Assembly (NCBI GenBank): GCA_963803805.1
Contig: CAWDOD010000002.1
Span: 1,088,001 to 1,152,000 of the forward strand
Origin: an uncultured cyanobacterium
Lineage (GTDB): Bacteria; Cyanobacteriota; Cyanobacteriia; Cyanobacteriales; CAWCAG01
Reading direction: 5' to 3'
Length of the DNA: 64,000 nucleotides
Shown here in pieces: positions 1-64,000 of this stretch (position 1 is its first letter; every line of letters starts with the position of its first letter). The notes below the pieces were generated by a model. That model saw nothing but the letters and a program-made list of their open reading frames with translations, was not told where the DNA came from and searched no databases. The translations under genes and the position numbers were made by a program.

Positions 1-1258
1 GACCTAATTCATCACGATATTCAAAGACAAACATACTGCGTAAAAGAGTGTGATATTCTTTCTCACCTGTAATTACTTGCTGTTGAACTACTTGAGATAT
101 TAATTCCCATTCATTTTTTTCAATAGCTAAAAGTATGTCATCTCGGTAACCTTTAATAACGTGTTCTAAACATTCCCTCGATAAAGGTGGATCTTCTTGT
201 TGTAAGCAGTTGTAGAGAAGGCCAAGGAGATTACGAACATGACCCCCACTAATTAAACAAAGTCGGTCTAAGGTTTCAGGACTATCAAATACCTGGGACA
301 TTGAAGCTAATCTAAATTGGGGGTCGAGATGAGGAAATGCTCTTGCGAGTACTAATTGCCGTAGTAAAGCCATACCTTGAGTATTTTCTTGTCCATCTCT
401 TTGCTGGGCTGGGACCATAGGCAAAACCTTGGGCGCTACACCGCCACCTAGTCGATTTTTGAGAGCTTGATATTCATTAGAAAAAATTAATGATAATGGT
501 ATGGTATAAACTACATGACAACTGAGTCTTTGTAGTTGTGGTCCCCGGTCAATAAATAGATACTCTGGCAGTAATCTTTCTTTAGTTGCAGGGCGAGGAG
601 CAACTCGGTCTAAATTATCAACAATTACTACTAATCCTTTGTAGCCCCTGGCTTTGAGTTCCCTAATTGATGGCTCTAGTATCTCTTCATTGATAGCCCT
701 TAAAATTCCTTCTACCCTAGGTTCTAAAGATTGTCTAAGCTGTTCCCTTAGTTTGGGGCTTTCTTGAGTTCTTGCGGTTATCCTAGCAATACCTACAGAT
801 AATTCTGCTTCACCAGAAAGATCAATTGGTGTTTGGAGAAAATCTTTGATATCAGCAAAGAGATTAGCAAAGTATCCTGGCTTTGGCTTAATACCTTCAC
901 CTTCAAGACTTTCGCTCACAGAACGAGCAATAGCTAAAAGAATATCGCTGATACTAACGTCTACCATATCTAAGTCACGACTGGACTGAAGATAAACCAC
1001 ATGAAACTTTTGTTGTTCTAAGTTGGCTTTTAAGCGCAATAATTCTGTAGACTTGCCACAACCAATATGTCCTGTAAATAGTTGACAAGTGGGATCATCA
1101 GGGGCAAGGCGGGTAATGGTACGCCCTAAAGCTTCAATGATTTTTCCTCCTCGAACTCCCGAAAAATCGATATAGTAATTACGATCTTCAGGTTTGGCTA
1201 GGTCTAGAGTTTTGCTGGGGTTGCAAGCTTGAAAAAATCTGAGTAAGTCTAATTCCAT
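1..1258 (-). CDS. P-loop ATP-binding protein (cyanobacterial AAA-like family), 3' end runs off the window
   Basis: Not in the ORF track. Manual translation from ATG at 1258 gives MELDLLRFFQACNPSKTLDL...CQLFTGHIGCGKSTELLRL, with Walker A GHIGCGKS. Confidence 0.85.
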   Translation of the reverse strand, partial: MELDLLRFFQACNPSKTLDLAKPEDRNYYIDFSGVRGGKIIEALGRTITRLAPDDPTCQLFTGHIGCGKSTELLRLKANLEQQKFHVVYLQSSRDLDMVDVSISDILLAIARSVSESLEGEGIKPKPGYFANLFADIKDFLQTPIDLSGEAELSVGIARITARTQESPKLREQLRQSLEPRVEGILRAINEEILEPSIRELKARGYKGLVVIVDNLDRVAPRPATKERLLPEYLFIDRGPQLQRLSCHVVYTIPLSLIFSNEYQALKNRLGGGVAPKVLPMVPAQQRDGQENTQGMALLRQLVLARAFPHLDPQFRLASMSQVFDSPETLDRLCLISGGHVRNLLGLLYNCLQQEDPPLSRECLEHVIKGYRDDILLAIEKNEWELISQVVQQQVITGEKEYHTLLRSMFVFEYRDELG

Positions 1259-1730
1259 ATCAAGGTTTTGGGAGATTTGTACGATTGATGTTAACTACTG
1301 AATTGAGAGTATTTCACCGAGACTCTATTTTCTTTGAGCAGATAATAATAAGAAAAGAAATATTGAACTTTAGGTTTAGCTTGTCTGGGGAGGAAATTAG
1401 GGGACAACTGTGCAAAAAATGGACGGGAACCCAAAAAAGTCAAAGCCAAGTACTTTTTAGCTATTCTCTCTTCAATTCATTTAAAGGAGAATAGCTGAGA
1501 AAAAGGTTGTTTCTCTTCTAATTTCTACCATCCACGTTCCCCCTCTTACCTTCAAGAGGTAAGTCACCCCTCACCCCCAAAAAACAAGGGGTGATTGATG
1601 TGTAGCATTCTTTTTTGATTCTCAGATAAAATCACCAACTTGGAAGTGGTTAAATTAAAATAAGCACAAGCTCTATCCAAGCTAATTTACTTAGGTAGAG
1701 GTAGTCCCAAGTTGTATTGAGAGTGAGTAG

Positions 1731-2534
1731 ATGACAAGCATCACATCAGTCTCTCCGGCAGAACTGAAGAATAGACGGCAAAAATTACAGCGTCGTCGGC
1801 GCATAAAATTTTGGCAAGGCATTTGGCGATCGCTACTTGTTTCAGGTATGGCAGGAGGACTAGTGTGGGCTGTTGCCTTACCCAACTGGGTAATTCGCAA
1901 GCCAGAACAAATCGAAATTGAGGGTAATCAGCTTCTTTCGGTACAAGCAGTTCGCGCTCTCATCCCTATGTCTTATCCCCAGTCAATTTTGCAATTACAA
2001 CCTTCTTCAGTAAGCAAAGGGCTAGAAGATCAAGGTCCTATTGCAGAAGCTAAAACAACAAGACAGCTACTTCCTCCCAGTTTGACAATTGAAGTAAGCG
2101 AACGCAAACCTGTAGCAATTGCCCTACCAAATCAAGGAACTAATTCAGAGATTGGCTATCTTGACGAGGAAGGGGTTTGGATGGCTAAAAGTAGTTACAC
2201 AGGGATAGAACACAATATTCAACTTCCGACCCTCAAAGTTACTGGCTTAAACTCTCAATATATTACTTACTGGCAGGAGATTTATCGAGCTATTATTCGT
2301 TCTGGTGTCAAGATATTTGAGATTAATTTTCAAGATCCTAACAACCTAGTTTTAAAGACGGATTTGGGAGAAGTACATCTTGGTTCTTATACCACCCAAA
2401 TTTTTCCTGAACAGCTTAGGATATTAGCTCAAATGGGTAATCTTAATAGCAAAGTTGAAGGCAGTAAAATTGATTACATCGACCTCCAAAATCCCCAAGC
2501 CCCTGCTCTAAAAATGAAAGATGCTAAAGGGTAA
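1731..2534 (+). CDS. ftsQ: Cell division protein FtsQ/DivIB
   Basis: Basic N-terminus, single TM, POTRA-like region (IEIEGNQLLS...LTIEVSERKPVA), C-terminal YIDL motif; directly upstream of ftsZ. Confidence 0.9.
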   Translation: MTSITSVSPAELKNRRQKLQRRRRIKFWQGIWRSLLVSGMAGGLVWAVALPNWVIRKPEQIEIEGNQLLSVQAVRALIPMSYPQSILQLQPSSVSKGLEDQGPIAEAKTTRQLLPPSLTIEVSERKPVAIALPNQGTNSEIGYLDEEGVWMAKSSYTGIEHNIQLPTLKVTGLNSQYITYWQEIYRAIIRSGVKIFEINFQDPNNLVLKTDLGEVHLGSYTTQIFPEQLRILAQMGNLNSKVEGSKIDYIDLQNPQAPALKMKDAKG

Positions 2535-2784
2535 AGTACTATTATTCAAATAGGTAAAAGCCGACCAAAAAACTAATTTCCCCCTTAGGGAGGAATTTCA
2601 TTGGCAGTAGCAACGTCGAAACTAAATCCAGAATCTATCTATATTGAGGGGATAATGCTTGACAAATCTCATATTAAGGAATAGAGATTAGACGTAATTC
2701 AACTGGATTAGATAATATTTGACATAGTTGACTAGCTACATCCTTTAAACATATATAGTTGTTTATTAAAATTTTCTAACTGCA

Positions 2785-4053
2785 ATGACGCTTAATAGTA
2801 AACTAGGGCTAACAGATGAGAACTTTAACAATTCAGAATATACTGACTTGTCGGTGACAGTGAAAAACACTCATCCCTTTAATAATTCTGGGCTACCTTT
2901 CCACCCAAGCAACGATACCAAAGGAGTACCCAGCCAAGAAACAAGGAGTGATAATATCGTGCCAGGTAACGTTGCCAAAATAAAAGTTATTGGTGTTGGT
3001 GGGGGAGGGTGTAACGCTGTCAATCGTATGATTGCTAGTGATATTACAGGGGTTGAATTTTGGTCAATTAATACTGATGCTCAAGCTTTAGCTTTAGCAG
3101 ATGCTCCTAACCGCTTGCAACTTGGACAAAAATTAACCAGAGGACTCGGAGCAGGAGGAAATCCAGCTATTGGTCAAAAAGCGGCTGAAGAATCCCGCGA
3201 TGAGATTGCCCATGCTTTAGAAAATACCGACTTGGTATTTATTACCGCTGGTATGGGAGGAGGGACTGGGACTGGAGCCGCGCCTATTGTGGCAGAAGTA
3301 GCCAAAGAAATGGGTTGTTTAACAGTAGGTGTAGTAACTCGCCCTTTTACCTTTGAAGGCCGCCGCCGCACCACCCAGGCAGAAGAAGGTATTTCCGCTC
3401 TACAAACGCGGGTGGATACTTTAATTGTAATTCCTAACAATAAGCTTTTATCAGTAATTTCTGAACAAACTCCTGTACAAGAAGCCTTTCGAGTTGCAGA
3501 TGATATTCTACGTCAAGGGGTTCAAGGGATATCAGATATTATTATTATTCCCGGCTTGGTAAATGTCGATTTTGCCGATGTTAGGGCAGTGATGGCAGAT
3601 GCTGGTTCTGCTTTAATGGGTATCGGCTTAGGATCTGGTAAATCTCGCGCTAGAGAGGCGGCTGTGGCTGCAATTTCTTCTCCTCTTTTAGAATCTTCTA
3701 TTGAAGGAGCCAGAGGGGTGGTATTTAATATTACTGGGGGAAGCGATCTTACCCTCCATGAAGTTAATTCCGCCGCAGAAACTATTTATGAAGTTGTTGA
3801 TCCCAACGCTAATATTATTTTTGGTGCAGTGATTGATGAGAAGATGCAAGGGGAAATTAGGATTACTGTCATTGCTACTGGTTTTAGTGGTGAAGCCCCA
3901 CCTCCTGCCCCAAAAGGTAAAGCGATCGCAACTCCTAGTAGACCAATAACTCCTCCCCCTAGAGCAGCTAAACCATCTCCTGCCCCTGAACCTAGTGGTA
4001 ATCGTTTAGATATTCCTGAGTTTCTCCAAAGGCGACGTTTCCCTCGGCGATAG
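2785..4053 (+). CDS. ftsZ: Cell division protein FtsZ
   Basis: [13 protein letters not shown], tubulin signature GGGTGTG, C-terminal LDIPEFL peptide. Confidence 0.99.
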
Positions 4054-4129
4054 TTATTTAATAACAAAATTTGCTGACATTTACTTGAAATTTCTACTAT
4101 TCTTAGCTTAAGTAAGTTTTGCTATAGTT

Positions 4130-4726
4130 ATGACCTTTAAATCTCAAAGCAATCCCCCCATGCAAAACCCGACGGTTAATGCACCTAAACCAGGCACTGG
4201 CTCTAGCTCCTATCGCCCTTCTGTACCAATCACCGTTTACCGACAACTAGCGGCTGAATTACAATCAACCCAGTCTCAGCTAGGTTCTCTCAAGGCTCAA
4301 AATCAGCAACTAGTTCAACAAAACCAACAGCTACGACAGGAAGTAGATAAACTGCTTCATTCAGCACGGGATGTTCAGCATCTCCTTTCTTCCCTAGATA
4401 GTTCCGGTAACATAGGCACTGACTTTGTTGCGCCTATGATGCCCCCCCAGCCTCAATCTTTTACAAACCAAATTCCTCCTGCCCCACCTCTACCTTCTGT
4501 AGATGTACCTCCAATTCCTTATCTCCCCGAAACTCCTCCTGAAGCTCCTGAACAACTGATAGTAGAAGTTTCAGAAAGTAAGCCTCGCCGCTCTCCCCAA
4601 CCAGAAAGTTCCTCTGATGTGAGTGGTTGGTTGTTGATTTTGGCAATTATTTTGATTGTTTTGACAGCTTTCAGTATGGGATTTTTGATTGTACGACCTT
4701 TACTTAACGGAGATAGCAATCGTTAA
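4130..4726 (+). CDS. Hypothetical coiled-coil protein with Pro-rich linker and C-terminal TM anchor
   Basis: Gln/Leu heptad coiled coil, Pro-rich region, hydrophobic C-terminal helix (WLLILAIILIVLTAFSMGFLIV). Confidence 0.75.
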   Translation: MTFKSQSNPPMQNPTVNAPKPGTGSSSYRPSVPITVYRQLAAELQSTQSQLGSLKAQNQQLVQQNQQLRQEVDKLLHSARDVQHLLSSLDSSGNIGTDFVAPMMPPQPQSFTNQIPPAPPLPSVDVPPIPYLPETPPEAPEQLIVEVSESKPRRSPQPESSSDVSGWLLILAIILIVLTAFSMGFLIVRPLLNGDSNR

Positions 4727-4772
4727 GGCTTAAGGAAGATTATATTATCAACAGTCTAGGACTTTTGTCTTT

Positions 4773-4807
4773 GCTAATAGCTAATGGCTAATGGCTAATA
4801 GCTAATG
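4773..4807 (+). repeat. Heptamer tandem repeat (GCTAATR)x5, STRR-like
   Basis: gctaata gctaatg gctaatg gctaata gctaatg read directly. Confidence 0.9.
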
Positions 4808-4872
4808 GTTTTACTTCCTCCCTCAGCAAATACCCTGTGCAAATAAACCGGGTTTGGTTGGTTATGTTGCCC

Positions 4873-5682
4873 CTAGCTACCGAGGAATGCCACTAAAGGT
4901 TTGAATATGGGGAGCAATCTTTCTTGGGAAGATACCAAGGTGGGAAAAGGGCAACTGCCGTAATCTTCTCCCACTTTGAGGGGAAAAGCCGGTTCTGATT
5001 TTAAGGAAAGGAAAATACCTCCTGCGGCTTGGACAATAACCCAAACAGCAGCAATATCCCACACTTTAGGGGTCGCTTCTACACCTCCTAAAGCTGTGCC
5101 AGAAGCTACTAAAAGGCAATTATAACTAGCAACACCGATTAATCTTATTTTGCAAGGAAAAGGTTCTTTGAGAACGGCTGTACTGCGGGCGCAGAGGTTA
5201 AAGAGATGATTTTGACTGGGGGAATCTTGGCTAGTTTTGATTAGTTCACCATTTTTGTAAGCCCCTGTTGGACCACTTAAGCCTGATTCTCCATACCAGT
5301 AGCCATGGAAAAACTGCTCAAATTCAGGGAAATAGACTGCTCCAAATAGAGGTGTTCCTTGATAAAGTAAGCCCAGGGAAATACCCCAGATAGGAATCCC
5401 TCGCGTAAAGTTAGTTGTACCGTCGATAGGATCTACAATCCAGCACCAGTCATTTTCTGGGAAGATATGGAGAGTTTCTTCTGTAAGAATGCCGTGTTCA
5501 GGAAAACGAGCCGCGATCGCTTTGCGAATTACTTCATCAGCCCATTGATCTGAGGCTGTAACTAATGTGCCATCAGCCTTACGGGTTGCTTGCACCTGGC
5601 CAAAATCCAACTTAAGCTGGCTACCAACTTCTTTGGTAATGGTACGAGTAAAATCTAAAATATCAATCCAAAAATCTTCCAT
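4873..5682 (-). CDS. Inositol monophosphatase family protein
   Basis: Motifs WIVDPIDGTTNF and WDIAA. Confidence 0.93.
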   Translation of the reverse strand: MEDFWIDILDFTRTITKEVGSQLKLDFGQVQATRKADGTLVTASDQWADEVIRKAIAARFPEHGILTEETLHIFPENDWCWIVDPIDGTTNFTRGIPIWGISLGLLYQGTPLFGAVYFPEFEQFFHGYWYGESGLSGPTGAYKNGELIKTSQDSPSQNHLFNLCARSTAVLKEPFPCKIRLIGVASYNCLLVASGTALGGVEATPKVWDIAAVWVIVQAAGGIFLSLKSEPAFPLKVGEDYGSCPFPTLVSSQERLLPIFKPLVAFLGS

Positions 5683-5714
5683 ACTCGATCCTTTTGTGAC
5701 TTGTGAAGTGGTGC

Positions 5715-5771
5715 GCGATTCTTTCTGAGGAGATGCTTCTCCCGAAGGAGGCGCTGCGCAAACGCTAACGC
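5715..5771 (+). repeat. Small dispersed repeat(s) between split HIP1 halves (GCGAT...CGC)
   Basis: GC-rich mini-hairpin stretch (CTCC-CGAA-GGAG, GCG-CTG-CGC) with two related units, in AT-rich intergenic DNA. Confidence 0.55.
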
Positions 5772-5866
5772 CAATAAGAATTTTATACCCATAATCTAAG
5801 GAAAAGAAAACAAGTCAATATCTGCTGGCTATAGAACTATTGGCAGAAATTTTAAGGTAAAATTTT

Positions 5867-5891
5867 ATACCCGACTAATTTGGTCGGGTAT
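5867..5891. promoter_or_regulatory. Rrf2/IscR-type palindromic operator
   Basis: ATACCCGACTAATTTGGTCGGGTAT matches the IscR type-1 consensus ATASYYGACTRwwwYAGTCRRSTAT at 24/25 positions. Confidence 0.75.
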
Positions 5892-5893
5892 GT

Positions 5894-5922
5894 TTGACGA
5901 GTATTGTGAGCTGTGTTACTGT
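5894..5922 (+). promoter_or_regulatory. Putative sigma70-type promoter of the thrC-like/moaD-like operon
   Basis: TTGACG (5894-5899), 17-bp spacer ending in TGn, TACTGT (5917-5922). Confidence 0.6.
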
Positions 5923-5961
5923 TTGTGGAACATTGACAGAAACGAAGATTAGAGTAGAGCT

Positions 5962-7266
5962 ATGACCCAGGTTATCACCCGCGAAAAACAAAGCGATTCG
6001 GCCACTTTTACGAAGCTGGTTTCTAAGGAATCTGGCGCTGAGTATCCCCTCAAGGCACTCCATATTTGCGAAGAGTGCTTTGGTCCTTTAGAAGTTGCTT
6101 ACGACTATGACAAAATTCGTTCTCAAGTAAGCCGGGAAACTATCAAAGCTGGCCCCAACTCGATTTGGCGCTATCGTCCTTTTTTGCCTGTGGCTACGGA
6201 TAACTATATTGATGTTGGCACTGGCATGACTCCTTTGGTTGAATCCAACCGTTTAGCTCGTCGCTTGGGTCTGAAAAAACTCTATATCAAAAACGATGCT
6301 GTCAATATGCCCACCTTGAGTTTTAAGGATCGGGTTGTTTCTGTGGCTTTGAGTCGCGCCCGTGAATTGGGTTTCTCGACAGTTTCTTGTGCTAGTACAG
6401 GGAACTTGGCTAATTCTACTGCGGCGATCGCCGCCCATGCGGGTTTAGATTGTTGTGTCTTCATTCCTGCTGATTTGGAAGCAGGCAAAGTTTTAGGGAC
6501 TTTAGTTTATAGTCCTACGGTAATGGCTGTCGAAGGAAATTACGACCAAGTTAACCGCCTTTGTAGCGAAGTTGCCAATACCCACAAATGGGGTTTTGTT
6601 AACATTAATCTGCGTCCTTACTATTCTGAAGGGTCAAAAACCCTTGGTTTTGAAGTAGCAGAACAACTAGGATGGCAATTACCCGATCATATTGTTGCGC
6701 CTTTAGCTTCTGGTTCTCTCTATACCAAAATCTACAAAGGTTTCCAAGAATTTATCAAAACTGGTTTAGTTGAAGACAAAAAAGTACGCTTCAGTGGCGC
6801 ACAAGCAGAAGGTTGTTCCCCCATTGCTCAAGCCTTTAAAGAAGGAAGGGACTTCGTAACCCCAGTTAAGCCTAATACCATTGCTAAATCTATTGCTATT
6901 GGCAACCCTGCTGACGGTATTTACGCTTTGGATCTGGCTAGGAAAACCAACGGTAATATTGAGTCTGTTACTGACAAAGAAATTATTGATGGCATTAAGC
7001 TTTTAGCTGAAACCGAAGGAATATTTACTGAAACTGCTGGTGGCACAACCATAGCTGTTTTGAAGAAATTAGTAGAAGCAGGTAAAATCAACCCTGATGA
7101 AACCACCGTCGTTTACATTACTGGTAATGGTTTGAAGACCCAAGAAGCTGTACAAAACTATGTTGGCCAGCCTTTGACCATCGAACCCAAGTTAGAAAGC
7201 TTTGAGAGGGCTTTAGAAAGGGCGCAAACTTTAGAGCGCTTGGAATGGCAACAGGTTTCGGTTTAA
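5962..7266 (+). CDS. thrC: Threonine synthase-like PLP (fold type II) enzyme
   Basis: PTLSFKDR PLP-lysine motif, CASTGN, EGSKT, ITGNGLK. Family is secure; actual substrate is uncertain (see findings). Confidence 0.85.
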   Translation: MTQVITREKQSDSATFTKLVSKESGAEYPLKALHICEECFGPLEVAYDYDKIRSQVSRETIKAGPNSIWRYRPFLPVATDNYIDVGTGMTPLVESNRLARRLGLKKLYIKNDAVNMPTLSFKDRVVSVALSRARELGFSTVSCASTGNLANSTAAIAAHAGLDCCVFIPADLEAGKVLGTLVYSPTVMAVEGNYDQVNRLCSEVANTHKWGFVNINLRPYYSEGSKTLGFEVAEQLGWQLPDHIVAPLASGSLYTKIYKGFQEFIKTGLVEDKKVRFSGAQAEGCSPIAQAFKEGRDFVTPVKPNTIAKSIAIGNPADGIYALDLARKTNGNIESVTDKEIIDGIKLLAETEGIFTETAGGTTIAVLKKLVEAGKINPDETTVVYITGNGLKTQEAVQNYVGQPLTIEPKLESFERALERAQTLERLEWQQVSV

Positions 7267-7405
7267 ATAGAGGAATAACTGGCTGACGGGCAACCAATTT
7301 ATGACTATAATTTACCTTGCTACTTCGTTTACATAGCTTTTAAAGTAAAGAGAAAGCAGGTTGCCCTTAAAAAAAATTGATCATTGGTAATTAATAATTG
7401 AAACT

Positions 7406-7681
7406 ATGGCTATCAAGGTATTAATCCCCACTCCCTTACAAAAATTTACTAACTCTCAAGCAGTAATTGAAGGGGAAGGCAAAACTGTTAACGAATTAAT
7501 TGATTCATTAGAAAGTACTTGTCCTAGTATTAAAGGGCGTTTACGAGATGAAGAAGGTAAGCCTCGTCGCTTTTTGAATCTTTATGTAAATGACGAAGAT
7601 ATTCGTTTTTTAAAAGGTGCAGATACTCCTCTCAATGATGGAGATCAAGTTAGTATCGTTCCAGCAGTAGCTGGCGGTTGA
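7406..7681 (+). CDS. MoaD/ThiS/CysO-family ubiquitin-like sulfur carrier protein
   Basis: 91 aa, [12 protein letters not shown] motif, C-terminal VAGG. Confidence 0.93.
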
Positions 7682-7733
7682 AGAATTCAGAATACGAAGG
7701 TAAATCATCGACAACTTAAACAACTTAAGGAAT

Positions 7734-8177
7734 ATGCCAGAAGAAACTGCCCCCCAAGAAAACAAAGCTAAAGCTGCTAAGGCCAAGAAAAAGAAACCCT
7801 CAGCAGTAGAAGATAAACCTTTTACAGAATTTATGGCCCAGGATTTTACCCCGGCTTTGCAGAAAGCTTTATCTGAAGAAGGTATTGAGGATGCTGAGTT
7901 GGATTTAGTGAAAGAAAAATTACCAATAGCTGGTGCAAATTCCGACGAACAATGTTGGCAGTTTATTGGTAAATGGGAAGGAGGAGAACGGCAGTTTAAT
8001 CTTTATTTTCTAGATGAAGATATTAAAGGTCAAAAAGGCTTTTCTTGCTCTACAAATGGGGCATCTCCTAGTACCATTGAGTCTTTTATGATTGATGAGC
8101 GTCGGGTTAATTTACCTTTGTTGGTGATGTATACAGTACAGCGTTTAAATGGGCAGAAGTGGTTGGCGAAAAATTAA
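7734..8177 (+). CDS. DUF2996 family protein
   Basis: EDKPFTEF, IESFMIDERRV and QRLNGQKWL motifs typical of this cyanobacterial/plastid family. Confidence 0.8.
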   Translation: MPEETAPQENKAKAAKAKKKKPSAVEDKPFTEFMAQDFTPALQKALSEEGIEDAELDLVKEKLPIAGANSDEQCWQFIGKWEGGERQFNLYFLDEDIKGQKGFSCSTNGASPSTIESFMIDERRVNLPLLVMYTVQRLNGQKWLAKN

Positions 8178-8290
8178 AGAGTGCTAGTTGCTAATGGCTA
8201 GTTGCTGAAGATACAAATAACTAACTATTACCTATTGCCTGCCTAGCTCCCTACTAAAGCCGCCAAGAGTTTAAATGAGGAGAAACTGCT

Positions 8291-8376
8291 GTGACTACAA
8301 CTTTAGTTATCCAAACAGAAGGAATTCCTTGGACGGTTTCTTTACCTGCGATCGCCTGATGCTGCTTGGGTTAAAA
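8291..8376 (+). pseudogene. Uma2-family endonuclease relic (N-terminus fused to an internal motif)
   Basis: RBS GAGGAG then GTG: MTTTLVIQTEGIPWTVSLPAIA*; overlapping frame reads RSPDAAWVK, an internal Uma2 motif. Confidence 0.6.
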
Positions 8377-8448
8377 ATGACAGACAAGCATATTCGCTTT
8401 GATTGGGCGATTAAAAGACTACTAAGGGATAAAGCTAACTATATATAG
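8377..8448 (+). pseudogene. Rpn-family (PD-(D/E)XK transposase-like) 5' fragment
   Basis: MTDKHIRFDWAIKRLLRDKANYI* resembles the RFDWAIKxLLRxKAN N-terminus of Rpn/PDDEXK_2 proteins; stops after 23 codons. Confidence 0.6.
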
Positions 8449-8901
8449 CAGGGTAATTGCTTTTTGGAAATCAGCGATCGCCGCCTCTGTTTTTTCCTGT
8501 AAATTCGTTGCTATGATTTGTCGCAAAGTGAAAACACCCCTTGGAATTAAAGTAAAATTTGTCTCGAACTTTCTTTATCAGTACAAATAGCTATTTAATC
8601 TCCGTAATTAGTTTAAAATACTTAGATGGATAAATCAAGCTTGTGACCAAGCGGAAACCTTTTTCTCTATTTAATATTGTGAAATAGCTAAAATTCTGAT
8701 GGGATCGCTTGAGCAAAACCTTAAACCTTAATTTATTTTTGCCTTACCAAAGTTCTTCTTGATAAAGCTTTGTAACTATTGACAGGAAACTATCCAACAG
8801 CTTGCCGAGAGATTGATAAACTAGAACGCAGCAGAAAATGGACATCTGTTGCCTTTAATTCCTAAAGCACTACATTGTCTTTATAAAAAAATCTAAAACT
8901 C

Positions 8902-9978
8902 ATGGTAAATACCCTCAAAAAACCTGAATTTGAAGAAATCCGTCCAGGAGTCAAAAATCCTGCCAAGGAAAACCTTTTAACACCTCGATTTTATACCACT
9001 GATTTTGAGGAAATGGCGAAGATGGATCTTTCGCCTAATGAAGAGGAATTAAAAGCTATTCTTGAGGAATTTCGCGTTGACTATAACCGTACCCATTTTG
9101 TGCGGGATGAGGAATTCAATCAATCTTGGGAACATATTGACGGGGAAACACGCCGCTTATTTGTAGAATTTTTAGAGCGTTCTTGTACCGCAGAATTCTC
9201 TGGCTTCCTGCTTTACAAAGAACTAGGCAGACGTTTGAAGAAATCCAACCCACTTTTAGCTGAATGCTTTAACTTAATGTCTAGGGATGAGGCACGTCAT
9301 GCAGGCTTCCTTAATAAAGCCATGTCTGACTTTAATCTTTCTTTGGACTTGGGCTTCCTCACCAAAAACCACAAATATACTTTCTTCAAGCCAAAATTTA
9401 TTTTCTACGCCACCTACCTCTCAGAAAAAATTGGTTACTGGCGCTATATAACTATCTATCGTCACTTAGAAGCCCATCCAGAAGACCAAATTTATCCTAT
9501 CTTCCGCTTCTTTGAAAACTGGTGTCAAGATGAAAATCGCCATGGTGATTTCTTTGATGCCGTAATGAAATCTCAGCCTCATATTTTAAACGACTGGCGG
9601 GCTAAATTATGGTGTCGTTTCTTCCTGCTTTCTGTGTTCGCCACCATGTATCTTAATGATATTCAGCGTTCTGGTTTCTATAAATCTTTAGGTTTAGATG
9701 CCCGTGAGTATGATATTCACGTTATTAAGAAAACTAACGAAACCGCAGGCAGGGTATTTCCTATCACCTTAAATGTGGAAGATCCAGAATTTTATAATCG
9801 GTTGGATGTTTGTGTGGAAAATAATCGTAAGTTAGCCTCAATTGCTAGTTCTGAAGGCATTAAACCTGTAAAATTCTTGAAGAAACTGCCCCTTTATCTT
9901 TCTAGTGGTTGGCAACTTTTGAAGTTATATTTCATGAAACCTTTAGATGCTGCTAGCGCTCAAGGTATGGCTCGTTAA
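8902..9978 (+). CDS. acsF: Mg-protoporphyrin IX monomethyl ester (oxidative) cyclase
   Basis: [11 protein letters not shown], di-iron motifs [27 protein letters not shown]. Confidence 0.97.
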
Positions 9979-9984
9979 ATCATT

Positions 9985-10017
9985 TTATAGAGGCGTTAGG
10001 ATACAACGTCTCTATAA
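9985..10017. repeat. REP-like hairpin / possible terminator after acsF
   Basis: TTATAGAGGCGTT-aggatac-AACGTCTCTATAA; same AGAGRCGTT...AACGTCTCT core as 40668-40696. Confidence 0.7.
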
Positions 10018-10019
10018 TT

Positions 10020-11222
10020 TTGCTAGAGGTGCAGAAATTGAAAACCTTAGCTAAAGTTGCGATCCCGAAGGCTACGCAGAGCGTAATCACCGCTTTTTTA
10101 CTAATTCTGTTAACAGCTTGCGGTGCATCCAGAATTACTGCCCAAGAGCGACTATTTCCAGAATTATCCTTGGAATTTTTGGGAGAATATCAACTCCCTA
10201 AAAAAGTTTTCCAAGATACTCCCGTAGGCGGTTTATCGGCTTTAACCTACAACCCCAAACTTAAGCGTTTCTACATTCTATCCGATGACCGTAGTCAATT
10301 TGCTCCGGCTCGTTTTTATACTTTTAATATTCCCTTCCAGCAAAATGAAGCAGGAGAGATTGGTTTTGGTGAAGTAGCTATAGAAAGAGTAACCTTTCTC
10401 AAAGATTCTCAAGGGAACACCTATCCTGCCGGAAGCATTGATCCTGAAGGAATCGCCTTCTCTCCCCAAGGCAACCTTTTCATCTCTAGTGAAGGAATTC
10501 CCAGCCAAGGCATCCCTCCTTTCATTAGAGAATTTGACCTCGAAACAGGGCAAACATTGAGCGATTTACGCCTTCCCCAACGCTACTTACCTCCAGAGCA
10601 GGAGGAAGATTTACCTCGCGGGGTTAGGGAAAACTTAGGATTAGAAGCCTTAACCCTCAATCCTTTTAGCGCGGCTGTTCCCCAAGCAGATCCCTTCCGA
10701 TTATTTGCCGCTTTTGAATTTGCCTTGCAACAAGATTATAACTCTGAAGCAGAAGGAGAAACAGGAGAGATACCCCTGCGTTTCATGCACTATCTTTTTA
10801 ACCCCATCGGACTACCAAATTTTGTAGCGGAACATCTTTATTACCTAGATGCTACCCCTGCTGGTGTCATTAGCAATGGGTTAACGGAATTAGCAGCGAT
10901 TGAACCAGAAGGTTATTTCCTCAGTTTAGAACGGACTTACGGCTTAACTGGGGCAGGGGCAAAGATTTACCAAGTCGCATTAGCTACGGCTACTGATACG
11001 ACCTTAGTAGAGAGTTTTCAGGGCAATATAGGAGGGGTTGTACCTTTGAAAAAAAAGCTACTCCTTGACCTTAAGGGACTAGAAATTTATCTCGATAATT
11101 TTGAAGGAATGGTTTTGGGACCCTTATTACCTGATGGTAGTAAAAGTCTTCTTTTAATCAGCGATGATAATTTTAGTGAAGAACAAATAACACAGTTTTT
11201 ACTATTTCGTTTAAATGATTAA
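10020..11222 (+). CDS. Esterase-like activity of phytase family lipoprotein
   Basis: Lipobox LTAC, GGLSAL, ILSDD, DPEGI, DNFEG and ISDDNF motifs. Exact start uncertain. Confidence 0.85.
   Translation: MLEVQKLKTLAKVAIPKATQSVITAFLLILLTACGASRITAQERLFPELSLEFLGEYQLPKKVFQDTPVGGLSALTYNPKLKRFYILSDDRSQFAPARFYTFNIPFQQNEAGEIGFGEVAIERVTFLKDSQGNTYPAGSIDPEGIAFSPQGNLFISSEGIPSQGIPPFIREFDLETGQTLSDLRLPQRYLPPEQEEDLPRGVRENLGLEALTLNPFSAAVPQADPFRLFAAFEFALQQDYNSEAEGETGEIPLRFMHYLFNPIGLPNFVAEHLYYLDATPAGVISNGLTELAAIEPEGYFLSLERTYGLTGAGAKIYQVALATATDTTLVESFQGNIGGVVPLKKKLLLDLKGLEIYLDNFEGMVLGPLLPDGSKSLLLISDDNFSEEQITQFLLFRLND
10062..10085 (+). mobile_element. 24-nt SDR-like micro-insertion in a HIP1 variant
   Basis: GCG[ATCCCGAAGGCTACGCAGAGCGTA]ATCAC; contains the hairpin TACGC-AGA-GCGTA; in frame. 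Confidence 0.55.
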
Positions 11223-11239
11223 TGGGCAACTGACGATTG

Positions 11240-11300
11240 GTAAAGGCAGGTTTATTAAGATTTGTGATAAGCTCATAAATTTACGAGAACCAGCCCATAC
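11240..11300 (+). repeat. ~60-bp REP-like dispersed repeat, copy 1
   Basis: Aligns by eye to the reverse complement of 61425-61484. Confidence 0.7.
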
Positions 11301-11330
11301 ATTCTACTTTTTATATTAACTAACTGAAAA

Positions 11331-11918
11331 ATGTCTCATTCTCAAGATATTAAAACTCTTGCTCGTTTAATGGCAGCAGATTTTAGTAACCAAGAACAAG
11401 CTTTTGAAAATCCACCTTTTTTTGCTCATATTCGAGTTTGTATCCGACCTTTATCAGAGGAATTATTCGGAGAAACAAGTCTTTTTTTAGAACAAGCTTA
11501 TGATATAGCCATCAATGAACCTTATCGCTTACGGGTATTCAAATTAACTGCTGTAGAAGATTATATTTTCTTAGAAAACTTTAAAATAAAAGACCAAGAG
11601 AAGTATTATGGCGCTTCTCGTCATAAAGAACGTTTGCAAGACTTAAAGGTAGAAGAGTTGGAAAAATTACCTGGCTGCGACATGATTATTAAATGGACTG
11701 GCAGCAGTTTTAATGGAGTTGTTGTACCAGGTAAAAATTGCATCGTCGAACGCAAAGGCAAAGTAACTTATCTAGATAATAGTTTTGATGTTAGCGAAGA
11801 GAAGTTAGTTAGTTATGACAGAGGCAGAGATCCAGAAACTGACGAATTAGTATGGGGATCTGTGGCAGGGCCTTTTGAGTTTTACCGTAAAACCAGCTTT
11901 GCTTCTGAAATCAATTGA
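11331..11918 (+). CDS. cpcT: Phycobiliprotein chromophore lyase CpcT/CpeT
   Basis: AADFSNQEQAFENPPFFAHI, PYRLRV, DRGRDPETDELVWGS. Confidence 0.92.
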   Translation: MSHSQDIKTLARLMAADFSNQEQAFENPPFFAHIRVCIRPLSEELFGETSLFLEQAYDIAINEPYRLRVFKLTAVEDYIFLENFKIKDQEKYYGASRHKERLQDLKVEELEKLPGCDMIIKWTGSSFNGVVVPGKNCIVERKGKVTYLDNSFDVSEEKLVSYDRGRDPETDELVWGSVAGPFEFYRKTSFASEIN

Positions 11919-12506
11919 CAATCTGTTGGGTGTTAATCAGTAATATAGACTGAATTAATTTTAGGAACGCATCTTTTCCACCGTGTACAGAATACCATGT
12001 TCAGGAAGAGGAAAGCGCATGAAGTAGCAAGAGTTTTTTTTAGTTAACATCAATAAGCAAAACTTTTCTTTCTTATCGTCAAAGTTCAAATCATTTAAAG
12101 TCAAACAATTTTTGAGCGGCTCTATAAATTTATGTTAAGAACGGTTGAATAAGCTTTTGAGAGGGGTTTCTTTTGTAATAGAATTAATTAAGATTTATAA
12201 ATAATGCGAAACTGGCCGTTTTTTGCTCAAAACAATCTTCAACTGAGAGAAGCCACGAGATAATGGGGCTTGACTTGAAATAAAGCAAGTTGAAGGAAGG
12301 AATTCCATAATACTAAAAGCATGAGAGAATCACTTTCTTTTTAGACTGAATTTAATCGCCTATTGACAAAATGCAAATTTAATGTTTTCTTGCTTCTCTT
12401 AAACTTAGCAAAAATATTAAGTAGTCCAACAAGATTATTTGTATATTTACCACTCAGTTGTATTCGGTGTACCCTAGTCCCTCATTTTCCACCAGCTCCC
12501 TATTCT

Positions 12507-13271
12507 TCAATAAGATTCTTCTTGATAAGCAAGATAAACAGCTTCTAAAAATTGATTTGCTGTCACGCCAGGGGGAACTTTCTCTAAGGCAATAATCTCT
12601 TTAATTTGGCTAGCTAAACGTAAGCTAACTTCTTTTCTGGCTGAAGGTATCATCCCTTTGCGGCGTTGTAAATAGTCGCGAATAATCGCAAAATCTTCTG
12701 GTAATAAACTAGATAAATCAGTTACGATGGGAAGTTCTTGAGCTAAAGTCTTAGCTTCTGTTGAAATAGAAAACTTAGTGTCATTAATAGTTTGTTCTTC
12801 TTGTACTACTAAAGTTCCTGCTACCAAGTCTCCAATACGTTTTTCTTGCTTATTAAAAATAATAAAAAACATACCTACAAACAACAAGTCATCTACAGGG
12901 CGAAGGAGGGAGCGAATAGTTGCTTGTTGTATTTGTACTGGTCTGCCATCATCTTGAATTACCCTGATTTTAACTCGACGTTTGCCAGGGGTTTGTCCTT
13001 GCCAAATGGTTTCAAAAAAAACAAAATAACCAACTTGAATAGCAAAAACAACTAGTAATTGAATAGCTAGTAAAAATTGAGACAAGCTATCATATTGGGC
13101 CAAATAATTGAAAACCAAAAATACCAAGGTGACTTGGCATAGCAAAACAACTGATGACCAAAGAAAATAATCGATTAAAAGAGCATGAACTCGATTACCA
13201 ATTCCGGCTAGGGAAAACTCTAGTTCAACACTTTCTGGCGTTTCTAAACTAACTCGATTAAAAAAATTCAC
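12507..13271 (-). CDS. RDD family membrane protein
   Basis: TPESVELEFSLAGIGNR, ALLID, GQTPGKR, KRIGDLVAGT. Confidence 0.92.
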   Translation of the reverse strand: MNFFNRVSLETPESVELEFSLAGIGNRVHALLIDYFLWSSVVLLCQVTLVFLVFNYLAQYDSLSQFLLAIQLLVVFAIQVGYFVFFETIWQGQTPGKRRVKIRVIQDDGRPVQIQQATIRSLLRPVDDLLFVGMFFIIFNKQEKRIGDLVAGTLVVQEEQTINDTKFSISTEAKTLAQELPIVTDLSSLLPEDFAIIRDYLQRRKGMIPSARKEVSLRLASQIKEIIALEKVPPGVTANQFLEAVYLAYQEESY

Positions 13272-13350
13272 AAATCAGTTATTGGTTGTCTTATAAATAA
13301 ATGCTATACAGCTTACCATTGCCCCAGACTAAACTGTTAATAGATAACTG

Positions 13351-14328
13351 TCAAATAGTATCCCGTAGCTGTAAATCTAACCCTTCTTTACGATTACGTA
13401 AGTCGTAATAAATTACAGCTTTAATTGCTTGCCAAAAAGCTAAAGTAGCTATGTTGGCGGTAAAGAAGAATAAAATAGTTAACAACAATGGTCCTATCAA
13501 TGCAGATACAACGGCTGTGGGGTTTAATCCTCCTCCGACACCTAATATACCGCCAAAAGAAGCCAATAAAGAAGCAAAGCTGATAATCAGGGGAACCATG
13601 GCTATTGCATAAATTGGTAAAGTAATTAGGAAAGCAACAAAAACAATTAAAGCAATTTGTGTAGCCATTCCTTTACTTAAAGTCCAACTACGATTTAAAG
13701 CATCAGAACTACTAACTTTAGTTTCTATCGCTAAAGGAACTTCGGGGATGAAAAATCTAGCATAGACCCATAAATAAATACCTAAAAGAAGGAATTGCCC
13801 AACTACAGTAATCAACAAAACCAAGGGGTTATTATTACCCAATATTCTCGCTAAAATAAATGTGAGCGCACCTACAGTTAAACTCTGCACCAGAGACAAA
13901 CCTATATTAACAACACCCATAACAGCAGAAAGCAAAAGTTGTACCCAGAGGAAATCCCACATTTTGGGTTGAATACTTTCACTAGCTAAGGTTTTAGTTT
14001 CGGGCTTGTCGGCTAACATTCCGAAAGCTAATCTAGAGATGAGGGCAGAATTTTTTAAGGACTTAGCCCCACAATAAAATACGGCTACTAACCAAACAAG
14101 AAAAACGAGAATTATTATGGGGATTAATGAAGTATTCGTACTAAAATTAAGAGCAATTAGTCCTGCGATTACTAAACCTAGTAAAAATGGTGAAAATGCC
14201 CACAAACTTGCTGTTAAAGCAATCCCTAAATAGGTTTTTAAATTATCCCTATACAGTCGCAAACTAGCACTAACTACATTACCTATACTCAAGGGGCCGA
14301 TAGAACTGGAACTTCTAGACATCTTCAA
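13351..14328 (-). CDS. Multi-pass membrane protein (GDPD membrane-domain/DUF975-like)
   Basis: PLSIGNVVS start, several TMs, ALNRSWTLSKG, YYDLRNRKEGLDL end. Confidence 0.75.
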   Translation of the reverse strand: MKMSRSSSSIGPLSIGNVVSASLRLYRDNLKTYLGIALTASLWAFSPFLLGLVIAGLIALNFSTNTSLIPIIILVFLVWLVAVFYCGAKSLKNSALISRLAFGMLADKPETKTLASESIQPKMWDFLWVQLLLSAVMGVVNIGLSLVQSLTVGALTFILARILGNNNPLVLLITVVGQFLLLGIYLWVYARFFIPEVPLAIETKVSSSDALNRSWTLSKGMATQIALIVFVAFLITLPIYAIAMVPLIISFASLLASFGGILGVGGGLNPTAVVSALIGPLLLTILFFFTANIATLAFWQAIKAVIYYDLRNRKEGLDLQLRDTI

Positions 14329-14390
14329 ATTGGCATCGTTGCTGTTTACACCAATCCTAAGCTAGGTTGGGCTAGATATGGGGAGATGTT

Positions 14391-15359
14391 ATGAATATTA
14401 AACGTTGGATTGGCCGTAGAGAGAAAAATTGGCAGCGTTTAGATAATTTGTTAAATCAGGTAGAAAAGAAAGGCCTAAAGTCTTTGCAAGCTGATCAGAT
14501 TATAGAATTAGCAGGTTTATATCGTTCTGTTTCAGCAGATTTAGCTAGGGCAAGAACCAACAAAGTTGGCAAAACCTTGATCCAAAGCTTACAAAAACTA
14601 ACCTCCCGCAGCTATAACCAAATTTATCAAGGTTCCCGTCGCCAAGAATGGCAAAAAGCAATTGAATTTTGTTTATGGGGGTTTCCCGCCTTAGTACGGC
14701 GAACTTGGGTTTATATTGCGATCTCCACGGGACTTTTTATTGGTAGCGGTTTAATCGCTTGGTGGTACTCCTGGCAAGATCCTAGTTTTATCGCCTTAGT
14801 TGTTCCCCAAGGGATTATTTCTCAAGTTCGCGATCGCCAAGAGTTATGGATGGGTTCGATTTTAGGGACTGAACCTTTAGCTTCTAGCGGCATTATGATT
14901 AATAACCTCAAGGTATCTTTTAATGTCGTTGCTGGAGGTATAACCGCAGGAATTCTTACTGTTTATATCTTAATTTACAACGGTTTATTAATTGGCTCCG
15001 TAGGGACTTTAGTCGGACAACATAACTTAGCTTATCCTTTTTGGGCCTTTGTTTGGCCCCACGGTGCTTTAGAATTACCGGCAATCTTTTTTGCTGGGGC
15101 TGCGGGTTTATTAATCACCAGGGCGCTTTTATTTCCTGGGCAATATCGCCGTCTTGATGCTTTCAAAGTTTATGGTTCCCAGGCAGCACAATTAGTTTTT
15201 GGTGTTGTTATCATGCTGATTCTTGCCGGAATAATTGAAGGTTTCTTTTCTCCTAATCCTCTTTTTCCAGATTCTTTTAAATATCTAATTGGGATAGCAA
15301 TTTTAACTTCTTTAGTGATGTATTGTATTAGGAAAAAAGGTGTAATTGGTAATGGCTAA
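14391..15359 (+). CDS. Stage II sporulation protein M (SpoIIM/DUF95) family membrane protein
   Basis: LYRSVSADLARA, PHGALELPAI, AGIIEGFFSP; divergent from the RDD cluster. Confidence 0.9.
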   Translation: MNIKRWIGRREKNWQRLDNLLNQVEKKGLKSLQADQIIELAGLYRSVSADLARARTNKVGKTLIQSLQKLTSRSYNQIYQGSRRQEWQKAIEFCLWGFPALVRRTWVYIAISTGLFIGSGLIAWWYSWQDPSFIALVVPQGIISQVRDRQELWMGSILGTEPLASSGIMINNLKVSFNVVAGGITAGILTVYILIYNGLLIGSVGTLVGQHNLAYPFWAFVWPHGALELPAIFFAGAAGLLITRALLFPGQYRRLDAFKVYGSQAAQLVFGVVIMLILAGIIEGFFSPNPLFPDSFKYLIGIAILTSLVMYCIRKKGVIGNG

Positions 15360-15378
15360 TGGCTAAATTATTCTATCA

Positions 15379-15444
15379 CCCTAGCTCCCTAGCTCCCTAG
15401 CTCCCCATCTCCCGATCTCCCCATCTCCCTATCTCCCTGCTCCC
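15379..15444 (+). repeat. Octamer tandem repeat (CCCTAGCT x3, then CCCNATCT x4)
   Basis: Read directly. Confidence 0.9.
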
Positions 15445-15549
15445 TTCTTCAAAAGTTATACATCAAGTTGAACAAATTTATTTAATCTCTCCTCAAATAA
15501 AACGTGATCGCTAACATCTTATTTTCATACTAGGAAAAACTAAAAACTT

Positions 15550-15756
15550 ATGATGGAGATAGGATTTAAGGTGGATATAGAAGAACTAGAGACTCGTTAT
15601 AGAGAAGAAATAGACGGCTTAGGCAATCAATTACAAAACGCTACATTAGAAATCTCTCAAATAGAAACAGTAATCTTGCAAATGGGACAATCTATTGAAA
15701 ACCTCAGTAATATTCTCGAAGAATTTATTCAACAGCAGCGAAATAGAGAAAATTAA
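15550..15756 (+). CDS. Small acidic coiled-coil hypothetical protein
   Basis: 68-aa ORF with heptad pattern and AGGA upstream; stop overlaps the convergent gene. Confidence 0.6.
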   Translation: MMEIGFKVDIEELETRYREEIDGLGNQLQNATLEISQIETVILQMGQSIENLSNILEEFIQQQRNREN

Positions 15757-16127
15757 TCAGAAAGATTTAATTCTTCGGCAATCACTTGATTAATTTTAGT
15801 TAAAACCGTAGGCTTTACCAGGAAACGACGCGCCCCTAATTCCCAGGCCCTTTCTTTATCTTTAGGAAAAGAATAAGCAGAAAAGACAATTACAGGAAGA
15901 AAATACCAGGGCGATCGCCTCAGCATTGCCATCAAATCAAAACCATCAATACCACCTGGAAGCTTAATATCAAGCAAAATCAAATCTGGCTGAAACTCTT
16001 CTAAATGATCTCTGAAATTCAAGCCATTTGGTACACTTAGAATTTCATAACCCCTTGAATTAAGATACTCTGTAACGACTTCACGATGGAATTCATTGTC
16101 CTCAATAAACAGGATTTTGCCACTCAC
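15753..16127 (-). CDS. Single-domain response regulator (CheY/DivK-like)
   Basis: ILFIED, LILLDIKLP, FLVKP. Confidence 0.9.
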   Translation of the reverse strand: MSGKILFIEDNEFHREVVTEYLNSRGYEILSVPNGLNFRDHLEEFQPDLILLDIKLPGGIDGFDLMAMLRRSPWYFLPVIVFSAYSFPKDKERAWELGARRFLVKPTVLTKINQVIAEELNLSD

Positions 16128-16243
16128 AACATTCTAACTTCAAGCTATCACTGAAAATAGCCTGAATTAACTTACTTTTCATCTAGACTAGAAGTATTGT
16201 TTAAAAAGCCGTTTTACCCTTAGCTGCTCAAATTAATTTAGCA

Positions 16244-18202
16244 TTAAATATCTGGCACATTTTCAATAACAGGAGGAGAAGGTTGGAGAATTTCTTGCCA
16301 GCGCTGAATATCTCTCCTGGCTTCTTGATAAGCTTCTGTTCCAGAAGGAACTTTTTTAGCAATACTAATAGCCTCATTCAAAGAATTATTACTAGCTCTG
16401 TCTTGGGCAATCCTCAAAATTTGATAGCTCCAATTATTAGAGTATTGTACACTTTGAGAGCTAAGTTTTGTTCCCGAAGGAACTTGCCTCGCAACACTAA
16501 TGGCTCTGACATAAGCGTCTGGAGTTCTTCCTTCAGCAATACCTACAGCTTGCTCGAAATTATCTCTAGCTTGAATCTCCCTTTGAGAAGCATCAATTAT
16601 CTTTTGGGCATCTCCTGATAAAGCTCTATTCGGACCAATTTGTCTGGCTGCTTCAATGGCTTCTGAGGTGTTTCCTGATTGCAATAAAGTTTCCGCTTGG
16701 TTTAAATAAGGCTGATCTTGTAAAATCTGAATCTTATTTCTCCACTCACTGGCTTTCCGCTGCGCTTCTGAGTAAAGAGGACGACCAGGAGCAATAGAAT
16801 TTGCTTCATCAATAGCTCTTTCTAAAGAGCCAATATCGCCATAACTAGCTAGTTGATTAGCCCGCTCTAAAAAAGGCCTATCTTCAGCATTTTTAATTTG
16901 ATTTGACCACTCTTGTATCGCTCCTTGGGCTTCTTGATAGCGAGGATTATATTGAGGAATCAGCCGCGCTTCAGCAATAGCTGCTGACAATTCCCCTACC
17001 CCTCCAGAGCGAGCTAGTTGTCTGGCTCTTTCTAGGTGTGCCACATCTTCAATTTCTCTTTGCCAGCGAGTAATTAAGCCTTGTGCTTCTGAGTAAAGGG
17101 GGCGGCCTGCACTTACTTGTTGAGCTTGAGCAATACCTCTTTCTAAACCAGCTACAGTGCCAGCACTAGCGCTGATACCAGCATTGGCTAAACTAGTCCA
17201 GTCTGTGACTTGTTTTTGAAGTTTGAGGCTAGAAGGAATAGCATTAGCGATGCGTAACAGTCCTGACCAATCTCTCTTATCTAACCTCTCTTGAGCGCTG
17301 GTAACTAACTTGTTACCCGCCTCTTCAATAAGTCTTTGAGCTTCCTTATAAGCGGTGCTAGTAGAGGAGATTTCTTGAGCTATGGAAATGGCTTGAATAT
17401 AATTTTCGTATCCCCCACGGCGCAGTGCTGCGTAGGCTTTGTCTAACTTAGAACTCTCTTCTTGAGCTAATTGAATTTCCCGTACTAGTTTTTCATACTG
17501 AGTACTAGACCAATATTTATTATCTAAATAAGTTAACTTAACCCCTTCCCGTAAAGCTTTACTCCAATTGGAGTTTTCTAAATCTTTCCTGGCTTGGGCA
17601 TAAATCTTTTCTCCTTTAGCCCAAATTGAGCGCCAACGCTTAATTCTTTCTTGAACTATTTCGTAAGCGCGGACTTGTTCAGGAATTTTATAGGCAACAG
17701 CGATCGCCTGTTTAAATTGACCCGCTTGAAACTTCTTCTCCCCTATTTTGAGAATTTCTAAAGCCCATTCCTCAATATTTCTATCAATTTCTTTCCTCAT
17801 GGGATGGTCATTTGGCAAGTCTGCCACCAACTTAATAGCTTCTAGATAATCATCCACAGTTTGCTTATTAGCAGCTAACTGAGCGCAATAAATACGTACA
17901 GATGCCGATGCCATAGGCCAGAAAATAGCTGGGCAGTTAGGCACCGTAGGCAACTTCAATAACAAAGCTGTAGCAATAAAGCCAATACCCCCTGAAAAGA
18001 TGATGGCTATGATTGACCAAAACTGCCAACTGCTAGGTACAGAAAGATTAAAGCGGTTACGATTAGGAGTTTCAACAAGTCCAGATGAAGAGGAGTGAGG
18101 AGTGTGGAAAGGAGGTTCCGGAGCCAGAGAGGAGGGCTTTTCTACACTATTTGGTATATTAATATTTCTATTTCTGGCCATAACTGGAATAAAACTCCTC
18201 AT
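16244..18202 (-). CDS. Conserved cyanobacterial membrane-anchored helical-repeat protein
   Basis: N-terminal TM, PNCPAIFWPMASASVRIYCAQ motif, repeated A..I...xPxY.EAQ..I..W units; no Walker A motif. Confidence 0.8.
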   Translation of the reverse strand: MRSFIPVMARNRNINIPNSVEKPSSLAPEPPFHTPHSSSSGLVETPNRNRFNLSVPSSWQFWSIIAIIFSGGIGFIATALLLKLPTVPNCPAIFWPMASASVRIYCAQLAANKQTVDDYLEAIKLVADLPNDHPMRKEIDRNIEEWALEILKIGEKKFQAGQFKQAIAVAYKIPEQVRAYEIVQERIKRWRSIWAKGEKIYAQARKDLENSNWSKALREGVKLTYLDNKYWSSTQYEKLVREIQLAQEESSKLDKAYAALRRGGYENYIQAISIAQEISSTSTAYKEAQRLIEEAGNKLVTSAQERLDKRDWSGLLRIANAIPSSLKLQKQVTDWTSLANAGISASAGTVAGLERGIAQAQQVSAGRPLYSEAQGLITRWQREIEDVAHLERARQLARSGGVGELSAAIAEARLIPQYNPRYQEAQGAIQEWSNQIKNAEDRPFLERANQLASYGDIGSLERAIDEANSIAPGRPLYSEAQRKASEWRNKIQILQDQPYLNQAETLLQSGNTSEAIEAARQIGPNRALSGDAQKIIDASQREIQARDNFEQAVGIAEGRTPDAYVRAISVARQVPSGTKLSSQSVQYSNNWSYQILRIAQDRASNNSLNEAISIAKKVPSGTEAYQEARRDIQRWQEILQPSPPVIENVPDI

Positions 18203-18299
18203 GTTACCTGTATAGATTTTTAGGAATTGCTTTACCGCTTCTCAATCTTCAAGTTCTCTGAATTCTGCCATATTTTTTAGTAATTTGGTTAATTGACAA

Positions 18300-19190
18300 C
18301 TAACTCCCTTCTCCGGCATGGTAGGAACTACGTACTAAAGCCCCGGAACGAACGTGGGAAAAACCCAAGGTACGGGCAACAGCGCCTAATTGTTCAAATT
18401 GCTCAGGAGTGCAGTATTTTTGTACGGGAAGATGTTGCAATGAAGGGCGCAGATATTGTCCAATGGTAAGGCGATCGCACTTTACTTGGCGTAAATCTTG
18501 CATCGTTTGTAACACTTCTGCTTCTGTTTCCCCATGCCCTAACATCAAACCGGATTTAGTTGGGATCTGGGGTGCTAGCTCTTTGACGAAGCGCAACACC
18601 GCTAGGGAGCGCTCATATTTAGCCCCCCTTCTAACTTTGTCTTGCAAACGTCGTACTGTTTCAATATTGTGGTTATAACAAGCGGGATTAGCCGCCACGA
18701 CTTTTGCTACCCTTTGCTTTTGTTGTACCACCGCATCTTTACCACTCCAAAAGTCAGGAGTAAGTACTTCAATTTGGGTTTGAGGATTAATTTGCCTAAT
18801 GGCTGTCATTGTGGCGACAAAACAACTTGCTCCCCCATCAGCTAAATCGTCCCTAGCCACAGAAGTAAGAACCACATAGCGTAGGCTTAATAGATTAACT
18901 GCTTCAGCAACTTTCTGAGGTTCTTGGGGGTCTAAACTTTGAGGGGGACGACCTTTATCTACCTGACAAAAAGCACAGGCACGGGTACAAGTAGAACCCA
19001 TCAACAAAAAAGTTGCCGTTTTGTTAGCATAACATTCACCTCGGTTGGGACAGCGCCCTTCCTCACAAATGGTGTGAATCTGCCTTTTTTTGATAATTTG
19101 CTGTACCGTAGAAATTTCGGTGGCCTTACCAAGGGGCTTTTTTAACCAAGCTGGAAGAGACGAAATTTCTCTTTGCACAGAATTAGTCAT
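18300..19190 (-). CDS. lipA: Lipoyl synthase
   Basis: [12 protein letters not shown], radical-[18 protein letters not shown]. Confidence 0.97.
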
Positions 19191-19350
19191 AAAATCAACA
19201 AGGATATGATCATAAAAATATAGTAAGCTGCTTCCAGTTGGATCGCCATAATGCAGTTTGCTTTAAATCAGATCTAGACTTATTTTTGTAGAACTTGTAT
19301 TTGAAACAAATAAGTGTAATATTTTTGAATCGCCTCTCAAGGAGTAAGTT

Positions 19351-19917
19351 GTGGCAAGTCAGAAAATCCTGGTTATTGATGACAGCCGGGTTATCAGGAT
19401 GCGTGTTAAAGATATGTTGCCTTCGGGTAATATAGAAGTCCTCGAAGCTAAAGATGGTTTGGAAGGGTTTAATTTGATTCGTTCTGAAAACCCCAACCTA
19501 ATTATGCTCGATTTTCTCTTACCGAAAATGAGCGGTTGGGAAGTCTATCAAGCAATTCAAAAGCAAGCTGAATTGCGAGCAATTCCCCTGGTGTTGATGT
19601 CGGGGCGTAAAGAAGAGGTGACAGAGAAAATCCCTGAACCTTTTGAGTATTTTGCTTTTGTAGAAAAGCCTTTTGAGAAAAAGCAGTTGATGGCCGCAGT
19701 TCAAGATGCGATGCGTAAGGCTAAGTTACAGCCTCAACCAGCAACTACTCAATCTACTTCTGTGACGGATACCAACGGTGGCTCCACAGATACCTCAGCC
19801 TTAGAATCAGAAATTAAAGCCCTCAAAGGGAAAGTTGACAAAATGCAGGCAGAAATTGATGCTTTGAAAAAGCAACTAACCAAAGTATTAACTTTTATTA
19901 AACAGAAATTAAAGTAA
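19351..19917 (+). CDS. Response regulator (receiver domain plus C-terminal coiled coil)
   Basis: ILVIDD, IMLDFLLP, EKPF; AAGGAG RBS before GTG. Confidence 0.9.
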   Translation: MASQKILVIDDSRVIRMRVKDMLPSGNIEVLEAKDGLEGFNLIRSENPNLIMLDFLLPKMSGWEVYQAIQKQAELRAIPLVLMSGRKEEVTEKIPEPFEYFAFVEKPFEKKQLMAAVQDAMRKAKLQPQPATTQSTSVTDTNGGSTDTSALESEIKALKGKVDKMQAEIDALKKQLTKVLTFIKQKLK

Positions 19918-19933
19918 AGAAATTGGTGTTCGC

Positions 19934-19949
19934 TGTAACATTGTTTACA
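19934..19949. promoter_or_regulatory. NtcA-type box
   Basis: TGTA-ACATTGTT-TACA is an exact GTA-N8-TAC site. Confidence 0.65.
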
Positions 19950-20006
19950 GAATTATTTTCTTAGTATGGAGGTTACGGCTGACAGGTTTAACGGGGGTAG
20001 TTCCTG

Positions 20007-22772
20007 ATGAGTAGCAAACAATTGCTAGGTCAACAAGAAGATGCTTCTGTGGTGAAGGTAGGAATTTTACATTCTTCAACTGGCACCATGGCAATCAGCG
20101 AACCTTCCCTAGTAGATGCAGAACTAATGGCGATCGCCCAAATCAATCAAACTGGTGGCGTTCTCGGTAAGATTATTCAGCCTGTAATTAAAGACGGAGC
20201 TTCCAATGCTAAAATTTTTGCTACTCAAGGGCAAAAGCTAATTCAGCAAGATGAAGTGGCCACAATCTTCGGCTGTTGGACTTCTGCAAGTCGTAAAGCT
20301 GTTTTGCCAGTAGTAGAAAGATTCAACAAACTGCTGTGGTATCCTCTCCAATACGAAGGCTTGGAATGCTCTCCCCAAATTGTCTATAACGGTAGTTGCC
20401 CCAACCAACAAATAGAGCCAGCAGTGAGTTGGTTATTAGAGAATAAAGGCAAGAGATTTTACCTCCTTGGCTCAGATTATGTTTTTCCTCGTACCGTTCA
20501 TAAGGTTATCCAAGCCCAACTTAAGCGTGAGGGGGGTGAATGTGTCACCCAGAAATTCGTTCCTTTAGGCAGTAAGGATTTTCAAGAGATAATTCAAGAA
20601 GTTAAACAAATTCAACCAGATGTTGTTTTTAGTACCCTCAACGGCGATAGTAATTTAGCTTTCTATCAGCAGTATCAAGAAGCAGGGATTAATGCTCAAG
20701 AAATTCCGATTATGGCAGTTAGCGTTGCTGAAGAAGAACTAAGACGCATTGGTGGAGAAGTTGCCATAGGACATTATGCTGCTTGGAGTTATTTTCAAAG
20801 CCTTGATACTAAGGAAAATCAAACTTTTGTCAAGAATTACCAAAGGCGATATGGCAAAGAAAGGGTAACTAGCGATCCTATCGAGGCAGCTTATGCCCAA
20901 GTCTATTTATGGAAATTAGCTGTTGAGAAAGCTCAATCTTTCGCCACAGATAAAGTAAGAGAAGCTTTCCCTGGTATTGGTTTTGAAGCACCAGGAGGTT
21001 GGATTAGTATTGAAAGGAATCAACATTTAGCTAAACCCTGTCGTATAGGTAAAATTTTATCAACAGGTCAATTTGAAGTTGTCTATGATAGCGAACTAAT
21101 CAAACCTAAACCCTGGTTAGGTGTGGAGGATATAGCTAATTCCCGACAAGCAGTTATTATTGACTTACTAGCAGAAGTTTCTCCCAGCATTGAGTATAGT
21201 TGTCAACTCGAAGAAAATTCCCGTGCTAGGGAGAAATTGATGGCGGAGTTAGTTGATTCTAATCAGCAGTTGCGAACTACCCAAGAAAAACTCCTAGCCT
21301 CAGAAGCTCAATCTCAAGAATTACGCAAAAGAGAAGAACTACTTAAGCATCGCTTATCTAGCCAAATTCGTAATTCTTTAGAGCTAGATAAAATTTTAAC
21401 CATTGCGGTAGAAGAAGTTCGCCATCTTTTACATATCGATCGTTGTGAGTTTCTTTTCCTTGATAAAAGATTGCCTCAAAGAAGTTATCTTGCTTATGAA
21501 ATTTCTTTGGCAGATGATTTAACGAAACAGGATAATAGTTTGGTGTTTGAGCTAGTAGAAAAATTACTTGAAAATACTGAGCTACTAAAAATTGATGATA
21601 TTTCCCAAAGTGAGCATTGGCAGCTAAAGCAATTAGGCTTAAAATCTTTGTTAGCTATTCCTGTCGGTATTTATAGTAAAAAGAATTTTGTCCCCAGAAA
21701 AGGCATTATTATTTGTCAACAATATACCCACAGCAAAATTTGGGTAGATCAAGACATAGAACTACTACAAATGGTAGTCGAACAGTTAGCGATCGCCATT
21801 GAACAAGCCACTCTTTATGAACAAAGTCTTCAAGCCGCAGCCCATGCCCAAGCCCAAGCTCAACAGTTAGAAAAAACCATCACAGAGCTTCAAGAAACTC
21901 AAGCTCAACTGATCCAAACAGAAAAAATGTCTACCTTGGGGCAATTAGTAGCGGGTATTGCTCACGAAATTAATAATCCTGTCAGTTTCATTTGCGGCAA
22001 CCTTGATTATGCCAAAGAATATGTGGCTAATTTGCTCCAAATTATTGAACTATATCAAAAACACCAAAGGGAATCGAACCAAGAAATTGACGATTATGTT
22101 GAAGAAATTGAACTAGATTTTCTGAAAGAAGACTTACCCAAAACCATCAATTCTATGGAGTTAGGGGCCCAGAGAATTATGAAATTAGTCTTATCTTTAC
22201 GTAACTTCTCCCGTCGTAAGCAATCTCATTTGCAAGAAGTAGATATTCATGAAGGTTTAGATAGTACCTTGGTGATTTTAAGCAACAGAATCAAATCCCA
22301 AGGCTCCCGCCCCCAAATTAAAATAATTAAAGAATATGGAGATATTCCCTTAGTAGGATGTTATCCTAGCGAGATTAATCAAGTATTTATGAACATATTG
22401 GGCAATGCTATTGATGCTCTTGAAGAGTCTTGGCAAAAAGAAGAGATTTCGCCTCCAGAGAGTTTAACCCTCAAGATACATACAGAATTAGCAGAGCAAA
22501 ACACAGTAATTATCAAGATTGCCGACAATGGTGCTGGTATTGCTCCTGATACTCAAAGCCATTTATTTGATCCCTTTTTCACCACTAAACCCATGGGAAA
22601 AGGTACTGGTTTAGGATTATCCATCAGCCACAGTATTGTGGTAGATAAACACGGAGGAAAACTAGAGTGTAGCTCAATTCCAGGACAGGGAACAGAATTT
22701 CTTATTAAGCTAGCCGTCGCTCCGCAATCTACTAAAACTCAAGACTCTTCTCCATCTTCTGTAATTGCTTAA
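20007..22772 (+). CDS. UrtA/AmiC-like amide-binding domain, GAF and histidine kinase fusion
   Basis: VGILHSSTGTMAISE, GCWTSASRK, YPLQYEGLE and GSDYVFPR (UrtA-like); GAF (QLAIAIEQA); H-box AHEINNP; FFTTKPMGKGTGLGL. Confidence 0.9.
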   Translation: MSSKQLLGQQEDASVVKVGILHSSTGTMAISEPSLVDAELMAIAQINQTGGVLGKIIQPVIKDGASNAKIFATQGQKLIQQDEVATIFGCWTSASRKAVLPVVERFNKLLWYPLQYEGLECSPQIVYNGSCPNQQIEPAVSWLLENKGKRFYLLGSDYVFPRTVHKVIQAQLKREGGECVTQKFVPLGSKDFQEIIQEVKQIQPDVVFSTLNGDSNLAFYQQYQEAGINAQEIPIMAVSVAEEELRRIGGEVAIGHYAAWSYFQSLDTKENQTFVKNYQRRYGKERVTSDPIEAAYAQVYLWKLAVEKAQSFATDKVREAFPGIGFEAPGGWISIERNQHLAKPCRIGKILSTGQFEVVYDSELIKPKPWLGVEDIANSRQAVIIDLLAEVSPSIEYSCQLEENSRAREKLMAELVDSNQQLRTTQEKLLASEAQSQELRKREELLKHRLSSQIRNSLELDKILTIAVEEVRHLLHIDRCEFLFLDKRLPQRSYLAYEISLADDLTKQDNSLVFELVEKLLENTELLKIDDISQSEHWQLKQLGLKSLLAIPVGIYSKKNFVPRKGIIICQQYTHSKIWVDQDIELLQMVVEQLAIAIEQATLYEQSLQAAAHAQAQAQQLEKTITELQETQAQLIQTEKMSTLGQLVAGIAHEINNPVSFICGNLDYAKEYVANLLQIIELYQKHQRESNQEIDDYVEEIELDFLKEDLPKTINSMELGAQRIMKLVLSLRNFSRRKQSHLQEVDIHEGLDSTLVILSNRIKSQGSRPQIKIIKEYGDIPLVGCYPSEINQVFMNILGNAIDALEESWQKEEISPPESLTLKIHTELAEQNTVIIKIADNGAGIAPDTQSHLFDPFFTTKPMGKGTGLGLSISHSIVVDKHGGKLECSSIPGQGTEFLIKLAVAPQSTKTQDSSPSSVIA

Positions 22773-22776
22773 GTAT

Positions 22777-23268
22777 TTAATCAGAAGCATGACTTTTTTT
22801 ACGCTGGGATTCTTTATTAAAACCTGGTAAATCTTTAGCATGGGGAGTTTGGTAACAAACTAGTAACAATGCCCCCATAACTAAAAGGAAAGCACAAACT
22901 GCTAAAATCTGTTCCCAATGGATTTTTAGCACTCCCTCAACAATAATTTCTCGCAAAGCAGAAACAATCGCCACCTCCACTGCTACTTCTACAGAAATAC
23001 GATGTTCTTGTAAATAAACTACCAGTAATCGAAATAGCTCTACTAAAATCAATAAAAAAAGAATATCTGAGGTAACAGCCTCAAATGCTAGAGGAGGAGC
23101 AAGTAAAGAGCGAAATACTTCTGTCAGCAGAATCAACATTGCCCCTAGTAGCCACACCCCCAGAGAAATAACGATGAAGTCTTGAACAATCTCTAAATTA
23201 CGAATAATTCTGCGTCGGTGAAACAACCACCGATACCAAGTGTTAACTTTCTTATTGCGAAAAGACAT
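22777..23268 (-). CDS. Phosphate-starvation-inducible PsiE family membrane protein
   Basis: Four TMs, LILVELFRLL, EVAIVSALREII. Confidence 0.85.
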   Translation of the reverse strand: MSFRNKKVNTWYRWLFHRRRIIRNLEIVQDFIVISLGVWLLGAMLILLTEVFRSLLAPPLAFEAVTSDILFLLILVELFRLLVVYLQEHRISVEVAVEVAIVSALREIIVEGVLKIHWEQILAVCAFLLVMGALLLVCYQTPHAKDLPGFNKESQRKKSHASD

Positions 23269-23444
23269 TTGCTTTAATTAAGTTGGAGTTCTCTGTTCCA
23301 GTTTATTATTAGTTAATGTCCAAAATATTTTTCGGAGCAAAGTATATTTCCCTAATTCCTAAAGACATGGGTGAAAATCAGACATTGGTTCAATTTAGCA
23401 ACAAAATTAATAAAAATTATTCTATTTGTTATTAAATAATTAAT

Positions 23445-23639
23445 ATGGATAAGCAATTAGGATTTATTATAAAACTTTTCCTTATTTCCAGTTTATTTTC
23501 TTTATTCATCAAGTATGTTGCTCCTTCCTTTGCTATTACCCCAACCACAAACAATACTTTAATTGCTATATCTTTACCTTCTCTGGTAATAGCAGTATTA
23601 CTTATTTGGCGCAATTTTAAAACCTCAAAAGGAGATTAG
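23445..23639 (+). CDS. Small two-TM hypothetical protein
   Basis: 64 aa with two hydrophobic helices, co-oriented with the downstream genes. Confidence 0.65.
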   Translation: MDKQLGFIIKLFLISSLFSLFIKYVAPSFAITPTTNNTLIAISLPSLVIAVLLIWRNFKTSKGD

Positions 23640-23687
23640 CTAAACAATTGTATTCAATGTATAAAAAATGAGGAGAATGTCTAATTT

Positions 23688-24833
23688 ATGAATTTAGGTA
23701 AATGGATTGGCTTTTTTACCTTTGTTGTTTCTTTATATATTATTTGGCAAATCAAGCAAATAATCTTACTTCTATTAACAGCAGTAATTTTAGCTAATGC
23801 TTTGAATATTTTAGTCAAAAAGTTTCAAAAATTACGTATCAAGCGTGGTTATGCAGTACTGCTTACTGTTATTGTTTCTTTAATAACTATTATCGGCTTT
23901 TTCTGGTTAATTGTTCCCCCTTTTATTAATCAATTTCAGCAGCTAGCTGAATTAGTTCCTCAAGGTATAGAACAACTTAATACCTGGGTTAATAAATTAG
24001 AAAACCGAATCGATCCGGCGGTAATTGAGTCTTTACCTAAAGTAGATAGATTATTCGATCAACTACAACCACTATTAAATAGACTTTTAGGGGGGGGATG
24101 GACTGTTTTCTCTAGCTCTTTGAGTGTATTGCTCAACATTCTGCTGGTGCTAGTTATTAATTTGATGCTTTTAGTTAATCCTGACCCCTATCGTCAAGGA
24201 TTTATCCGGCTATTTCCTTCTTTTTATCGGCGACGAGTTGACAAAATTTTGTTGCTTTGTGAAGAAGATTTGCAAGGCTGGCTAGTTGGTATCTTATTCA
24301 ATATGGCAGTCATTTCTGTCATGAGCTTCATTGCTCTTTTAGTTTTGAAGATTCCTCTAGCTTTATCCCAAGCAACTCTAGCCGGCTTATTAACCTTTAT
24401 TCCTAACATCGGGCCCGCTTTAAGTGTGATTCCCCCTATAGCCCTTTCTTTATTGGAAGAGCCTTGGAAAGCTATTGCGGTTTTAGGAGCTTATGTCCTG
24501 ATTCAACAAATTGAAAGTAATTTACTAACGCCCCTAGTAATGGCTCAACAGGTATCTTTACTACCAGCCTTTACCTTACTCGCTCAAGTCTTTTTTGCCA
24601 GCTTCTTCGGCTTCTTAGGGCTATTTCTTGCTCTACCCTTAACTGTAATTGCTCAAGTCTGGATTAAGGAAATGCTGCTCAAGGATATTTTAGATCAATG
24701 GAAACGCAAAGAACACCAAGAATTTCAGCTAGTTCCTCTCACTGTTCCAGCAAATCCTATACCTGTAGATAGTTTACCGGAAGAGAAAGTTGGGGAGGTA
24801 GACGATATAGGAGAAATAGGGGAAGAGGAATAA
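23688..24833 (+). CDS. AI-2E family transporter
   Basis: FIPNIGP, QQIESNLLTP, GFLGLFLALPL. Confidence 0.92.
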   Translation: MNLGKWIGFFTFVVSLYIIWQIKQIILLLLTAVILANALNILVKKFQKLRIKRGYAVLLTVIVSLITIIGFFWLIVPPFINQFQQLAELVPQGIEQLNTWVNKLENRIDPAVIESLPKVDRLFDQLQPLLNRLLGGGWTVFSSSLSVLLNILLVLVINLMLLVNPDPYRQGFIRLFPSFYRRRVDKILLLCEEDLQGWLVGILFNMAVISVMSFIALLVLKIPLALSQATLAGLLTFIPNIGPALSVIPPIALSLLEEPWKAIAVLGAYVLIQQIESNLLTPLVMAQQVSLLPAFTLLAQVFFASFFGFLGLFLALPLTVIAQVWIKEMLLKDILDQWKRKEHQEFQLVPLTVPANPIPVDSLPEEKVGEVDDIGEIGEEE

Positions 24834-24865
24834 TATTACTTATTACTTATCCTACTCTCCCCATT

Positions 24866-26080
24866 ATGCGAACAATAGCAGAAATCAACGACAAAATTAG
24901 CCGTTCCTGTGCAGTTGTTTTAACTGTTGAAGAACTTAAAACTAGGGTTGCAGAAGTGGGAATAACCCAGACAGCTAAAGAAGTGGATGTGATCACAACC
25001 GGAACCTTTGAGCCGATGGAATCTTCTGGGGCTGTTATAAATTTGGGTCATACAGATCCCCCCATTAAAATTCGTCAATGCTGGTTAGATGGGGTTCCTG
25101 CTTATGCTGGGCTTGGGGCAGTGGATCTCTACCTTGGGGCTACAGCCATGGCTGATTATGGTAGTACAGGGGAAAGTAGTGATCTAGATAGCCGTTCAGG
25201 AATATCTAACCAAGAGCGAGGAGGAGGTCATGTTATTGAGGATCTGATTGCAGGTAAAGCAGTAAATTTGAAAGCAGTTGGTCAAGTTACAGACTGCTAC
25301 CCCAAAGCTTCTTTAGATACAACAATTACTCGTGATCGCATCAATCAATTTTACCTATTTAATCCCCGCAACCTCTATCAAAATTTCATTGTTGGAGTTA
25401 ATGGAGGAGAGCAACCTTTATTTACCTATCTTGGCCCTTTACAACCACGACTTGGTAATGCTGTTTACTCTAGCCCTGGAGCAATTTCCCCTTTGCTCAA
25501 TGACCCAGACTTACAACTGATTGGTTTGGGGAGCAAGATTTTTTTAGGCGGAGGCATCGGTTATGTTACCTGGGAAGGGACGCAACACTTTCCTTTACAA
25601 AAACGCCTACCTAATCGTACCCCCATCGGCCCAGCCGCAACTTTGGCTCTCATTGGCGATGCCAAACAAATGAATTCCCGTTGGGTTAGGGGTTGTTATT
25701 TTAAAAAATATGGTTCTTCTCTGATGTTAGGAGTTGGTGTACCTCTACCAGTGTTGGCAGAAGAAGTAGTAGTGCATTGTGCGGTTAAAGATGAAGAAAT
25801 TGTTGCTCCAGTGGTAGATTTTGCCATTCCTCGCCGGGTTCGTCCTACCTTTGGTTTAGTTACTTATGCTCAATTGAAAGCAGGAGTTATTACCATTGAA
25901 GGTGAAAGAGTTCGGGTGGCTCCTTTAGCCAGTATTTCTTTGTCTCGGAAAGTAGCTCAAGAATTAAAACAATGGATTGATTCTGGTCAGTTTACTTTAA
26001 CTGAACCAGTAGCTCCCATTCCCAAAGAAAGCTCATTTTTACCCCAAGAGCATTGGGGGGCAGAAATCAGTTTAGAGTAG
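24866..26080 (+). CDS. DUF39 homocysteine-biosynthesis family protein (MJ0100/MA1821-like), no CBS domains
   Basis: RTIAEINDKI, DVITTGTF, GAVDLYLGAT, GGHVIEDL, FNPRN, ISPLLNDP. Confidence 0.88.
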   Translation: MRTIAEINDKISRSCAVVLTVEELKTRVAEVGITQTAKEVDVITTGTFEPMESSGAVINLGHTDPPIKIRQCWLDGVPAYAGLGAVDLYLGATAMADYGSTGESSDLDSRSGISNQERGGGHVIEDLIAGKAVNLKAVGQVTDCYPKASLDTTITRDRINQFYLFNPRNLYQNFIVGVNGGEQPLFTYLGPLQPRLGNAVYSSPGAISPLLNDPDLQLIGLGSKIFLGGGIGYVTWEGTQHFPLQKRLPNRTPIGPAATLALIGDAKQMNSRWVRGCYFKKYGSSLMLGVGVPLPVLAEEVVVHCAVKDEEIVAPVVDFAIPRRVRPTFGLVTYAQLKAGVITIEGERVRVAPLASISLSRKVAQELKQWIDSGQFTLTEPVAPIPKESSFLPQEHWGAEISLE

Positions 26081-26108
26081 AGCTTTGGTGCTTTACTCTA
26101 AACTAATC

Positions 26109-27044
26109 CTATTTTTCTTGACGTTTAGTGGGTTTAGGAGTGGGTTTAGGAAGAGGTTTACTAGTTGGTGATTTGTCTGTCTTAGGACGAGGACGATTCC
26201 CTGAAAAAGACTTGCGCCCTTGTTGGGGACGGCGACGGCGGTTGCCGCCAGGAGATTTTTTCCCTTTTCTTTTTTTGATTGGCATAACCCCAATGTCTGT
26301 AGCTTCTAGAAGTAACAGCTTGTCACCTTGGAGTTGTACCTGGAAGTCCCAAAAATGCCCTACAGCGCGATCGCTACTCAGATCACCACTAAGTTCCAAT
26401 TTAAAAAACTTTGTGCTTTCTGACTCCCGGCGAGGAGCTTGTTGAATTTTGACAACGACTTTTTCCTGTTCTTTGGAGTGATAAATCACCTCGCCACGAA
26501 TGGAGAAGAAGCCATCTTTAACATCATCAGAAGAAACATCTTCTGATGACTCTTCTTTGGTTGAGTCAACATCATCTGATTCTGTCTGACTTAAGGTTTC
26601 TGGCTCCCAGACACCCACAATCTGTACGTGTAAGTCACCATCATTTTGTCTGGTTCGAGGATAAACAACCCAAAGATGGGATTCCTCCAAATTCAAATGA
26701 TTTTTTACCAAACTAATAACGCGACCTAACAAAACAGAATCTAAGGGATTATCTTCTGAGGTAAAGAGGTTACCTCTAGTTAACTGCTCTTCGGAAGGTT
26801 GATATTTACCTCGAACCAAACCAATAGCCCGGTATTGCCTAGGCTCACTAGGTGGGGGAATTGGATGCTGTCGAGATGGGGGAGCCGAATTGAGTTTATT
26901 TGTATCATCAGAAGCTGATTTATCTGGCAAGCCAGAAGTTTTAGTTTCTGTGATTTCTGTTGAATCTGACAAGTTGGGTGGAACTGGCGAAGCTTCGCCA
27001 GAAGGTTGATTTGCTTGCTGAAAACCGTTTCCAGAGGGGTTCAT
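26109..27044 (-). CDS. Conserved cyanobacterial hypothetical protein
   Basis: PIPPPSEPRQYRAIGLVRG, HLWVVYPRT, QIVGVWEPETL; basic tail. ATG at 27044 (AAGGA upstream) preferred over GTG at 27068. Confidence 0.8.
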   Translation of the reverse strand: MNPSGNGFQQANQPSGEASPVPPNLSDSTEITETKTSGLPDKSASDDTNKLNSAPPSRQHPIPPPSEPRQYRAIGLVRGKYQPSEEQLTRGNLFTSEDNPLDSVLLGRVISLVKNHLNLEESHLWVVYPRTRQNDGDLHVQIVGVWEPETLSQTESDDVDSTKEESSEDVSSDDVKDGFFSIRGEVIYHSKEQEKVVVKIQQAPRRESESTKFFKLELSGDLSSDRAVGHFWDFQVQLQGDKLLLLEATDIGVMPIKKRKGKKSPGGNRRRRPQQGRKSFSGNRPRPKTDKSPTSKPLPKPTPKPTKRQEK

Positions 27045-27529
27045 AGAAAATCCTTGCAGCGGAGACACATTCCCTTATGGGAGTCAGTATGACATCCTAT
27101 TTAAAATAGAGTAGTTTCACCAGCATCTTTAGCTCCTTGAGTATTTATTTAATTGTTCCTATAGGAAAAGGAACAATCAATTTTAAGACTAAATGAACTT
27201 GCTGTTGACCTGCTCATTGTACTCAATGCAATAGGTTAAAAGGTATATCAGTACAATTTACTAAACTTTTTTTGATTACTTAATTTAATCTGTCAAAAAA
27301 TTCCTTTGTCTTAAATTCTCCCTAATCTAGATTTTAATCACTAACACAATAGTTTTAGGAATTATTACCCTCTCAATTAAAGCAAGCTTATTTTAGATAA
27401 AATAGCTAATAGGGCAGAGTGAGTTTGTGCCTATTCTCCTGTAACCTTTCTAATGGTAGTTCAATTTCTTAACTTAAAGATTTAACCTTCAGTTCAAGAG
27501 CAAATATTGTTTAGATAGAGTTTAAGATC

Positions 27530-28414
27530 GTGAGAGCATCCCAACAAAAGCGCAGCCGCTGGCTATATGCAAGTGTTGTCATATTAATCCTCATATTCGT
27601 TGGCTTTTCCATTTTACCTGTACTCAATACTGTTGTTAGAGACAATGTATCTTCTACCAAAACAAGGAGTACAGTCAGTGAAAATCGCCAAGAAGAGCTA
27701 GAAACTGAAGCGAGGGGTTATGAGTTGGTTCTAGAGCGCGAACCCAACAATACCGCCGCCCTCAGAGGTATTATTGACATCAAGCTACAACAGAACGATA
27801 TCCAAGGAACCATTAAGCCTTTGGAGACTTTAGCTAATCTTAAACCAGAACAAACTGATTACAAAGTATTATTAGCCCAAGCAAAACAGCAAGTCAGAGA
27901 TTATGATGGCTCGGCACAGGCTTATAATCAAGTTTTGGAGTTAAGACCAGGAAATATCAACGCTTTACAAGGACTAGTTGGTTTGATGTTACAGCAGGAT
28001 CGCCCCGAAGGTGCTGTTGGTTTACTTCAAGAGGAGTTGAAAAAAGCAAACCAAGCTAATGCTGTAGAACCAGATACCATTGATGCTACTTCTATTGAAT
28101 TGTTGTTAGGGCAAGTCTACGCTCAACAACAGCGTTATACTGAAGCCGTAGCTGTTTATGACCAAGCAATTGATAGTGATAAGCAAGATTTTCGTCCTGT
28201 ATTAGCTAAGGCTTTAGTGTTGCAACAGCAAGGCAAATATGCTGAGTCAAAGCCTCTATTTATTACTGCTGTTTCTTTAGCACCACCTAAATATAAAGAC
28301 CAAATTAAACAAATGGCTTTAGAACTACCGATTCCTGATGTGGTTCCTCCCCAAGCAAGCTCTGATAATGAAGCAACAGAGGAAAATGCTGCTGAAGCTA
28401 CTGAAGAAGAATAG
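27530..28414 (+). CDS. Membrane-anchored tetratricopeptide repeat protein
   Basis: N-terminal TM followed by TPR-like helices (LLLGQVYAQQQRYTEAVAVYDQAI). Confidence 0.88.
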   Translation: MRASQQKRSRWLYASVVILILIFVGFSILPVLNTVVRDNVSSTKTRSTVSENRQEELETEARGYELVLEREPNNTAALRGIIDIKLQQNDIQGTIKPLETLANLKPEQTDYKVLLAQAKQQVRDYDGSAQAYNQVLELRPGNINALQGLVGLMLQQDRPEGAVGLLQEELKKANQANAVEPDTIDATSIELLLGQVYAQQQRYTEAVAVYDQAIDSDKQDFRPVLAKALVLQQQGKYAESKPLFITAVSLAPPKYKDQIKQMALELPIPDVVPPQASSDNEATEENAAEATEEE

Positions 28415-28607
28415 GGATTCTTGCCAAGAAAACTTTAGATACAAGGTGAAGACATTTGCCAATCAATAATATTTTTCTAGCAAATTTTAAGATTTTTAAC
28501 AAATAGTGTTGAGAATTATTTAAACTTGGTTGTTCTTCAAAGAGATTTTGAAGACAGCATGGTAACTTCAATGGGAGATTTGTAAATTATATTGAGTTAG
28601 AAAAAAT

Positions 28608-28814
28608 ATGTTGAACGTGCAGTCTACTCAAACAGAAGGGGAATTATTTCGCGAAGATATCAGCGAATATGTAGCTCAGCTACAACTCCATATGGCGTTG
28701 CAAGCACGTAACTTAGTTCCTAACCTGACTCAACAAGTAGCTGGCAGTAGAGAGCAGCTATTGCAAGAAACCCAGGCTAATATCGAAAAATTAGTTTCTC
28801 GTCAGGAAATCTAA
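28608..28814 (+). CDS. Small hypothetical protein
   Basis: 68-aa ORF (EYVAQLQLHMALQARNLVP) in its own intergenic slot. Confidence 0.7.
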   Translation: MLNVQSTQTEGELFREDISEYVAQLQLHMALQARNLVPNLTQQVAGSREQLLQETQANIEKLVSRQEI

Positions 28815-28825
28815 AACTGCAACTC

Positions 28826-30451
28826 TCACTCTAAAGTTTTTTGCTCTGGCTTTCTTTGAGTTTGATAGACATTAACTAGTCGATCAAAGCCCTTAAAGCG
28901 ACGGGTTTTCGAGTCAGTAAAAATGCTTGCATCTTTAAGTCGCTTGTAAGTTGCTTCACTAACTACGCACTCTCCTGGAGGGCAAACAGCTTCCATTCGA
29001 GAAGCCAAGTTTACTGCACCTCCTAAAACTGTATAGTCTACCCTTTGGGAACTACCTACATCTCCCACTACCGCCTTACCACTATTAATTGCTACACGCA
29101 GTTGTAGGGGGTGACTCCAAGTTTTCTTACTGTTGAGATGGTCAAGATGGTTTAGCATTTCCATTGTGGCTTTTACTGCTCTATCAGCATGATCAGCTTG
29201 GGGTTCAGGGGCTCCGAAAAAAGCCATGATACAGTCGCCAATAAATTTATCTAAAGTACCGCCGTATTTAAAGACTGGCTGTAGCATCTCCTCAAAGAAA
29301 CGATTCAGTAATTCGGCAATTTCCCCTGGACTTAAACGTTCAGAGAGGGCGCTAAAGCCTACTAAATCAGCAAAGAGAATCGTTATATCAGCTTCTTTGG
29401 GTGTTATGCGGCCATTTTCTATCGCCCCCAAAGAGAGCAATTGCTGCACAACAGCAGGAGAGTGATAGCGTTCCAGTTGCTGACGAATTTGAGCTTCTCC
29501 TTGCAGTTTCCTGGTCAACAACCAACGCTGTACACTAGAGGCCACTAAATTTGCTAAAGCCGAAAAAAAGCTCAAGTCATCTTCATCTACTTTGTCTGAC
29601 TCTGTTAAACGTAAATGAGCATCAGCATAAAGTACTCCTACTACTTCCTTTTCATCCCACAAAGGAACAGCTAAAGCACCACGTATACCATTGGCCAGAA
29701 TACTATTTTCTCCTTCAAAACGCTTATCAGTTTGAGCATCAACGGTTTTGATCGCTACTTTTTGCCCAAATACTTTTTTACAGATGCTACGGCTGATCCA
29801 ATTACTATCCTTTTTAAAATCCCGGTCTAGGGTCGGCGCTCTTGTGGCAGCGTCTATAATAGATAAATCTCCTGTGCCACGTACATCTACTAAAAGTGCT
29901 AAACGTCCAATATCTTTAAGTTCTCGGAAGACAACCTTTTGTACTTGCTGGAAAATCGCATCAATAGACTCTGCTGAGTTTAACCCTTTGGCAATTTCAA
30001 CTAAATCTTTGAGTCTGGCGATCGCTTGTTTTTGATTATCCTGAATGCTCTTATCTCGATCAGCCTTAATCCACTTTTGTTGCAGCTCTTCTGCGTTACG
30101 TAAAATTGTCCTTCTTTGGCTTCCTGGAGATAAAGGTAAGGTTTCTTTTGCAGCTTGTTGTGGTAAGTAAACAATGAGAACAACATTGCCAATTTGGATC
30201 ACATCTCCATGAGTGATCTTTTGGGGAGAGCCAGAATTGAGGCGAAAACGATTTAAAATAGTTCCATTGACACTATTCATGTCCTCAACAGTCCATTCTC
30301 CAACCTCTGTTTTTTTAATACAGGTATGGGAACGAGATACTTCAGGAAAAGGCAAACAAAGATCACACTCTGGCAAGCGGCCAATGATAAACTCATCTTT
30401 TGCCACATCCACTGTTTGATTTGTTTTTCCCTGAATGTGTAGACTTAGCAT
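28826..30451 (-). CDS. FHA-GAF class III adenylate cyclase
   Basis: FHA (IGRLPEC, VSRSH, SVNGT), GAF, cyclase motifs ILFADLVGF, DKFIGD, VNLASRME. Confidence 0.93.
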   Translation of the reverse strand: MLSLHIQGKTNQTVDVAKDEFIIGRLPECDLCLPFPEVSRSHTCIKKTEVGEWTVEDMNSVNGTILNRFRLNSGSPQKITHGDVIQIGNVVLIVYLPQQAAKETLPLSPGSQRRTILRNAEELQQKWIKADRDKSIQDNQKQAIARLKDLVEIAKGLNSAESIDAIFQQVQKVVFRELKDIGRLALLVDVRGTGDLSIIDAATRAPTLDRDFKKDSNWISRSICKKVFGQKVAIKTVDAQTDKRFEGENSILANGIRGALAVPLWDEKEVVGVLYADAHLRLTESDKVDEDDLSFFSALANLVASSVQRWLLTRKLQGEAQIRQQLERYHSPAVVQQLLSLGAIENGRITPKEADITILFADLVGFSALSERLSPGEIAELLNRFFEEMLQPVFKYGGTLDKFIGDCIMAFFGAPEPQADHADRAVKATMEMLNHLDHLNSKKTWSHPLQLRVAINSGKAVVGDVGSSQRVDYTVLGGAVNLASRMEAVCPPGECVVSEATYKRLKDASIFTDSKTRRFKGFDRLVNVYQTQRKPEQKTLE

Positions 30452-31015
30452 AGATTCCTGTCTAGATGGACTTCCCTTACCCAGAGTCAGCTAGGGTTTG
30501 TCACCACTAAAAAATTGCATTATTAAGTTGCGGCTTAAATACTTCTACAATATGGGCAAACAATTTTCCCAGAAGCCGTAGTATTAAGCCACTTCTAGAA
30601 GTTACTTACTGAGAGTAATTGATAATAATAAATCCTTTGATAGATTGAGCAAATGCCATACAGGCGTTTGTCTGGTTGAATTAGAGGTTGAATGAGCTAA
30701 AACGATATTTAGGTGGCTAGATAAAGTATTAATCAATCTTACCGAAGTTGGATTTAAGTTCGCTGTAGAATTTGCTAATGGCTCAATATTTGTAGATGCT
30801 GTAGTCTGAAATCTTAAAATAGGTAAGACCAAGCAATGTTTCCCTGAAGTAGTTATTGACTTTTTTGGTTCTATATTAAATTCTAACTGATTTCTTCCGG
30901 GGTTAAATGCCAATTTTTAACTATGGCTACTCTACTTGGTCTTGCTACCAGTTTGAGGTCTAAATCAGTTAATCTTGCTCTTAATATTAATTTCTGTAGC
31001 ATTTTCATTTCATTT

Positions 31016-32782
31016 ATGAATAAAATTCTGTACCGAACAGCACTGAGTAGTGTTTTCGTAGGAAGTGTGTGGCTAGAATTAGCTACTATGGCTCAAGCAG
31101 AAACACCTCTATTTCTTTCCTATCCCCCTAATAATCACACCACTACTGCTTCACAAATATTCTTTATTGGCAGTGGAAATCCGGATATTGATGTCTCTGT
31201 TAATGGTGAAGTGATTGAACTTAGTTCTCAAGGATATTTTGCCCCCAGTTTCCCTTTACAAATAGGAGAAAACTTATTTACTGTTCGTCAAGGAAACCAA
31301 GAAGTTAAGCTAAACATAACCAGGGCTTCTGCGCAGCCTGTTATACCTCCAGGAGTAACCTTTGCTGAAAATTCCCTAACCCCCAAGACCGATCTAGCTA
31401 GATTGCCAGGAGAGTTAATTTGCTTTGGGGCGATCGCCCCAACTAATGCTACTGTTTCTGTACAAATAGGGACTGAAGATATTTCCTTATTTCCCCAAGA
31501 TTCAAGTACAGATTTACCATCTAACTCCGCTGCTTTAACTGCTGAGAATATTGCTGCTGCTAAGACTATTGGCAATCAATATCAAGGCTGTACCTCCTTT
31601 GCTAATCCAGGCAGTTTAGGGCCGCCTCTTTACCAAATGAGTTTAAATGGAGAAACTGTTAGTCAGAAAAGTTCTGGACAAGTAGAAATACTCGTTCCTC
31701 ACCAACTACAAACCGTTGAAGTAATAGTACCAGCAGGAGTTACCCAAACCGGCCCTAGTACCAATTATTCTCGCCTCACGCCTTTACCCCAAGGAACTAG
31801 AACTACTGTAACGGGCAAAGAAGGAGAATGGTTACGGTTGGATTATAGTGCTTGGATGAAAGCAGAAGAAACTCGTCCTTTACCAGGAATTATTCCCCCT
31901 CAATCTTTAATTCGTAGTATTATCTCTCGGAAAGTATCTGGAGCTACAGAAATAGTTTTTCCCTTACAAACGCCTGTACCAGTAAGTATAGAACAGGGTG
32001 AGAGAACTTTTACTCTCAATTTATACAACCTTACTGCCCAAACTGATATTATTCGTCTTGATGATGATCCTGTAATCAAACGTCTAGATTGGCAACAAGT
32101 AACTCCATCACAAGTACGCTATACCTTTAACCTTAAATCTGAAAAACAATGGGGCTATGACCTGAGATATGAAGGGAATAATCTCATTCTGTCCTTACGT
32201 CATCCCCCCTCCATACCTAAAAATTCTCTACAAGGTATTAGCATTTTAATTGATCCTGGTCACGGAGGAGAAGAACTAGGAGCAAGGGGACCTAATGGCT
32301 TGCCGGAAAAGGAGATTAATTTAATTGTTTCTAAGCTATTACAACAAGAATTGGTGGCGCGGGGAGCAACAGTTTATATGACTAGAGAAACTGATATTGC
32401 TGTTTCTTTAGGGGATAGAGTAGAAGCAATCAATAAACTACAACCCACTTTAGCTTTATCCGTTCACTATAACGCTTTACCTGATAGTGGTGATGCTCTC
32501 AATACCGCAGGAATTGGTATGTTTTGGTATCATCCCCAAGCCCATGCTTTAGCTGTGCATCTGCAAAATTACTTAGTTGAGGAATTAAGCCGTCCTTCCT
32601 ATGGGGTGTTTTGGAATAACCTAGCTTTAACTCGTCCCCATAGCGCCCCAAGTTTGCTAATGGAATTAGGTTTTATGATTAATCCTGAAGAGTTTGAGTG
32701 GGTAACGAATCATCAGGAACAGCAAAAACTAGCTCAGACAATAGCAGCAGGAATATCTATTTGGTTGCAAGAACAACGTTAG
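31016..32782 (+). CDS. N-acetylmuramoyl-L-alanine amidase (Amidase_3)
   Basis: IDPGHGG, SVHYNA, LMELGF. ATG at 31016 gives a signal-peptide-like start; the ORF track extends to 30923. Confidence 0.92.
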   Translation: MNKILYRTALSSVFVGSVWLELATMAQAETPLFLSYPPNNHTTTASQIFFIGSGNPDIDVSVNGEVIELSSQGYFAPSFPLQIGENLFTVRQGNQEVKLNITRASAQPVIPPGVTFAENSLTPKTDLARLPGELICFGAIAPTNATVSVQIGTEDISLFPQDSSTDLPSNSAALTAENIAAAKTIGNQYQGCTSFANPGSLGPPLYQMSLNGETVSQKSSGQVEILVPHQLQTVEVIVPAGVTQTGPSTNYSRLTPLPQGTRTTVTGKEGEWLRLDYSAWMKAEETRPLPGIIPPQSLIRSIISRKVSGATEIVFPLQTPVPVSIEQGERTFTLNLYNLTAQTDIIRLDDDPVIKRLDWQQVTPSQVRYTFNLKSEKQWGYDLRYEGNNLILSLRHPPSIPKNSLQGISILIDPGHGGEELGARGPNGLPEKEINLIVSKLLQQELVARGATVYMTRETDIAVSLGDRVEAINKLQPTLALSVHYNALPDSGDALNTAGIGMFWYHPQAHALAVHLQNYLVEELSRPSYGVFWNNLALTRPHSAPSLLMELGFMINPEEFEWVTNHQEQQKLAQTIAAGISIWLQEQR

Positions 32783-32838
32783 TTAATTAATAATTGGTTA
32801 ATCTAATTTGACTTTTCAGCAATGACTAATTGTCATGA

Positions 32839-32946
32839 TTATTTTTCGTTTTCGGCTGATTTCACTACAACCCATTTCCCTGTTTTAGGGTCGCGGCGAG
32901 TTGTAAAAGGGTTTTTTTGCAAAGGCTTTTGACAAAGTTTAGGCAT
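32839..32946 (-). CDS. Unannotated 35-aa small protein
   Basis: Strong RBS AGGGAGG, then ATG: MPKLCQKPLQKNPFTTRRDPKTGKWVVVKSAENEK*. Confidence 0.6.
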   Translation of the reverse strand: MPKLCQKPLQKNPFTTRRDPKTGKWVVVKSAENEK

Positions 32947-33092
32947 TTTTATTTCCTCCCTAGCTGCCATAGCAAGAACCTCTATATACCAATGAAACTT
33001 GCTTGTATAACAATATTGATATTGTAAAGAAGAGATGAAGAAATCTTGGTGATTAAAGACTTGATAAAAATGTGATTCTTTTAAGGCTTAAA

Positions 33093-33108
33093 AGTGACAT
33101 TTGTCACA
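33093..33108. promoter_or_regulatory. CRP-type binding site
   Basis: AGTGA-CATTTG-TCACA, 9/10 match to TGTGA-N6-TCACA. Confidence 0.55.
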
Positions 33109-33276
33109 GTGATAATACTTAAAATAAAATTCTTTTTATAAATAAAAATTTTCCCTTCAATATTTAATCTTAGTAGTAATTCACATTATTAAAACAAAAC
33201 AATATTGATTTTGAGCATCTAATTAGTTTAAGCCCCCTAATCAGAGAGCTTAAACTAACTGCAATTGTTAGACAAA

Positions 33277-35697
33277 TTACCGATAATTATGTTGTTCGAG
33301 AATTTGTTTAGCCCGTGGCTTATAAATCAAATAAAACAGTGATTCGAGATAGCGGAATAAATCTTCACGATTTTCGTGGGAAGTAAAGTTCCAGAAACCG
33401 TAAATCCGCGCCAAAGACAAGAGTTTGGTGGTGTGAATTTTCCAGGTATAAGTACTATATACTCGCTCCATCCCTTTTTGAGAAATTTCCTGCCAGTAAT
33501 TAGGTTCTTTTTCACACCTGATGACAAATTCTAGAATTTTTTCAGCAGTTTCTTCTAAGTTAGTAGGGTTAATGTAGAAACCGTTGACCCGATCTTGGAT
33601 GATTTCTAAAGGTCCGCCAAATTGAGTTCCAAAGGTAGGCAAACCGGAAATCATCGCTTCTAGAATAGTTAAACCAAAAGCTTCAAACAAAGCTGGCTGT
33701 ACAAATATGCCTTGATGGTCAGCAATAATACGATAAACTTCCCCTGAATCATTTTTAGGTAGTCTGACACCTAACCAACGTATTTTCCCGTGGAGGTTGT
33801 ATTCTTCGATGATTCGATAAAGCTTTTCAATTTCTTCAATCTCTTCTTTATCGTCAGAATCTTCTACTCGTAACTTTCCTGAAATAATGATTAAGTTACA
33901 ATGCTTTTGTAACTCTGGAGAACGACCGAAACATTCTGCTAAACCAGTTATGTTTTTGATTCTGTCTAACCGCGCTACGGAAAATAGGGGACGTTTACTA
34001 GGTTCATCTAACTTCCCAAAAACTTGGCTAGGATCTTCAAGATTAAACAAAAGTTCCTCTAATTGTTCTACTCGATTAGGAGTCCTATCGTTATTACGGG
34101 TGTAAGGGAAATAAACGCTTTCATTTACTCCTGGGGGAACAACGTTGAACTTAGGAGAGAATAATTCAATACCACTAACTACGTGATATAAATCTGGCAT
34201 GGTAAAGCTTTCATAAGACTCATATTGTCCTATACTATCTGGTTTACCGACAATTTCTTGATAGGTACTGCTAATAATACAATTGGCTGCATTCATAGCA
34301 ATTAAATCAGCCGTAAATTGGAGAGAAAAATGATAATTATCTTCCAAATCCTGCCAATATAAATTACTGAACAAATACTTTGATTTTTCCAAAGCATGGG
34401 CAACATTAAACTGAGTTACTCCCAGTCGTCTTGCTAGCAAGAAAGCAACCAAGTTACCATCAGAATAATTACCAACAATAAAGTCGGGTTTGCCTTGAAA
34501 CTCGGCATAAAGTTCCTTTTCAGCATCAATAGCGTAGGTTTCTAAATAAGGCCAAATTTCAAAGCGAGAAATCCAATTTTGAGTCATGTTAGGATTGAAT
34601 TCTCGGAATGGTACACGCAAAATCCAAGCATTTTCCGCGCCGTATACTTTCTCCAGGCGTTCGTTACAACGAGTACCATCGCTATTAGGAATTAAACGAG
34701 AAAGGATAATTACTTTCGGTTTGACGTTTAAACCATCTAAGCCAGCTAGACGAATATCTTCTTTAAGCTGTTTTTCTAAGTTAACGGCTTGGTCAAGAAC
34801 ATAAACAACCTGTCCCCCTGTATCCGGCCTTCCCAAAACCTTTTCTTGTCCAAACCAGCCGTGAATAGAAACAAGGACGATACGGAAAATCATGGGGATG
34901 CGAGAAAGGAATGCTTCTAAGACTTTATCTTCAGGAGAGTCTAAGAGTTCGTCTAGCATTTCTAGAGTTTCTTGTACCCGGCTGGCTGTATTTCCCCAAC
35001 CCGGTTCAAAACCCATATCCTGAAGTTCAAAGCGAAATTCTTCATAGGGTCTATCACCTGGTAAATCGCTAAGAAAACTTAAGGCATTTTTAACTTGGTC
35101 AGAAAGATGCTGCTGATTTTTAATCCGTCCGTTAATTAGTAAAGTTGTGCCATTATAACTATGTAAGTTCAGGAAAGAAAAGAGAGCTTCTAGCCATTGT
35201 CGCGGATCTTGGAAGAGTTTACTGGAAAGAAAGCGATTGAGAAAAGTAACTCCTTTACCAATATTTTTAGAATCGCGAATGGTAGGAGAATAATCATAAA
35301 AAGGTTGGAAATCTATTTCAAAAACATCCCCTTCTTCAGGATGAAAATGATTAACAAAACGATCTCTTACGTCTAGCAGTTCCTCAATGCTTAGCCTTTC
35401 AACTGTTAAATCTCCTAAAATTCTATAGCTTTCTTGTTTAGCAATTTTAGGTCGCAATACTATGCACAAACTCTCTTCTTCAAGAAGAATTTCTTGGGTA
35501 TAATAAATCATTTTACCCAGGCGAGAAGAGTTATAGAAACTCTCTGGCTTCTGTGATTTTTGACAAAAATCAGTAAAAGCACCCAATATTTCGTTACGCA
35601 GCAAATAATGCTGTTCTAGTCCTTGTAACTCACTGAAAAATTCTCGTAGATCGCTTTTTTCTTCAGAATCGAGAACCGCATCAATTAAATTGAACAT
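33277..35697 (-). CDS. susA: Sucrose synthase
   Basis: 806 aa; PDTGGQVVY, HALEKSKY, QPALFEAFGLT. Confidence 0.96.
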   Translation of the reverse strand: MFNLIDAVLDSEEKSDLREFFSELQGLEQHYLLRNEILGAFTDFCQKSQKPESFYNSSRLGKMIYYTQEILLEEESLCIVLRPKIAKQESYRILGDLTVERLSIEELLDVRDRFVNHFHPEEGDVFEIDFQPFYDYSPTIRDSKNIGKGVTFLNRFLSSKLFQDPRQWLEALFSFLNLHSYNGTTLLINGRIKNQQHLSDQVKNALSFLSDLPGDRPYEEFRFELQDMGFEPGWGNTASRVQETLEMLDELLDSPEDKVLEAFLSRIPMIFRIVLVSIHGWFGQEKVLGRPDTGGQVVYVLDQAVNLEKQLKEDIRLAGLDGLNVKPKVIILSRLIPNSDGTRCNERLEKVYGAENAWILRVPFREFNPNMTQNWISRFEIWPYLETYAIDAEKELYAEFQGKPDFIVGNYSDGNLVAFLLARRLGVTQFNVAHALEKSKYLFSNLYWQDLEDNYHFSLQFTADLIAMNAANCIISSTYQEIVGKPDSIGQYESYESFTMPDLYHVVSGIELFSPKFNVVPPGVNESVYFPYTRNNDRTPNRVEQLEELLFNLEDPSQVFGKLDEPSKRPLFSVARLDRIKNITGLAECFGRSPELQKHCNLIIISGKLRVEDSDDKEEIEEIEKLYRIIEEYNLHGKIRWLGVRLPKNDSGEVYRIIADHQGIFVQPALFEAFGLTILEAMISGLPTFGTQFGGPLEIIQDRVNGFYINPTNLEETAEKILEFVIRCEKEPNYWQEISQKGMERVYSTYTWKIHTTKLLSLARIYGFWNFTSHENREDLFRYLESLFYLIYKPRAKQILEQHNYR

Positions 35698-35931
35698 GAA
35701 AATTCCTTAACAGCCTAGCAATTATGAACTAACTACATGAAAATCCACGAATCCCACTTATGTTTTAAGTTTTGGAGGATTCGATAAATTGGTGAATTGA
35801 TAATTTACCGTTATTTGTTCTTTAAGTTGAATGAATAACAGCAAATAGCTAACTTGAAACCCGTCTTGCGTAACCAACTTAAGGGTAAATATTGCAGTGT
35901 TTCAAAAAACAGACATAGCTATCTTAGGAAC

Positions 35932-35971
35932 AGACTTTGTACTGATCATCTAGATGATCAGTACAAAGTCT
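35932..35971. repeat. Perfect 40-bp spacerless palindrome
   Basis: AGACTTTGTACTGATCATCT|AGATGATCAGTACAAAGTCT. Confidence 0.95.
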
Positions 35972-36115
35972 TATTCCCTAACAAGAATTGCTAGCCTTAG
36001 TTACGAGTTGAGCAGTTACACATCTCGTTTTCAACTATAAACTATCTATCATCTAAGATGAAATAATTAATCTTGAAATGTAGATAATTTTTTATTAGGC
36101 TGTCATCTATATAAA

Positions 36116-37639
36116 TTAAAGATTGTAAAGTTTGCCATATTTAGTTTTGATGTAATTCATAAGTGGTTCAATGCGTAACTTCGTACCTGTGACTAACTTA
36201 ATCAACTCTTCTGGAGTGTACTTCTTGCCATGTTGGTGAATATTCTCTTTAAGCCAACTGTGTAATGTGCTAAAGTTACCTCTGGCGATTTGAGTAGGTA
36301 TTTCTGGATGAGCCGATATAGCCGCATCGAAAAATTGACAGCCAATTAAATTACCCAAAGTGTAGCCTTGGAACATACCGCCAATTTTTCCTGTATACCA
36401 GTGAACATCTTGTAAAACTCCTTCGCGATCGCTCTTAGGTGTAATACCAAGGTTCTTAAAGTAAAGTTCATTCCAAGCTTCAGGGAGGTCTTTAATAGCT
36501 AAGCTACCTTCGAGCATTTGGATTTCAAGATCAAAGCGGATCATAACGTGAAGATTATAGGTTACTTCATCAGCGTCAGTACGAATCAATGATCTCCTAA
36601 CTTTATTAATCCCTCGGTAAAAAGTATCCAAAGGCACTTGATTTAGTTGTTCGGGGAAAAATGCTTGTAATTTAGGATAGAAAAATGTCCAAAACTCTCT
36701 ACTACGACCGACAATATTTTCCCAAAGGCGAGACTGGCTTTCATGAACCCCAGAAGAAGTACCACTAGCTAGAGGAGTTCCTTCATAACAGGGATCTATG
36801 CCTTGTTCGTACAAACCATGACCCATTTCATGAATAGTGCTGAAAAGAGCTTGATCAAGATTATTTTCGTAGACGCGAGTAGTAATCCGTACATCCCCAA
36901 TTGAAAAAGGAATCATAAAAGGATGATGAGTTGTATCCTGTCGTCCTCTTCGGAAATCATAACCTAGCTGTTTGATAATTCTTATGGTAAAGTCTAACTG
37001 TTGTGCTTCAGGATAATATTGGTGCAAACAACTATCATCAGCAGGCTCTTGGGCGCAAATTGTCTCGACAATGGGAACTAGCTCTTGGCGTAGTTGATTA
37101 AATAGTTGTCGCACAGTAGAAGTTTTCATGCCATAGTCAAGCTGCTCAATTAGAGGATCAGCAATATGTTCATAGCTAGGGAAGAAATTCGCATATTCTC
37201 GACTCAGTTCTAAAGTTTTTTCTAGGTAGGGCTGAATACTTTTGAAGTCATTAGCTGGTCTTGCTTTAGTCCAAACTTCATAGGTTTGAGTTTGATGTTC
37301 CGATAGCTGAGCCATAAACTTCCCTGGAACCTGTACCGCCCTTTCATACTTGCGACGAGTGACGCGGATTAAACTGGCATCATCTGATTCGTAAGGAAGG
37401 TTGTTTTCGTAAGAGCGTAAATTCTCTAGTAGCTGGCCAAATTCTTCAGAAGTAAACTTTTCGTGAGCGATTTGATCTAACGTTGCTAGTTGTTCTCCTC
37501 TTGCTCTAGCACCCCCAGGGGGCATATAAGTTGCTTGATCCCAGTAGAGTAAAGCCGCAGCACATTCAAGATGATTTATTTCCTTGAGACGGGTTTTTAA
37601 TTCTTGAAATTTTGGATGAGTTTTTTCGAGAGTTTGCAT
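36116..37639 (-). CDS. Carboxypeptidase M32 (Taq family)
   Basis: HPF, HEMGH, HESQ, IRTDADE, LQDVHW. Confidence 0.96.
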   Translation of the reverse strand: MQTLEKTHPKFQELKTRLKEINHLECAAALLYWDQATYMPPGGARARGEQLATLDQIAHEKFTSEEFGQLLENLRSYENNLPYESDDASLIRVTRRKYERAVQVPGKFMAQLSEHQTQTYEVWTKARPANDFKSIQPYLEKTLELSREYANFFPSYEHIADPLIEQLDYGMKTSTVRQLFNQLRQELVPIVETICAQEPADDSCLHQYYPEAQQLDFTIRIIKQLGYDFRRGRQDTTHHPFMIPFSIGDVRITTRVYENNLDQALFSTIHEMGHGLYEQGIDPCYEGTPLASGTSSGVHESQSRLWENIVGRSREFWTFFYPKLQAFFPEQLNQVPLDTFYRGINKVRRSLIRTDADEVTYNLHVMIRFDLEIQMLEGSLAIKDLPEAWNELYFKNLGITPKSDREGVLQDVHWYTGKIGGMFQGYTLGNLIGCQFFDAAISAHPEIPTQIARGNFSTLHSWLKENIHQHGKKYTPEELIKLVTGTKLRIEPLMNYIKTKYGKLYNL

Positions 37640-38027
37640 ATCTAGTTAATTATTTTGCTCCTGGTGTAGTTTCTGTTAAATAGCCACTGGCTCTGAGATA
37701 AGAGCTATAGGTCGAGAAACTTGAATTTAATAATCTTAATGCTACCGATCACCCTGAAAAATGCTCCTTGGTAAGAATAAAGAACTAAACAGATGTACTG
37801 ATTGGAGAGATTCTTACCTAGAAAGACCTGAAGACCAGAGGGAGAGTAGTAATATTTAATTAAAAGGCACATAGTTCAGCCTGTAGCTTTTTCTACGACT
37901 AAACTTCTACCTTTCATCAAACACCTCTTCACGGTTTTAGTAATTAAATAATGAAATGGGATTGTTTTCTCTAAGTTAGAAAAATATTATTGAAAACAAA
38001 GCCAAGTCAGATAATAGGTATGTGGCT

Positions 38028-38212
38028 ACCACGCTTTTGAACCAATAACTATTGAGATGAGGCTAATAATTCGAGGGTTTAGCCATTGATAAGCCCGTCT
38101 CACTAGTTTGTAGATGCTGATTCTCAACTTCTTAGTTTGATGTTAGAAGATAATTGCATTTCAGCTAAACTTACCTTGACAACATTCAACCTGTGATTGT
38201 AGAGCGTAGTTT
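38028..38212 (-). ncRNA. Candidate structured non-coding RNA or 5' leader
   Basis: Closing helix ACTACGCT/AGCGTGGT encloses two further hairpins and begins just after an extended -10 (TGnTATAAG, 38216-38224 on the minus strand). Confidence 0.3.
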
Positions 38213-38344
38213 TCACTTATAACATTTCTATCGATATGAATCCATAGTTATAGGAAGATTTGCTACTAGTGGATGAGGGAGCTAAGGGGGAGGAAGATAG
38301 ATAAAGTCAGCAGATTGAAGGCTAAACAATCTTATCGAGAGAGT

Positions 38345-39538
38345 TTAAGCAATACTACCTCTTTTACGAGCTTCCTTAGAAGAAATTCCGACATTACGCA
38401 AGCCAGCACGAATCATCTGTTGTTCTAGTAAAGCAAAAAAACGAGCGCGATCGCCTCCTCTAACTACGGCTTGATTATGAGATTCTGCTAGGGCCACAGG
38501 ATAACCATAACCTTTACTAACTTGGGCTAACGTCAAACTTAAGGATTGGTCAAATAGCTGTGTATCTTCTGCTACCCAAGTCGGAACTTCAATACGGGCA
38601 ATTTCTGTCCCGACATTGACGTAACAAAAACAAATCTTTTGGCTAGGTTCATATAACTCCAAAATCCTAGAGGAACTACGCCATAAAGGGCCCCTTTGTC
38701 CTAGTTCTAAATTAACTGACAGAGTTGTATCCCTTAAAGGTTCAACGATTTGACAAGGTAAAGATTCTGGCTTACCACCGCAATTTGTGATGCAATCAGG
38801 AGTTTCATGAGGACAGGCTTGCAGTCGTAGGAAATTTGTTGCTTCGCCGCTACGAGAAGCACTGAGATAACCCAAAAGAGGAACTTTGGCTTGATATAGC
38901 TGCTCCCAGGCTGCCAAAAGAGGAGTTAAAAGAAGTTCTTGGGCTTCTGTGGGCAAACTTTCTAAAAACCAATATATTAAGGAACCATCCACCATAGCAA
39001 GATTAGGAATATGCTGGTGAGAACCTGGAGGATTAACCCAACGACAGGCCATTTCTGCCAAAACTTGCGCTTCAGATACAGTGCGGCGATGTCCCATCCA
39101 CTCGTCGGTACGAATCCCCCACTGACGGGAAATATAGAGGTCTTCTCGTTTGTAAAATATTTCTGGCAGATTATCTAGTAGAGGATGTAAACTCTGACCA
39201 TAATGCAACATCACCCTACCGATATTAATTAAGTAACAATAGGCAATTTCGTGGTGAGAAGGGGAAATTTGTGAACCATCTGTAGCGAAGACACTATGGC
39301 TTGTAGGGGCTGGTTTAATATCAATACGAGTGTCAAGGGGTTCTAAGGGAACAGCCGCTGTAAAAATGAGGCGATCACCCCAAGCTTTTTGTCTTTTTAC
39401 TAGTTCTTGTTGTTCACTGCAAGCTTGTTGTAATAAGACTTGGGCCCGTTCCCAACGTTGGCGACTAGCAGTTGCTTCTCCCCGCAGATGTTGACTAATG
39501 CCGGGGAGTTGTCCTGCAAGTTTAGCGAGATCGAGCAT
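38345..39538 (-). CDS. NurA nuclease domain-containing protein
   Basis: ATDGSQ, MVDGSL, GYPVALAESHNQA. Confidence 0.9.
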   Translation of the reverse strand: MLDLAKLAGQLPGISQHLRGEATASRQRWERAQVLLQQACSEQQELVKRQKAWGDRLIFTAAVPLEPLDTRIDIKPAPTSHSVFATDGSQISPSHHEIAYCYLINIGRVMLHYGQSLHPLLDNLPEIFYKREDLYISRQWGIRTDEWMGHRRTVSEAQVLAEMACRWVNPPGSHQHIPNLAMVDGSLIYWFLESLPTEAQELLLTPLLAAWEQLYQAKVPLLGYLSASRSGEATNFLRLQACPHETPDCITNCGGKPESLPCQIVEPLRDTTLSVNLELGQRGPLWRSSSRILELYEPSQKICFCYVNVGTEIARIEVPTWVAEDTQLFDQSLSLTLAQVSKGYGYPVALAESHNQAVVRGGDRARFFALLEQQMIRAGLRNVGISSKEARKRGSIA

Positions 39539-39567
39539 AGGGCAGTTTGACCTTAAACGGTAAATAG

Positions 39568-40098
39568 TTAAAAGCGAATCAAACTCTCACTTTTATCAGA
39601 CTTAAGATACTCTGTATTGACCCTGGATTCTCTAACTAGGGAAATTTTGCCAGTGCGGGCAATTTCGCGAATGCCAAATTTGCCTAACATTTGGACAATA
39701 GCAACCATTTTACCGGGATCTCCGACTACTTCTACTGTTAAGCTATCTTCGGAAGTATCTACTACCCTGGCACGAAAAATATTAGCAATTTCAACAACTT
39801 CAGAACGGTTAGAAGCTGTAGCATTGACCTTGAGTAGCATTAACTCTCTCTCTACACAGGGAACTTCTGTTACATCTTGAACCTTGAGGACGTGAATGAG
39901 CTTATAGAGTTGTTTGATTAACTGCTCAATGCTGCGGTCATCTCCGGGGACTAACATAGTAATACGGGAGATACCAGATTTTTCTGCTGGCCCTACAGCT
40001 AAACTTTCGATATTGAAGCCTCGGCGAGCAAATAAGCCAGCGATGCGGGTCAAAACGCCTGCTTCATCTTCAACTAATACGGAAATAGTATGCTTCAT
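39568..40098 (-). CDS. ilvN: Acetolactate synthase small (regulatory) subunit
   Basis: [36 protein letters not shown] at 40098 with GGGAG RBS. Confidence 0.96.
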
Positions 40099-40266
40099 TA
40101 TCTCTCCCTTGGTAGACACAAAGTAAGAATTTAGTTGCTATGTTGCCCAAATTTAAGACCAATGACTTGATAGTTAATCTCTTCCTTGGTAGGTTACTTA
40201 ACCGTAAATATAAATATATTCTCATAATATAGATGATTAACTTTCAACTTTAGGAGTCAATTTGTT

Positions 40267-40632
40267 ATGGGTTGGTTAAAAAGAATTTTTGGCAAGGAAA
40301 AGAAATCTTCTTCTAGTGCAAGCAAGAGTAAGAGTTCCGCTAGTTTTTCTGCACCTGCTAGCAGTAGCAAATCTAGTTCTAGTATTCCTCCAGAGAAAGT
40401 CGGTTTAGATGGAGAGTTTGATGAAAGTGGTTTAGCAAAAAGGGTAGCGTTAGCTTTTGATGAAGATGCCCAACTAGACGATATTGAAACTCTTTGGGTA
40501 GCTCAACTTGGTAGCCAGGTGGTTTTAAAAGGAACCGTTCCTAGTCAGGATTTCTTAGATAAAATGGTTTCTGTGGCTAAAAAAGTTGATGGAGCAGACA
40601 GCGTTTCTACTGAGCAAGTCACAGTAGGTTGA
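40267..40632 (+). CDS. BON domain-containing protein
   Basis: SGLAKRVALAFD...VVLKGTVP...VDGADSV. Confidence 0.85.
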   Translation: MGWLKRIFGKEKKSSSSASKSKSSASFSAPASSSKSSSSIPPEKVGLDGEFDESGLAKRVALAFDEDAQLDDIETLWVAQLGSQVVLKGTVPSQDFLDKMVSVAKKVDGADSVSTEQVTVG

Positions 40633-40667
40633 AAAATTCAACTTTAAATTAAGTTAAAGGTCAAAAT

Positions 40668-40696
40668 TTAGAGACGTTTCGCCGGAACGTCTCTAA
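40668..40696. repeat. REP-like hairpin / bidirectional terminator
   Basis: TTAGAGACGTT-tcgccgg-AACGTCTCTAA between convergent genes. Confidence 0.75.
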
Positions 40697-41611
40697 GACA
40701 TTGCTCTTGCAAAGTGTTTTTCTAACCAAGCTAACAAAAGAGTATTAAATCTCTCCGGACATTCATCATGAAGACAATGTCCTGCTTGGTCTAACTCTAC
40801 CAACTCTATTTTTGAATTGAGTTCTGCTAAAGGTCTAGCTAAAGCAAAAGGAACCATGCGGTCTTCTGTTCCCCAGAGAAGTAATATCGGTATGGTTAAG
40901 TTGGGTAAGATGGCCTGCCGAAGGAGTGAAGTTAGGATGGCTAGCGCCTCGAAACAAGCTGGCAAAAGCTTTATCTGCATCTTCATCAAGAGCAGGGGCC
41001 GTTAATATTCCCACTAATTCTTCGGTAATAGCTCCCCGTTGGGTATAAGCTACTCTAGCCCAAATATCAACTACTTTAGGCTGCCTCACTAGCTTAAAAA
41101 CCATCTTTAACAAAGGGGGGAAAGCGATAAGGGCTTTAGTTCTAGCCTCCCAAGACTTGACCCATTTGGGTAAGTTTTTTTGTAGTAGGGAAGTATCTGG
41201 AACGCTAATCATAGCTAGACCTGCTACCATTTCTGGGTGGGCTGCTGCGGCTGCAAAACAGACCAAAGAACCAAGGGAATTTCCCACTAAAACCACAGGA
41301 CGCTGAATAAAAGTTTGCCAGAAATCGTAAACCTGCTCAACCCAAAGGGCAATACTATAATCTGTATCAGCCTTTTTTGAACCACCAAAGCCTAACAAAT
41401 CCAGAGCATAAACTCTATGTTCTTTTCCTAAAATTGGTAGATTAGAGCGCCAATGCTCAATAGATGCACCAAAGCCATGTAGTAAAATAAGAGGAGTTTT
41501 GGATTGCTTGTCTGGAATTAAAGGTTGTACAAAAGTGTAGCGAGTTTGCCAACCTCGCCAAACCCAGTCTCTTTGGTTACCGATGCGCTGTTGCCAATCA
41601 ATTGACACCAT
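40693..41611 (-). pseudogene. Alpha/beta hydrolase, frameshifted near 40915
   Basis: HGFGAS and GNSLG lie in ORF 40835-41611; the catalytic WGTED and GHCLHDE lie in another frame (40693-40989). May be a sequencing error. Confidence 0.85.
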
Positions 41612-41859
41612 TAAACTATCAAGTTAAGTTTAAAAAGTTTTACAATATATTGTAATCGATGGCAAATTTTTAAGTTATGGGTTAGAAGATTGGTAAAGAT
41701 CAAGTTAAACTTTAGGTTCCTATGAATTAGAGCAACTAAAACATAAGTTAACAATCTCAACAGAATTTTCAGGAAAGTAAGTAAAATGAACATATAGATT
41801 CAGTCTAACTTTCCTAGTCAATTACTACAAAACACCATTAATTTAAGCAGATTAAAAAT

Positions 41860-42393
41860 ACGCCTGTGAAAGACAGAAGACGCAATCGCGATCTACCCCA
41901 AATTAACGAAAGGATTCGTTTTCCTACAATCCGTGTCATTGATAACGAACGCAACCAGCTAGGAATTCTTTCGCCAGAAGAGGCTTTGAATATAGCTGAA
42001 GAAAGAGGGCTGGATCTCGTCTTAGTCAGTGAAACCGCAGATCCTCCTGTTTGCCGCATTATGGACTACGGCAAGTATAAATTCGAGCAGGACAAAAAGA
42101 AGAAAGACGCGAAGAAGAAACAGCATACGGCTGATGTTAAAGAAGTTAAGATGCGCTACAAAATTGAAGAACACGATTACAACGTGCGTGTCAATCAAGC
42201 AGAACGCTTTTTAAAATCGGGAGATAAGGTAAAAGCAACAATTACTTTTCGAGGTAGGGAAATTCAGCACTCAGATTTAGCGGAAGCTTTGCTCAAGCGC
42301 ATGGCAGATGATCTAACTGAATTAGCGGAAGTTCAGCAGTACCCAAAAAGGGAAGGACGCAACATGATGATGCTTCTTTCCCCTAAGAAGTAA
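41860..42393 (+). CDS. infC: Translation initiation factor IF-3
   Basis: [25 protein letters not shown]. Start uncertain: ATT 41851, ACG 41860 or GTG 41866. Confidence 0.97.
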
Positions 42394-42423
42394 GCCTGTA
42401 ACATTTACTTGAAATAACTGAGT

Positions 42424-42453
42424 AGGTTAGCATGACATTAAGCTGTGCTAACC
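42424..42453 (+). terminator. Stem-loop after infC
   Basis: AGGTTAGCA...TGCTAACCT. Confidence 0.55.
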
Positions 42454-42630
42454 TCATATATTCTTAGCCTATTGCAAGTATTATTTGCCCCTTGCTCTAG
42501 GCAGATGACAAATGATAGGTAATTTCCCTAAAACTAGTTATGCCCTGTATCATCCTTAGTAACAAGGCATAATTATTGCTTTTATAGCAGTTTGTTAGGA
42601 GGTTGACTATTTTAGCCCTCCCATAACTAA

Positions 42631-45600
42631 ATGACGAATGACAGCATCTCAATGAAACTGCAAACTCGCTCTCGTACTAAGAGCGATTGGAAAAGAAAAG
42701 TTCTTCAGGGTTTAAATCTTCGTCCCGAAGAGGGAGAACGAACTTTTTTTATGTTCGTTTTCTACACCGCTACTTCCATAGGGCTAATTTGGCTAGAACA
42801 AGTCACTGTTGCTATCTTTTTGGCCGAGTTTGGTGTTGAGTTATTACCCATAATTTATATTGCCAGCGCCTTGATGGGTTCGGCTTTAGGTTTTTCTTAT
42901 TCTTTATTAGAAAAATTTTTACCGGTACGCAGGGTTTTACTGACTGTTTCCTTGATCATGGCCCTGCCGTTGGTTTTATTTCGGGTAGGCTTAGATATTC
43001 CTTACTTTAATGGCATCATTGCTTTAGGAACAGCGTTTGCGTTACGGCTGTGGATGGACGCAGAGGATATTCTCAATGACCTCAATGCCCAAGTTGCAGC
43101 TAACCAAATTTTCAATATTCGAGAAATTAAGCGTACTTATCCTTTAGTTGCTAGTGGACTGCTAGTAGGAGATGTGGTAGCGGGTTTCTCTTTACCCCTA
43201 CTACTAGTATTTTTGCAGACTAAGGATGTCATTGTTCTCGCTTCTATTATGATGTTAGTAGGAGCAGGAACTCTTTATTTTCTTACTAAACGCTACAAAC
43301 AATCTTTTCCTGATACTCCCACTAGGGATTTAGACGAACTGCAAACAGAATATGCCAGTAGCAGCATTAGTGCTTCTTTGAGGAAATATATTATCCCCCT
43401 ATTTGCTTTTTTTATTTTGGGGGAAGTGCTGTTTCTACTCGTGGAATTTCAGTATCTAGGGGAAATAGAAAGAGTTCTTAATGAAGAACAAATAGCTGGC
43501 TTTTTAGGCTTATTTAGCGGTGTTTTAGGAATATTTGAACTACTAACTCAATTGTTCATTTCCAGTCGTGCAGTGGAGCGTTTAGGGGTATTTGTAGCGG
43601 CAATGTTCCTACCGGTATCCCTATCAATTTTAGGTTTGATCACCCTAATATTTGATGCCAATGTTGGCGCTAACATTTTCAATGATATGGAAATTCTGTT
43701 TGTGGGGGTAATCGTCTTAAAATTCTTCGATGAACTGCTGCGCTATACCCTCATTGCTGGTATTGAACCTGCTTTATTTCAACCTATACCAGGAAGGATT
43801 CGTGGTTCTATTCAAACGCGGGTACAGGGTATTGCTGAACCTCTATCCACAGGGGTTACTGGTTTAGCAATTTTAGCTATAGTTTGGTTTGTCAACCATC
43901 GATTCGGCGAACTCTCTGAAGCAGCAGTACGGCAAGTTCAAGGAGGGATCTTCATTGGGGCTATTGTGATTTTCTCCATTATTTGGGCCACAAGTGCTTG
44001 GTTGCTCCGTTCTAGTTACGTCAGCTTGTTAGTGCAGAGTGCTGAACAAGGACGTTTAGGCTTTTTAAGTGTAGACCTAAAAGCATTTAAAAAGGCGATT
44101 TTAGAAGCCCTGCAAGAGAAAGAAGCCGAAGGAGATAAACTTTCTTGTATTCAATTATTAGAACGAATTGATCCTCCAGGAGTAGGAGAAGTTTTAGCCC
44201 CTTTGTTGGCAGATTTATCCCCTGCCCTTCAAAAGGAAAGTTTAGGGGCTATGGTGAAATATCCTGATTATGAGTTACGTCCCTATGTTCAAAAGATCGT
44301 TGAACAAAAACCCAATTTAGATGTTTTGGCTTTAGCTTTGCGCTATATGTGGCTGTCTCAACCAGACTTAGATACTAATACTTTAATTCCCTATCTGAAT
44401 GAAAGAGTAGATCCTGTCGTTAGGGGAACTGCTGCTAGTTTAATTCTGCGTCGAGGCAACCCTTATGAAAAAGCAGAAGCTACCAATACCTTAGAAAGAA
44501 TGCTTTCTTCCCCAAGGGAAAAAGAAAGAACTATCGCTATTAAAGCTTTGCAAGAAGTGGATTATATGCCCATCTTCGCTAAACGTTACCTCCCTGAACT
44601 CTTACAAGATGAGTCGGCTAGGGTACGTTGTGCTTTATTAGAAATGATTGGTACAAAGCATTTAGAGACTTATTACCCTTCTTTGGTAAAAGGACTTTAT
44701 TATCGTTCTACTCGCGAAGCAGCTAGAAATGCTTTAGTTTTGCTAGGAGATGATGGAACTGAGATTCTTGCTGAGTTGTCAGAAGATATTCGTAAGCCAG
44801 ATATGGTTAGGTTACAAGGTTGGAATGCCTTAGCGCAAATCGCTACCCCTAAAGCCTTAACTGAGTTGGTACAGCAATTAATAAGTAATTGGGGGGCAAA
44901 CCGTCGCAGTATTTTAAGAATCTTACTGAAAATTAGCAGCGATCGCGGTATTGAAACAGCCCTTGAACAGTTGGGGCGTAGCGGTGTAGAGACAATGATT
45001 GAGCAAGAATTATTATTGCTTGGCGAAATTTACTCTGCTTCTATTGATTTTGATTCAGAAACTCTTATAGGCAGGGAAGCAAACTTGTTAAGGTCTGCCC
45101 TTAAAGATTTACAGTCAGATATTATGGATCGCTGTTTTTTGTTGATGAAGTTGCTTTATCCTGCCAGCGCCATTCAAGCAGCTATGTTTAACCTTAATTC
45201 TGATTCCCAGGCTAATATTGCCTTGGGTTTAGAGATTTTGGATAATACCCTAGATTTACCCACCAAAGGAGTTCTCTTAGAATTATTAGATCGTGGCACT
45301 ACCGAGAATAAACTGGTTGCTTTAGAATCTTTATTTGTTTATCAACCCATGAAACCCCCAGATCGGTTGCGTCACTTAGTGGAGTTTCGTCATTTTCTCT
45401 CGGATTGGTCTTTAGCTTGTTGTTTTTATTTAGCTCGTCAGGCACACTGGACTATAAGCAGAGAAGCAACCTTAGTTTGTTTGCGCCATCCTAGCGCCTT
45501 TGTTAGAGAAGCAGTACTTGTTTACCTGCGCGAAGCTAGTCCTCGTACCTGTAGCGAACTGCTATCGGTATTAAAAAATGATCCTAATCCTCTGGTTGCA

Positions 45601-45657
45601 GCCCAAGTGCAGCAGATTATTGGGGAAATGGGACATCCTACAGCTTATAAGCCTTGA
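42631..45657 (+). CDS. MFS/nucleotide-transporter (NTT/TLC)-like membrane domain with HEAT repeats
   Basis: About 12 TMs with FNIREIKRTYP, then HEAT-like repeats (DPVVRGTAA, LLQDESARVR, DPNPLVAA). Confidence 0.8.
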   Translation: MTNDSISMKLQTRSRTKSDWKRKVLQGLNLRPEEGERTFFMFVFYTATSIGLIWLEQVTVAIFLAEFGVELLPIIYIASALMGSALGFSYSLLEKFLPVRRVLLTVSLIMALPLVLFRVGLDIPYFNGIIALGTAFALRLWMDAEDILNDLNAQVAANQIFNIREIKRTYPLVASGLLVGDVVAGFSLPLLLVFLQTKDVIVLASIMMLVGAGTLYFLTKRYKQSFPDTPTRDLDELQTEYASSSISASLRKYIIPLFAFFILGEVLFLLVEFQYLGEIERVLNEEQIAGFLGLFSGVLGIFELLTQLFISSRAVERLGVFVAAMFLPVSLSILGLITLIFDANVGANIFNDMEILFVGVIVLKFFDELLRYTLIAGIEPALFQPIPGRIRGSIQTRVQGIAEPLSTGVTGLAILAIVWFVNHRFGELSEAAVRQVQGGIFIGAIVIFSIIWATSAWLLRSSYVSLLVQSAEQGRLGFLSVDLKAFKKAILEALQEKEAEGDKLSCIQLLERIDPPGVGEVLAPLLADLSPALQKESLGAMVKYPDYELRPYVQKIVEQKPNLDVLALALRYMWLSQPDLDTNTLIPYLNERVDPVVRGTAASLILRRGNPYEKAEATNTLERMLSSPREKERTIAIKALQEVDYMPIFAKRYLPELLQDESARVRCALLEMIGTKHLETYYPSLVKGLYYRSTREAARNALVLLGDDGTEILAELSEDIRKPDMVRLQGWNALAQIATPKALTELVQQLISNWGANRRSILRILLKISSDRGIETALEQLGRSGVETMIEQELLLLGEIYSASIDFDSETLIGREANLLRSALKDLQSDIMDRCFLLMKLLYPASAIQAAMFNLNSDSQANIALGLEILDNTLDLPTKGVLLELLDRGTTENKLVALESLFVYQPMKPPDRLRHLVEFRHFLSDWSLACCFYLARQAHWTISREATLVCLRHPSAFVREAVLVYLREASPRTCSELLSVLKNDPNPLVAAQVQQIIGEMGHPTAYKP

Positions 45658-45747
45658 GCAAATTAATTTTGTGTTAAAAGGAGTTGGTAATTGATATTTT
45701 TAAATATCTCCATAATCTGCAATAGAGGAACTAATTACTAAACAAAA

Positions 45748-46191
45748 ATGTTAAGCAGTTTTGAACGCTTATTATTTATCAGGCGCGTCTCTATTTTTCA
45801 GGAACTTAGAGATGAGTTTTTGGTTAAGCTAGCATCGGCGATGGATGAGTTGTCTTTTCCGGCTCAACACAATATCTTTCAGCAAGGAGAAGAAGGACGC
45901 TCTCTCTATATCGTTGTTTCTGGAAGTGTGAAGGTTCACATTGGCGAAAGGGATTTAGCTCAATTAGAAGAAGGAGCTATTTTTGGGGAAATGTCTTTGT
46001 TTGATGCTGAACCTCGTTCTGCTTCTGTAACAACTTTGAAACCATCAGAGTGTTTGACCCTAAATCAATTGCAACTTATTGATGCGATCGAAGAAACTCC
46101 AGAGATTGCTGTTAATATAACTCGTTCTCTTTCCCGTCGTGTCCGGGATTTGAATGCTAAGCTAAATGCGGTTACCGCTAGTGGTAAATGA
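45748..46191 (+). CDS. Cyclic nucleotide-binding domain protein
   Basis: IFQQGEEG, FGEMSLFDAEPRSASV; no HTH. Confidence 0.92.
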   Translation: MLSSFERLLFIRRVSIFQELRDEFLVKLASAMDELSFPAQHNIFQQGEEGRSLYIVVSGSVKVHIGERDLAQLEEGAIFGEMSLFDAEPRSASVTTLKPSECLTLNQLQLIDAIEETPEIAVNITRSLSRRVRDLNAKLNAVTASGK

Positions 46192-46560
46192 AAATTATTA
46201 GATATTGGCAATAAGGTTATTTTGTCAATAGGTAGTTAAACTGTTAAGAAACAAGAAGTAGTTACCTCACCACTAGTACCTTCTTGAATTTTCCATTTTT
46301 AGGCGCTGGATTTAGGAAAAAACCTGCTATTGCAAGGGTTTTATTGAATCATGGCATTTTTTGGCGATAAAAAGCCAAAATATCATTTCTCCTAATTCTC
46401 TGCTAATTTTATGATCATAACAAGAGCTTTGAATAGCCTATTAATTCGTTCTTAATATATCTTTGTAAAAGCGCTCTAAAATTGTCTGAACTTAGATAAT
46501 TAAATGCTTTAAGTTTTTTTGATAAAGTTTTACTTATCAATCTTCGTTAACCTCGTAATC

Positions 46561-46773
46561 CTAATTCTCGTAATAGTTGAGTGTTTCTCCTTCACATAAA
46601 TAGATTCTCTTTTCAATAGCAACTCGATATTGAGGAGGGAGGTTTGATTCGATATTATCGGCGTAAGCGAAGCCATGCCGGAGGCTTATCGCACTTATTA
46701 AGCGATGATAGATTTCTGGCCAAAGTTCGGGATTTTCTAAATAGGGGTTCATTCCAGGGAATGGGGAAGGCAT
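46561..46773 (-). pseudogene. DUF4058 family 5' fragment
   Basis: MPSPFPGMNPYLE is the typical DUF4058 start; truncated at 70 aa and carries a 24-nt insertion. Confidence 0.8.
46664..46687 (+). mobile_element. 24-nt SDR-like micro-insertion in HIP1
   Basis: GCG[TAAGCGAAGCCATGCCGGAGGCTT]ATCGC; removing it restores GCGATCGC. Confidence 0.8.
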
Positions 46774-46904
46774 AACTTGTAGGTATGGAAAGAACTATTT
46801 AAGGAAATGAAGTTAAGGATGACAGGTCAACTATAATAATTATTTGGGTAGTTAGTCTTTGTCTCAATCTACCAATATTAATTCCTACTATATCTGAAGA
46901 TATT

Positions 46905-47207
46905 ATGCAAACTTATTATTACGCTTTAGCTAGTCAAAAGTTTTTACTTGAAGAAGAACCTTTTGAAGAAGTTCTTACTGAACGTACTCGCAATTATCAA
47001 GAAAATAATAAAGAAATTGATTTTTGGTTAATAAAAGAACCTGATTTCCTCAATTCTCCAGAATTTGCTGAAATTAAGGCTAAATGCCCTCAACCTGCTG
47101 CGGCAGTTGTTTCTACGAACAAGCAGTTCATTACTTGGTTAAAGCTACGTTTGGAGTACGTTATGACAGGAGAGTTTCAATCAGATTCGGTTTTCAGTTA
47201 TCAATGA
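46905..47207 (+). CDS. ycf54: MgPME cyclase accessory protein Ycf54
   Basis: ASQKFLLEEEPFEEVL, DFWL, FITWLKLRLEYV. Confidence 0.94.
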   Translation: MQTYYYALASQKFLLEEEPFEEVLTERTRNYQENNKEIDFWLIKEPDFLNSPEFAEIKAKCPQPAAAVVSTNKQFITWLKLRLEYVMTGEFQSDSVFSYQ

Positions 47208-47278
47208 TCAGTATGAAGTTTGTATGTGAAAGTAAAGTAAAGAGTACAGAAATTAAACAATCAGCAACTAGCAACTAG

Positions 47279-48550
47279 CTATAAATGTTTTTTATCTAGA
47301 AAAAATAGAACTAATAATCCTAAACTTATACTGGCAGAGGCAATTAGCCAGAAGTTAGAGGTGAAATTGGCTGGTTGATCTAAAACCCAACCTCCTAAAG
47401 AAGGGCCAATAAAATAACCGACAGCCCAACATTGGGCTTCTAGGGAGAAATAGATCCCTCGCAGGGATTCTGGGGCCAAATCTCCTACTAAAGAAGAGGC
47501 GGAAGGGACATAGATAACTTTGGCGCAGGCAAACAGAAATAAAGCAGCGTAGGCAAAGCCTGTCGTAGACATCACGCCCATAATTAGTTCATTAGGGATT
47601 ATGCCCATTAGCCAAATTAAGGAAAATCCTCCTCCCCAGAATACCAAAGCCAGCATCAAAGCCCGAAAACGCCTGATTTTATTGAGAAAGCGGGCTACGG
47701 GTAATTGGAAAATAGCGTTGAAAGTGACGTAGAAAAAGAAAAGCAGGCTAATGGTTTCGGTGGTAAATCCTGTTTCTGTTTCTGCACCTGGGATAAAGTT
47801 GGCAAAATAAAGAGGCAGAGTGCTATTAATTTGGGCATCGTAGGTGGTGAAGAGGATGTTTATTAATAACCAAATTACAAAAATGCGATCCCTAAATGCC
47901 TGTTTCCAGCCTTGTATAGCTTGATGGTTGGTTTCTGAGGGTTGACGAGTTTCTTCTATGGTTAACCAAATGATTATTAAAAAAGTAAGATAAGCAAAAC
48001 TTTTAAGCAAAAATAAAGTCCGATAACCACCAGCAATCGCTATTAGTTTTCCGGCTAAAAATACTCCTAAACCTAAACCTAAGCTATCCGCTAAGCGAGT
48101 AGTAGCAAAAGCTTCATTACGCTGTTCTAGGGAGGTTAAATCTGCTACCATTGCTTCTGTAGGAGGCCAATATAAACCGATGCCTAAACTCATCAATAAG
48201 TTACCTATAATCAAGCTAGGAAAATTATAGGCAAAGGCTAAAGATAGGCTAGCTAAAACAGAAACAGCCGCAGCCATAAGCAAAGTTTTTTTCCGCCCCC
48301 ACGACACAGAATCAGCCAATGAACCCGCAATAAATCTTCCTACCACCCCAGAAACAGAACCAAAACCCAGGGCTAAACCAACTTGGGTTGCTGATAAGCC
48401 AATTTCATCGACAAAGAAGATGGAAGCATAAACTAAGGTAAAACCTTGACCAATATGTAATAAAAATCGACCAACAGCGAGAATCCAAACTTCTTTTTTT
48501 AATTCTGGTAGTAACTTGGCTAAGGTTGGGAGTTTAAGAGTTTGACTCAT
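47279..48550 (-). CDS. MFS transporter
   Basis: 12-TM pattern, GSLADSVSWGRK, DLAPESLRGIY. Confidence 0.9.
   Translation of the reverse strand: MSQTLKLPTLAKLLPELKKEVWILAVGRFLLHIGQGFTLVYASIFFVDEIGLSATQVGLALGFGSVSGVVGRFIAGSLADSVSWGRKKTLLMAAAVSVLASLSLAFAYNFPSLIIGNLLMSLGIGLYWPPTEAMVADLTSLEQRNEAFATTRLADSLGLGLGVFLAGKLIAIAGGYRTLFLLKSFAYLTFLIIIWLTIEETRQPSETNHQAIQGWKQAFRDRIFVIWLLINILFTTYDAQINSTLPLYFANFIPGAETETGFTTETISLLFFFYVTFNAIFQLPVARFLNKIRRFRALMLALVFWGGGFSLIWLMGIIPNELIMGVMSTTGFAYAALFLFACAKVIYVPSASSLVGDLAPESLRGIYFSLEAQCWAVGYFIGPSLGGWVLDQPANFTSNFWLIASASISLGLLVLFFLDKKHL
47550..47570 (+). mobile_element. 21-nt SDR5-like micro-insertion in a HIP1 variant
   Basis: GCG[TAGGCAAAGCCTGTCGTAGAC]ATCAC; two mini-hairpins; in frame in the MFS gene. 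Confidence 0.8.
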
Positions 48551-48720
48551 GAAGTATTTTTTTAGTGCATTAAGAGAAGCAAATTATTAAACTAAGACAT
48601 TTGAATATCTCTATGGACTATTAAATATTTCCTCCCTTCACAGATCGATTTAGAAGCATAACAGCTTATTTTGTTAGATAATATTAATTAGCAAACTTAA
48701 TTTAGTTAATCAAAATACCA

Positions 48721-49002
48721 ATGGCAAAAGCAATTTGGAATGGGGCTGTTTTAGCCGAAAGCGATCGCTGCGAAATGGTTGAAGGAAATTACTATTTTCC
48801 GGCAGACTCGATTAACCAAGAATATTTTCAAGATAGCAATACCCATACTACTTGTCCCTGGAAAGGTGTTGCTAGTTATTACACTATTGTAGTTGAAGGA
48901 GAAAAAAATCAGGATGCAGCTTGGTATTATCCCCAAGCAAAGGAGAAAGCGAAAAATATTGAAGGTTATGTCGCTTTTTGGCGAGGAGTTGAAGTAACAT
49001 AA
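48721..49002 (+). CDS. DUF427 family protein
   Basis: VEGNYYFP, CPWKGVASYY, AAWYYP. Confidence 0.93.
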   Translation: MAKAIWNGAVLAESDRCEMVEGNYYFPADSINQEYFQDSNTHTTCPWKGVASYYTIVVEGEKNQDAAWYYPQAKEKAKNIEGYVAFWRGVEVT

Positions 49003-49187
49003 CTTACGTAAAAGACAGAGAAATAGAGGGTGATTTTAATTGAGCAATGAGATACCCAGAAAGTAATTCATGCTTAATCTGATAGACAGTTTGAGGTGAT
49101 GTTCTTTCCTACAGGTCTTATCTTTGATTTCTTTGGTCTAAAGTGAAATAATTAATATCTAATAAGCATTAATAAACTTCTTTAAAA

Positions 49188-50384
49188 ATGACAGTAGCAC
49201 GTCCTCATATTAAATCTAAAGCTCTTAAACCAGGTAGCCGCAAACCTGCTAAAGAATTGTGTAGCGAGTGTGGCTTGTGTGATACATATTACGTGCATTA
49301 TGTCAAAGAAGCTTGTGCTTTTCTTAATCAACAAATTTCTGAACTAGAAACCCAGGCACACGGGCGCAGCCGTAACTTGGATGACGACAATGAGTTATAC
49401 TTCGGTGTGCAAGAACAGATGATGGCAGCACGGAAAAAAGAACCTCTTCCTGGGGCGCAATGGACGGGTATTGTGAGTACTATTGCTTGTGAAATGCTTA
49501 ATCAAGGGATAGTTGAAGGGGTTATTTGTGTTCAAAATACCACTGAAGATCGTTTTCAACCAATGCCGGTGGTAGCAACAACGCCGGAGGAAGTACTTGC
49601 AGCGAAGGTTAATAAACCTACCCTTTCTCCTAACCTCTCTGTTTTAGAACAGGTAGAAAAATCTGGTTTCAAACGTTTATTAGTAATTGGTGTCGGTTGC
49701 CAAATTCAGGCTTTGCGGGCAGTTCAAAAGAATTTAGGGTTAGAAAAACTCTATGTTTTAGGAACTCCCTGTGTAGATAATGTTACTCGTGCCGGATTGC
49801 AGAAGTTCCTAGACACTACTAGTAAATCTCCAGATACGGTAGTACATTATGAGTTTATGCAAGACTTCCGTGTCCATTTTAAGCATGAAGACGGTTCCAT
49901 TGAAAAAGTCCCCTTCTTTGGCTTAAAAACTAACCAACTTAAGGATGTCTTTGCACCCTCTTGTATGAGTTGTTTTGATTATACTAACAGCTTAGCAGAT
50001 TTGGTTGTGGGTTATATGGGAGCGCCTTTTGGTTGGCAGTGGTTAACGGTACGCAACTCCCAAGGGCAAGAAATGCTTGATTTGGTAATGGCTCAGTTGG
50101 AGACTCAACCTGTTATGTCCCAAGGCGATCGCCACAATGCTGTGCAGCAAAGTATACCCGCCTACGATCAAGGCGTTACTTTACCCATGTGGGCAGCAAA
50201 ATTAATGGGGGTAGTGATTGAAAAAATTGGTCCCAAAGGCTTGGAATACGGACGCTTTTCCATTGACTCCCATTTCACCCGCAACTATTTGTATGTGAAA
50301 CGCAACTATCCCGAAAAGTTAGCTAATCATGTACCGGAATTTGCTAAACGTATTGTAGGGCAGTATAAGTTACCCGATGAGTAA
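49188..50384 (+). CDS. bciB: F420 hydrogenase beta-subunit family, ferredoxin-dependent 8-vinyl reductase
   Basis: CSECGLC, GAQWTGIV, GVGCQ, GTPCVDN, SCMSCFDY. Confidence 0.88.
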   Translation: MTVARPHIKSKALKPGSRKPAKELCSECGLCDTYYVHYVKEACAFLNQQISELETQAHGRSRNLDDDNELYFGVQEQMMAARKKEPLPGAQWTGIVSTIACEMLNQGIVEGVICVQNTTEDRFQPMPVVATTPEEVLAAKVNKPTLSPNLSVLEQVEKSGFKRLLVIGVGCQIQALRAVQKNLGLEKLYVLGTPCVDNVTRAGLQKFLDTTSKSPDTVVHYEFMQDFRVHFKHEDGSIEKVPFFGLKTNQLKDVFAPSCMSCFDYTNSLADLVVGYMGAPFGWQWLTVRNSQGQEMLDLVMAQLETQPVMSQGDRHNAVQQSIPAYDQGVTLPMWAAKLMGVVIEKIGPKGLEYGRFSIDSHFTRNYLYVKRNYPEKLANHVPEFAKRIVGQYKLPDE

Positions 50385-51186
50385 AATCAAAAACCTCAAA
50401 GTTGTCACCATCAACATTCTTTTTGAAATGGCCCAATGGGAACAACGTCGGGAAATTTTAGTAGAAGGGTTAAGGGCAGAAAATGCCGATTTAATTGCCC
50501 TGCAAGAAGTTAAGCTGCCGGAGGATCATAGTGCTTGGTTAGCCCAACAACTCAATCTACCTTATATCCATTTAGTCCCCTACCAACCATCAGAAATTAA
50601 ACATATTCCTCTCTACGGGGCAGCTATTCTTAGTCGCTATCCCTTTAGTGAAAAAGCAATTCTCGATTTACAATCTCAAGGTAGAAAAGCTCAATATGTG
50701 CAAATAGAATGGCAAGGGAAACCTTTAATATTTTGCAATGGCCATTATTATTGGTATCCAGGCCCTTCCCCAGAAAGGGTAAAACAGATAGAATTACTTC
50801 TTAAATGGTTGGGTGGCTTACCTCAAGAAACTCCTATCATTGCTGTAGGAGACTTTAATGGTACTCCTGATACTCCTGCGATCGCTAAAATGGGAGAACA
50901 TTTTACTTCTGCCTACGCAGCTTATCATGGTCAAGAACCAGAATACACCTGTCCTACCCCTTTAGTTTGGCATGGTTGGCAACGTAAATTGCACTCATTT
51001 AAGCTCAATTTACTCAGAAACCGTAGCTTTAAACTCTGGCGCGGTACACTAGATTATATTTTTATTAATAAGCATCTAGAAGTAAAAGATTGCCGCCTTA
51101 TTCTTAATCAACCTCTACCCAATAGTCCCACTCTTTATCCTTCTGATCACTTTGGTATCGCAGCTTTGCTAACTGCCAGATGTTAA
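50377..51186 (+). CDS. Endonuclease/exonuclease/phosphatase family protein
   Basis: ALQEV, GDFN, LDYIF, PSDH. Confidence 0.92.
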   Translation: MSKIKNLKVVTINILFEMAQWEQRREILVEGLRAENADLIALQEVKLPEDHSAWLAQQLNLPYIHLVPYQPSEIKHIPLYGAAILSRYPFSEKAILDLQSQGRKAQYVQIEWQGKPLIFCNGHYYWYPGPSPERVKQIELLLKWLGGLPQETPIIAVGDFNGTPDTPAIAKMGEHFTSAYAAYHGQEPEYTCPTPLVWHGWQRKLHSFKLNLLRNRSFKLWRGTLDYIFINKHLEVKDCRLILNQPLPNSPTLYPSDHFGIAALLTARC

Positions 51187-51224
51187 ACTGAAAGTAGCTC
51201 AAAATCCTGCAACGAGCCGCAATA

Positions 51225-51292
51225 ATGCAGTTACAAACAACACCAAAGCTTTTTATACTCCAGAGGAATATTTGGAACTTGAAGAACAAGCT
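51225..51292 (+). pseudogene. Uma2-family endonuclease 5' fragment
   Basis: MQLQTTPKL, then after a frameshift YTPEEYLELEEQA, a typical Uma2 N-terminus; runs into heptamer repeats. Confidence 0.6.
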
Positions 51293-51320
51293 AATGGCTA
51301 GTCGCTAGTTGCTAGTTGCC
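51290..51320 (+). repeat. Degenerate heptamer repeats (GCTARTN)
   Basis: gctaatg gctagtc gctagtt gctagtt gcc. Confidence 0.8.
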
Positions 51321-51371
51321 AAAATCTTATACTTGATGAGGATATTTTATTTATTGGAGTTATCTAACTGA

Positions 51372-53102
51372 TCAATGATCATTGATAATTGAAACAGGAA
51401 TTTCAATAATAAACTCAGAACCCTTGCCAGGAGTAGAAATACACCAAAGTTGTCCGCCGTGTTTTTCGACAATAATTTGATGGGAAATTGACAATCCTAA
51501 ACCTGTGCCTTTACCAACAGATTTGGTTGTAAAGAAAGGATCAAAAAGGCGAGAATGAACTTCTTCTGTCATTCCTGGGCCATTATCAGCAATTCTGACT
51601 ACCACTCGGTTATCTTCTTTAACTTCTGTACGGATCACAACTTGAGGCCGAAAGCAAGAATTAACGTTTTGTTGTTGTTCATGGAACTCTTTTAAAGCAT
51701 CAACAGCATTAGCTATGATGTTCATAAATACTTGGTTGATTTGTCCAGGATGGCATTTGATGCGGGGTAAACTAGTGTAGTCTTTGATTACTTGAATACC
51801 AGGGAAACTCGATTTTGCTTTGAGTTTATTGCCGAGAATCATTAAAGTATTGTTGATACCTTCGTGCAAGTCGGCGTATTTTTTTCCCTTCTCATCTAAA
51901 CGGGAGAAATTCTTTAGCGATCGCACAATTTCACAAATTCTTTCTGTACCTACTTGCATCGAAGCAAGCAATTTTGGTAAATCTTCTTGGAGAAATTCTA
52001 AATCAATATCTTCGGCTTTCTCTTCTATTTCCGGAATTGGTTCAGTTACTTTATCTTGATACAGTTGCACCAATTTGAGGAGTTCTTCTGTATACTCCCT
52101 CGCATGGCTTAAGTTACCGTGAATAAAGCTAATGGGGTTATTTATTTCATGGGCAACCCCAGCAACCATTTGCCCTAAGCCAGACATCTTTTCTGTTTGA
52201 ATTAGTTGCGATTGAGTATGCTGTAGTTTATCTAGGGTTTTCTGAAGGTTCAAAGCTTGGGACTCTGCTTTAGCTGCAAACTTCTGTGATTCTTTACTCC
52301 GACGGGAAAGCTGAATAAAATGATTAAGGGAAGTACGCGAAGCAACCATACCAGCAATAACTGCTGAGAGTAAAATACTAATAATAATAATTTGTTTGCC
52401 TACTACTTGAGATGCTTGGTTATTGAGTTCTTCTTGTTTAACTTTTTCCCTGGCTTTTTGGAGTATAGTTACTAATTCTTGGTTAAGCTGATCAAGGTTT
52501 GAGAGTTGTTTCTCAGCCTTATCAAAGTTTTCTGAATTTTGCAGGGCAGAGTTGATTTCTTGGGAGTATAAATTTATTTGAATAGTATAATTTCGCAGCA
52601 AATCCCGCAATACATTGGGTTTTTCTACTAGAACCAAGGGACGGCTAGTTACAAACTTATCTAGCTTACTACGAGCATTGTTAACTCGTCTAACATTTCC
52701 GGCTAAATTAATCTCTTTGTTATTAGGTTCTTCTGAATTGTCTACAAAAGAAATTAAGCGGTAGCTATTAAATTGAGTTTCTTCTACACTGAATTTGAAC
52801 TCTTCTAATAGTTCACTTTGTTCCCTGGCATTAGCTAACCTTTTAACCCCTTGGTCTTGCTGATAATCAGCAATAAGTAAACCAATTAAAGGGCCAAAAA
52901 AACCAATTCCTATAGACCAAAAATAACCATAGCTAGACTTTTCCGGAAGCCTCCAAGTCCTACCTTTAAGCTGCCACCCTAGCTCCGCTTCAACTACTTC
53001 TCCCTCTGGAGATGGAGAAGTAGTTGAATTGGAATCTTGAGTTAACAAAACCGTATCATTAGCTACTGTTTTTGGTGCATTTATAAGCTTATGGAGTACC
53101 AT
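51372..53102 (-). CDS. Membrane sensor histidine kinase
   Basis: Two TMs, AHEINNP, NQVFMNIIANAVDA, DNGPG, FFTTKSVGKGTGLGL. Confidence 0.92.
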   Translation of the reverse strand: MVLHKLINAPKTVANDTVLLTQDSNSTTSPSPEGEVVEAELGWQLKGRTWRLPEKSSYGYFWSIGIGFFGPLIGLLIADYQQDQGVKRLANAREQSELLEEFKFSVEETQFNSYRLISFVDNSEEPNNKEINLAGNVRRVNNARSKLDKFVTSRPLVLVEKPNVLRDLLRNYTIQINLYSQEINSALQNSENFDKAEKQLSNLDQLNQELVTILQKAREKVKQEELNNQASQVVGKQIIIISILLSAVIAGMVASRTSLNHFIQLSRRSKESQKFAAKAESQALNLQKTLDKLQHTQSQLIQTEKMSGLGQMVAGVAHEINNPISFIHGNLSHAREYTEELLKLVQLYQDKVTEPIPEIEEKAEDIDLEFLQEDLPKLLASMQVGTERICEIVRSLKNFSRLDEKGKKYADLHEGINNTLMILGNKLKAKSSFPGIQVIKDYTSLPRIKCHPGQINQVFMNIIANAVDALKEFHEQQQNVNSCFRPQVVIRTEVKEDNRVVVRIADNGPGMTEEVHSRLFDPFFTTKSVGKGTGLGLSISHQIIVEKHGGQLWCISTPGKGSEFIIEIPVSIINDH

Positions 53103-53244
53103 TTGTTTAAGCTCCGAATTTGAGGAAAAAGGTATAAAACTTTGGGACTAAAGATAAGCTGCACCACCAATTCTTAATAAGTATAAATCCTGTTTAGGAT
53201 GAATTCACAGATTTTCTCAAAAATTCTAACAAAAACTAATATTT

Positions 53245-53741
53245 CTACTCTAAGCCATTGGGGGTAATTTGCTCATAATATTCAAAAGGTTGATGAATCC
53301 AAGGATTATCAGATAAATAATTGACGCAGTAATCAGGGACAAAAATAGAGCAAGCTTTATGCCAAAGAACTGCTGTACGAATTTCTTCTATATCGTTAGA
53401 ATGATTTTTTTTAACCAGTTAACTGCTTCAGCAAGACTTTGGCCAGAGTCCACTAAATCATCTACCAATAGCACTTTGCTGCCCACCGAAGAGGTTGTCA
53501 TTGCTAAATGCTCAGAGAAAGTTAATGGGCCACGAATTTTACCGTCACAACCGCTGTAGGAGGAACCTGAAAGGATAGCTAAGGGTTTTTCATAAATACG
53601 AGACAGAAGATCCCCAACCCGTAACCCTCCCCTGGCAATACAAACAATTTGCTCAAAATCCCAGAGATCGCGATAAATTTTAACAGCTAAGGTTTCAATT
53701 AGGTTATGGTACTCTGACCATGACACATAAAGGTCTGACAT
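53245..53741 (-). pseudogene. Phosphoribosyltransferase family protein with frameshift in an A8 run (53405-53412)
   Basis: IARGG and LLVDDLVDSG, then the -1 frame continues EIRTAVLWHKACSIFVPDY...NPWIHQPFE to a stop at 53245. Confidence 0.85.
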
Positions 53742-53806
53742 ATTAATCAGTTATCAGTTATCAATGATCAATGATCATTGATTAGTTATTAATAATCAAC
53801 AATATA

Positions 53807-55207
53807 ATGACTGCGAAAAATAAATTAAGTTTTATCAACAAAGTTGCTTACGGGGTGGGGGATCTTGGGGCTGGGGTTACTTCAACCTTAATCGTTTTTT
53901 CTTTACTGATTTTTCTTACCGATGTTGCTGGCTTAAGACCAGAATTAGCGGCGACAGTTCTTTTGATTGGTAAAATTTGGGATGCTTTGATGGACCCGAT
54001 AGTAGGAATATTAAGCGATCGCACTCGTCTTCGTTGGGGCCGTCGCCATTCTTGGATGCTTTTGGGTGCGCTACCTTTGGGTCTTTCTTTCTTCCTTTAT
54101 TGGATTGTACCTGATTTTAGTAGCGATCCTGATACTAATCAGTGGCTTTTGTTTGGCTATTACGTTGTGGTTGGCCTCTTATTTAATACAGCTTTCACCT
54201 GCGTTAATATCCCTTATTCTGCCCTGACTCCAGAGTTAACAGATGATTATGATGAACGGACAAGTTTAAATAGTTTTCGCTTTGTCTTTTCCATTAGTGG
54301 TAGTCTTTTTGCTTTAGCTTTTGGACAGTTGATTTTTCAAATTATTCCTGACCCTCAACAAAGATTTCTGATTTTAGCCTCTGTCTGCGCTTGTTTAGCG
54401 ATCATTCCTACTTATTTATGTGTTTGGGGAACAACAGACCCTTCAGTAGAACGTAATCAAAATCCGCAAGCAACTTCTACTGAAGCTATATCTTTACCAG
54501 AACAATTAAAAATCGTTTTTAGCAACCGTCCTTTTCTGTTTGTAATTGGTATTTATCTCTGTTCTTGGTTAGCTTTTCAATTAACCGCTGCCACTATTTC
54601 TTATTATCTAATTTATTGGATGGGGCAAGACTCCTTTTTCATTGCGGCTTTGGTGGTACAAGTTGTTGCCCTAATTATGTTGCTGGTTTGGACTGAAGTT
54701 AGTAAAAAAGTTGGTCGTCGGGCAGTTTATTTTATGGGAATGAGTCTTTGGATTGTGGCTCAAGGGGCGCTTTTCTTCTTACCTAGAGATCAAATTGGTT
54801 TAATGTATTTCCTGTTTGTCTTAGCGGGCTTTGGTATTGCTACTGTTTATTTAGTTCCTTGGTCGATGTTACCTGATGTAACTGACTTAGATGAATATCG
54901 TAGCGGTAAAAGAAGGGAAGGTATTTTTTATGCTTTTATGATTTTGCTACAAAAAATTGGTTTAGCTTTAGGTATTTGGCTGGTTGGGCAAGGTTTATCT
55001 TTTGCGGGTTACATTAAACCCCAAGGAGGAAAAGAAGTATTAGAACAACCAGAATCTGCTTTATTGGTAATTCGCCTTTTTGTCGGTCCTTTACCAACAA
55101 TTTTCCTGATTGGTGGCTTAATTCTCGCCTATTTTTATCCCCTTACTAAAGAAGTTCATGCTGATATTATGCTGCAATTAAAAGAAAGAAGAAATTCAAA
55201 CATTTAG
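53807..55207 (+). CDS. GPH (MelB-like) family MFS transporter
   Basis: KIWDALMDPIVGILSDRTR, PYSALTPELT, DEYRSGKRREG. Confidence 0.92.
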   Translation: MTAKNKLSFINKVAYGVGDLGAGVTSTLIVFSLLIFLTDVAGLRPELAATVLLIGKIWDALMDPIVGILSDRTRLRWGRRHSWMLLGALPLGLSFFLYWIVPDFSSDPDTNQWLLFGYYVVVGLLFNTAFTCVNIPYSALTPELTDDYDERTSLNSFRFVFSISGSLFALAFGQLIFQIIPDPQQRFLILASVCACLAIIPTYLCVWGTTDPSVERNQNPQATSTEAISLPEQLKIVFSNRPFLFVIGIYLCSWLAFQLTAATISYYLIYWMGQDSFFIAALVVQVVALIMLLVWTEVSKKVGRRAVYFMGMSLWIVAQGALFFLPRDQIGLMYFLFVLAGFGIATVYLVPWSMLPDVTDLDEYRSGKRREGIFYAFMILLQKIGLALGIWLVGQGLSFAGYIKPQGGKEVLEQPESALLVIRLFVGPLPTIFLIGGLILAYFYPLTKEVHADIMLQLKERRNSNI

Positions 55208-55243
55208 GTATAAGAAAATATTTATATAATAATCATTGATAAT

Positions 55244-55885
55244 TTACCTCACTAAGGTGACATTAAGTTTATAACCTTCAAAATTTCCATCAAAATCCTC
55301 TAAAGTTACTGGATTTAATTCAGGGCCAATCCACAAATAACTGCTTACTTCACCCTCAGTAACAGTTGCTCTATATTCGCCATATTTTTTAGCTACTTCT
55401 TGAGCCATTTCTGCAAAAGAAAGTTCGGCTTTTAAATCAGGCTCAAAAACTAGTAGAATCGACTGAAGATGTTTGGGTTCCCCAGCACTATTTTTAGCAA
55501 AATAAAGCTCGTAGCTTTGTAATCCCGGTACATCCTGAACCTTGACTTGACTGAATCCAAATTCAGAGACTTTCTCTGCCCCTGGTAAAACTTTACTCAC
55601 TTCTTCTGGGTTCATACCTCTTTTTAAATCCTTTTGCGCAATTACTTTAGGAAGCCAACTATCTTGTTTTGTTCCTAAAATTGCAGCAATTTTATTTTCA
55701 GTACTTTCAGGATTAAAAGCAGGATTTGCTTCTGTCGATGCTGTGAACTCACCAGAAATATTTTCTTGTTTTTGTTTTTCTACTGATCTACTACTACTTA
55801 GGGGTTCAGAGTGGCTACAACTGTTAAGTATTAGAAATGAAGCTATTAACAGGAAAGCACAAGATTTTTTATGGTTCATTGTCAA
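55244..55885 (-). CDS. Hypothetical lipoprotein
   Basis: Signal peptide with lipobox-like LNSC. Confidence 0.7.
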   Translation of the reverse strand: MTMNHKKSCAFLLIASFLILNSCSHSEPLSSSRSVEKQKQENISGEFTASTEANPAFNPESTENKIAAILGTKQDSWLPKVIAQKDLKRGMNPEEVSKVLPGAEKVSEFGFSQVKVQDVPGLQSYELYFAKNSAGEPKHLQSILLVFEPDLKAELSFAEMAQEVAKKYGEYRATVTEGEVSSYLWIGPELNPVTLEDFDGNFEGYKLNVTLVR

Positions 55886-56051
55886 GGTTCACTCTCTATT
55901 AGTTAAGTACTACTATCGAAACTATACAAAGTAGTCAGGTTAGATTCCTGAAAATTGCAGAGATCTTAACTTACAGTTATAGAGTATGGGTCAAAATCTT
56001 AATTTCTAATTTTTAATTAATGCTGTTTCCTGTTGCCTTTTCTCTTTTATA

Positions 56052-57767
56052 CTAAAACAACCGGTAATTAATACTAAAATAAATCCCATTTTCTTGTAAG
56101 CTATCGCCACTAGTATTCAAGTCTATTAAAGGAATTCCCCAATCTAATTGAGCATTTAAACGATCTCCTATCCCCAAACGTAAACCCAAACCAACAGAAG
56201 TTAAGGTACTAGTTTCTAAGCTACTGACAGAATTTTTATTGTTCCAAACAGTACCAAAGTCCATAAAAGGTGCTAATTGTAAATTAGTTTCCCAGCTAGG
56301 AATGCGGAGAATAGGAAAGCGTAATTCCGCAGAAGCAAATAAGCCATTATCTGCTAATAAACTATCTTGACGATAGCCCCTTACTGTGGCTGCCCCGCCA
56401 ATACTAAATTGCTCTAAGGATACTAAAGATTGCTTAGCTAGTTGTAAATCTCCCCGTAAAAGTAAGATGACATCTGGGGTTAATAAGCGCAAATATTGTG
56501 CTTGTCCTCGCCAAGAAAAGAAAGTACTATCGGGAGAATTTTGGTTAATAGTAGAATTTAATAATCCGACACCCAAATTAAACTGCGATCGCACAGCAAG
56601 TACTTCTTGGCTACTTCTGGCTGTATATTCTTGAAACAAACGTATTGCAGAGATTTTTAATTCCCCATTATTATCTGCCCCTTCGGTAAGGGGAAAAGGG
56701 ATATCTAAAAGAGTGGTAGCAGATTCTTGCCGAGAAGCCGTTACACCGACAGCAAATTCTTCTGTGGGAGTTTGTTTAACAGGTTGGCGATAAGTTAATT
56801 CGTAATTCAGGGATTTGGATTGAATATCGAGGATATTAAAAGGTTCTTCAATAATATTGGTACGGGTACGACTATGGCGGAAACCGATAGTACCATTGCC
56901 GGGGTTGATGGGAAAGATATAATTAAAATCGTCTAAAGCATTGCTACCATCAGTGTTTGTATAACCAACCCTTAAAGTATCTCCGTAACCCAAAAGATTA
57001 TTGTGACTAGCTTCTAGACGACGGCGGAATGTTCCCACACTAGGCGATCGCTGATTATCTAAAGTTAATTGACTAGAAAAACCGTCATTCTCTTTAATTG
57101 TCACAATTAAGATACTTACCCCAGGGCGAGAACCTGCTGCTAATTCCACTGCCAAAGTAGCTATTCTCGGATCAAGTTGTAGGAGTTGTAGAGCTTCAAA
57201 CAGGCGGTTTTGATTTAAAGGAGTTTGGCTACCAACTTCGATGCGACTGCGAATGTAACTAGGTTTAAGCCTTTGTAACCCTTCAATAATAACTTCGTCT
57301 ACTCTCCCTTCAATGACTTGAATCTTAACTACTCCCTTGGTTAATTCTTGGGGGGGGATAAAAGCTCCGGAGGTGATGTATCCTTTATCAAAGTAGTATT
57401 GAGTGATTTTATCTTGAGTACGGAGAAGTTCAGCAAAGGAAATGGGTTCTGTCGTAAACTCTTTTAATAATTCATTAAATTCCTCTTGGCTAAAAACGCT
57501 ACTACCAATCACCTCGAAGCGTTGAACTTGAATTTCTCCTGGTATATCTTCTGGAGTAGGTAAGTTGGGGGTTTGAGGATTTTGATTGGGTTGCAATAAT
57601 TGCTCTGGTGGGGGTAGTAACTCCGAATCAGGAGACTCAGGAGACTCAGGAAGAATAGGTTCAGGAGTATTGGGAGGAACTGAAGGCGTTTGGGCTACTA
57701 CGGGGGCAGTTAAAAGTAGTAGAGAAATAGCATAAATTAAAGATGATATGGTTGGGGTGGGCGACAT
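56052..57767 (-). CDS. ShlB/FhaC/HecB (TpsB) outer-membrane protein
   Basis: Signal peptide, POTRA (YFDKGYITSGA), VRGY motif, terminal Phe. Confidence 0.93.
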   Translation of the reverse strand: MSPTPTISSLIYAISLLLLTAPVVAQTPSVPPNTPEPILPESPESPDSELLPPPEQLLQPNQNPQTPNLPTPEDIPGEIQVQRFEVIGSSVFSQEEFNELLKEFTTEPISFAELLRTQDKITQYYFDKGYITSGAFIPPQELTKGVVKIQVIEGRVDEVIIEGLQRLKPSYIRSRIEVGSQTPLNQNRLFEALQLLQLDPRIATLAVELAAGSRPGVSILIVTIKENDGFSSQLTLDNQRSPSVGTFRRRLEASHNNLLGYGDTLRVGYTNTDGSNALDDFNYIFPINPGNGTIGFRHSRTRTNIIEEPFNILDIQSKSLNYELTYRQPVKQTPTEEFAVGVTASRQESATTLLDIPFPLTEGADNNGELKISAIRLFQEYTARSSQEVLAVRSQFNLGVGLLNSTINQNSPDSTFFSWRGQAQYLRLLTPDVILLLRGDLQLAKQSLVSLEQFSIGGAATVRGYRQDSLLADNGLFASAELRFPILRIPSWETNLQLAPFMDFGTVWNNKNSVSSLETSTLTSVGLGLRLGIGDRLNAQLDWGIPLIDLNTSGDSLQENGIYFSINYRLF

Positions 57768-57883
57768 TAGCGAATAAGTCTCAAAATAATACGAATAAGT
57801 ACTACAAAGTTGCTCTACTTTTCCTCGTAATAACCATCAGGAATCAAATTTTACCCTCTCCAAGTCCCTCTTTGTACTTGCCA

Positions 57884-57930
57884 ACTCATAATGAATATGA
57901 GTAACATAAGGTAGTGCAAACTCATAATGA
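57884..57930. promoter_or_regulatory. PerR/Fur-like box(es) upstream of the peroxiredoxin
   Basis: ACTCATAAT-G-AATATGAGT (9-1-9, one mismatch) and a second AACTCATAATGA at 57919-57930. Confidence 0.5.
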
Positions 57931-57960
57931 CTACACTTTTTATTAAGGAAAAAATTCCAT

Positions 57961-58689
57961 ATGCTATCTAACTCAGAAGGAAAAAAAGTTCCTAATACCA
58001 CCTTCAGAACTCGCCAAAATAATGAGTGGGTTGATATCACCAGTGACGAACTATTTAAAGGAAAAACCGTGATCGTTTTCTCTTTGCCTGGTGCTTTTAC
58101 TCCTACCTGTTCTTCTGCACACTTACCAGGTTATAACAGTTTAGCACCAGTGTTTAAAGAGAATGGCGTTGATGACATTATTTGTATGTCTGTTAACGAC
58201 ACCTTCGTTATGAACGAATGGGCTAAAGATCAAGAAGCGGATAATATCACCCTGATTCCTGATGGCAACGGAGAATTCACCGAAGGAATGGGAATGTTGG
58301 TAGACAAAGCAGACTTAGGCTTTGGCAAGCGTTCTTGGCGTTACTCTATGTTAGTTAAAGATGGGGTAGTAGAAAAAATGTTTATTGAACCAGAGGTTCC
58401 CGGTGATCCTTTTGAAGTTTCTGATGCAGAAACCATGCTCAATTATATTAACCCCGAAGCTATTAAACCCCAACTAGTCTCTTTGTTTACAAAAATAGGT
58501 TGCCCTTTCTGTGCCAAAGCCAAGGCAATGTTAAAAGAACATGGTATGAGTTATGAAGAAATTATTGTTGGGCAAGATGCTTCGATGCAATCTTTACAAG
58601 CTGTAACTGGTGCAACCACAGTTCCCCAAGTCTTTATTGAAGGGAAATTGATCGGTGGCTCTGAAGCTTTAGAAGAGTATTTTGCTTAG
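57961..58689 (+). CDS. Hybrid peroxiredoxin (Prx5)-glutaredoxin
   Basis: [16 protein letters not shown]-terminal Grx CPFC and TVPQVFI..GG. Confidence 0.95.
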
Positions 58690-58742
58690 AAGATTTTATA
58701 CTAATTCTCTTTAGTTATAACAACAGAGACAATTATTTAGGT

Positions 58743-58792
58743 AAGGGAAAAGGTTAAGGCTGCTGACAAAATTGCCTTTAACCTTTTCCCTT
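58743..58792. terminator. Long inverted repeat between convergent genes
   Basis: AAGGGAAAAGGTTAAGGC...GCCTTTAACCTTTTCCCTT. Confidence 0.7.
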
Positions 58793-58854
58793 TGACAAAG
58801 CTTCTACTTAGAGAACTCCAATAAATAAAATATCCTCACCAAGTCTAAGATTTG

Positions 58855-58885
58855 AGCAACTAGCAACTAGCAACTAGCCATTAGC
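58855..58885 (+). repeat. Heptamer tandem repeat (AGCAACT)x3 plus AGCCATT
   Basis: Read directly; same family as 4773 and 51290 in reverse orientation. Confidence 0.85.
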
Positions 58886-58928
58886 TTATCGCTTTTGGAT
58901 AAGTCTTTTCTTGACTCTCTCTAAATAA

Positions 58929-60455
58929 TTAATTTTCTTCATCTTCGTCCATACTGAAACTTTCCCTACCACCACCAAAATTAGCTTGGGGAGGAATAGC
59001 CGCAACGATCGCATCAATAACTTTAGACACAGGAATAATTTCTAAACCCAGATCCGTGGGATAGGTTTGCCCGTAGGGAACAATGGCGCGGCGAAAACCC
59101 AACTTAGCAGCTTCTTTAAGCCTGAGTTCCATTTGTCCTACTAACCTTACCTGCCCCCCCAAACCCACCTCCCCAATCAAAACTGTGCGAGTATCAACAA
59201 TGCGATCGCGGAAACTAGCAACCACTGCAATAGCTACCCCCAAATCTGCTGCTGGTTCGGCTACTCCTAAACCTCCTGCTGAGGCTACATAGGCATCAAG
59301 TTTAGAAAGGGGAATACCAACTCTTTTTTCCAAAACAGCGAGGATCTGTTGCAAACGACTGTAATCAACCCCTGTAGTAGAACGACGGGGAGAGGCATAA
59401 CTTGTAGGGCTAACCAAAGCTTGTAGTTCCACCATCAAAGAACGGGTTCCTTCACAAGCTACTACCGTAGCTGAACCGGGAGAAGCTTCTTCCCTATTCC
59501 CTAAAAATAACTCCGAAGGATTAGACACCTCTGCTAAGCCATTTTCTACCATCTCAAAGATACCAATCTCATGGGTAGAACCAAAACGATTTTTCACCGA
59601 ACGCAAAAGACGATGAGAAGCATAGCGATCGCCTTCAAAATAGAGTACTGTATCTACCAAGTGTTCCAACACCCTTGGTCCGGCGATCGCCCCTTCTTTG
59701 GTAACATGACCCACAATTAATAAAGTAATATTTTCCCGCTTAGCAACTTGCATCAAAGCCGAAGTACATTCCCGTACCTGTGCCACACTACCAGGAGCAG
59801 AAGTCAGGGAAGCAAAATAAAGAGTTTGAATACTATCAATAACTGCCACTATGGGTTTAAGGGATTCCAGTTCCCTCAAGATTTCTTCTAAATCTGTTTC
59901 TGGTAATACATAAAGGTCAGGTTCTGTATTTTTCCTTTTTGCCCTAGAAGATTTACCATTAGATTGCCCTGGGTTAGGTAGAAATTCTTCACCAGTCCAC
60001 AAACGGGCTGCCCGAAGTTTTACCTGTTGCCCTGACTCTTCTGCTGAAACATAGAGAACACGATGCTTTTTTTGGGCTAATTGATGGGCGGTTTGTAATA
60101 GCAAGGTTGATTTACCAATCCCAGGATCACCGCCAATTAAAACTAAAGAACCTGGTACAACACCTCCCCCTAACACTCGGTTAAATTCTTCGTAACCAGA
60201 ATCAATTCTCTGTTGAACATCAGAAGAAATATCGGAAAACTTTACTGAAGCACGGGGTTGTGCTGCACCTTGGGTTTTGGTATTTTGATGGGTACGAGAC
60301 TGCCATCCTCCTCGACTCACTTGCAAAGAGTCACTAGGGGCAACTAACTGTTCTTCTAGAGTGCCATAGGTTCCACAGCTTGGACATTTACCAAACCATT
60401 GAGCAGAGTCTGCACCGCATTCACTACAAACATAAACCGTTTTAGCTTTGGGCAT
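58929..60455 (-). CDS. radA: DNA repair protein RadA/Sms
   Basis: C4 zinc finger, GDPGIGKST, KNRFG. Confidence 0.97.
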   Translation of the reverse strand: MPKAKTVYVCSECGADSAQWFGKCPSCGTYGTLEEQLVAPSDSLQVSRGGWQSRTHQNTKTQGAAQPRASVKFSDISSDVQQRIDSGYEEFNRVLGGGVVPGSLVLIGGDPGIGKSTLLLQTAHQLAQKKHRVLYVSAEESGQQVKLRAARLWTGEEFLPNPGQSNGKSSRAKRKNTEPDLYVLPETDLEEILRELESLKPIVAVIDSIQTLYFASLTSAPGSVAQVRECTSALMQVAKRENITLLIVGHVTKEGAIAGPRVLEHLVDTVLYFEGDRYASHRLLRSVKNRFGSTHEIGIFEMVENGLAEVSNPSELFLGNREEASPGSATVVACEGTRSLMVELQALVSPTSYASPRRSTTGVDYSRLQQILAVLEKRVGIPLSKLDAYVASAGGLGVAEPAADLGVAIAVVASFRDRIVDTRTVLIGEVGLGGQVRLVGQMELRLKEAAKLGFRRAIVPYGQTYPTDLGLEIIPVSKVIDAIVAAIPPQANFGGGRESFSMDEDEEN

Positions 60456-60684
60456 TTTACGTTTTATTAAAAAATATTAGTAATTGAAAGCAAATCTGCT
60501 TACCAAAGAAATATACAGTCAATCTTAAAAAATCTTTATTTTTAGGCAACCAACTAAGAAATTAAGCTTGAAACCCTACAAGAAAGAGATATTCTATATA
60601 AACTAGGTACTAAAAAACACGCTTGGTACTTAAAAATTAACTTAATGTTTAGTAATCTCTCGCAAGAAAGGAGTATCGAGTTAC

Positions 60685-61413
60685 TTGGAAACCCATAAAG
60701 AAAAAATCCTAGTAGTCGATGACGAGGCTAGTATCAGACGTATCTTAGAAACCCGACTTTCTATGATTGGTTACGATGTCGTTACCGCTGCTGATGGAGA
60801 AGAGGCCCTAGATACTTTCCGTAATGCTGACCCAGACTTAGTTGTTTTGGATGTTATGATGCCTAAGCTTGATGGCTATGGCGTATGTCAGGAGTTACGC
60901 AAAGAATCTGATATACCTATTATTATGCTAACTGCTCTAGGAGATGTTGCAGATAGAATTACTGGTTTAGAGTTGGGGGCAGACGATTATGTTGTTAAGC
61001 CTTTTTCTCCTAAAGAACTAGAAGCAAGAATTCGCTCAGTACTAAGAAGAGTAGAAAAGAATGGTACTCCTGGAATTCCTAGTTCTGGAGTAATTCATGT
61101 TGGTTCAATTAAAATTGATACCAATAAGCGACAAGTCTACAAAGGTGATGAACGCATTCGCTTAACGGGAATGGAGTTCAGTTTGTTGGAATTATTAGTT
61201 AGCCGTTCAGGAGAACCCTTTTCTCGTTCAGAAATTCTCCAAGAAGTTTGGGGTTATACTCCCGAACGTCATGTTGATACTAGAGTTGTTGATGTTCACA
61301 TTTCCCGACTAAGGGCGAAATTAGAAGACGATCCTAGCAATCCAGAATTAATTCTTACCGCTAGGGGAACCGGTTATCTATTTCAAAGAATCTTAGAAGC
61401 CGGGGAAGAATGA
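60685..61413 (+). CDS. rpaB: OmpR-family response regulator RpaB (Ycf27)
   Basis: TTG start; EKILVVDDEASIRRILETRLSMIGY, WGYTPERHVDTRVVDVHISRLR. Confidence 0.95.
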   Translation: METHKEKILVVDDEASIRRILETRLSMIGYDVVTAADGEEALDTFRNADPDLVVLDVMMPKLDGYGVCQELRKESDIPIIMLTALGDVADRITGLELGADDYVVKPFSPKELEARIRSVLRRVEKNGTPGIPSSGVIHVGSIKIDTNKRQVYKGDERIRLTGMEFSLLELLVSRSGEPFSRSEILQEVWGYTPERHVDTRVVDVHISRLRAKLEDDPSNPELILTARGTGYLFQRILEAGEE

Positions 61414-61424
61414 AGAGTAGGGAG

Positions 61425-61484
61425 GTAGGGGCGGGTTCTAGTAAAGTTGTGTAGTTGTAAAAATCTCAATAAACCCGCCCTTAC
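61425..61484 (-). repeat. ~60-bp REP-like dispersed repeat, copy 2
   Basis: GTAGGGGCGGGTT...AACCCGCCCTTAC terminal inverted repeat. Confidence 0.75.
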
Positions 61485-61537
61485 TAAATTATTAGCCATT
61501 GCCTATTGCCTGTAACTGAATAGCAATTAGCAAAGAT

Positions 61538-62521
61538 TTAACTATATAAATCAGCTACATACTTTCCGTAACCGTTATAGAGAAGAGTCTCCTTTTTCTC
61601 CCAACTTAAATTTGGTCCTTTACTAATAAACTTTTCCGTGGCTTGTGACCAACGGGGATGAGGTACTTGTGGTTCAACATTAGCCTCAAAGCCATACTCA
61701 TTAGGGCCAAGGGTATTCCAGTAGGTATCGGGCTGATTTTCCATAAACTCAATTTTGACAATAGATTTAGCTCCTTTAAAACCGTATTTCCAAGGTAAAA
61801 CAGCCCTAATGGGCGCACCATGCTGTTTTGGTAGTAGGTGGCCGTAAATACCGACTGCAAAAAAGGCTAACTCATTAGCCATTTCTTCAATACGCAAACC
61901 TTCATGATAAGGCCAAGGAAGGGAACCAAGATGTAACCCTGGCCCTGTAGTAATTTGAGGATCGTAAAAAGAAGTAAAACGAACAAACTTAGCTTTCGTT
62001 GTAGGGTCAACATCTTTTAGTAAAGCTTTCATCGGAAAACCCAACCAAGGTAAAACCATAGACCAAGCTTCAACACAACGGAAACGGTAAACTCTCTCCT
62101 CTAAAGGAAACTTTTTTTTAAGAGTATCTAGATCATAAGTTTGAGGATTATTAACCAACCCACCAACCTCAACTTGCCAATCTTCGGTAGGCAAATTTTG
62201 CGCTTTAAGCCAAATCCCTTTATCTCCGCCAAACTCATAAAAATTATTATATTTGCCTGCTAAAAGTTCATCAGTAGTTGCCCTATCTACCTTGGCAAAA
62301 TCTTGGTTGGTTTTAACTCCTTGGATTTTTGCTAAATCTAGGGTTTCAGCTAAAGCTTTTTGAGAAGCAGATTGCTGACAACTAGTAAGAGATAGCAAGC
62401 TGCTACCAATACCTGCTCCTACCAAGGTTTTTAGGAAGCGACGGCGGTTAAGATAAGAAGTCTGGTTAGTGACTTCTGCTTCGGGAATTTGCCAAGATTG
62501 GGAGGTGCGAATCAGGGTCAT
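61538..62521 (-). CDS. msrP: Protein-methionine-sulfoxide reductase catalytic subunit
   Basis: Tat motif RRRFLK, YNNFYEFG, RFRCVEAWSM, PWKYGFKG, HPRWSQA. Confidence 0.95.
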   Translation of the reverse strand: MTLIRTSQSWQIPEAEVTNQTSYLNRRRFLKTLVGAGIGSSLLSLTSCQQSASQKALAETLDLAKIQGVKTNQDFAKVDRATTDELLAGKYNNFYEFGGDKGIWLKAQNLPTEDWQVEVGGLVNNPQTYDLDTLKKKFPLEERVYRFRCVEAWSMVLPWLGFPMKALLKDVDPTTKAKFVRFTSFYDPQITTGPGLHLGSLPWPYHEGLRIEEMANELAFFAVGIYGHLLPKQHGAPIRAVLPWKYGFKGAKSIVKIEFMENQPDTYWNTLGPNEYGFEANVEPQVPHPRWSQATEKFISKGPNLSWEKKETLLYNGYGKYVADLYS

Positions 62522-62922
62522 AAATATAGGTTCAATAGGGACAAGTAATATTACTCATCAATAAACTTAGAAAGGTGACTCCTTGAGAGTTCCCGTCTCT
62601 TTCTAAGATATCAAGCTTCATAAAACCTTACAAAATTAGCCCTAACTTTTTACCTTCCTTTGTCCTACTTCATGGGTAAGGCTTGCACCTCTAAAATCCT
62701 TTTAAAAACTAGCTCTACTAAGCTTCAACAAGCAACTACCTCTACCTGACAAGCACTCCTTTTTTGTACGATAAGTTCATGAGCATCAATAAACGAGTTC
62801 GGGAAAAGTTTAGTGTTGATTTCAGCCATAAATCAACTAAGCAATTGCTCACTAGCTGTCAGCCCGAATCTAGAGAACAAATGAATTAACTCTTACCAGC
62901 AACAACCAGGAGAAAGGGGATC

Positions 62923-64000
62923 TTGCCAAGGAGAAAACCACAAACAAAATTAAAGAGCATCTCTAATTCTGTATTGGCAGATTTGCTCCAAGTGTTACCG
63001 AATTGGCGGCAACAGATGTACTTCAAATCTTCTTTAACTGCTCTTTCCCACGCTATGGAAGATTTAGTCTTAGCTAATTCAGAGGAAACTTTAGTAATTG
63101 CTAGTTTCCAAAGGGAGCGTTTTTATCGCCAAGAAGCCAATCGTTACAGGCGCATTGCTGAAAAAAGCACTCAAGTTTATGTATTAGCAGCACCAGAAAC
63201 AGATTTTAAGAATAGCTCAGAACTATACGAAACAGTTGCTTTTGGTACTGAAGATGCTTTGTGCCTAGAATGGCATTTAGTGGCTGTCTCCGGGCAATAT
63301 ACTACTTGCTTAATTTGTCGAGAGAAGTTAGCCCCAGAAGCTGAGACTTCTCGCCCAGAAGGAGATTTTACTAGAGTAGATTCTTCCCGTCGCTTTGAAG
63401 GAGTTTGGACTTTTGATCGTCAAGTAAGCTGCTATGCGGCTGAAATCTTGCTTAAACGTATTAGCGATTATCGCCCGGAGTTAGCAGAAAAAATTGAGCA
63501 AGCCAGGGACATTTATTTGCGGCAAACTTTAGAAACAGCACAAATAGCTGAACTCTTACAACAAGCTTCTCCTTCAGCACATCCTGACCCTTTTGTACAA
63601 AGGTTAGTAACCTATCTTCAAGCTGGACAATACAAACTGCTCAAAGCCTACCGTTCGATTGCTGCCAAGCAAGAAAGAGAGCGTTTGCTTCATTCTATAA
63701 CTGTTGCTATTCGGCGATCGCTTAATCCTGAAGAAATTCTTCAAGTAGCTGTCCGGCAGTTAGGACAAGCATTAGACAGTTGTCGAACCTTAATTTATCG
63801 TTGTCAAGAAAGTGATGAGACAGCAACTTTAAACCACGAATTTTTAGCTTCTCAAATCGAGTCTTTACAAGGAAGACAATGGCCCCTCAAAAATAACCCT
63901 CTTCTCCAACAAGCCATTAAACAGAAAGAATCTCTCCAATTTGAAAATGTTCTCCAAAACCCCCACATTACCGAAGAACCTCTTCAGAGTTTGGTAAAAA
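62923..64000 (+). CDS. DICT sensory domain and GAF protein (probably a histidine kinase), 3' end beyond the window
   Basis: Not in the ORF track. YFKSSLTALSHAMED, ASFQRERFYRQEA, EWHLV (DICT); IRRSLNPEEILQVAV (GAF). Start uncertain; first in-frame candidate is TTG at 62923. Confidence 0.85.
   Translation, partial: MPRRKPQTKLKSISNSVLADLLQVLPNWRQQMYFKSSLTALSHAMEDLVLANSEETLVIASFQRERFYRQEANRYRRIAEKSTQVYVLAAPETDFKNSSELYETVAFGTEDALCLEWHLVAVSGQYTTCLICREKLAPEAETSRPEGDFTRVDSSRRFEGVWTFDRQVSCYAAEILLKRISDYRPELAEKIEQARDIYLRQTLETAQIAELLQQASPSAHPDPFVQRLVTYLQAGQYKLLKAYRSIAAKQERERLLHSITVAIRRSLNPEEILQVAVRQLGQALDSCRTLIYRCQESDETATLNHEFLASQIESLQGRQWPLKNNPLLQQAIKQKESLQFENVLQNPHITEEPLQSLVK

Follow-up and report, generated by a model that had tools for sequence, protein, structure and literature searches.

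A conserved IscR-type operator at a predicted MetM/MetO homocysteine operon of cyanobacteria and its candidate Rrf2 repressor

We found that the window, i.e., the whole 64,000-nt stretch of cyanobacterial DNA analysed here, carries a metM-metO gene pair which, judged from its sequence, most likely makes homocysteine, the precursor of methionine, and that the promoter of this pair is directly preceded by a 25-bp palindrome of the IscR type-1 shape. Taken together, it is rather probable that the locus represents a MetM/MetO homocysteine operon located behind the operator of a putative Rrf2 repressor that would be relieved by methionine shortage. The gene content, the conservation and uniqueness of the operator and the co-distribution of the genes are direct genomic observations. 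The operator is the part that we did not find in print, while the reading of the enzyme and its carrier has already been published; in the literature searched we found no description of the regulation of cyanobacterial methionine synthesis, and nothing relevant to the operator sequence or to a link between Rrf2 and metM.

The metM-metO gene pair

The metM-like gene (positions 5962–7266, + strand) encodes a 434-aa PLP enzyme of the ThrC family (PF00291, 254.7 bits; TIGR00260, 338.3 bits), and is followed by a metO-like gene (7406–7681, + strand) for a 91-aa sulfur carrier of the ThiS/MoaD fold with a C-terminal AGG (PF02597, 69.8 bits). The best solved relatives of the carrier are 4n6e_B and Mycobacterium tuberculosis CysO (3dwg_C, in complex with CysM), and those nearest to the enzyme are threonine synthases. 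The two domain matches, the CysO-like character of the carrier and its AGG end bear out the original prediction of a ThrC-like enzyme paired with a GG-terminated carrier. The metM-like protein shares 84–89% identity with 80 cyanobacterial orthologues, including those of Microcystis, whose loci are 85–88% identical to the one studied here. The metO gene directly follows metM in 78 of the 80 loci, the remaining two being cut by contig ends; the genes located upstream of metM vary, and none encoding a regulator is syntenic.

The actinobacterial pair of a ThrC-like enzyme and a carrier, which the original prediction had mentioned, does exist: it is the MetM/MetO homocysteine route of Streptomyces albulus (Hasebe, 2024, Appl Environ Microbiol 90:e01247-24), as related in PMC12172450 and PMC13759103. 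Cyanobacterial homologues were noted in the first of these, a 2025 paper on Microcystis, which gives 51.6% identity between Microcystis ThrC and S. albulus MetM and 47% between the neighbouring protein and MetO. The steps preceding MetH in Synechocystis were called undetermined in 2020 (PMC7133116). The suggestion that the pair could help to fill this gap in the cyanobacterial methionine pathway is well supported with respect to the enzyme and carrier, but the idea itself is no longer new.

Similar to Streptomyces MetM/MetO, the gene of the ThrC-family enzyme precedes that of the GG carrier, the genome encodes a rhodanese-type E1 and a JAMM protease, and no acyl-homoserine route was found in it. 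In contrast to Streptomyces, the promoter bears a protein operator and no SAM riboswitch, the E1 and protease genes are not linked to metM-metO, and the system is known here from its genes. Elsewhere in the genome we detected a second, canonical thrC (335.7 bits), thrB (297 bits), metH (1596 bits), a MoeZ-like E1 (a 391-aa protein; ThiF, 271.7 bits, and Rhodanese, 54.4 bits) and a JAMM (Mec-like) protease (152 aa; Prok-JAB, 89.5 bits), of which the last two probably serve the metO-like carrier. The whole-genome search recovered neither MetA nor MetE, the best score for MetX was 22 bits, and no Cys/Met-gamma PLP enzyme (metB, metY) was found, the best PF01053 match in the genome being a 28.9-bit fragment. 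This is the gene complement that the original prediction had proposed to look for, both in the presence of the second thrC, the MoeZ-like E1 and the JAMM protease and in that the search recovered no metA, metX, metB or metY. As for distribution, all five metM-less picocyanobacteria tested possess 2–3 full PF01053 genes each (407–441 bits), while four of the five metM carriers tested lack any full PF01053 gene.

On this gene content, ThrB would supply O-phosphohomoserine to the metM-like enzyme, and the small GG carrier would deliver the sulfur as a thiocarboxylate at its C-terminus. The carrier is presumably charged by the MoeZ-like ThiF-rhodanese E1, with the JAMM (Mec-like) protease available. 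The homocysteine formed would then be converted to methionine through B12-dependent methylation by MetH.

It could be argued that the metM-like enzyme is instead a genuine second threonine synthase/deaminase and that the carrier serves another pathway. Its score against the NCBIfam thrC model TIGR00260 (338 bits, cut-off 167) and its nearest solved structures speak for this, as do the threonine synthase and deaminase activities of Microcystis ThrC in vitro, for which PMC12172450 reports no clear homocysteine formation with Na2S, the carrier thiocarboxylate having been left out. Yet the canonical ThrC, also above the cut-off, is present in the same genome and is just 34% identical to the metM-like protein, the carrier gene adjoins that of the enzyme in 78/80 loci, other homocysteine routes were not found in the genome, and the distribution of the pair is complementary to that of PF01053 enzymes. 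Moreover, in the Microcystis work threonine induces thrC and its neighbour, and methionine reverts the induction (PMC12172450). We therefore consider a second threonine synthase improbable. A CysM/CysO-like pair making cysteine from O-phosphoserine, which the original prediction had kept as a variant, is less credible still. The pair does resemble M. tuberculosis CysM/CysO in combining a fold-type-II PLP enzyme with a predicted supply of sulfur as a protein thiocarboxylate, and the best solved relatives of its carrier include CysO. However, the enzyme belongs to the ThrC and not to the CysK/CysM branch, with O-phosphohomoserine as its expected substrate (the cysKM models score far below the 338 bits of thrC or are not listed), and two CysK/CysM-sized paralogues are encoded elsewhere in the genome. 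Loss of the pair coincides with gain of MetY/MetB-type enzymes and not of cysteine enzymes, and it is this complementary distribution that disfavours the cysteine route relative to homocysteine synthesis.

The operator and its promoter

The operator palindrome ATACCCGACTAATTTGGTCGGGTAT occupies window positions 5867–5891 (25 bp as read from the sequence, no strand assigned) and can be written as ATACCCGAC-N7-GTCGGGTAT, in which two perfect 9-bp arms flank a 7-nt A/T spacer. It differs from the type-1 IscR consensus ATASYYGACTRWWWYAGTCRRSTAT, used here as the published string, at one position only (24/25), and the spacing of the half-sites is identical. The −35 hexamer TTGACG (5894–5899, + strand) starts 2 nt past the palindrome and is separated by a 17-nt spacer from an extended −10, TG-n-TACTGT (5914–5922, + strand), with TG at 5914–5915 and TACTGT at 5917–5922. 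Thus, both the 25-bp palindrome adjoining a TTGACG-17-TACTGT promoter and its 24/25 match to the IscR consensus, as originally described, hold upon rereading of the sequence. A simple promoter scanner missed this promoter because TACTGT fits TATAAT at only 3 of 6 positions. Transcription probably starts near 5929; counted from there, the palindrome, with its 2-nt gap to the −35 hexamer, would span about −62 to −38.

Within the window, the operator is the only match to the IscR consensus at ≤3 mismatches, and none of 100 dinucleotide shuffles contained any. It is likewise the sole site at this threshold in the 5.3-Mb genome, where the runners-up are three sites with 4 mismatches; a genome-wide PWM scan gave it a score of 39, the next best being 12.2, and revealed no second site.

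The operator was found at the identical promoter position in 79 of the 80 related loci, and in the 80th a contig end cuts it, leaving half of the site visible. It is also present, always abutting the promoter, in 20/20 further genomes, which had been picked for being missed by the exact pattern or for being distant. The logo built from 99 operator sites has 10 invariant positions, and the cyanobacterial consensus reads A-W-W-C-C-C-G-A-C-W7-G-T-C-G-G-G-T-A-T (with the spacer also written N7). Such deep conservation in orthologous loci substantiates the initial view of the palindrome as a real promoter element of the IscR type-1 shape. In the aligned sites, T-T-G-A-C occurs at a fixed offset in 89–97 of 99, and TG plus TAnnnT in all 99, with a spacer of 17 nt at 85 sites and of 18 nt at the other 14. 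As −10 hexamers these are weak, matching at 3–4 of 6 positions. In four picocyanobacteria of high GC content, the operator and the TG-extended −10 are preserved, but no −35 can be recognised.

With a loose operator pattern, 44 genomes yielded 18 extra matches versus 27 for a reversed-pattern control. The six best extras map to creatininase-like or murC-like coding sequences or to the spacer between rplA and rplJ; their PWM scores are low, and each of them is either coding or scores ≤17.5. A wider regulon was rejected on these grounds, the extras being fewer than in the control and no second PWM site existing in the genome. Upstream of the Rrf2 gene, no operator-like site was found in 21 genomes (best PWM scores all negative), and autoregulation through this motif was therefore rejected. 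The scan proposed with the original prediction thus returned no further palindrome in front of a cys, suf or rrf2 gene, and the regulon comprises a single site. Control of metM-metO by a riboswitch or leader RNA was also rejected, as an Rfam scan of window positions 5600–8300 at E ≤1 gave 0 matches. In Streptomyces, a SAM riboswitch governs metM, according to PMC12172450, which describes the Microcystis locus as having none.

The single Rrf2 protein of the genome

The genome encodes one protein, of 147 aa, with the PF02082 domain (119.5 bits), which is a member of the Rrf2 superfamily by TIGR00738 (123 versus a cut-off of 73.3). It is composed of an N-terminal winged-helix domain and a dimerisation helix, its fold matches IscR and CymR with a probability of 1.00, and its nearest solved relatives are the IscR proteins of T. 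potens and E. coli. Its PYLEKL recognition helix corresponds in the alignment to SYLEQL of IscR, and the wing residues R59-G60 are retained. Nevertheless, the protein stays below the cut-offs of both the IscR model (TIGR02010, 102.9 bits versus 207.55) and the CymR model (NF047409, 90.6 bits versus 195). It contains no cysteine at all, as is the case for 15 of 21 orthologues, and no Cys column is conserved; therefore, it is no Fe-S sensor. The ligand set of a [2Fe-2S] cluster, three Cys and one His, is missing, and Fe-S sensing by the regulator is ruled out, as is its being an Fe-S IscR.

In Bacillus subtilis and Staphylococcus aureus, cysteine metabolism is under the control of CymR, an Rrf2 regulator without a cluster that acts with CysK. 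The protein described here is like CymR in its cluster-less Rrf2 fold, with 2y75 among the best fold matches, and in having sulfur amino-acid genes as its candidate target; it is unlike CymR in its subthreshold model score and in that the operator is of the IscR type. As in E. coli, the operator is a 25-bp palindrome of the form ATA-SYY-GAC...GTC-RRS-TAT, matched at 24/25 positions and with equal spacing, and the winged helix of the candidate binder resembles that of IscR. In contrast to [2Fe-2S]-IscR, this binder is devoid of cluster ligands, and the target would be one methionine operon, not isc/suf.

The AlphaFold monomer of the Rrf2 protein has a mean pLDDT of 72, with the final 7 residues below 50, a pattern that would fit a flexible tail and proves nothing. 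A complex of two Rrf2 copies with MetM, modelled by analogy with CymR-CysK, returned "no answer" (scores 0.00 and 0.00) and is neutral. The gene located directly after the Rrf2 gene is cbiB, in this genome as in 12 of 20 others.

In a phylum-wide sample, metM was detected in 119 of 301 genomes, and an Rrf2 match in all 119. The nine class members without metM have no Rrf2 match at E ≤1e-10; outside the class, weak Rrf2 matches without metM occur in 21/173 genomes. The 91 picocyanobacteria comprise 35 genomes with both metM and Rrf2, 54 with neither, one with metM alone and one with Rrf2 alone; both exceptions are draft genomes (94% and 86% complete), and two of the picocyanobacterial Rrf2 matches span the N-terminal part of the protein only. 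Against the Rrf2 link, the joint occurrence could stem from just a few losses in related lineages, and gene loss is widespread in streamlined picocyanobacteria.

Proposed control of the operon

What follows is our inference as to which protein binds the operator, in which direction it acts and to what signal it responds. A sigma-70-type promoter with its extended −10 would drive the operon, and the palindrome would be the binding site of a regulator dedicated to it; most likely this is the Rrf2 protein with its IscR-like winged helix, acting as a dimer. Once bound, the dimer would most likely repress transcription by getting in the way of sigma region 4 and of the C-terminal domain of the alpha subunit, and it would be released when methionine or SAM is short. 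More specifically, and only tentatively, with somewhat less than even confidence, we propose that the cysteine-less IscR-like Rrf2 protein, co-occurring with metM in the class, is the missing one-operon methionine repressor, that the 25-bp operator predates the split of the main cyanobacterial lineages and replaces the SAM riboswitch of Streptomyces, and that methionine status is sensed via a small ligand or the conserved flexible C-terminal tail and not via an Fe-S cluster.

Two other arrangements deserve consideration. The operator may be real but bound by a regulator of another family, the Rrf2 protein doing something else, e.g., controlling psaAB. Our protein perhaps falls in the family of Synechocystis Slr0846; psaAB control is named in the title of a 2009 study by Midorikawa. 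Such a scenario would account for the 21 genomes in which the Rrf2 gene has no copy of the motif for its own control; type-1 sites in E. coli are bound by cluster-bearing IscR only, a rule by which a cluster-less protein would not be expected on them, and the joint occurrence of metM and Rrf2 may mirror genome reduction in one lineage. Against it stand the near-perfect agreement of the operator with the IscR type-1 consensus, including the half-site spacing, the IscR-like reading helix of the only Rrf2 protein in the genome, the presence of both genes in 35 of the 37 picocyanobacteria that have either, and the lack of any syntenic regulator gene among the differing upstream neighbours of the 80 metM loci, so that we regard another binder as unlikely. 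Alternatively, the Rrf2 protein may bind the operator but activate, recruiting RNA polymerase from about −50 when methionine is scarce. Apo-IscR, for comparison, binds just ahead of the −35 of the suf promoter and activates it from there; here, too, the operator lies wholly upstream of that hexamer, the −10 hexamers are weak, and in the four GC-rich picocyanobacteria the operator and the TG-extended −10 persist where no −35 can be recognised. However, the prevalence of TTGAC and the extended −10 in all aligned sites are typical of promoters that require no help, and a dimer sitting on the palindrome, only 2 nt from the −35, should collide with sigma region 4. To activation we accordingly assign a low probability, and repression by Rrf2 is the reading we prefer.

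Significance

The operator provides a precise handle on the system, with a single 25-mer at a single promoter and a single candidate protein across all model strains. Should the link to Rrf2 be true, an IscR-type DNA code would be read by a cluster-free protein, a tight native switch would become available for engineering, and the reported photosystem phenotypes of the regulator could be secondary to methionine/SAM imbalance. A target would also be assigned to a regulator family common to the thermophilic cyanobacteria of PMC10775510, in which Rrf2 is among the 11 transcription-factor families shared by all those studied. Finally, such a link would offer an explanation for the effects of threonine and methionine on bloom-forming Microcystis (PMC12172450).

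Operator and promoter of the metM-like gene

We found that the 25-bp palindrome ATACCCGACTAATTTGGTCGGGTAT, read from the sequence at window 5867–5891, ends two bases ahead of a plus-strand promoter consisting of a -35 TTGACG (5894–5899) and, 17 nt after it, a -10 TACTGT (5917–5922) preceded by the TG of an extended -10 (5914–5915). A simple promoter scan of the window did not list this promoter, because TACTGT agrees with TATAAT at 3/6 positions only. We infer a transcription start near 5929, relative to which the operator would extend from about -62 to -38, with a gap of 2 nt to the -35. The palindrome differs from the IscR type-1 consensus, a string confirmed in print, by 1 mismatch. With up to 3 mismatches allowed, it has one match in the window, none in 100 shuffles and a single site in the 5.3-Mb genome, the runners-up being three sites with 4 mismatches. 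An Rfam scan of 5600–8300 (E up to 1) found no riboswitch.

A genome-collection scan with the ThrC-like enzyme returned 80 loci (identity 84–89%) from Nostocales, Chroococcales, Oscillatoriales, Leptolyngbya-like and other named cyanobacteria. The palindrome occupies the same place in 79 of them, and in the 80th, cut by a contig end, its right half and the -35 are still visible. In 20 further genomes, chosen because the exact-pattern search was empty there or as distant relatives, the 19-nt core, deviating by at most 1 mismatch, stands at the equivalent promoter position (20/20). This conservation settles that the palindrome is more than chance, and the original prediction of an IscR type-1-like element abutting a promoter is thus upheld. 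In the logo built from these 99 sites, A-W-W-C-C-C-G-A-C and G-T-C-G-G-G-T-A-T flank a seven-position stretch that is mostly A/T, and 10 positions are invariant; the promoter offset is fixed, T-T-G-A-C is retained in 89–97 of 99, the spacer is 17 nt (85 sites) or 18 nt (14 sites), and TG and TAnnnT occur in 99/99. The four GC-rich picocyanobacterial metM promoters (loci L114–L117) retain the CCCGAC/GTCGGG arms and the TG-extended -10, and have a G/C-rich spacer and no recognisable TTGAC -35. The gene upstream of the palindrome varies among loci, and the window's own neighbour, a divergent inositol-monophosphatase-family gene on the minus strand (4873–5682; HisN 132.5 vs cut-off 275, CysQ 73.5 vs 229), recurs in 0/80; the palindrome therefore belongs to the ThrC-like gene.

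A scan for the site upstream of cys, suf and rrf2 genes had been proposed; a weight matrix built from the 99 sites finds one site only in the genome (score 39 vs 12.2 for the next best). A loose pattern, run on 44 genomes of which most are complete, recovered the metM site in 40 and gave 18 extra matches vs 27 from the reversed-pattern control, the six best extras lying within coding DNA or scoring 17.5 or less. We rejected a second operator with a GAC-AATTAAT-GTC core at positions 1501–1519 of the comparison loci L160, L161 and L162: its matrix score is 8 or less, and its recurrence in three genomes looks like conservation of the surrounding coding region, the product of which presumably begins like a creatininase-family protein. 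The regulator, whatever its identity, appears to serve one operon.

Gene content and the probable homocysteine pathway

The ThrC-like (metM-like) ORF (5962–7266, plus strand, ATG at 5962) encodes 434 aa and scores 254.7 bits with PF00291 (PALP) and 338.3 bits on the NCBIfam thrC model. Starting 139 nt past it, a ThiS-family carrier ORF of 91 aa with a C-terminal AGG (7406–7681, plus strand) has as best solved relatives the carrier of PDB 4n6e and M. tuberculosis CysO; it directly follows the enzyme gene in 78/80 loci, the other two ending shortly past the enzyme gene. A promoter-like CTGACG-17-TATAAT element (10/12 matches) at 7283–7311, in the gap between the two ORFs, may serve the carrier gene as an internal promoter. 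For 24 orthologues of the enzyme from cyanobacteria, the majority sequence carries an N-terminal C-x2-C ... C-x2-C zinc-ribbon-like motif, and solved threonine synthases align only from about residue 63 onward. Within residues 1–50 of the window's protein (5962–6110), only C36 and C39 are kept, the first pair being Ser (VSKES). After the carrier gene comes a DUF2996 gene with a lysine-rich N-terminus (7734–8177; 188.7 bits); related loci have a homologue in 17/80 cases, so synteny is partial.

The companions proposed for a carrier-dependent route were all found in the genome: a second ThrC (367 aa, 335.7 bits), only 34% identical to the window's ThrC-like protein, a ThiF-rhodanese, MoeZ-like E1 protein (391 aa) and a JAMM protein (152 aa). 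Homoserine kinase (297 bits) and MetH (1596 bits) are also encoded. MetA, MetE, MetX (best match only 22 bits) and any true Cys/Met-gamma PLP family member, MetB and MetY included (best match a 28.9-bit fragment), were not found, which at 97.4% genome completeness is to be read as not found rather than absent. Such PLP genes are missing from 4/5 tested genomes with the ThrC-like enzyme, one having both, and two or three full-length copies occur in 5/5 tested picocyanobacteria without it. Gene content and distribution together bear the genomic signature of MetM/MetO.

A candidate regulator

The genome has one Rrf2-family gene (147 aa; PF02082 at 119 bits). It lies within G000:C10:464682-468062, on a contig of the same genome (locus positions L001:399-1887, minus strand), and is followed on that strand by the adenosylcobinamide-phosphate synthase gene cbiB (284.8 bits). 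By sequence and fold alike, the nearest solved relatives of its product are T. potens and E. coli IscR, then CymR. Where IscR has the recognition helix SYLEQL, this protein has PYLEKL; neither this helix nor Y9 nor the wing R59-G60 varies among 15 orthologues, and the corresponding IscR residues contact DNA. The protein does not reach the curated cut-off of IscR (102.9 vs 207.55) or that of CymR (90.6 vs 195). It contains no cysteine and is therefore unable to hold an IscR-type cluster; 15/21 orthologues also have none, and no Cys column is conserved. The orthologues share a conserved C-terminal extension, DLYYDARSWQA..GE...F, then two Ile/Val residues, and the monomer model gives low confidence for the final seven residues. 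The cbiB gene, which belongs to cobalamin synthesis, follows the Rrf2 gene in 12/20 other genomes too, a second, weak tie to methionine, since MetH is the sole methionine synthase found.

Enzyme and candidate regulator are distributed together. In a phylum-wide sample of 301 genomes, 119 carry the enzyme (100/100 of the order, 19/28 other class members, 0/173 outside the class), and the Rrf2 query matches the same 119, with weak matches also in 21/173 outside the class. Nine members of the class lack the enzyme, and these gave neither an Rrf2 match at E up to 1e-10 nor an exact palindrome. In 91 genomes of the picocyanobacterial family, 35 have both genes, 54 neither, one the enzyme only and one Rrf2 only, both exceptions being draft genomes (94% and 86% complete). 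Among the picocyanobacterial Rrf2 matches, two span the N-terminal part only. Relatives are not independent, and this co-occurrence may reflect one or few loss events.

Alternative readings and a proposed mode of control

The ThrC-like enzyme could be a threonine synthase/deaminase instead of a homocysteine synthase. The 2025 Microcystis paper (PMC12172450) reports both activities for the Microcystis enzyme and no clear homocysteine with sulfide, the carrier thiocarboxylate not having been supplied in that assay; the NCBIfam thrC model is unable to separate the two paralogues. The same paper gives 51.6% identity of this ThrC to MetM and 47% of its neighbour to MetO, describes the pair as lacking a SAM riboswitch, and credits Hasebe et al. 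(2024) with MetM in Streptomyces and homologues in cyanobacteria. GapMind 2026 counts MetM, MetO, Mec and MoeZ among the proteins proven in Streptomyces, and the 2020 review (PMC7133116) calls the steps ahead of MetH undetermined in Synechocystis. Judged by sequence, the homocysteine reading of the original prediction is well supported but already known, and the idea that it could help fill the cyanobacterial methionine gap has been published before.

The palindrome might be bound by something other than the Rrf2 protein: according to published work, E. coli IscR binds type-1 sites only when it carries its cluster, and upstream of the Rrf2 gene the motif is found in none of 21 genomes. Given the DNA-reading residues and the shared distribution, the binder is probably the cluster-less Rrf2 protein. 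Activation from the operator position is a real rival to repression, four GC-rich picocyanobacteria having kept the operator and not the -35. A promoter that combines a well-kept -35 and an extended -10 is typically activator-independent, and repression is therefore favoured on promoter architecture. An Rrf2-type repressor on the operator would hinder sigma region 4 and the alpha C-terminal domain, and repression would be lifted when methionine or SAM is short. Such relief agrees with PMC12172450, in which threonine induces Microcystis thrC and its neighbour and methionine undoes this induction.

Our search of openly readable papers found nothing that ties an Rrf2 protein to the metM-like and carrier genes, and no paper that prints the operator sequence. 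What appears new is that the homocysteine operon of cyanobacteria would have its own dedicated switch, an operator of the IscR type on which a cluster-less Rrf2 protein probably acts.
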